From the NCBI GenBank assembly GCA_964016885.1, contig OZ024743.1, forward strand, positions 232,996,001-233,060,000: a stretch of DNA of 64,000 nucleotides, in the 5' to 3' direction. Origin of the DNA: Eledone cirrhosa (lineage: Eukaryota). Under the pieces are notes generated by a model. It searched no databases. It saw nothing but the letters and a program-made list of their open reading frames with translations, and was not told the DNA's origin. Shown here piece by piece: positions 1 to 64,000 of the stretch. How positions within the stretch are numbered: the first letter of the stretch is position 1; each line of letters opens with the position of its first letter. A program made the translations under genes and the position numbers.

Positions 1-13594: not shown

Positions 13595-13650
13595 ACTGCC
13601 TGATGAGGTCATAGCCATTCAATGGCTATCATCGAAATATGTATAGCAGT
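13595..13650 (+). ncRNA. Minimal type-I hammerhead ribozyme, intact core
   Basis: Stem I ACTGC/GCAGT; CTGATGA 13600-13606; stem II ATAGCCATT/AATGGCTAT; GAAA 13634-13637; near-palindromic stem III TATGTA; AATAAA follows. Confidence 0.85.
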
Positions 13651-13691
13651 AAATAAAGGATTATGAGTTCATGCAATTGATTTATGTTTCG

Positions 13692-13746
<55 letters not shown>

Positions 13747-13819
13747 TATTTATATATATATATATGTTTACAAACAATACTATATATACACTATATATGT
13801 TTACAAACAATAATATATA

Positions 13820-13849
<30 letters not shown>

Positions 13850-13851
<2 letters not shown>

Positions 13852-14342
13852 TTACAAACAAACCGAGCATTATAATAAATGTTCAGTAAACCCATACGTA
13901 CATATATATATATGTGTTCATGTATGTATATATATACATACTACTATACGTCTGTATACCTATATGTATGCACGTATACATACTTATATTTAAGTAACAG
14001 CCGTATTAAGAGTATATAAGGAAAGTATATACTTTCAGAAGTTCAATCATCTGGCAGAAAGGTATACGATGCTGACGATAGCTAATAAGCTTGAAACTAG
14101 TACATCGTGCCTTTGTCAGTGTTGAACAAAAGGGCAACGATGGTTGCTAAACACTGTACGGCTTAATGCGGGATGTTTGTTTACAAACGAAACCGAGCAT
14201 TATAATAAATGTTCGGTAAACCCATACGTACATATATATATATGTGTGCATGTATGTATATATATACATACCACTGTACGTCTGTATACATATATGTATG
14301 TACATACATACTTATATTTAAGTAACAGCCGTACTAAGAGTG
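13850..14342 (+). repeat. About 330-bp partial tandem repeat (1.5 units) carrying a hammerhead; retrozyme/pLTR-like
   Basis: GTTTACAAAC(G)AAACCGAGCATTATAATAAATG..AGTAACAGCCGTA repeated at 13850 and 14179. Confidence 0.75.
14061..14111 (+). ncRNA. Minimal type-I hammerhead ribozyme
   Basis: Stem I TACGATG/CATCGTG; CTGACGA 14072-14078; stem II AGCT/AGCT (closing pair T-T); GAAA 14093-14096; palindromic CTAG; GTA triplet. Confidence 0.8.
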
Positions 14343-14374
14343 AGATACATATATATACATATATATATATATAT

Positions 14375-14610
14375 ATTTCGTTTCTGAATTTGTTTAGCAA
14401 GATTCTTTATCTGAAATCGTGTGTTGAAACCGATATTGTTATACTTTGGGAGGGTCATGTTGCCAATAAGAAACACACGCACCAGTTGTTTCACTTCAAT
14501 TTATTATATATTTATAAATTTATAAATTTATAAATATATAATAAATTGAGGTGAAAGCACTTGGTGCGTGTGTTTCTTATTGGCAACATGACCCTCCCAA
14601 AGTATAACAA

Positions 14611-14612
<2 letters not shown>
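14375..14612. mobile_element. Solo fold-back of the pLTR end of the 38.6-41.9 kb PLE family
   Basis: Arms about 14433-14520/14522-14612 near-identical to 38670-38760 and 41820-41903; tail on the left arm only. Confidence 0.85.
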
Positions 14613-14647
<35 letters not shown>

Positions 14648-14716
14648 ATATATACATACATACATACATACATACATACATACATACATACATACATACA
14701 TACATACATACATACA

Positions 14717-14780
<64 letters not shown>

Positions 14781-14783
<3 letters not shown>

Positions 14784-14895
14784 GTTTCTACTTTAGGCAC
14801 AAGGTCAGCAATAACCCAGTGCATTAGTGGTACTTTATTTTATCGACCTCGTAAGGATGAAAGTCAAAGTCAACCTCGGCGGGATTTGAACTCAC
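14781..14895 (-). mobile_element. tRNA-derived SINE (CTTTCATCCTTNCGGGGTCGATAAA family), partial
   Basis: Reverse complement of B-box TGAGTTCAAAT, conserved central domain and CCTTGTGCCTAAAGTAGAAAC 3' end shared by many copies in the window. Confidence 0.8.
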
Positions 14896-15787
14896 ATATA
14901 TACATTATATATATATAATGTATATATGTGTGTTAAGAGAGATGGGGAGAGAGAGAGATAGACAGACAGTGTGAATGGCAGTGAGAGAAGTGAGAAATAA
15001 ACGAGAAAACAATAAAATGCAAAAGAATCCGAAAAAAAATATTAGTTAAGTCTGAGACAGCAGGAAGTATTCATAAGGTGTGCCGTTAATTATTTTACAT
15101 ATCTCACCTGACAATCATAATAGGAGAATAGCTTCCTAGCTCTCATATTATGGTATGCAGTATGACGAATGGCTTGTATGTGTGTCCGTGTGTGTGTGGG
15201 TGTGTCTGTGTGTGTGTGTGTGTGTGTAAAACCAGAAGAACATACTTAGTTTTTTAACGCCAATACATGTAAAAATGTATGAGGAAGAATATTGTATATG
15301 TATACATTTGTGTGTGTCTGTGCGTGCGCGCGTGTGTGCGTGCGTATGTGTGTGTGCGCGTGCTTGTGTGTGTGTGTGTGCGTGTGTGTGTGCGTCTGTG
15401 TGTGTGTGTAAAACCAGAAGAACAAACGTAGCTTTTTAACGCCAATACAATTATAAATTTAAGAAGAAGAATATTGTGTATGTATACATTTGTGTGTCTG
15501 TGTGTGCGTGCGTGCGCGCCGCGCGTGTGTGTGTGTGTGTGCGCGTGTGCGTGTGTGTGTGCGCGTGTGTGTGTGTGTGTGAGTGAGTGAATGCGTGTCT
15601 ATGTCTTTTTATAAGCGGGGAAGTGTTTGCAGGGGTATGCTCTTACCAGTGCATATGTTTGTTTGACTGTATTGGGCTTCTTTGTTTTTTGGGGGGAGGG
15701 GGTTTGTTTAGTTTTGTTGTGTTGTTGTATGAAAGTTTAAGCCTAAAATCTATAGTTTCAGTGGTTTCTTATTATATTTAAATATAG

Positions 15788-15925
15788 AGCGGCTGACTCG
15801 TTAGAACGTCAAGTTAAATGCTTCCGTAGTTGTTTCCGCTGACTGATCTTTGAGTTCAAATGCCACCAAGGCTTCCTTTCATCCTTTCGAGGTCGATAAA
15901 TGAAGTACCAATCCAGTACTGGGCT
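15788..15925 (+). mobile_element. tRNA-derived SINE, same family
   Basis: TGAGTTCAAAT..CTTTCATCCTTTCGAGGTCGATAAATGAAGTACC. Confidence 0.75.
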
Positions 15926-15946
15926 TGGTTCTTCTTTCTCACTTTA

Positions 15947-15985
<39 letters not shown>

Positions 15986-16184
15986 GATGATATATATTTT
16001 TTGTTACGCTGAAAAACCGAGTCCACCCAATACGAGTAGGTGATGGACAGAAAAAATTGTTTTGTCCTTCCTTCCATTATATATATATATATATGTGTGT
16101 GTAAAAGGTAAACAGAAATAACACAATCGGTACAGTATATGGAAGGAATATGTTAGGTTAACGCTTCAAATAGCAGGAAGAGTG

Positions 16185-16220
16185 TCTTAACGTTTCGGAT
16201 GGTAGTCCTTCATCGGAAGA
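16185..16220 (-). ncRNA. Minimal hammerhead remnant (core CCGATGA)
   Basis: Minus strand TCTT-CCGATGA-A-GGA ctacca TCC-GAAA-CG-TT-AAGA. Confidence 0.6.
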
Positions 16221-16343
16221 AAGAATGTGAAATTAGAAAGATTGATGGGACGGGCAGGACGGAATCGGAATATATATATATATGAAAGACGTAGAATAGG
16301 GAAATTTTAAAAATTAAAAATCAACTTACTTACTAAAATGTTC

Positions 16344-16425
16344 ACTCCAACTAATTAGTTTCTGTACGGGGATAAATATAGTTACATAATATAACTGTAG
16401 AGAATTCCTTACGTCATCAGGGAGT
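16344..16425 (-). ncRNA. Type-I hammerhead with extended stem II
   Basis: ACTCC-CTGATGA-long stem II-GAAA-CTAATTAG-TT-GGAGT. Confidence 0.8.
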
Positions 16426-16884
16426 CTATTCTCAGCTAAGTTCCCAGGCGATGCGCGGACACTAGGAACCCATATAAAAATAATAATAATAATTCAGTGG
16501 ATGGAACAAAGCAAGCGAGGACTAAATTCCGGAACACTGAAAAGATTCACTGCCTCTGGTCAGTGGCAGATTCTAAAGAATCAATCACGTGACACCGAGG
16601 TTAATCAGTTAGGAGCAGGGTGGTATTATGACAAGAGCCTACTACTACAATGAATCAGCAGTAAATTTTGGCAAGTTTTGCTCAACAAATAATTTGGAGA
16701 TATATATAGAGAATTAGTAAATTTACCAACATATGTGTACAGATGTTCACCTATGCTAGCAAATATATATGTTATGTCTTAGTACCTTTGTGGTTCTATG
16801 CAGGGGGATGCAGAGCAATTATATGAAAGACGTAGAATAAGAAAATTTTAAAAATTAAAAATCAACTTACTTACTAAAATTTTC

Positions 16885-16966
16885 ACTCCAACTAATTAGT
16901 TTCTGTAAGGGGATAAATATAGTTACATAATATAACTGTAGAGAATTCCTTACGTCATCAGGGAGT
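16885..16966 (-). ncRNA. Type-I hammerhead with extended stem II
   Basis: As above; stem II base GTAAGG/CCTTAC. Confidence 0.85.
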
Positions 16967-17227
16967 CTATTCTCAGCTAAGTTCCCAGGCGATGCGCGGA
17001 CACTAGGAACCCATATAAAAATAATAATAAATCAGTGGATGGAACAAAGCTAGCGAGGACTAAATTCCAGAGCACTGAAAAAATTCACTGCCTCTGGTCA
17101 GTGGCAGATTCTAAAGAATCAATCACGTGACACTGAGTTTAATCAGTTAGGAGCGGGGTGGTATTATGACAAGAGCCTACTACTACCATGAATTAGCAGT
17201 AACTATACATATACTTACACACACACA

Positions 17228-17307
<80 letters not shown>

Positions 17308-17424
17308 TACATATATATATATGATTGAAAGCAACATTTTTTGCTTTTAAGAAACCACTGGTAAATGAAATAATTGCCTTATGTTGTTTATTACATAACT
17401 ATATATATATATATATACACATTG

Positions 17425-17445
17425 ATCTGTGTATTTTCTCTCTCA

Positions 17446-17497
<52 letters not shown>

Positions 17498-18019
17498 AAT
17501 TAGTATATCTACCAACATATATATACAGATGCATACCTATGCTAGCAAATATATAGGTTTTGTCTTAGTAACTTTGTGGTTCAATGCAAGGGGATGCATA
17601 ACAATTATCTGAAAGACGTAAAATAAGAAAATTATAAAAATTTACTTACTTACTAAAATTTCACTCCAACTAATTAGTTTCTGAAAGGGAATAGACATGG
17701 TTTCCGATTGGAACAACATGGAGAAATACTCTTTCGTCATCAGGGAGATCTGTTCTCAGCTAAGTTCCCAGACATTTTTCAATGTCCTGGAATTTAGTCC
17801 TCGCTTGCTTTTTTCCATCCACTGAATTATTTTTGCATAAGTTCCCTGTGTCCACGCATTGCCTGGGAACTTAGCTGAGAACAGATCTCCCTGATGACGA
17901 AAGGATATTTCTCCATGTTGTTCCAATCGGAAACCATGTTTATTCCCTTTCAGAAACTAATTAGTTGGAGTGAAATTTTAGTAAGTAAGTAAATTTTTAT
18001 AATTTTCTTATTTTACGTC

Positions 18020-18065
<46 letters not shown>

Positions 18066-18086
18066 TGAGAGAGAAAATACACAGAT
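17425..18086. mobile_element. Fold-back copy of a diverged subfamily of the 541-bp element, with inverted outer flanks
   Basis: Arms about 17610-17772/17860-18025; hammerheads at 17663-17748 (-) and 17887-17970 (+); outer inverted repeat ATCTGTGTATTTTCTCTCTCAGT 17425-17447/18064-18086 beyond the (TA)n tracts. Confidence 0.85.
17887..17970 (+). ncRNA. Type-I hammerhead with extended stem II
   Basis: CTCC-CTGATGA (17891-17897)-GAAAGG..CATG..TTCC aatc GGAA..CATG..CCTTTC-GAAA (17953-17956)-CTAATTAG-TT-GGAG. Confidence 0.85.
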
Positions 18087-18247
18087 AAATATACACGTAG
18101 ATATTCTGACATTAAGCATAGAGTCGAGATATTTATATGTATCGCATAATTTTTATATATATTATATATTTATATATCATCTTGAAATTTCTCTCTTGAA
18201 GTATGCTTTTGCTCCATTCAAATGGAAGACATATATGCAGCATTTCA

Positions 18248-18283
<36 letters not shown>

Positions 18284-18451
18284 CAGAATGAATGCAATAA
18301 AAGCCAGTTTCACCATTATTCACCAGATTACTCGATACATTCGGGACCTCGACGGCTGAGCTCCTGCCGTATCAACACTTAGATCCGAACATATATACAT
18401 ATATATTTATTATATTATATTATTTTTTATATATATATAATACATATGTGT

Positions 18452-18489
<38 letters not shown>

Positions 18490-18669
18490 ATTTGAACTGG
18501 ATGTGTCAGTTTACCGCGCATGCCTGCAGTATATATTTTAAAATTTAACATGGACGTCTTATTTTTAACGTATATCGTGCGGGGTTGCTGTTACTTTGTA
18601 TTGTAAGTTCCTCAGATATACAATCTTTCTTTAACTGCTTCTTATTTCGTCATTTCTTTATATATATGT

Positions 18670-18898
<229 letters not shown>

Positions 18899-19977
18899 GC
18901 ATACGTGTGTACATGTGTGTATAATTGTTTATTTATTTTGTAACCTCGTGAGGCAACATCCAACTGAGGTTTTTTTTATATATATATATTTCCGAGAGAA
19001 AAACGACTAAATATTTAAAGAAGAGAAAGAAATAACTTTTATGTATTCTCTATTAATACTTTTTATATAAATCTTGTCTATATGTATTTCAGGATACGGT
19101 CGATTCGATTGTAGTGAAGTTTGGAGCAAAACAGATTTGTCTGACATATAAGCGGCTCACATAACCACATAACCAATATCCAAATGCTCTTACAAATATT
19201 TTTCAATCTTAAATAGACTGTAAATGGAAATATTTTAAAGCGTTATACTCCAATATATTTTCATATTATCCTCATACTTATTCTGAGTAACCAGTAATAT
19301 TCCAAATAAACAAATTTGCTTCATACATAAAATACCTCTTAAACAATTTTACGAAATAAAATCAATATTAGAATGGTAAAACTTCGGACACTATGCTTTG
19401 CAGCATAGCGTTATGGCACTGTAGCAAACTACTTTCCTTTGGCGCATTGATACCCTTTCCGTACGTTGTTTGGCTGAGTTGAGCCAACCGCTATCAGCGT
19501 AGGGATATGTATTGTCAACTTCCACCCAAACCGAAAAATTCCCGCTTCTTTTAATAAACTAATTCTCTTTGCGCATGAACTGCGGTAAGATAAATACCTA
19601 TTCTTTTTTCGCTTCGCAAACATCATTCCAATATGTAACTACAAATCATTACCGCGTCTGGCTTCTCACTTCAGCCACTGGACCGCGTCTTCTCTTACAG
19701 ATCTTAATTTGTTTGTTCATTTCTGTCGGCATGCCAATCAGGGTTAATACAGCTCTTCTCACCTTAAACATTGTTAATAAATCCTGTTACAACGAACTAC
19801 ATGTTGTCGTCAACATTATTTTATCTTATTTCTAAACTGGTTACTATTACATGCTGCTATACTGATGACATAATACATCATCATCTTATGTTATAAACTG
19901 CTTCACTGGTGACTTCTGTTGATACACAATACACAAATACAAATATTATCATTCTCATTAATATCTTATTAAATACG

Positions 19978-20140
19978 ATCTTCAGCCCTTTATGTTCTGA
20001 GTTCAAATCCTACCGAGGTTAACTTTACCTTTCATCCTTACGGGGTTGATAAAATAAAGTACCAATAACGCATTGGGGTCGATTTAATTGACTTTCCCCT
20101 CCCCCAAAAATTATTTGCATTTTGCCTAAATCAGAAATCA
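19978..20140 (+). mobile_element. tRNA-derived SINE, same family as 14781
   Basis: CTGAGTTCAAATCC..CTTTCATCCTTACGGGGTTGATAAAATAAAGTACC. Confidence 0.8.
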
Positions 20141-20164
20141 TTATTACCATCATTATCATCATCA

Positions 20165-21492
20165 TCTACATGTAATTTACTAGTTAGTCTGTTTTGTTCG
20201 CTGAACATCAAGCCACTACCGATGGCGTGAGATATTCGGTTAATATTTTCAGGATATAGCTGTGATATTAAAATATGTTTCATGTAGTGTTGCAAGGTTT
20301 ATTGATGACCATTTGGTGATATATTCAGACACTGTACATTGTCATCCCATTAAATTTGAAACTATTATTATGTGTTTCCATTTGCGGCTTTTTTTTAGTT
20401 CTCACTTTAGATCCTGGTATTTATCTACCTTCTTGTTTTATTTTTCTTCCACCCTGATGTCGTTAGGGCATGCTACATTTATTATCTCAAAAGCTCTATC
20501 TTTCTTTAGATATTGCTTCCCAAAGTAGGTTCCACAAAGGAGTGTCTGAGGTTCTGTGAAAAAAGGTAGATGAGTATTATATTACGACCATATAACACTA
20601 TTAGACTTTGGAATGCCCCTAAAAGTATCTGAACCAAAAAGGTTCAGATTCGTTTGGGGTTCGTTTGAAAAGTTTGGGAAACTTTGTTCTAGTACAACTT
20701 TATCTGGTTTGTAATGTTCCAGATGTTTGTCTGTCTGGACTTTCGTGTCGCATAAAATATTTACTTTACATTTTCAACAACTTTCGCAGGTCTATTTTCG
20801 TACCACTTATCTGGGTTTTCTATACTTTGTGTTTTGTACTGTCAATGGATAACTGATACAAATTTGTCGTGTCTCCAGCATTTATGCTTTTATGTGCCAG
20901 GTTCTTACTCTCTCATACAACGTGAGTCATATACTCTTTCGCCATATACTCAACAAAGTTTTGATATATCTTCCTTCGCAGTATGTCTTCTGACATATAA
21001 TCTTATTGCCTCCTCTTGTGCTGCAATTTTCTCCAAGCCATTTCATACGTCCTAAGTCCAATTGCTTTCAAATGCAATGTTTTTCAAAAAATTCCATGTA
21101 TTTTGTCTGTTCTGCTTTCCATGTTTCATTTCTCTTTTCTTGCTTCACAGCTCTCAGAATTTTCCTTGCATTCTCACACATACTTCGACAAAACAGTGTT
21201 TCTCCTTTGCAACACAATCTCTTACACTAATCAAACTTCTTCTACCATCACATATTTTCATTTGCTGTCTATCAATACCGTCTTTTATGAAACATATCAT
21301 ATATTGTCAGCAACTTTCTAGGTTTCCTATCAATATCCTGTATTTCTTTGGTGTTCCAGTTAATTATACCTGTACTGTATCAAATGATCAATGCAGCATA
21401 TATTTTGATAGCTGTGATGACATTTCTACTATTCAGGTGAGAGTTTAATATTTTCTTCGTCATTTCGCAACTATTTTCTAGTAGTAGTAGTA

Positions 21493-21523
<31 letters not shown>

Positions 21524-22550
21524 GGTGGTGGTGGTGGTGTTGTCAGTTTCTAAAACTCCTAAATACTTGTAACCGGATTCCTTAACTATTTGTTTTATTC
21601 TTTCACCTGTAAGAAATTCAATTCCTCCTATCTCGGACAATTTGCCTCTTTTTTATAGAAAAGATACTTGTTAATTCTGAATTCTATTTTTATGTCTACC
21701 AAAGTGTTAAATTGTTCCTTGATCCTTATCAAATAATTTCAAGTCTTCCACGAACACTAAGTAATTGATATTTTGTTAACCTTTCTAATTCATACTCTCC
21801 TTTTATATTTCTAGAGATATAAGTCATACTTATCAAACTGAATATAAATACTAATACTGATAACCTGTTCCCTTGGAATATTCTTCCCTTTATCATAACG
21901 TTATCAAGATTTTCACTGACCGTTGTGAAGTCTATCTCCCAGTGGCCCTTACTATATCTGACGATGATATCAGTCATTTGGATGATATCAGTCATTTTCT
22001 TTTGTTTTGTATTTCAATATGAGCTCAGTTGTTCCTTCAGTTAACCATTTGGGGATATTCTTAGATATTGTAATGACTTCAAATTCTTAGTCCAATCACC
22101 TCGTACTTTGTCTTTGTTTCGTGATTTCCCATTTGAGAGTTGATGTTGTTTTTCACTTGTCTTCGAATCATGTCTGATTAGGTTCTCTTGTTTTTCGTCT
22201 TTCTTATTCACTTCACTTTCCACTTTGAAACATCCACCCTGCCTCTCTTCATTACGTTTCACAATGCTCTATATGCCATGCCAAAATCCCTTGGTCTTTT
22301 TAGCGTCTGGAATAACATGGTTTCTGCGTTCTATTCCTTTCAAATTTCTAATAGCTTCTTCGGTTATTTTGACAAAGCCTGTTCTTCCGGAAATGTTCTG
22401 CTCCATTTTTGTACTCTTTGATTCTAACACCTCTTACAGTCACCTTTTACTTTAATCTCTCTATTACTACTTTAGTACTTCGTTCTTTAACCCTATAGCT
22501 TTCCATGTCATTAGTTTTCCGAGAAGACTTTGGTTTTTAACTGACGTTTT
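20165..22550 (-). mobile_element. Heavily degraded R4/Dong-like LINE
   Basis: Minus-strand remnants IKGRIFQGNRLS, ESGYKYLGVLE, LNSHLNSRNVITAI, WRHD; 3' end GTAGTGGCTTGAT as in the 43.1-kb copy. Confidence 0.75.
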
Positions 22551-22947
22551 TGTGTGGGGGGGGGGGGCTGTATACGAATGGGGGGGGGGGAGTCAAGACT
22601 GCATATCTCTTTTCATAGCTAGTAAATTTGATTATTAATTCGTCTTTACCATCAAGGCTCCATCTTTCTCGTATTTTCTCTCGTCTTTACTCATATAAGG
22701 CGCTCTATTACAACACTCACTGCTCTATATAGCTTATTACATACTTCCAGCCAGGTATCTTGACCCCTTTTAATGACTTTTATTCCTTGGATTTGATTAG
22801 TATTTAATTTATTGAACCCCAGAAAGAATGAAATGCCCAATTTACCTCAGAGGGATTTAAAATCAAAGCTCAGAGATACGAAAGAAATACTATTCGACGC
22901 TCTGATGGCATTACCAATGCTATAGGTAGATAGACACACACACACTC

Positions 22948-22986
<39 letters not shown>

Positions 22987-23020
22987 CGTGTGTAGACAGA
23001 TGGGTAAATAGATAGATATA

Positions 23021-23537
23021 TTTCTTTATTTGCCACAAGGGCGTACAAGAAATGGGACATTACAAGACGTGGCGGCGGAGGTTTTACATAAAAATTGTAT
23101 AAACTTTAACATTAATAATTAACAATAAACTATATATTAAAATAAAATAACAATCAAAATATCCAATACGTCCTTTTGGCAGGATACTGCCGGGACGTCC
23201 GTGCCTGTAGATTTTTGTCTCGAACTTCTAGAGCTACTCGGTAGCACTTCCAGGCCAGAGATCTCTGGAAATTATCCACAGATCCTGGACGGAAAGTCCT
23301 GCCGAACAGACTGGCCAGCTCTTCCACTTCAATGTCCAGAGTCTTCCCGAGAACGTCGTCACACTTATCCTCCACGAATCCCTTATAGAATGTTGACGTG
23401 GAGTCTCCTCTGATTGCCATTTCCGCTTGGTAGAGGGCTGTGAGCACCTGAACGCACAAGAGGTTGCCAGGCGCCCATTTAGGGTCTTCGCTTGACACAG
23501 GACTGCAGCTCCGTTGGCGAGATGAGTTGTGGAAAGG
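23021..23537 (-). mobile_element. Tx1-like LINE 3' fragment 1 in (GATA)n
   Basis: LTALYQA..DNFQRSLAWKCYR homologous to ORF2 of 25721-29158; 3' end TGTGGCAAATAAAGAAA. Confidence 0.85.
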
Positions 23538-23541
23538 ATAT

Positions 23542-23572
<31 letters not shown>

Positions 23573-23573
23573 T

Positions 23574-23685
23574 ATTTCTTTATTAGCCACAGGGGCACAA
23601 AAGAAGGGGACAAATACAAAGGGGGAAGTTTACATACAATAAAAACGTGTAAAATGTTATCACAGATGGAATTTAAAAGTTAGTC
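23574..23685 (-). mobile_element. Tx1-like LINE 3' UTR fragment 2 in (GATA)n
   Basis: Same 3' terminus, flanked on both sides by GATA repeats. Confidence 0.75.
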
Positions 23686-23720
<35 letters not shown>

Positions 23721-23747
23721 GAGATAGATATAATGCGTAACTAGATA

Positions 23748-25433
23748 TCTTTCTCTGTGTGTCACAGGGGCGCACAAAAATGGGATATTACAAGACGTGA
23801 CGGCGGGGGTTTTACATAAAATCTTTAACAATGGTGAATAACAATAAACTACATATAAAATAAATCAATTGAAATCCCCCTTGAGGGGGGGTACGCTACT
23901 GCGGGGTTGTTTTACACCCCATGGATAGAACAACCCTCAACATCAGGAACGGGTTTTGTAGGTGTACCCGTTTTCCCTGTTTATCTTCCTCAACCTAGAG
24001 GCTTATATACAGACAAGGCCCTTTTTCGCCACATCCACCCAACTTTCAGCGAATTTACTGGGGTGTAGCACCTCTGTCTCCACTCTCACCTTCCTTCTGA
24101 AGTGGTACTTAAAGAAGGGGATAAGTTGTTGTCAAGAGAGAAAGGCGTTTCCCCTCAGTCCTTTAAACCTCGTCCACCATATTACCTCTTTCGCCATAGC
24201 AACCAGACAGAAGAAAACCGCCCCTCCTTCATTCTTAAATGAAGGCGGTGGGGTGATCCTCACGATGGACTCGGCTGACAACAGGTGCTCATTTTCGGTC
24301 TTCGCTTAACCCAGGACTGCAGCTCTGTCAGCGAGACGAGTTGTGGAAGAGCTTGTCTCACAAACGACAGCCACACCGGTTCGCCGGTCAGGAATACATG
24401 GAGATGGCATAGCCTCAGTGCGTGTTTGCACATCATCAGCCACGAGATGCCCAGCCCTCCGTTAGAAGGGTGTTGACAGCAGATGGATCTCCTCACCAAT
24501 GGAGCCTGTTTCTTCTAGAGGAACTTCAAGAGTAGGCGTTCCATTTTGGTGAGGTGTTCGCGGGGACAAGGCACAACTGTCAAGCGGTAGTAGATGACGG
24601 ACGCTATGTAAGTGTTCGCGACCTCCGCTCGACCTTTCAAGGAGAGTTTGCACTCAGCCCAATTCTGGATCCTTCGCTGAGACCTCGTTCCAGTTCTTGT
24701 CCACCTGGAGGTCTGGACTAAACCAGACCCCGAGCAATTTCACCAGTCCTTCCGTCCAGCGTCCAACGACACTGTCGGAAGGCATGGGTTTGCCTCTCCA
24801 GTTGCAAACTGACAGACTTGTTTGGGTTTAGTCTTGCTCCTGTTAACGTTTCGTATTCCTGTAATAGGTTGCCGATTACCCCGATTTCCGAAGTTTTCGA
24901 CACCATTACGGTTACGTCGTCGGCATAGACCGACGCTGCTTTCCGAAGTCCTGGTTCGATCGGAATGCACTACAACAGCCCCAACTTCCGCAGTAATGGC
25001 ACGAGAGTCAGTACATACAGAATAAAGGAGAGAGGGCATCCCTGACGGATGGAACGCATGATTTGGAATGGCTCCAATAGGTAGCCATTCATCCTGACTG
25101 CCGAGCAGATACTGGTGTGCATGTTAGCGATCCAGCCGAGAGAAGACGAGACCGAAGCCAGCCGCCTTGAGAACCGCTTCCAAGTATTGATGGTCGACCC
25201 TATCAAATGCCTTAGACTGATCTAAATTGATCAGAGCCCCACCGAAGCCAGGTTTAGACCCTACCCTCTCTATGATTAATCGCATGAGGTGGAGGTTGTC
25301 GTGTATGAACCTGGTCGGGATTGCACACGATGCGCTTCCCCTACCAGGTTCTCGACGACACGCGCTAGCCTCGTTGCTAACACCTTGGTCAAAATCTTTA
25401 ACTCTGTGTTGAGCAGAGTTATGGGCCTGATAT
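23748..25433 (-). mobile_element. Tx1-like LINE fragment 3 (RT to 3' UTR, deleted and frameshifted)
   Basis: RPITLLNTELKILTKVLA, RSIRQGCPLS and MVRRSICCQHP remnants. Confidence 0.9.
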
Positions 25434-25720
25434 AATGCATAACTAGATAGATAGATATGTTTCTTTTATTTGCCACCAGGGCATCAAAAGTGGCACACGT
25501 ACAAAGGGGGGAGTTTACACAAAAAGGCGTCCTCAATAAGGAGGAGGCAATAACAAAATATAAAAATAAAATAAAATATAACAAAAAATAAAATTTATAA
25601 CAAAATCCTCAATAGAGAGAAGGCGCCTTGGGGGGTCGCACACACCCCCGAAAAAAGTGTGCAACCCTTTTCCTCAGGAGCACAGAGAGGGGTGCTCCCT
25701 CGTTCCTTCCTCCTTTCCAC

Positions 25721-28700
25721 CTACAGGCTTATGTAAAGAGAAGGCCCATTCACACGGGCCATTCTCGCCCCTTTCACCCACCTTTCATAAAAACGACTGG
25801 GGTGGAGCACCTCTCTCTCCATCCTGATCCTTCTTCCGAAATGATATCGGAAGAAACGGACCAGTTGTTGGCCAGAGAGAAAGGTGCCTGACCTCAGTCC
25901 TTTCAGACGCGTCCACCATACAACCTCTTTCGCCATGGCTATTACGCACAGAAACACCGCCTCTGCTTCATCTTTGAAGGGGGGAGGTGGCTTGATCATT
26001 ACAATAGACTCGGTGGTCAACCGGATCGGTCCCACCCTTGACAGCAGTTGTTCGACATAGCCCCACAGATCGGCTACGCCCGAGCAGTGTACCAATGCGT
26101 GTGCAACGGTTTCCTCGTCGCACACGCATCTGGGACAGATCTTTTTGGCGGGGTCCCTACCCGGGCGCCCGTGTATGTAGAGCCTTTCTCGAACGGGTAA
26201 AGCCCCTCGGTAGCACTGCCAGGCCAGGGACTTCTGGAAGTTGTCCATAGGTCCCGGGCTCAATGTCCTACCGAACAGGCTGGCCAGTTCGTCCTCCTCC
26301 ATGTCTAGGGCTTCTCCGAGGGCGTCGTCGCACCTGCTGCGTACCATCCCTCTATAGAATGTTGCGGTGGAGTCTCCACTGATAACCGGATCCGCCTGCC
26401 AGAGGGCGGTGAGCGCCTGGGCACACTCAGTGTGCCAGGCGCCCAGTTTTCTCGGTCTTTGCTTGACCCAGGATTGCAGCTCGGTGAGTGAGACGAGTCT
26501 GGGAAAGGTTCGTCTCACAAACGAGGTCCACACCGGTTGACCGGTGAGGAATACGTAGAGGTGCCGTAGCCTTAATGCGTGTTTACGCATCATTAGCCAC
26601 GGCAACCCCAGCCCTCCTTTCGAAGGGTGTTGACAGCAGATGGATCTCCTCACCATAGGAGCCCGCCTCTTCCAAAGGAATTGGAAGAGTGCGCGCTCCA
26701 TCTTGGTGAGGGTTTCCCTTGGGCAGGGCACTACGGTCAGGCGGTAGTAGATGACGGACGCTATGTAGGTGTTCGCCACCTCCGCCCGACCTTTCAGGGA
26801 TAGTTTGCAACTGGCCCACTTCTGGGTCAGTGCAAACACACTGTTCGTAACCTCCGCCCAGTTTTTCTCCACCTGGAGGTCCGGTCCGAACCAGACCCCG
26901 AGCAACTTCACCGGGCCCTCCGTCCAGCGTCCGACGACGCCATCGGAGGGCATCGGTCTGCACCTCCACGTGCCGAGTTGCAAACCGATTGACTTGTCCC
27001 GGTTCAGCTTAGCCCCTGTGAACCTTTCGTACTCCTCCAGTAAGGTGCCGACCGCCTCGATTTCGGAGGCCGTCGACACCATTACTGTCACGTCATCGGC
27101 GTAGGCCGACACCGCTTTCCGCAATCCCGGTTCCAAAGGGATGCCCTGCAACAACTCCAACTTCCGCAGTAGTGGCTCGAGAGTCAACACATACAGAAGG
27201 GAGGAGAGAGGGCACCCTTGTCGGATGGACCGCGCGATTTTGAACGGCTCCGAAAGGTAGCCGTTCACCTTGACCCTAGAGCAGATGTGGCTGCTGTGCA
27301 TGGCATTGATCCAGCCCCTGAAAACGGGTCCGAAGCCTGCCGCCGCTAGCACCGCATCCAGGTAACCATGGTCGACCCTATCGAATGCCTTAGATTGATC
27401 CAAGTTGATCAGGGCCCCACCAAAGCTGGGTTCGTTCCCAACCCTCTCTATGATGTATCGCATGAGGTGGAGGTTATCGTGGATGGACCTGAACGGGATA
27501 GCACATGTCTGCGCATCTCCCACCAGGTTGCCCACGACAAGCGCCAACCTCTTTGCTAGCACCTTGGCCAAAATCTGTAACTCTGTATTTAGCAGAGTTA
27601 TGGGCCTGAAGTTACTTATTTCGTCCCCCTTGTTCTCGTCCTTCCTCACTAGCGTGACTACGCCCTTGGTCACAGTACAGGGAATTCTCCCGTTCTGTTG
27701 CCAGTTGCAGTAGACCGCCTCGAGGAGATCGGGGAACAAGTCTGGCATAGCTAGATATAATTCGTAAGGAAGACCATCGAGACCCGGGGATTTGCGTTTG
27801 CCGCATTGGCTCAGCACGTCCTCTATCTCAGCGGCCGAAATCGGCTCCTCGCAGGACTTCGCCTCCCTGTCCGAGAGGCGCGGGAGGCCGTCGAGGTATG
27901 GACCGAAGTCCACGTTCCCAACCGGCTCCCCGCCCCTCCCGAACAGTCGGGCAAAGTGCCTTTGAAAGGCCTCACACATCTGCTTAGGCTCAAGAATCGC
28001 CCGTCCATCCAGGTCTCGCAAAGACCGGATGGTGGATTTAGTTCCACTGTTGGCCTCTGTCACGCGGGCCCAGCTAACAGCTTTGGTCCCCTCGTTCCCT
28101 AGAGCACGTATTTTACTTCGGACAACGCAGCCTTCGTGCTTCGCGTCGAAAAACTGGCTCAAAGCCGTTCTCGACGCTAGCACTCTGGCCACGTCGCCGC
28201 TTCTAATAGCCTCTTCTACTCTATCTATTAGCTCCCTTTCCTTCCTATTCCTATCCGCAGCTAGAACCTTACTAAATTCTATCGAAACTACTCTAATCTC
28301 TCTCTTTAGAGATACCCACCACCTGCTGTTGACGATCGCTCCAGTCAACCGTTCCTTAACTAACGTACTAATCCGATCCCTGTAGGCTCTACTTGCCGGC
28401 AAGGACAAGTTGAGCTTCCAGTAACCGGGGCCCTGTCTATGCGTTCTATCAAGGTTGACCATGCAGGTCACCAACTTGTGGTCTGAATAGCCAACCATGA
28501 GCATTTCTGGACAACTTAAAAAGTCCCTGTCCTTATTTCTAACTAAAAATCTATCTAGGTACGACCTAGATGATCCGCGGCGATTTGACCAAGACCAGGT
28601 TGGCACCGTCGGAAAATCTAGTCGAAATCTATCGGCCAGGTCAAATCGGCCGAGTAACCCCTTGAGGCTGTTGCACCCCTCTCTATCGGGACATGCCCCT

Positions 28701-29158
28701 GCATAGTCCCAACGTGCATCCAGGATACCATTCCAATCCCCCACTAAAAGCAGGGAACGGGACGTCCCTAGAAAAGACTCCAGACGCTGGAAAAAGTCGG
28801 GCCGCTCAGTCCCAAAAGGGGCATATGCGGCTACCAGCCTAAAGGCTCTACCTTCACCACTGCCAAGGTCCAGCACCACCAGTCGACCCCCTGGGTCCAA
28901 GTGAACTATCTGTGTTGCAAGGCCCATATGTTTTTGCAGCAGAACGACAACCCCACCCCCACCTCCGGGCTGACAGAGAGATGCGAGCATCTCAAAGTCG
29001 TCAAAGGTGGGGGCTAGCTGTCGCATGCTGCTGATCCGGGCCTCTCAGATAACCATCACATTTATAGATTGTGACCTGAGGTCATTTAGAAGCATTGCTT
29101 GCTTCCAAGACGAGCCCAGGCCACGCGCATTTAGACACCCTGCTCTTAGCACAGCCAT
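25721..29158 (-). pseudogene. LINE ORF2: APE endonuclease, reverse transcriptase and CCHC finger; single in-frame TGA at codon 38
   Basis: MAVLRAGCLNARGL..VI*EAR continues in frame into the 1101-aa ORF with GDWN, SYLDRF, YSDH, KSPGLDGL, FRPITLLN, LDQSKAFDRVDH, RQGCPLS, AYADDV, CPRC..H..C. Confidence 0.95.
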
Positions 29159-29182
29159 GTTGGTGGTAAGGAGAAAAGGCAC

Positions 29183-29557
29183 TTACCTCTCTTCGTCCCG
29201 GGAAACGGGCCGCTCAATTTCCATGCTGGTTGGGGATGGGTTGTTGGGTGGGGTGGTGGTTTGTGGAAGTGAAGGGACATCGGTGTGTTGTGGGGTTGGG
29301 GTGTTTGTGGTTGAGTGGGTGTCTGGGTGGGGGGGGGGGTGACATTTTTTAGGAGGACGCGGTTGATTGGTTTGGCGCGGGGGGGGGGGGGCCACGTCCT
29401 CCGTGAAATTTATTTTCAGTGTTTTGTACAAGTGCATTGGGACTTTTATCATTTTTAAATGAGGTAGTCCCACAGCAGTTTTAAAGTTAGGCCCTTCGGT
29501 TTGGACCGAAGGGTTTGCTGAAATTGTTTTCCGTAATTCTTTGTTGTCTGTGTTCAT
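29183..29557 (-). pseudogene. Truncated ORF1 C-terminus (Pro/Thr-rich) of the Tx1-like LINE
   Basis: Stop codon lies 24 nt upstream of the ORF2 ATG; position and composition typical of Tx1 ORF1 tails. Confidence 0.6.
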
Positions 29558-29570
29558 GTATGTATATTGT

Positions 29571-29606
<36 letters not shown>

Positions 29607-29607
<1 letters not shown>

Positions 29608-29911
29608 TTCTTTATTTGCCACACGGGCGCACAAGAAAAGGGGACAATACAAAGACACATGCCGGGGATTTTACATACAGTCGTGTAAAAATGTTGAAAC
29701 AAACAATTATAACAATCGAAATCCCCGATAGGGGGGAGGCGTTACAAATGGGTTGTTTAATACTCCGTCGATAGAACAACCCTCAACTTCAGGAGCGTGT
29801 TGTGCAAGTGCTCCTTTCTTCCATTTGCTCTCTTCTTCAACCTACAGGTTTATATACAGAGAAGGCCCAATCACTCGGGCCATTTCCGCTTCGTTCACCC
29901 ACCTTTCAGTA
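29607..29911 (-). mobile_element. Tx1-like LINE 3' fragment 5 in (GATA)n
   Basis: ORF2 end (ERWVN..) plus 3' UTR; GATA on both sides. Confidence 0.85.
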
Positions 29912-30117
29912 AGATAGATAGATAAATAGTTAGATATTCGAAAATAGGCAACTATTATATCTAACTAATTACCTATCAATATATACATCTCCCAATTATT
30001 ATATTTTGTCATTTTATCTCTGTTTATTTTCGTATTTTATTTATTTCATTAATATTCTATTTAATTTCCCCATCACCCAACAATAAATATCTGTAGACCT
30101 ATCCTCGTGCTAGAGAT

Positions 30118-30237
<120 letters not shown>

Positions 30238-30480
30238 GCGTGTGTGTGTGTGTGTTGTGCCCTGGAGCGAAGTATCGAATCGAATGCAATGCGAATAATT
30301 ATTGTAGTCAGAAAATTGTGAGTTGTGGTCCATTAATGTTCAAATTGGATATTCTAGAAAATGGCTAGGTAACAAAACACCTTCACTCATCATATCATTA
30401 GGAGATACAGTCATTGTATGTAAGTTGGGCTGTCTAGACAGAATATCAGATGATCACATGCCATTATATATATATATATA

Positions 30481-30661
30481 GGGCGGTGAATTGGCAGTAT
30501 CGGTGGAGGGTCGGACATGCTTTCCAGCATAGTTACATCCTTTTACGATCTGAGTTCAATTCCCGCCGAGGTTAACTTTGCCTTTCATCCTTACGGAGTC
30601 GATAAAAAAAGTACCAGTAATGTACTGGGATAATTGCTGGCCTTGTGCCAAAAGTAGAAAC

Positions 30662-30665
<4 letters not shown>
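30481..30665 (+). mobile_element. tRNA-derived SINE, full length
   Basis: GGCGGTGAATTGGCAG head, TGAGTTCAATTCC B-box, central domain, 3' end GTAGAAACAATTA. Confidence 0.85.
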
Positions 30666-30703
<38 letters not shown>

Positions 30704-30710
<7 letters not shown>

Positions 30711-31095
30711 TAAACGGAAAAGAAAATGCTGACAAATTGTTCACAGTTAAAAATAGTTTAATTAGAATAAGTGAGAATTAGTAATAGTATTGGTTAGTAT
30801 TCAGTTTTGGTTTTAAGTTTTACCGGTTGCGCATTTCTAATGCTTTTCAAAAATAATTTTGAGATAGAGCGTCCGTGATGTTTAAACATCACGGATGCTC
30901 TATCTCAAAATTATTTTTGAAAAGCATTAGAAATGCGCAACCGGTAAAACTTAAAACCAAAACTGAATACTAACCAATACTATTACTAATTCTCACTTAT
31001 TCTAATTAAACTATTTTTAACTGTGAACAATTTGTCAGCATTTTCTTTTCCGTTTACCAATATATCATAACTTGTGTTTTAGACCTCTATTCTTT

Positions 31096-31097
<2 letters not shown>
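30704..31097. mobile_element. About 360-bp near-perfect palindrome plus one-sided tail; PLE pLTR fold-back
   Basis: Arms 30704-30883/30884-31063 with no loop (GATGTTT|AAACATC); decayed hammerhead-like TTGAAAA-GCATT..ATGC-GCAA-CCGG-TA; related mini-hairpin at 31185-31277. Confidence 0.75.
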
Positions 31098-31190
<93 letters not shown>

Positions 31191-31463
31191 AATAGAGGTG
31201 TGACACACGAGTTGTGATATATTAGTAAAAAGGAAAAGAAAATGCTGACAAATAGCAGCCTTTTCCTTTTTACTAATATATATATATAATTGAATATACA
31301 AGGGAGATGAACATTAATATATACATATATGTGTCCGAATTGTAAGGACCAGGTTTACTAGGGTGAAAAAATACTAACTACAGCAATATGGTTTGCTAGA
31401 CTTAATTTAAATTAGTAAATTAAGAAAAATAATAACAAACCTATATTGGGCAACTGCCTGAAA

Positions 31464-31545
31464 ACACCTAGACAGTTATAGGAACTGTTCCGCAAAAATC
31501 CTATTGAGCGAAGTCATCACCATTTCTCAGCTCATCAGTAGGTGT
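31464..31545 (-). ncRNA. Type-I hammerhead (GAAA mutated to GGAA)
   Basis: Stem I ACACCTA/TAGGTGT; CTGATGA; stem III CAGTT/AACTG; GTC triplet. Confidence 0.7.
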
Positions 31546-31699
31546 CAAGAAATTAGCGATCCTTCCACTTCTAAAAATATTAGAAGACTGAATTGTGTGC
31601 GATATGAAATAACGCACATGTCTTCGGAGCCTAGCTTGTCTCGAAAATATATATATACACATATATATGTATGTATACATATATATATGTATATATATG

Positions 31700-31807
<108 letters not shown>

Positions 31808-31814
31808 ATATATA

Positions 31815-31842
31815 TACCTCCGATTCAACCCGGAATAACTTA

Positions 31843-31878
<36 letters not shown>

Positions 31879-31934
31879 ATATATATATATTCAATATATA
31901 TATATATATATATATATATTGAATATATATATAT

Positions 31935-31986
<52 letters not shown>

Positions 31987-32014
31987 TAAGTTATTCCGGG
32001 TTGAATCGGAGGTA
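31815..32014. repeat. Palindrome centred on (TA)n that duplicates a pLTR end
   Basis: TACCTCCGATTCAACCCGGAATAACTTACC mirrored at 31985-32014; TTCAA/TTGAA interruptions mirrored. Confidence 0.9.
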
Positions 32015-32071
32015 ACCACAGTAAGTAAGGTACTCAATGCATAGAGGAGTATAAAAGTTTTAATATAGATG

Positions 32072-32122
32072 AGATTCTACAGGACTAGAACTGTTTCGTT
32101 CTTTAGAAATCATCAGGAATCT
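32072..32122 (-). ncRNA. Type-I hammerhead ribozyme, intact core
   Basis: AGATTC-CTGATGA-TTTCTaaAGAAC-GAAA-CAG..CTG-TA-GAATCT. Confidence 0.85.
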
Positions 32123-33009
32123 GGCTGTCCATAATAAATGTGGTATTTATATATTTTCTGGTTGTAGGAGAGGGTGGGGAGTGTGGAGGTCATTAGTTGA
32201 AAGAAAAGGGAATTCATTGAAAGCTAATTCTTTAAAACTATAATTTATATTTAGAGTGACAAAGGCAGAAAGAATTCTATAAACAAGTTCAAATTGAGGT
32301 GCCACTCCTAATTTTTAAGTTCCTCTTAAGCCAACAATGCCTATATTTCAGGTGTTGGGTGTCAGTCATGGTTGATGGATTTAAAGAAAAGGGAAATTCT
32401 TTAAAACTAATTCTTTAAAGCTCTACTTAGAGTGACAAAGGCCAAGAGAATTCTATAAACCAGTTCAAATATTGGGTGCCTATCCTTATTATCATGTTCA
32501 ATGAATAAATCAAAAAATGAGTTTTACAATAGATTGGAAGCACTCAACAGTATAGGTTTTCCAGAGTTATTAATATTAATTCAAAATATTAACAAAATAG
32601 ATATTCTTGTGATCAAGTATTTTTTATTATACATATTTCATGGATAACGAGTTAACTTCAACAGTACGTCCTCATCGGGTAAGATAAGATGATGCATGAC
32701 ATACCGTGACATAGTAGATGGTTAAGATTCAGTCATGGTAGTGAGTAATATATGACAAAACTCAATATTTATATACCTTAATATTGAGAAACATGAGAAA
32801 AATATATAATACATACAATACAGAGGGTGCGTGTGAGACAGCTTAAAAATACTTGGCATCAATGTAACTGTTAAATAATTTAAATTACTGAAGAAATAGG
32901 AAAGAAAAGAAAAGCATAGAGGAAGAGACAGATGAGGGGATAATATAGCTAGGAGGAGCCTAGAAAAGCAAAAGAGAGTTGATTATAGAGAGAGAGATAA
33001 GGATAAAGA

Positions 33010-34182
<1,173 letters not shown>

Positions 34183-34186
<4 letters not shown>

Positions 34187-34727
34187 GGAAAAATTTGAAC
34201 AGGGACAAAACAGAGAGGCAGTACAACGAATGTTTATTAATTTCACGCTCTGGAGAGTGGGGTGTTGGTGGGGGACGACGTTTCGGGCATAAGCCCTTCC
34301 TCAGGTGAGAAGTGTGTGGGAACAGAGTTCAAAGGGTGTGTAGGGGAGTGGTGGAGAGACATATAGCGAAAGGAAACGGTGCGAATGAAAAAATAAAAAA
34401 TAAAGATAAAAATAAAAATAAAGCATGATCAAAATACAAGGAATGAGATAAATTTAAAAATAAAGGCATGATCAAAATAAACTGAAATTAAAAGGGGGGT
34501 AAACAGGTGGTGGAAGGGTGTGGGGTGTGTAGGGGTGGTGGTGGGTGGAGTGGGGAGAGGGAGACGGGGTGTCCGAGCGGGGAGGGCTGAAGGTGGTGTG
34601 TGTGTGTAGGTGTGCGTGTGTGTGTGTGTGTGTGTATGTGAAAGTAAGGGTTGGGAGAAGAACGGGGTTGCATGTTCAGGAAGAGGTGTGTGTGTGGGGG
34701 GGGGGGGGGGTTGTGGATGTATATGTA

Positions 34728-34778
<51 letters not shown>

Positions 34779-34801
34779 ATGTGTATATATGTGTATATAT
34801 A

Positions 34802-34832
<31 letters not shown>

Positions 34833-34869
34833 GTACATATATCTATATATGTGTATATATATGTATATA

Positions 34870-34959
<90 letters not shown>

Positions 34960-35004
34960 GTATGTTTGTGTATGTGTATATGTGTATATGTATGTATATG
35001 TGTA

Positions 35005-35052
<48 letters not shown>

Positions 35053-35085
35053 TACATACACACATATACACATACACAAACATAC

Positions 35086-35116
<31 letters not shown>

Positions 35117-35128
35117 ATATATATAAAT

Positions 35129-35164
<36 letters not shown>

Positions 35165-35198
35165 TATATATACATATATATACACATATATACATATA

Positions 35199-35252
<54 letters not shown>

Positions 35253-35268
35253 TATATATACACATATA

Positions 35269-35354
<86 letters not shown>

Positions 35355-36070
35355 CATACACATATATACACATATGCAGGTACATAAGAACGCACCACAC
35401 ACAACCATACGCATACAAACGAACGGCCACTCATACAAATACATACTTACATGTACTCATAAATAAACGCATATACACAGGCACATAAATACACCTCTAC
35501 AGACAGAAAATGCAGATAGGTAAGAGGTACTTACATAACCATAGTGCCGTGTTTCAGGTCGAGAAGGAGTAGGGGTAGGGTGGGGAGGAGGTAGAGGGTC
35601 TATTTGCCGGGTGGCGTTTAAAAAAAAATAGAGGAAGTCTTTTTTAGCCATCTGGCATTAACACTGGCTTAAGGTATTTGAAAGTTGCAAAGTTTTTGTG
35701 CATGCAGTTCGGGAAGTGTTCAGAGAGTTTGTTCAGTAGCGGGCCCTTGGCGAATAATATTTCGTTTGCTCTCTGAGATACAAAGGTCGCAGCACTTGTG
35801 TCCTCCGTTTTATGAGCGCGCTTTCTGGAGTATATTCCATTTAAGCGTGTTTGGGGTGGAGTTTCTTTTGAGGTCCCAAACATAGGGGGCGAGTGTTGTC
35901 TGATTTGATTTGTCCGATCAACTGAAGGAGTGGGTATGGGCACACCACCGGGTCTTAAAGTTATTGGAGGTCATGCCGATGCAAGTCTTTTTGTTGTTGC
36001 AATCATCGGTGCCTGAGATGACATCGCATTTGTATACGATATCATTTGTCGGGCATTTGTTTTCTTTCAA
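34183..36070 (-). mobile_element. Naiad-type PLE remnant (GIY-YIG pseudogene, 3' UTR, pLTR with minimal hammerhead at 34274-34308)
   Basis: Minus strand IVYKCDV..CIGMTSNNFKTRW.AH..SF..VWDLK..LKWNILQKA..CDLCISE..LLNKLSE..CMH at 35640-36070; CTGAGGA-A-GGGC ttat GCCC-GAAA-CG-TC. Confidence 0.8.
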
Positions 36071-36155
36071 CCAATGACCTCCACCCATTCCACTCCTCCA
36101 CCCTCTCCTACCACCAGAAAATATATAAATACCACAACATTTATTTTGGACAGCC

Positions 36156-36206
36156 AGATTCCTGATGATTTCTAAAGAATGAAACAGTTCTAGTCCTGTA
36201 GAATCT
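36156..36206 (+). ncRNA. Type-I hammerhead ribozyme in inverted pLTR
   Basis: Inverted copy of 32072-32122 within inverted repeat about 32056-32208/36060-36222. Confidence 0.85.
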
Positions 36207-36746
36207 CATCTATATTAAAACTATATATATATATATACAAACATACATAGATATACATCTACATGTATACACTTACACACACATATATATATATATATAA
36301 ACACACGCACACAAATATATAAACATATATACACACACACACATCTATATAATCATTATACCAAACGTATATATACACACACACATCTATATAATCATTA
36401 TACCAAAAGCTTATTTTTTATTAGCAGACAGTATTATTGATTTAGGTGTTGCAGAAACCCAATTTAGGAGTATTCCATCTTCCCCGTGGGTCCGGGTAAA
36501 TATTTCAATCATATCTCATTTTGTTTGACCCGTTTAGCTTGTTCGCTTTTTTGGCTATGGTGGTTAATGGCTTCTTAACCATCGTCTCAGCGTGTATGAC
36601 CATTTTAACTTATGTTTATAGCTCTGGTATCTTCTTCATATCCATGCAGCGCATGTCTGCACAATATGGAAGTTGCGTTTCGCTAATTTCTACCCGCCGA
36701 AATGCGATTCTCGCTAAATTTATATTTGTAATCATATATATATATA

Positions 36747-36843
<97 letters not shown>

Positions 36844-38563
36844 TCTTGGTGCATGGTTAGGTTCCGCTTCCAACTACATCTTTTTTTAAATCTCACTGCG
36901 TGGCACATTGATGTCCATCCCTCCCTTGGGCTAACTGTGCTTACATCGTGGGTGCATATCTGAGAAAGGCGCAATACTGAACATTATAGAATCGCTGTTT
37001 TATACATATTTGTATACTTAAATTAAATTTAATATATAATAATTTCCTGCGATCAATAAATACATCGCTAAACATCTTTGCCGCAGAGTAGCATTGGTTA
37101 ATTTTCTAAATTGGTTGGGAATATCATGTAGCGATATGACTCGTTATATAATTTATTGTACGTGGATGTGAACTGTGACTTGTAAACTGCAGACTTAGTA
37201 ATTTTCTGAGTGTGGCCAGAGTAAGAAGTTTTAAAACTATATTCGTCAACTTACCAAGCTGAAAATTGAAACGTGGCGCATAACTTGGAGAAGTGGGGGC
37301 TTCCATCATGGAGCTAGCCATGGGGCTAAATTCACAGTAGCCGACGATGGCTTGGTGATGTCTACCATATTTCTAGTTAGTTCGATGCCTTGTATAGGAT
37401 ATTTGATGAACGGTTACTGTGTGTAAACTTGTTCAAAGAACCGTTCTTGCTGATGACAAGCTTAATTCGTTGCTCGGTGAAAAACCACTAGCTTGACATT
37501 GGGTACCTTGATAGCTTTAGCTGGATTCACTCGGTAGCAAAAATTCGAGGCAGGTCACCGATATCGGAAGCCAGAGTCAGATTGTGTTCTTCTGAGGCTT
37601 TAAACACTTAAACATTTTGGTGCCCCCTCCCCCGCCCTATATAAAGTCTGCAAAAGAATGATTAAAATGGTACTTCTCTTACCTAAGCATGTGCTATTTT
37701 GCGCAATCGTTAACCGAGCCATACGAGAGGCTCTGAAAAAAGAAAGGGCGTGAACCTTCCTTCTCTGGTTAAGCCATTGAAAAAATATCGCTAAAGGTAT
37801 GTTTTCTCAAGAAAAATAATAAATTATATAAATTATAAAATGTAAAATATATCATTAATCGTGTCTTCGAACGTATAAAGGTGTTGGAGATAAAAAAATA
37901 AAAAAAAGTGAACAGAGATTCCTGCGCAGAATTGAACTCCGCATCTCTTGAATGCCAAGCGTGTTCGTTAAATCAACCGCTTTGTTTTTACAAACACTTA
38001 AACACACACATGTTGATCTTGATATGTGACTCTTCGGGGAAATGGAGAAATATCAGGTCACTAAGTATGAAATGTCTAATTTTGAATTGAAGGTTTAGTT
38101 TATAATCAGACACTTCATACTTAACCTAATTTATAAAATGTATTTCATTATAAATATTATCAGTGAAAACTATCATTTACTTCAAGGATGTTTAAATATT
38201 GCGTGCTGCATTTCTCGGCATCCCAAATAACGACAATAGAGTCAGTCAGTTTGCAATTCAAAAGCTACGGATGCAGAAATATAATTCAAAGTTCGTAATT
38301 TGTATTTCTTTGCATGAAGGCAAGAAAAAACATTTTTTCCTGCACATTCAGGATACTAGCTGACGTAATCGGTTGTTGTTTTTTAATTGTTTCTGGAGCA
38401 CTCTTAGACCCATACCACACTGCTCGGATCTAGCTGTCGAAACGAAAGTAGGAGCTAAAGTTCAGTCGTCGGTGTCCCGAATCTTTTCATATTACCCACT
38501 CTACTACCCCAAGTATCGAGTACTCTAGTGGGTTATGGTCCACCTGGTATCTTACCACAACTT

Positions 38564-38614
<51 letters not shown>

Positions 38615-38824
38615 TTCGTTTCTGAATTTGTTTAGCAAGATTCTTTATTTGAAAACGTGTGTTGAAACTGATATTGTTATACTTCGGGAGGGTCATGTTG
38701 CTAATAAGAAACACACGCACCAGTTGCTTTCACTTCAATTTATTATAATAAATTTATAAATTTAGGAATTTATAAATTTCTGGTTGGTTGGTTGGTTCCA
38801 CAACCAGATAGTTGTTTATATATT

Positions 38825-38867
38825 GTCAAAGTTCTTTCGTCACACATTCTGTGACCTCTTCAGTGAC
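38825..38867 (-). ncRNA. Minimal hammerhead ribozyme in 3' pLTR, intact core
   Basis: GTCA-CTGAAGA-G-GTCACA gaatg TGTGAC-GAAA-GAAC-TT-TGAC. Confidence 0.85.
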
Positions 38868-39068
38868 TGGGGATTATTTTCTTTGTTTTTGTGCCTCTCC
38901 TTTGTTCTGTCCTACGCCATTTTGTTTCTGTGTGTGTGTTGTGTGTTCAGTCTGCGCATGCGCCACATCCGGGTGTCTGTGTGTGTTTATATTCGTTTAT
39001 TTATTTGTTTATTTACATGTTACCGGTTGGTTGTTTGTTCTATGTGTGTGTGTGTTTTCATTTTGTCC

Positions 39069-41730
39069 TTAATTGTAAGTTGTGATGTTGCTGTTCCACT
39101 CATATTTTCTATTTAATTTTGGTTGTAATTCTTTTATGTTTATTGCCTCTGTGATTTGTCTAAACATTGCGTCTTTTCTGTGTGTAGATTCTATTTTTAT
39201 TTCTATGTTCTCTAATTTACCCTTATGTTCTATTTTAGCATGTTGGTAGAGTACAGATGATTCTTTACTATCTTGAATGTCTCGCCAGTGTTCATTTATC
39301 CGTTCCCCTACACTACGAGCTGTCTCACCTATGTACACTATATTTTTGTCTCTACATTGTCCTTCAGTACATCTTATACTACATTTCTAGTTTTACAGTT
39401 AATATGGGGGCTTATTTTACAGGTTATACATTTCTTATCTATACAGGGGTGTCTTTGAAAAGGGTATGTCTTGCTAATAAGTGTTTTTACGGAGGTACCT
39501 GGTCTGTCTACTATTTTAATATTGAGTTTATGTTTATCTAGGGCCCTTCTAAATCTGTAAACTAATTCACCTCTAGGGGTTGTATCGATGAACATTACAC
39601 TCTGGTATTTATTGCTATCATACCATGAGTTTATTCTATTAGCCTTATTCCTAGTTCTTTCTATTCTATTCCAAAATTTGCTCCTATCCAAGGGGCAGGT
39701 CCGATTTGTGTCATTATTTACCATTTTTTCCCATTTGGTTCTGTCTCCTCTATACACTCTGATTTTATCTCTCTGATTGTAACCAGAGAACTGCATACGG
39801 TGGATGAAGTGTTGTATGTGTCTCTCTAGTTCTTTGGGGTTGCACATGCGGGACACGTTTCTCTTCACCCGTACCAAATCCGCAATCAGTATGTTGATTT
39901 TGGTATGGTCCGAAACAGCTGAGTTTCGGTGGATCAGATGTTTGGAAGTCATGTGTTTGGCATAATGGGAATCGAGGATTTGTTTTTTGTTATTAATGGT
40001 ATCTAACCAGAGCTCTGTGTCTAGTACAGGTAATCGATGGTTGGGGTGTTTACTTGGGTAGTCTATAGTAACTCTAATACTCTGGTGGATGGAGTTAGCT
40101 ATTTGCTGGATGCTTTCCATTGTGTTTTTCTCTAATTCCTGACTGTTCTCTAGTGGGGGTGTCTTAACTACGATGTTTATATCATCAACGTAACGGGAGT
40201 ACATTATCAGGGTTAAGGGTCTTCTAATTGTTCTTTAAGTTTAAGTTTAAGTCTACTGTCCCACCATACCATGAATAAGTTAGCTATGTCGCCTGCAATG
40301 CTAACACCAATGGCTGCTCCTTCCTCTTGGGCATATGTTTTTCCATTAAATTTGAACATATGTTCCTTAAGGGTTAGTTTTATGCTGGCCCCTACCGCAT
40401 GTGCAATCATTTTCTTCAGTTCATCGTGGTTTTCGGGTGTCCGTATGGCTCTGGTCCACCCGTTGCATCTATCTGTGTGGGTTTTCTTCGCCATTGAGGT
40501 AATGGTAGGTGGTCTGCCTCTTGCTGGTCTTGTAGGGCACAGGTTGCTAAGGTGATATGTGTCTAGGTAATTATTACTATAGGTAAGTTTAAGTAGGAGT
40601 CCCAGCTCACTGGTATCAATCCCACGGAACTCAACATTTCTCTCACTGATCATTTCTACGCATTTCTCCACAGCAAAATCCACGTCAATAGATGGATACA
40701 GGGACACAACATCCATACTACCTATTATGCAGTTTGTTAGGTCCCTAGATCGGTTACTCTCGCCGATTCTGCTGAGGAGGTCCTCCGTGCTGTCACATAC
40801 ATCTGGGAACATTTCAATGATGGGGCGTATGATCAGGGAGAGGAAGTAGGACAGTCTGTAGTTACTAGCAATGTTAGCTCCACAGACTGGCCATGTTGGT
40901 GGTCCCGTGACAGGGTCACTGCCCGTTTTATGGTCTTTTCGAAGCCCATACAACGCTGGCACGTCATTGTTCCAGGCCTGGAAGTTGTTGGCAGTCCTTT
41001 TGTTGGGCTGCATTATATTCGTCCACATCACCATATAGGCATTGAGGGTTTTTTCTCTATCCTCATGCTCCTGTGGTGTTACCTCTCTTGTGTTAGTGAT
41101 GTTGGTTTGCATTGCCTGGATGTAGTTTGGCAGGCTGTCAACCGACATTCTGCCAGACTTGTCTGTTGGGAAGCATGCTATCTCTCCATTACGCGAGCGC
41201 TGCATGAGCTTACGCAAGCCATTTGCAGATTTTTCTCCCAGTTGCTGGGCCTCCATTCTATTATGCTTCTTGCTATACTGTTCTATAATATTTCTAAGTT
41301 CGGATCTAGCTATACTAAATTGTGCTTCTGTTTGTTCATCGACCTGCGACGGCAATTGCGTGCGTTTGTTAAATGGTAAAGTCGTGGCGTGGACTCGTCG
41401 CAGGTCGAACGACTTATCGGAGGGATTATAAAAAGTAGAGTTCCAGGCTGCTGCTTTATGTGTACTAGTGCTATTGTTATTGTTAGTTGTGTTGTTTCTA
41501 TTTCTATTTCCACCAACAGCCTCATGGTTGTTTCTATGTCTCTCATTATTACCCCTGTCTCTTTCCACTGGCTCATTGTTATTATCTACTCTATTTTGTG
41601 TGTCTGTGTGTTCGTCTTGGTTATTTTCTTTGTCCATAGTTTCCCTTCTCCTTTTAATCCTATTACTTTCCCTTACTTCTGTGATTTCTGTGCTACTGTC
41701 ATTACTTGTTTTCTGTGTCTGTGTGTTTGT
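39069..41730 (-). pseudogene. PLE reverse transcriptase plus GIY-YIG endonuclease with two disruptions (about 40210 and 39375)
   Basis: ORFs 40213-41760, 39374-40204 and 39069-39338 concatenate into one protein. Confidence 0.9.
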
Positions 41731-41899
41731 TAAGAATGTGTGACGAAAGAACTTTGACAATATATAAACAACTATCTGGTTGTGGAACCAACCAACCAGA
41801 AATTTATAAATTCCTAAATTTATAAATTTATTATAATAAATTGAATTGAAAGCAACTGGTGCGTGTGTTTCTTATTGGCAACATGACCCTCCCAAAGTA

Positions 41900-41936
<37 letters not shown>

Positions 41937-41939
41937 GTT

Positions 41940-42720
41940 TATGTGGCAGCAGATAATACTATCGTTGTATGCTTTAACCTTTGCAAAAAGTATTGTTGCA
42001 AAGACAAAGGCATTGTGGGATTGTTTTCTCCTTTGGCTTTTGAAAAGGACGTAGCATGGCACTCAATCCTGGCTCTAAATGAATGAGAAGGCCGTGTGTA
42101 TTTAGTTATAAAGTATTCTTTTTTAAACATATTCAATGTCTGTTCTGTATACTGTTTATTTTGAGAAACATTTGCTATCAAGAAATCTCGATCACCATCC
42201 TCCAGGAAATGCGTTTTCTATTCTATCCCATGGGGAGAGCGGGAAAGACGGAGGCAATGACAGTGGGAGGTTGGTTGCTTTGTGTTCGGACCTGGTATAG
42301 ATGTATATATTTATTTACCACACCACATATAAAAAGAGACTAGTTGACTCTAAAATTGTATTGAAGTTTGGGTTATTTGTGTGGTATTTATGGATTTGGG
42401 GTTGTGGTTAGAAGTGTGTGATTCTATAGTCTCCCTACAACTGTAATTAGCCTTAAAAGAATGTTTTGAGGATTTTGTAAGATATGCGTAAAGTAAGGAT
42501 GGGCCTCCTAATTAATCAGTGTTAGAAAAACCCTAAAAACATTTATGGATACATTTTCTATTTCTACGCTTGCCATTACTGATATGTGTGTTATATGTAT
42601 TTCAATATTTCTTGTTCAGACTCGCGATTGTAGTATGGAGCAGTTATACTAGATATTTCTCTCTCCCATGAATTCCTCAATGTTCTTAATGACATTTCAT
42701 TACAGGTCAACACTGGTCGC
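41940..42720 (-). mobile_element. Old degraded Naiad-type PLE fragment
   Basis: Minus-strand remnants INVFRVFLTLI..HSFKANYSCRETIESHTSNHN and a CLCL motif, matching the Naiad thumb/endonuclease region. Confidence 0.55.
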
Positions 42721-42965
42721 CTGGCCGATCTAGTAATAGCGGTATATCGCATCACCCGAATAAATTAATTCAGACACTGTAACGCGTATTCCTTTACCCG
42801 TTTCAGTCATGCAGGCGTGGTATGTATTTTTTCTACTGTTCATTGTAAACATGTATTTGTGTGTGTAATGGGCATGTATGTACGTGTGCGTGCGTATATA
42901 TATGCGTGTATGCATGTGCATACAAATCCTGTCTTTAATTCGTTATACTTGCATTTCTGCTTTTA

Positions 42966-43012
<47 letters not shown>

Positions 43013-43104
43013 ACACATTTTTCTGAATCAATTAAAAATCATCTTCATCATCATCATCATAATCATTATCATCCTTATTATTATTATTATTATTATCATT
43101 ATTA

Positions 43105-46100
43105 TTGTTCTTTGAGTCTCAGTCATTGATGTTAGTTAACTGGAAAGTTTGTTGAAATGAATATCAAGCCACTACCTGCAGCCTCAGATATTCGGGACGT
43201 ATCGGAGGGTTCTTGCTGTTCCCAGCAAGCATGCCTTTTGAAGCGTTCCAAAAAGCGTGAAGGGGCCAATTTTCTTTAACCATCCCTGGAAACTTTTGGA
43301 GATAGTCCCTAGTGCGCCTATGACAATCGGGACCACTTTGACTTCGTGGCAGTTCTAAATCCTTTTTACCTCCCACTTTAAGTCCTGGTATCGGTTAATT
43401 TTCTCCCTCTCCTTCTCTTGCACTCTCGTGTCGAATGGGCAGGCCACATCCACAATCAGGCACGATCTTTTTCCCTTGTCCAAAACCACCAGGTCAGGTC
43501 TATTGTGTTCCAGTTTCTTGTCCGTCAGTATCCTAAAATCCCACAGCACCATCACCTGATCGTTTTCTATCACCGACTCTGGCTTATGCTCATACCACTT
43601 CTCAGAATGTGGTAAATTGTTTACTTTGCATAGGTGCCAGTGGATCACCCTGCCCATCACATCATGTCTCCAGCCCTTATAGTGAGTCTGGGCTAGGTGT
43701 TTACACTCGGATACAATGTGAGCCACAGTCTCCTCTCTCTCTCTCCACAGATCCTGCGCAGTGGGCTAGCCTCCTCCTTGTAAATATGGTGTTTCAACCA
43801 CTTCGTTTTGAGGGCCTGCTCTTGCGCAGCCATTAACATTCCTTCGGTAGCCTTTTTAAGGTCTCCTCTTTTCAACCGGTTCCATGTCTGTGGATCTCTG
43901 AATTCAGTTTTCTCAAAGAAGGTACTATGAAGGGATGTTTCATGAAGGCTGCTCTTTCTCCTTGTTATTTCCTCCTAGGACATCCCCTGGTCTATTGTCC
44001 TCTCCTTCAGTACAATTCTGAGCATTGGCTCCTTACTATCACGTATTTGTGTAGGTTGTTTTTCTTCATCTGAACACAGTCCTCTATGCTGATAAGACCT
44101 CTTCCACCTTCAGATCTCCTTAAGTAGAGTCTATCGACATCACTCCTCCTGTGGAACATGTTGTAGATAGTCAATAGCTTCCTAGTCTTCCTATCCATTT
44201 CTTTTTGTTCAGCAACATTCCATCTCAGAATTCCCGCACTGTACCTAATAATAGACACAGCTCGGGAATTTACTGTACTTATGGCATTCCTACTGTTCAG
44301 ATGTGACTTTAATACGCTCCTTACTCTCCGAATGTATTCAGATCTTATCAATTCCTTCATTTTTTTGTTCTTGATGTCATCAGCCTCCAGAACACCCAAA
44401 TACTTGTATCCTTCTTCAGTGTCAATTTCCTTTATTATCTCACCTGTTGGTACCTGGATTCCGTTGATTCTGCTCAATTTACCCCTCTTCATCACAAGGA
44501 CTCCACACTTACTAATACCAAATTGCATACATATATCATTGCTGAAAATACGGACAGTGTCAACAAGCACATCCAACTCCTTCTCACTCTTCCCGAAGAG
44601 CTTAAGATCGTCCATGAAGAGGAGGTGATTGAAGGTAAGCTCTCCCTTTCCGAACTTGTATCCTGCTCTCACTTTTCGCAGTATAAAGGTCAGGAGCATC
44701 AGGGCAAGGACAAACAACAGAGGGGACAGGCTATCTCCCTGGAAGATACCTCTCTTGATCTTCACATCTCCCAAGGATTCTCCAGCTGATGTTAACTCTG
44801 TTTTCCAGGACTTCATACTTTTGCCCAACAACTGTCTGATGTTATCTGCCACCTTGAAGATCTCTAGGCTTTCGGTGATCCAAGAATGAGGCACCATGTC
44901 AAATGCCTTTTTGTAGTCTATCCATCCCAGGGCAAGACCAGTGTGTCTCCTCTTGAAATTCCTCATTACCATCTTATCAATAAGTAACTGGTCCTTTGTA
45001 CCACGGGACTTCTTTCGGCATCCTGTCTGTTCGTCCGGTAACAAGTTGTTTGTGTGGAGGTGATGGTAGATTTCCTCAGACATAATGCTTGTCAACAGTT
45101 TCCACATTACGGACAGATATGTGATAGGTCTATAGTTGGTAACATCATTACCCTTGATTCGGTCTTTCATTACCAGAACTGTGATACCTTTTGTCAACCA
45201 CTCTGGTACCTCACCTGACATCAAGCAGTCATTGAACATGGTTGTCAGTTTCGGGTGGAGGGATGTTATATTTTTAATCCAATACCCCTGCACACCATCT
45301 GGGCCTGGTGATTTCCAGTTGGTTAGTTTTTTTGGCCTGCCCCTTAAGAGTTTCAACTGTGATACTCAAATCAGTTTGTTGGTGTGCCTATTCACTAATC
45401 TCCTTTTGTACTGTCTCAATCCCCACTGCCTGGTCATTATGTTTAACATCCTGCTCCCATATTCCTCTCCAGAATGTCTTAGTTTGTTCCGCCTCAGGGA
45501 TCAAGTCGTTGCCTCTTTCTTTACCTTCAAGCTGTCCAAACAGCATCTTCTGGTTGTTGTCAAACATGCGGTTCTGTCTATACTGACTGACTCTGCTCTC
45601 GCATCGCCTAATTTTTGCACTCTTTGCTACAATGCGTTGCTTCAGTTCCTCTATGATAATATTTAGCTTTTTTCTCCTAGTTTTGTACTTTATTTCCAGT
45701 CTATTTTTAGTGTCTATGTTTTTTAGTGTCACATTCAGTAGGGACTCAAGCTTTCCAATGTCATTTCTCATTTCCCTGATTTAACCATTCAGTCGTTTCT
45801 TCCACCAAGGCTCTGATCTTTCTTGTTTGTTGTTTCCTCTCGCTTTTATGCCAAGTAATTTCCTCACCGCATTTGCTGTTGCTTTGAGGATATTGTTGCA
45901 CTGGTGAAGGTTCCTCGCCTCAAGGTATGGGATGACTTTGTTTACCTTAGCTGTTGTTTCTTTTAACTTTTTCCTGTCTACAAATCTTAGGTTCATAGGT
46001 TTCCCACTATCATTGTTCAATTCATCTACCACTAAGTTTAGGATATCAACCAAATCTTGTTCTACCCCTTCAGCATTCATCTCCTCAATGGCCGTATCTT

Positions 46101-46710
46101 TGTTCCAGGTATTATTTATTTCAGCATTCAGATTATTGTCTGCTTCGGATGGTTCCTCCGTTCTCTCAACCTCTTCACCTTCATTTCCCACTGACTCGTT
46201 TGCCTGGAATACTCCACTCTCCATTTCCAACCTAATCTTTCTGCTCAGTTCCTCCAGTTCCCGCTCGCTTATCCACCCATTAGTTCTTATTACCCGAGCC
46301 TGCCCGGCCAATTTTTGTTCATCTAATTTAAATAGACCAATCTCGTTCCAGATGTTATGCATCCGTTTCCTATAGCCTTTCTCCGTGGGGTTACTCTTCA
46401 GGTAACATTGCATAACAGTTCTATTCAATTCTTTCGTCCAGTTGGTTCTGGTCCCTTTCCTTCTTCTTCTTCCTCCGACACCAGCAGTATTTGGTTGACA
46501 GCCAGGTCCCTGCTGCTGAGCCAAGGAGCACCTGCTGGGTGAGAGTCTGTCACATGACATTCCAGTCTCCACTTCACCGTTATTCGAACTGTTTAGGTTC
46601 GACATTTAAACACTCTTATCGAGGATTGGTGAATGTATGGTTACATAACCACCAGTGATTTCATCACCCCCGGTGATTTTAGTGTGGTACTATCACGCTG
46701 TAGACGAACA
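43105..46710 (-). mobile_element. Full-length R4/Dong-clade non-LTR retrotransposon (RT plus REL endonuclease), pseudogenised, 3' end in (TAA)n
   Basis: N-terminus W..N..VMQCY..GYRKRMHNIW; RT WKSPGPDG, WIDYKKAFDMVPH, GIFQGDSLSP, LFMDDLKL; CCHC..HIVSEC..RHD; REL RPDLVV..IVDVACP.D..EK..RY; (TTA)n at 43075-43107. Confidence 0.95.
43164..46605 (-). pseudogene. Dong/R4 single ORF with several frameshifts and stops
   Basis: ORF pieces 45781-46605, 45388-45771, 44007-45356, 43693-43875, 43355-43726. Confidence 0.9.
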
Positions 46711-47536
46711 TAAATAAACAAACAAACAAATAGGTAAAAAAAAAAAAAAAGAATAAGCATAAGTTTCATTGTAATGTAATGTTTGAATGTCTGACTTAGT
46801 TTTTTTTTTTCCTTCTCTATCTGTCTGTTTGTTTTTCTTTTCATTTTTCTTTTCTTTACGTTTTTTGTTGTGGCTGTGCTGTTTTGATTTTGATTTTTGG
46901 TTTTTTGATTTTTTGACCGGGTCATCAAATCTGTCTATTTATATCTTTTGATGCCTTCCTCTTTTAGTGGGGACACTACGATGCATGTCTTAGCAGGAGG
47001 TAGTGGGAGAGAATAGCGGCGGTAGTGATAATGAGGCGGTAGTGATAATGAGGCAGTGGTGGTGGTGGTGGTGCTGGTGCTGTGCTAGTAGTACTTAGCA
47101 GGAGGTAGTGGGAGAGAATAGCGGCGGTAGTGATGAGGCAGTGGTGGTGGTGATGTGATCGTAGTACTGTAGTGATGGTGTTGAAGTAGAAATAGAAGTT
47201 GAGGTAACTTGACTAGAGTTTTTGGCGTGGTAGTGGTGATGGTGGCGGTGGTGGTGTTGGTGGTGAAATGATTTGCCTGTCTGTCCACTTAGCCATTTTC
47301 TCTTTTTAGACTATAACATTTCTGATCCAAAATTAAATATTAAATATTGGGGCCCTATGGCGTAAAGTGATGCGTTATGGCTTGCTGAGCGTAAAATGTA
47401 ATCTTATACTTCATTTGTAATAAGAATTATTCTATCACAGTTGTTTTAAATAAGTAAAAATCAAAAACTTACGGGAGCGATTCGATAACGATATATATCC
47501 ACCATGTGCGTTTTCTTCTTCTTATTATTATTATTA

Positions 47537-48351
47537 TCTATATATATAAAACTGTGGTTGTCTGTCTGTCTATCGATTTTTGGCACACATCTCCTCTTAG
47601 AATCTCTGACGGAATTACACCGAAATTGCTATACTTGTACATTGAGCCCTAGCGAAGACATCGGAAAAATAATATTTCAAATTGACCCACCCTATGTGAC
47701 GAAATCGAATATAATGTATCGATTTTTGAGCGTAAGTTATCAGTTATTTCCCTTTGTTCTGTTTACATTGAGCGTCTTACGTAAAAAATTACGCTGGCTT
47801 TCTCAGCGTTTAAAATGACATTAACACAATACACGAACAGTTTTCGAGCCAGCAAAATATTGACCTGCAAAATTCATCAGTTCGAACACTAAGCTTCCGT
47901 TTTGCTTCATTTCCATTTAAAAGCATTTTAAAACAATATTTTTACTTGAAAACAAGTCTATTTAAAGACTACGTAAAACAAGCAAATATTTCAGGCGTGC
48001 AGACAGACAGTCGTGCAGAGAGGTGATATAGGCGTGCAGACAGACATAACTGATAATTTGGTTACGCTAATGTTTTTCTCTGCGTTGCAGTGTTTACATT
48101 TTCGATCTTTGTTAATAAATAACCAGTGCAGTTTTTATCCCCAGCATCCTCTTTTGTTATAACATTCGGGTTATCGTTATGTTTTCTTAACTTCATAAGG
48201 CATATTGTTGGTTGAGGGAATATTAATCAAAAACACCACATGCAAGTCTGCACAGTAGACATTACAGTTTTTAAGCCAAAAAAGAAACTTAACATTGTAA
48301 CTTTAACACAGCTACTGAGCGACCCCGAGCAACGCCGGGCTTTACTGCTAG
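47537..48351 (+). mobile_element. Non-autonomous Helitron
   Basis: A|TCTATATATATAAAA 5' end; subterminal hairpin CCCGAGCAACGCCGGG 48324-48339; 3' CTAG|T; inserted between A and T without TSD. Confidence 0.85.
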
Positions 48352-48629
48352 TTACTATAATAAAGTACCAGTAATGCACTGGATATTTGCTGGCCTTGTG
48401 CCTAAAGTAGAAACAATTATTATTATTACTATTAGTATTATTATTATTATTTAAATATGTATGTATATTAATGAGTTCCCGGAGAAAGATGTTTAATAAA
48501 ACCCCCAGAAGATATAATATAGAATTCCATGTGAAATAATTAGCCATTTAGTTTATTTTTTCTTCGTCTAAATATTAATATTATTGTCAACATTTTAATA
48601 GTATGATTATCATTAATATTCTTAAAACT

Positions 48630-48667
48630 GGCATCATTATCATCATCATCATCATCATCATCATCGG

Positions 48668-48699
<32 letters not shown>

Positions 48700-48839
48700 C
48701 CAGCAGCAGCAGCATCACCATCATCATCATCATAATCATTATCATTATCTTCCTCCACCTGATCATCATCATCATCATCATCATCATTACTATTATTTGT
48801 TGTAGTTGTAGTAGTAGCAGCAGCAGAAGCAGCACTAAC

Positions 48840-48891
<52 letters not shown>

Positions 48892-48943
48892 TCATCGCTC
48901 CACTACCATCATCATCATTATCATCATCATTACTTTTTTATTT

Positions 48944-48995
<52 letters not shown>

Positions 48996-49105
48996 CTGTA
49001 GCAGCAGCAGAAGCAATAGCAGTAGTAGTAGTAGTAGTATCATCGCTCCACCACCATCATCATCATCATCACAATTAACATCATATTATTTGTAGTAGTA
49101 GTAGC

Positions 49106-49157
<52 letters not shown>

Positions 49158-49220
49158 ACATTTCTCCACCGCCAACACCATCATCATCATCATCATCATT
49201 ATCATCATCATCGACATTAT
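48630..49220. repeat. (ATC)n/(TAG)n compound trinucleotide tract
   Basis: Direct inspection. Confidence 0.95.
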
Positions 49221-49224
49221 TATT

Positions 49225-50190
49225 TGGAAGTATCAGTAGATCGTCAGACAACATGCTTTGCACCATAGAGTTATGGCGCTTTACATCCTGAGTTCAAATT
49301 CCACCGAGGTTAACTTTGCCTTTCATCCTTACGGGGTCGATAAAATAAAGTACCAGTAATACACTGGGATAATTGCGGGCCTTGTGCCAAAAGTAGAAAC
49401 AGTTATTATTATTATTATTTAGAGGGTGTAGGGTGGTGGATTGGCAGTATCGGTAGAGGGTCGGATGCTATGCTTTGACACATAGAGTTACGGCCCTTGC
49501 AATTCTGAGTTCGAATCCCGCCGAGGTTAACTTCGCCTTTCATCCTTACGGAGTCGATAAAATAAAGTACCAGTAATACACTGGGATAATTGCGGGCCTT
49601 ATGCCAGAAGTAGAAATAATTATTATTTAGAGGGTGTGGGAGAAGTGCTGCCCCCCCCCCCCGTACATTTGCTGAAAGGTGGGTGAATGTGGCGAGAATG
49701 GCCCGTGTGATACTTTGATCATGCGCCATTTGGCTGGTGTAATTGAGGAGGAGAGGGGTGCCCTTCCCAGGTGCTCTCGAAGCGTCGGGTGGTTTACGAT
49801 TGCTGGGGTACCTGAATCAACCCTGGGTGGTTATCCCCCGTATAGGGGAATGCTCGTTGTTGTATTTTTCTTGTTATTTTGTTATTGTTATTTATATTTT
49901 TTCACGTTTTCTATGTAAACCACCAATGTCCCTGTCTAGTGTATAGTCCCCTATATGTCGGCCCTTGTGGCCGATAAATGAAACCATTCGGGGGATTGGC
50001 CGTATCGGTAGAGGGTCGGCCGCCATACTTTGCAGCATAGAGTTATGGCCCTTTACGGTCTGAGTTCAAATCCTGCCGAGGTTAACTTTACCTTTCATCC
50101 TTACAGGGTCGATAAAGTAAAGTACCAGTAATTCACTGGAGTAATTGCTGGCCTTGTGCCAAAAGTAGAAACAATTATTTAGAGGGTGTC
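49225..50190 (+). mobile_element. Three head-to-tail tRNA-SINE copies, the third interrupted by a Tx1 3' fragment (about 49640-49985)
   Basis: B-box and central domain at about 49290, 49505 and 50060; junction TTATTTAGAGGGTGT recurs; insert matches 53720-54075. Confidence 0.85.
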
Positions 50191-50335
50191 GTACGTTGTT
50201 ATATTTTCCTTTTTCCTGTTAAAATCTATTCCTTATTTTCATATTACTATTATTTTTCATAAGAACATCTTCATTCGCGAAATAACTATATTATCACTAT
50301 AATTGCTACTGCTGCTGCTACTGCTACTGCTGCTG

Positions 50336-50393
<58 letters not shown>

Positions 50394-50427
50394 TACTACT
50401 ATTATTATTATTACTACTACTACTACT

Positions 50428-53400
50428 AAAAGTTTAAATGTTCGAGGCCTGGGATCGTCCTGGAAGCAGGGCCACCTGCTCAACGACCTCAGATCTCTAG
50501 ATATGGATGTAATTGCCGTCAGCGAGACCAGGATTTCCGACACGCGCGCACTATCCCCCATTTTCGGCGACTATCAGATCTTTGCATCTGTTAGTCGGTC
50601 GGGAATGGGAGGCGGGGGGGGGCAGTGCTGTTTAGGAAAGGCCTGGATCTCGAGGTAAGGTCGATCTTCCGGGACCCGGACGGGAAGTTGGTGGTACTGG
50701 ACGTGAACAATAACGAAGGTGGTCCCTTTAGACTGGTGGCTGTCTATGCCCCAACTGGGGCAGGACGGCCGGACTTCTTTAGACGCCTGGAAGCCTTTCT
50801 GAGTACGTCTCGCCCTTTACTGTTAGCGGGGGACTGGAACGGCATCTTAGACGCACGCTGGGACTGTGTGGGAGTATCCGATAGGAGCGGGGGGTGCAAA
50901 AGCCTCAAGAACCTTATCAGCCAGTTCCAACTGTCTGACAGGTACCGACTAGATTTCCCTAATGCGCCAGTGTGGACCTGGACTAACCGCATAGGGTCAT
51001 CTAGATCGTATATAGACAGGATATTCATTAGGAAAATAGACAGAAACAGTGTAAGCTGTCCACATTTTAAAACGATCGCCTATTCAGATCACAAGTTTGT
51101 GATCTGTGTGGTCGACCTAGATAAGACGCGTAGGTTAGGACCTGGTTACTGGAAGCTAAACATGTCATTTCCGGCACGTAAGGCTTACAGGGACCAGGTC
51201 AACAATTTAGTTAAGAAAAAGTTGACAGGGGGAGTCGTTAACAATAGATGGTGGGGGGCTCTCAAAAGAGAGATTAGAGTAATGTCGATAGAGTTTAGCA
51301 ATGAAGTAGCGTTAGAGAAAAATAGAAAGGATGGGGAGTTGGTAGATAAGTAAGACGAGGCTATTGGTAGTGGCATTGCAACTGACGTGCTAGCGGCGAG
51401 AATGGCATTAGACCATTTCTTCAATGCGAAACACGAAGGTTGCATTGTCAAACCTAAGGCGCGTGCTCTAAGAAACGAGGGAACCAAAGCTGTTCGATGG
51501 GCCCGCGTGGCAGAGGCGCAGCTTGGTAATAAAACCACGATTCGGCCTTTGACAGACCGAGACGGACACGAGCTGAGCGATTCCAAGCGGATGTGTGAGG
51601 CCTTTCGCCAACATTTTGCTCGGTTGTTCGGGGGAAGTGGCGGGTCAGAAACGGTGGCGGACTTCAGTCCCTACCTCGATGACTTGCCGCAACTCTCGAC
51701 CGCCGACGCTGCGCGCTGCGAAAGGCCAATTACTTCAATCGAGATTCAGGATGCCCTTGTCGGCTGCATGAGGCGCAAGTCACCCGGTTTGGATGGTCTG
51801 CCCTACGAGCTTTACGTAAATATGCCAGATTTGTTCTCCAATTTCTTCGAAGCGCTCTACTGCAACTGGCAGCAGAAAGGGAGCATTTCCAGTTCTGTGA
51901 GTCGGGGCGTAGTGACGCTGATAAGGAAAGACGAGAACAAGAGGGACACATTAGACAATTTCAAGGCCATAACTCTGCTCAACACAGAGTTTAAGATTTT
52001 GGCCAGGGTGTTAACGAAGAGGCTGGCACTTGTCGTCGGGGATTTGGTTGGGGAGGCGCAAACTTGCGCAATCCCAACCAGGTCCATACACGACAACCTC
52101 CACCTGATGCGATACATTATAGAGAGGGTATGGTGTAAACTTGGCTTCGGTGGGGCTCTGATCAATTTAGATCAATCGAAAGCATTCAATAGGGTCGACC
52201 ATCGGTACCTGGAGGCTGTCCTCAAGGCGGTTGGCTTCGGCCCCGTCTTCAGAAACTGGATCGCTGCAATGCACAGCGGCACCTGCTCGGTGGTCAAAAT
52301 TAATGGCCACCTCTCGGAACCGTTTCAGATCTCCCGATCGGTCCGTCAAGGGTGCCCTCTCTCCTCCCTTCTGTACGTATTTACTCTCGAGCCTTTACTG
52401 CGGAAGCTGGAGCTGTTGCAGGGTATCCCGCTCGAACCGGGACGCGGAAAGGCTGTGTCGGCTTATGCGGACGACATTACCATGATGTTGTCGGACACCT
52501 CAGAAATCGGCAACTTATTGGAGGAATATGAAAGGTTAACGGAAGCAAAACTTAACCCGGAAAAGTCGGTGGGCTTGCAACTCGGCACCTGGAGAGGCAA
52601 GTCCATGCCGTCCAACGGCGTCGTTAGGCGCTGGACGGACGGACCGGTAAAGTTGCTCGGGGTTTGGTTTGGGCCAGACCTCCAGGTGGAAAAGAATTGG
52701 GACGAGGTGACGGGCAGGGTAGCCAGTCTCACCCAGAAATGGGCTGCAAGAAAGCTATCACTGAAAGGAGGTAGCGAACGCGTACATCGCGTCCGTCATC
52801 TATTACCGTCTGACCGTCGTCCCTTGCCCCCGTTCGCGCCTCACCATCTTGGAGTGGATCCTCTTCAAAATCTTGTGGAGGGGTCAGGTTCCGCTGGTGA
52901 GGCGGTCCATCTGATGCCAGTACCTCTACGTGGAGGGCTGGACATGCCGTGGCTAATGATGCGCAGACACGCGCTGAGGCTGCAGCATCTCCAGATATTC
53001 TGCCTAAACGGTGAACAGGTGTGGTCGCCGTTTGTCAGACGGGCCTTTCCGCAGCTCGTTTCTTTGACTGAGCTGCAGTCCTGGGTCAAGAAGAGACCGA
53101 GACTGGGTGACTGGCATCTGGAATGTTGCCAGGCACTCACTGCCCTCTACCAGGCGGGCAATGCGCTCAGTGGAACTTCCACTCTCGAGTTCTATACAGG
53201 ATTAGTGGTGGGAAAATGCGACGGCGCACTCGGAGAGGCTCTGGGAGTTGACGAAGTCGAACCAACCAGTCTGTCCCGGAGGACTTTCGAGCCGGGGACG
53301 ATGGATAATTTCCAAAAATCCCTCGCTTGGCAGTGCTACCGGGGGGCACTGCCGGTTCGAGATAAACTCTACAGGCACGGAAGTGCTGTCATACGGACCT

Positions 53401-64000: not shown

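What the first reader, a model, noticed from the sequence alone, without database searches (positions are those of the whole stretch)
23005..29940. Five same-orientation Tx1-like LINE insertions in a (GATA)n tract: candidate tetranucleotide-microsatellite-specific family
Seen: five 3' ends (23021, 23574, 23748, 25460, 29607), all on the minus strand with diverged 3' UTRs and different 5' truncation points. Each junction is GATA repeat, including the outermost 5' junction (29912-29936). Known: Tx1-clade elements include microsatellite-specific families (Kibi on TC repeats, Koshi on TTC repeats). Inference: an APE endonuclease specific for (TATC)n drove repeated independent insertions. I do not know of a described GATA-specific Tx1 family.
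Basis: partly seen in the sequence, partly recalled or inferred. Interest (0 to 1): 0.7.

Follow-up and report, generated by a model that had tools for sequence, protein, structure and literature searches.

The report
GATA-repeat-targeting LINEs stacked five deep
Five copies of related jumping genes (LINE retrotransposons) from five different subfamilies sit head-to-tail in one GATA repeat, and their relatives across the genome also sit in GATA repeats in one fixed direction, likely because their enzyme cuts there; repeat-seeking LINEs are known, but a close sister group here ends in ATT repeats instead, which would allow a test of how the target is chosen.

Summary
Confirmed. Five minus-strand LINE 3' ends lie within 2 nt of the stated positions. 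They belong to five subfamilies (70-85% alike, each closer to copies elsewhere, 86-100%), and two carry their own target-site duplications (19 and 17 bp). They are separate insertions, not a tandem duplication. Genome-wide, the repeat is a target and not just a tail: 25 of 32 truncated copies of the longest copy's subfamily have TATC at the 5' junction (background 0.5%). Of 131 3' ends, 103 have TATC and 0 have GATA. 17 of 74 copies have duplications reaching into non-repeat bases (median 17 bp; shuffled control 1.8%), starting at C^TATCT. No poly(A) tail in 160 copies. Specificity is loose: about half the sites have under three perfect units, and some are (TA)n or (TACC)n. A sister clade (71% nt, endonuclease 60% aa) ends in (ATT)n instead. 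Tetranucleotide-preferring Tx1 families are already published ((TTCC)n/(TTTC)n, crocodilians); I found no GATA target in print, but Repbase/Dfam could not be checked. Tx1 membership was not formally tested. This scan noted the same clade before, elsewhere in this genome and in other genomes. New target variant of a known kind.

The parts
23002..23018 (+). Left copy of the likely 17-bp target-site duplication of copy A (15 of 17 identical to 23536-23552)
23019..23535 (-). Copy A: 5'-truncated, internally deleted LINE (RT-distal piece joined to the last ~150 nt of the 3' UTR); 85-89% to its best sampled relatives
23536..23572 (+). Right copy of A's duplication followed by (GATA)n; 3' flank of copy B
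23573..23685 (-). Copy B: ~112-nt 3' end of a very young subfamily (100% identical to copies in L162, L023, L005, L217)
23686..23747 (+). (GATA)n followed by the left copy of C's 19-bp duplication (23729-23747)
23748..25430 (-). Copy C: 1.7-kb 5'-truncated, frameshifted LINE (RT region to 3' UTR); 84-88% to its 40 best genomic hits
25431..25457 (+). Right copy of C's duplication (25431-25449, 18 of 19 identical) plus two GATA units; 3' flank of D
25458..29571 (-). Copy D: 4.1-kb 5'-truncated LINE with the end of ORF1 (29186-29571), ORF2 29158-25721 (APE endonuclease, RT, C-terminal zinc finger; one in-frame TGA at 29045-29047) and 3' UTR; 98-99% to its family
29572..29606 (+). Perfect (GATA)9 between D's 5' junction and E's 3' end
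29607..29911 (-). Copy E: ~300-nt 3' end; 94-95% to its 39 best genomic hits
29912..29936 (+). Outer imperfect GATA tract (5' flank of E)
50430..54075 (+). Copy F (outside the finding): decayed ORF2 and 3' UTR of the ATT-ending sister clade, 71% nt to D, flanked by (ACT)n upstream and TTATTATT/(GTA)n downstream; used as control

Best explanation
The five elements are separate insertions, by five subfamilies of one L1/Tx1-type LINE clade, into one imperfect GATA microsatellite, and the clade likely targets such sites because its APE endonuclease nicks the GATA strand at AGATA^G and the freed end primes reverse transcription. Shown: ORF1 (zinc knuckle) plus ORF2 (APE-RT-zinc finger) in a 5.8-kb unit; fixed orientation; TATC at 5' junctions; duplications of 11-25 bp that start at C^TATCT; no poly(A) tail. 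Inferred: nick at AGATA^G; a second-strand cut about 17 nt away; the transcript reads through AATAAA into the flanking UAUC units, which pair with the nicked end and reinforce the choice. Each insertion leaves and duplicates the target beside its own ends, so old copies stay targets and stacks build up over time (identity to relatives suggests A and C first, then E, D and B).
For: 5' junctions of truncated copies: D subfamily 25 of 32 TATC and 0 of 32 GATA; C 15 of 19 and E 11 of 19; background 0.5-0.6%. Copies with no other copy's 3' end within 200 nt upstream: 31 of 49 (D 15/20, C 7/11, E 9/18, four C/E rows left out as unresolved). 3' ends: 103 of 131 TATC and 0 of 131 GATA. After the D terminus: TATCT 65, TATAT 7, TACCT 1, TATGT 1 of 74, although TATAT is 20 times commoner than TATCT in 186 kb of background (5466 vs 269). 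Duplications reaching into non-repeat bases: 17 of 74 versus 36 of 2000 shuffled pairings, median 17 bp, C before the duplication in 14 of 17; L247 has an 18-bp duplication at a site with a single TATCT. In the window, C has 18 of 19 and A 15 of 17. Catalytic residues align with human L1 endonuclease. About 90 of the 150 best endonuclease hits lie in 1153-codon open frames (hand count). Sister-clade control: 0 of 14 TATC and 7 of 14 ATT/ACT at 5' junctions, and ATTAT after 21 of 29 3' ends. The quick RT tree puts D+E+C (SH-aLRT 99) sister to F (99).
Against: Specificity is loose: 7 of 32 truncated D copies lack TATC at the 5' side, only 17 of 32 have a perfect run of 12 nt or more, and some sites are (TA)n, (TGTC)n, (TACC)n or (TC)n. 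B, D and E have only pure-repeat duplications, which prove nothing alone; an apparent 16-bp duplication for E was element-derived sequence on both sides. The first bases after the 3' end could be templated by RNA, which would inflate the ~190-fold TATCT-over-TATAT ratio. The specificity-linked hairpin is the same length and nearly the same sequence in TATC and ATT families, so the endonuclease is not shown to be the determinant. For the young ATT family only 2 of 8 truncated copies had ATT at the 5' side. Samples are the top hits of each search, not random copies. No empty allele was seen and no biochemistry was done.
Confidence: 0.8

Rival explanations
1. Targeting is real but set mainly by RNA-DNA pairing: a loosely specific endonuclease nicks AT-rich alternating repeats, and only nicks whose 3' end pairs with the read-through UAUC (or AUU) tail of the RNA get extended.
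For: No poly(A) in 0 of 160 copies, and AATAAA lies only 5-6 nt before the junction. Each clade's 3' end continues in phase into its own repeat. Hairpin loops differ by few residues between TATC and ATT families (WSNRSG, WSNRTG, WANRSG versus WT[NK]RIG). T is nearly invariant at every second position after the junction.
Against: Sites with TACCT, TATGT and TATAT keep the target's own bases, so pairing needs few bases. C at -1, which lies across the inferred nick and cannot pair with the RNA, is seen in 14 of 17 cases. The endonucleases differ at 40% of positions, leaving room for protein specificity. Tx1L endonuclease is sequence-specific in vitro (PMC1950540 passages).
Confidence: 0.25
2. The GATA repeat is only a templated 3' tail, and stacks form because new copies land in or beside old tails.
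For: 19 of 74 D copies lie within 250 nt downstream of another copy's 3' end. A few copies have a long 3' repeat but only 4-5 nt of TATC at the 5' side (L029, L261, L272), so some tail addition cannot be excluded.
Against: 31 of 49 copies with no upstream neighbour still have TATC at the 5' junction. In the 17 informative cases the duplication starts right after the 2-nt terminus, with no added units, and continues into unique DNA. 5' runs are not shorter than 3' runs.
Confidence: 0.07
3. The cluster arose by tandem duplication of one insertion.
For: Same orientation and similar 3' termini.
Against: Copies are 70-85% alike but 86-100% like dispersed relatives; they have different truncation points and separate duplications for A and C.
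Confidence: 0.01
4. Insertion is random and copies survive passively in repeat-rich regions (as proposed for Drosophila Waldo-A/B, PMC3812793 passage).
For: The genome is very rich in microsatellites.
Against: Strict orientation (103 versus 0), a fixed phase at the junction, avoidance of the much commoner (TA)n, and a different repeat for the sister clade.
Confidence: 0.02

Closest known systems
Kibi (TC)n and Koshi (TTC)n, Tx1 clade, teleost fish (passages of PMC4494074 and PMC3812793; the original 2004 paper is not held)
   Same: APE-type non-LTR element inserted into a pyrimidine-strand microsatellite in the element's sense.
   Different: Target unit TATC (sister clade ATT); invertebrate host, likely an octopod; relationship to Kibi/Koshi not tested because no named sequences were available.
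Crocodilian Tx1 families preferring (TTCC)n or (TTTC)n (PMC4494074, section 15 read)
   Same: Tetranucleotide microsatellite preference rather than strict specificity; meets that paper's criterion of more than 20% of flanks.
   Different: Different unit. Here there are many young copies with open ORF2 frames and a sister clade with another repeat in the same genome.
Dong (TAA)n, Waldo (ACAY)n, Mino (AC)n (PMC3812793 passage)
   Same: Microsatellite-targeting non-LTR elements; Dong shares the TAA/ATT repeat with the sister clade here.
   Different: Other clades (Waldo/Mino R1 by the cited paper title; Dong R4-type, recalled). No sequence comparison was made.
Human L1 (PDB 8sxt; PMC1950540 passages)
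   Same: APE-RT-zinc finger ORF2 (E 2e-47), variable duplications, 5' truncation, short nick motif.
   Different: L1 nicks TTTT/AA and carries a poly(A) tail; this clade has none (0 of 160), and its ORF1 has a zinc knuckle.

Membership tests
APE-type non-LTR retrotransposon (L1/Tx1 group) | ORF2 with APE endonuclease, RT and C-terminal zinc finger | tested here: met
   Pfam Exo_endo_phos, RVT_1 and zf-RVT (the last below the curated cut-off); best solved-structure match is human L1 ORF2p
APE-type non-LTR retrotransposon (L1/Tx1 group) | Separate ORF1 upstream; 5' truncation; variable target-site duplications | tested here: met
   L039: ORF1 607 aa plus ORF2 1144 aa in 5.8 kb; duplications of 11-25 bp
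Tx1 clade | RT phylogeny groups with Tx1L, Keno, Kibi, Koshi | tested here: inconclusive
   No named Tx1 references available. The quick tree places the clade with an Argonauta protein and unnamed proteins; deeper branches are weak or long
Tx1 clade | ORF1 with CCHC zinc knuckle (feature recalled, not from a call) | tested here: inconclusive
Microsatellite-specific non-LTR family (Kojima 2015 criterion) | Target sequence in more than 20% of flanks at both ends | tested here: met
   5' side 25/32, 15/19 and 11/19; 3' side 103/131; criterion
Kibi / Koshi | Insertion in (TC)n or (TTC)n | tested here: not met
   TATCT follows 65 of 74 D ends, 20 of 28 C ends and 25 of 29 E ends; TCTCT follows only 1 C end and 1 E end
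Mammalian-type L1 | 3' poly(A) tail | tested here: not met
   0 of 160 copies with 8 or more A within 30 nt of the end
Sequence-specific endonuclease (as Tx1L-EN) | In vitro nicking at the genomic target | not testable with these tools
   Needs a nicking assay

The most novel reading that the evidence does not exclude
In this clade the target is programmed largely by the RNA: a tail-less transcript reads through into its host repeat and uses those bases to choose the nick it extends, so a switch of repeat (TATC versus ATT) needs almost no change in the endonuclease hairpin and inherits itself. That would be a naturally retargetable, self-stacking LINE with many intact copies of both specificities in one genome.
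Probability: 0.2. Interest if true: 0.75.

Novelty: new variant of a known kind. Interest (0 to 1): 0.42.

Why it matters
How APE-type LINEs pick microsatellites is described as not well understood (PMC3812793 passage). Here two young sister clades in one genome, both with many open ORF2 frames and 60% identical endonucleases, end in different repeats. That gives a ready natural pair for domain-swap and RNA-swap tests. It also means GATA microsatellite markers and assemblies in this animal group are often interrupted by, or stacked with, LINE ends.

Tried and rejected
An apparent 16-bp duplication for E (and the order 'E after D' drawn from it) was rejected: the shared non-repeat bases are native to both D and E. 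The genome search with B's 110 nt found nothing (too short and AT-rich); B's relatives were found among fetched loci instead. Empty-allele search: runs X1-X3 are one sample and may be the source; no piece bridged the cluster and nothing lay on the right flank, so no result. No RNA holder listed. A ZCCHC3/Tx1 ORF1 link was not found in the one paper checked (passages). The careful tree did not finish, so the quick tree is reported; its row B_L008 is in fact a D copy. First-pass counts left out 8 rows (C L125, L129, L130; E L142; F L082, L091, L097, L098); one search put all back except L142. Three D junctions were corrected by hand (L020, L037, L043) and L039's was reset. 5' junctions of the 40 longer C/E/F copies were often unresolved and were not counted. 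Searches with two outside homologues, meant to find families with other targets, returned only ATT-ending families. Literature: nine completed searches showed no GATA/TATC-targeting LINE in listings. The supplement and the figure labels of PMC4494074, which list targets of known Tx1 families, could not be seen and may bear on novelty. Repbase and Dfam are not available here.

Full report
Observation. The five 3' ends are present on the minus strand within 2 nt of the stated positions. In element sense each reads AATAAA(A)GAAA, two variable bases, then TATCT. Copies A (23019-23535), B (23573-23685), C (23748-25430), D (25458-29571) and E (29607-29911) are all 5'-truncated. D keeps the end of ORF1 and an ORF2 with APE endonuclease, RT and zinc-finger domains and one in-frame stop. 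The window lies in a 3.0-Gb animal genome. The nearest named RT homologue is from Argonauta (66%), so the host is likely an octopod (inference).

Independent insertions. The copies are 70-85% alike but closer to dispersed relatives: D 98-99%, E 94-95%, C 84-88%, A 85-89% and B up to 100%. C is flanked by a 19-bp duplication (18 of 19 identical) and A by a likely 17-bp one (15 of 17); both contain non-repeat bases absent from the family sequence at that point. An apparent duplication for E failed that check. Tandem duplication is excluded. By identity to relatives A and C look oldest and B youngest, so the site was probably reused over a long time (inference).

The element. Full-length D-type copies are 5.8 kb with ORF1 (607 aa, weak zinc-knuckle hit) and ORF2 (1144 aa). 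The 3' UTR search raised 1435 candidates, a lower bound, and about 90 of the 150 best endonuclease hits lie in 1153-codon open frames (hand count). Catalytic residues line up with human L1 endonuclease. Full-length copies begin directly after TATC-like bases, so only truncated copies were used for the 5' test.

Target or tail. I examined 74 D copies (34 of the 39 non-self hits, plus 40 open-frame hits picked), 29 C, 29 E and 29 F copies. At 5' junctions of truncated D copies a TATC-phase 7-mer occurs in 25 of 32 and a GATA-phase one in 0 of 32; C gives 15 of 19 and E 11 of 19 (only copies whose junction lay inside the 1.5-kb flank). Background is 0.5-0.6%. Among copies with no other copy's end just upstream it is 31 of 49. 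At 3' ends it is 103 of 131 TATC versus 0 GATA. Duplications that reach into non-repeat bases were found in 17 of 74 D copies, against 36 of 2000 shuffled pairings; they are 11-25 bp (median 17), start with TAT in 16 of 17 and are preceded by C in 14 of 17. This places the likely first nick at AGATA^G on the GATA strand. None of 160 copies has a poly(A) tail. The repeat is therefore a pre-existing target, though some added units cannot be excluded (L029, L261, L272).

How strict. After the D terminus come TATCT 65, TATAT 7, TACCT 1 and TATGT 1, while TATAT is 20 times commoner in background. Yet 7 of 32 truncated copies lack TATC at the 5' side, and only 17 of 32 have a perfect run of 12 nt or more, against 14 of 71 background CTATCT sites (p = 0.001). 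L247 inserted at a lone TATCT. So the rule is a short motif with extra preference for arrays, not an absolute need for a microsatellite. 19 of 74 D copies sit directly behind another copy's 3' end, so stacks like this one are common.

Control and sister clade. A 71%-identical relative in the same window (50430-54075) belongs to a clade whose 3' ends are followed by ATTAT in 21 of 29 copies; 5' junctions show 0 of 14 TATC and 7 of 14 ATT/ACT (background 3.9%), with informative duplications of 17-20 bp starting at or next to ATTAT. A younger family of this clade ends in ATTATT in all 60 loci fetched (58 distinct, 3 of them F-type; read by eye), but only 2 of 8 truncated copies had ATT at the 5' side, so targeting is less firmly shown there. 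A quick RT tree puts D, E and C together (SH-aLRT 99), sister to F (99). The endonucleases are 60% identical, and the hairpin between the T192 and S202 equivalents, tested by loop grafting in L1 (PMC1950540, passages), has the same length and differs at few positions.

Mechanism. Most likely (0.8): endonuclease nick at AGATA^G, target-primed reverse transcription, second cut about 17 nt away, with the target left intact beside both ends so that copies stack. Shown are the structure, orientation, duplications and lack of poly(A); the nicking specificity and RNA read-through are inferred. The main rival, which can coexist with it, is selection by pairing of read-through UAUC RNA with the nicked end (0.25). 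Tail-only, passive retention and duplication are unlikely.

Known systems. Kibi (TC)n, Koshi (TTC)n and crocodilian Tx1 families on (TTCC)n/(TTTC)n are described (PMC4494074: passages and section 15; PMC3812793: passages), so tetranucleotide targeting is not new. L1-Tx1 elements are reported as abundant or recently active in octopuses with no mention of targets in the passages seen (PMC13282606; PMC8967140). PMC7265360 was seen as abstract only and PMC10351740 as passages; neither bears on the verdict. Nine searches listed no GATA-targeting LINE, but Repbase/Dfam, the 2004 Kibi paper and the 2015 supplement were out of reach. It works like Kibi/Koshi; it is not one by target, and Tx1-clade membership is likely but untested. 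Earlier notes of this scan reach the same reading at three other places in this genome and in other genomes; they are not independent support, and one of them prompted the poly(A) count.

Verdict. Real and well supported; a new target variant of a known kind, whose value lies in the TATC/ATT sister pair. Interest 0.42.

Noticed in passing
window 50430-54075 (+) and 49655-49985 (+): Two copies of the ATT-ending sister clade: a decayed 3.6-kb copy and a 330-nt 3' fragment.
   Followed up: yes
window 49440-49620 and 49990-50180; flanks of L084, L090, L100, L101, L106: A SINE-like repeat of about 180 nt that ends in ATTATT; F-type LINEs often sit at its ends, probably because these offer the ATT motif. 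Not classified.
   Followed up: no
L039, L241-L280, 5' ends: Full-length D copies start right after a short TATC-like leader that varies between copies, suggesting transcription starts in or reads in from the flanking repeat.
   Followed up: partly
L341-L360: A young ATT-ending family with open ORF2 frames of 1152-1204 codons in all 20 loci; many are preceded by (ATT)n, and several sit head-to-tail behind another copy.
   Followed up: partly
L043, about 3750-3850: A D-type copy whose 5'-most part matches the D reference poorly (possible template switch from another subfamily), inserted in a (TACC)n tract with a 19-bp duplication.
   Followed up: partly
L146, L253, L038: Copies inserted in short minisatellites (12-18-bp units or degenerate arrays) that contain a TATCT- or TATAT-like motif, not in pure GATA arrays.
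   Followed up: no
window 23165-23171: Copy A joins the late ORF2 region directly to the last ~150 nt of the 3' UTR (about 0.5 kb missing).
   Followed up: partly
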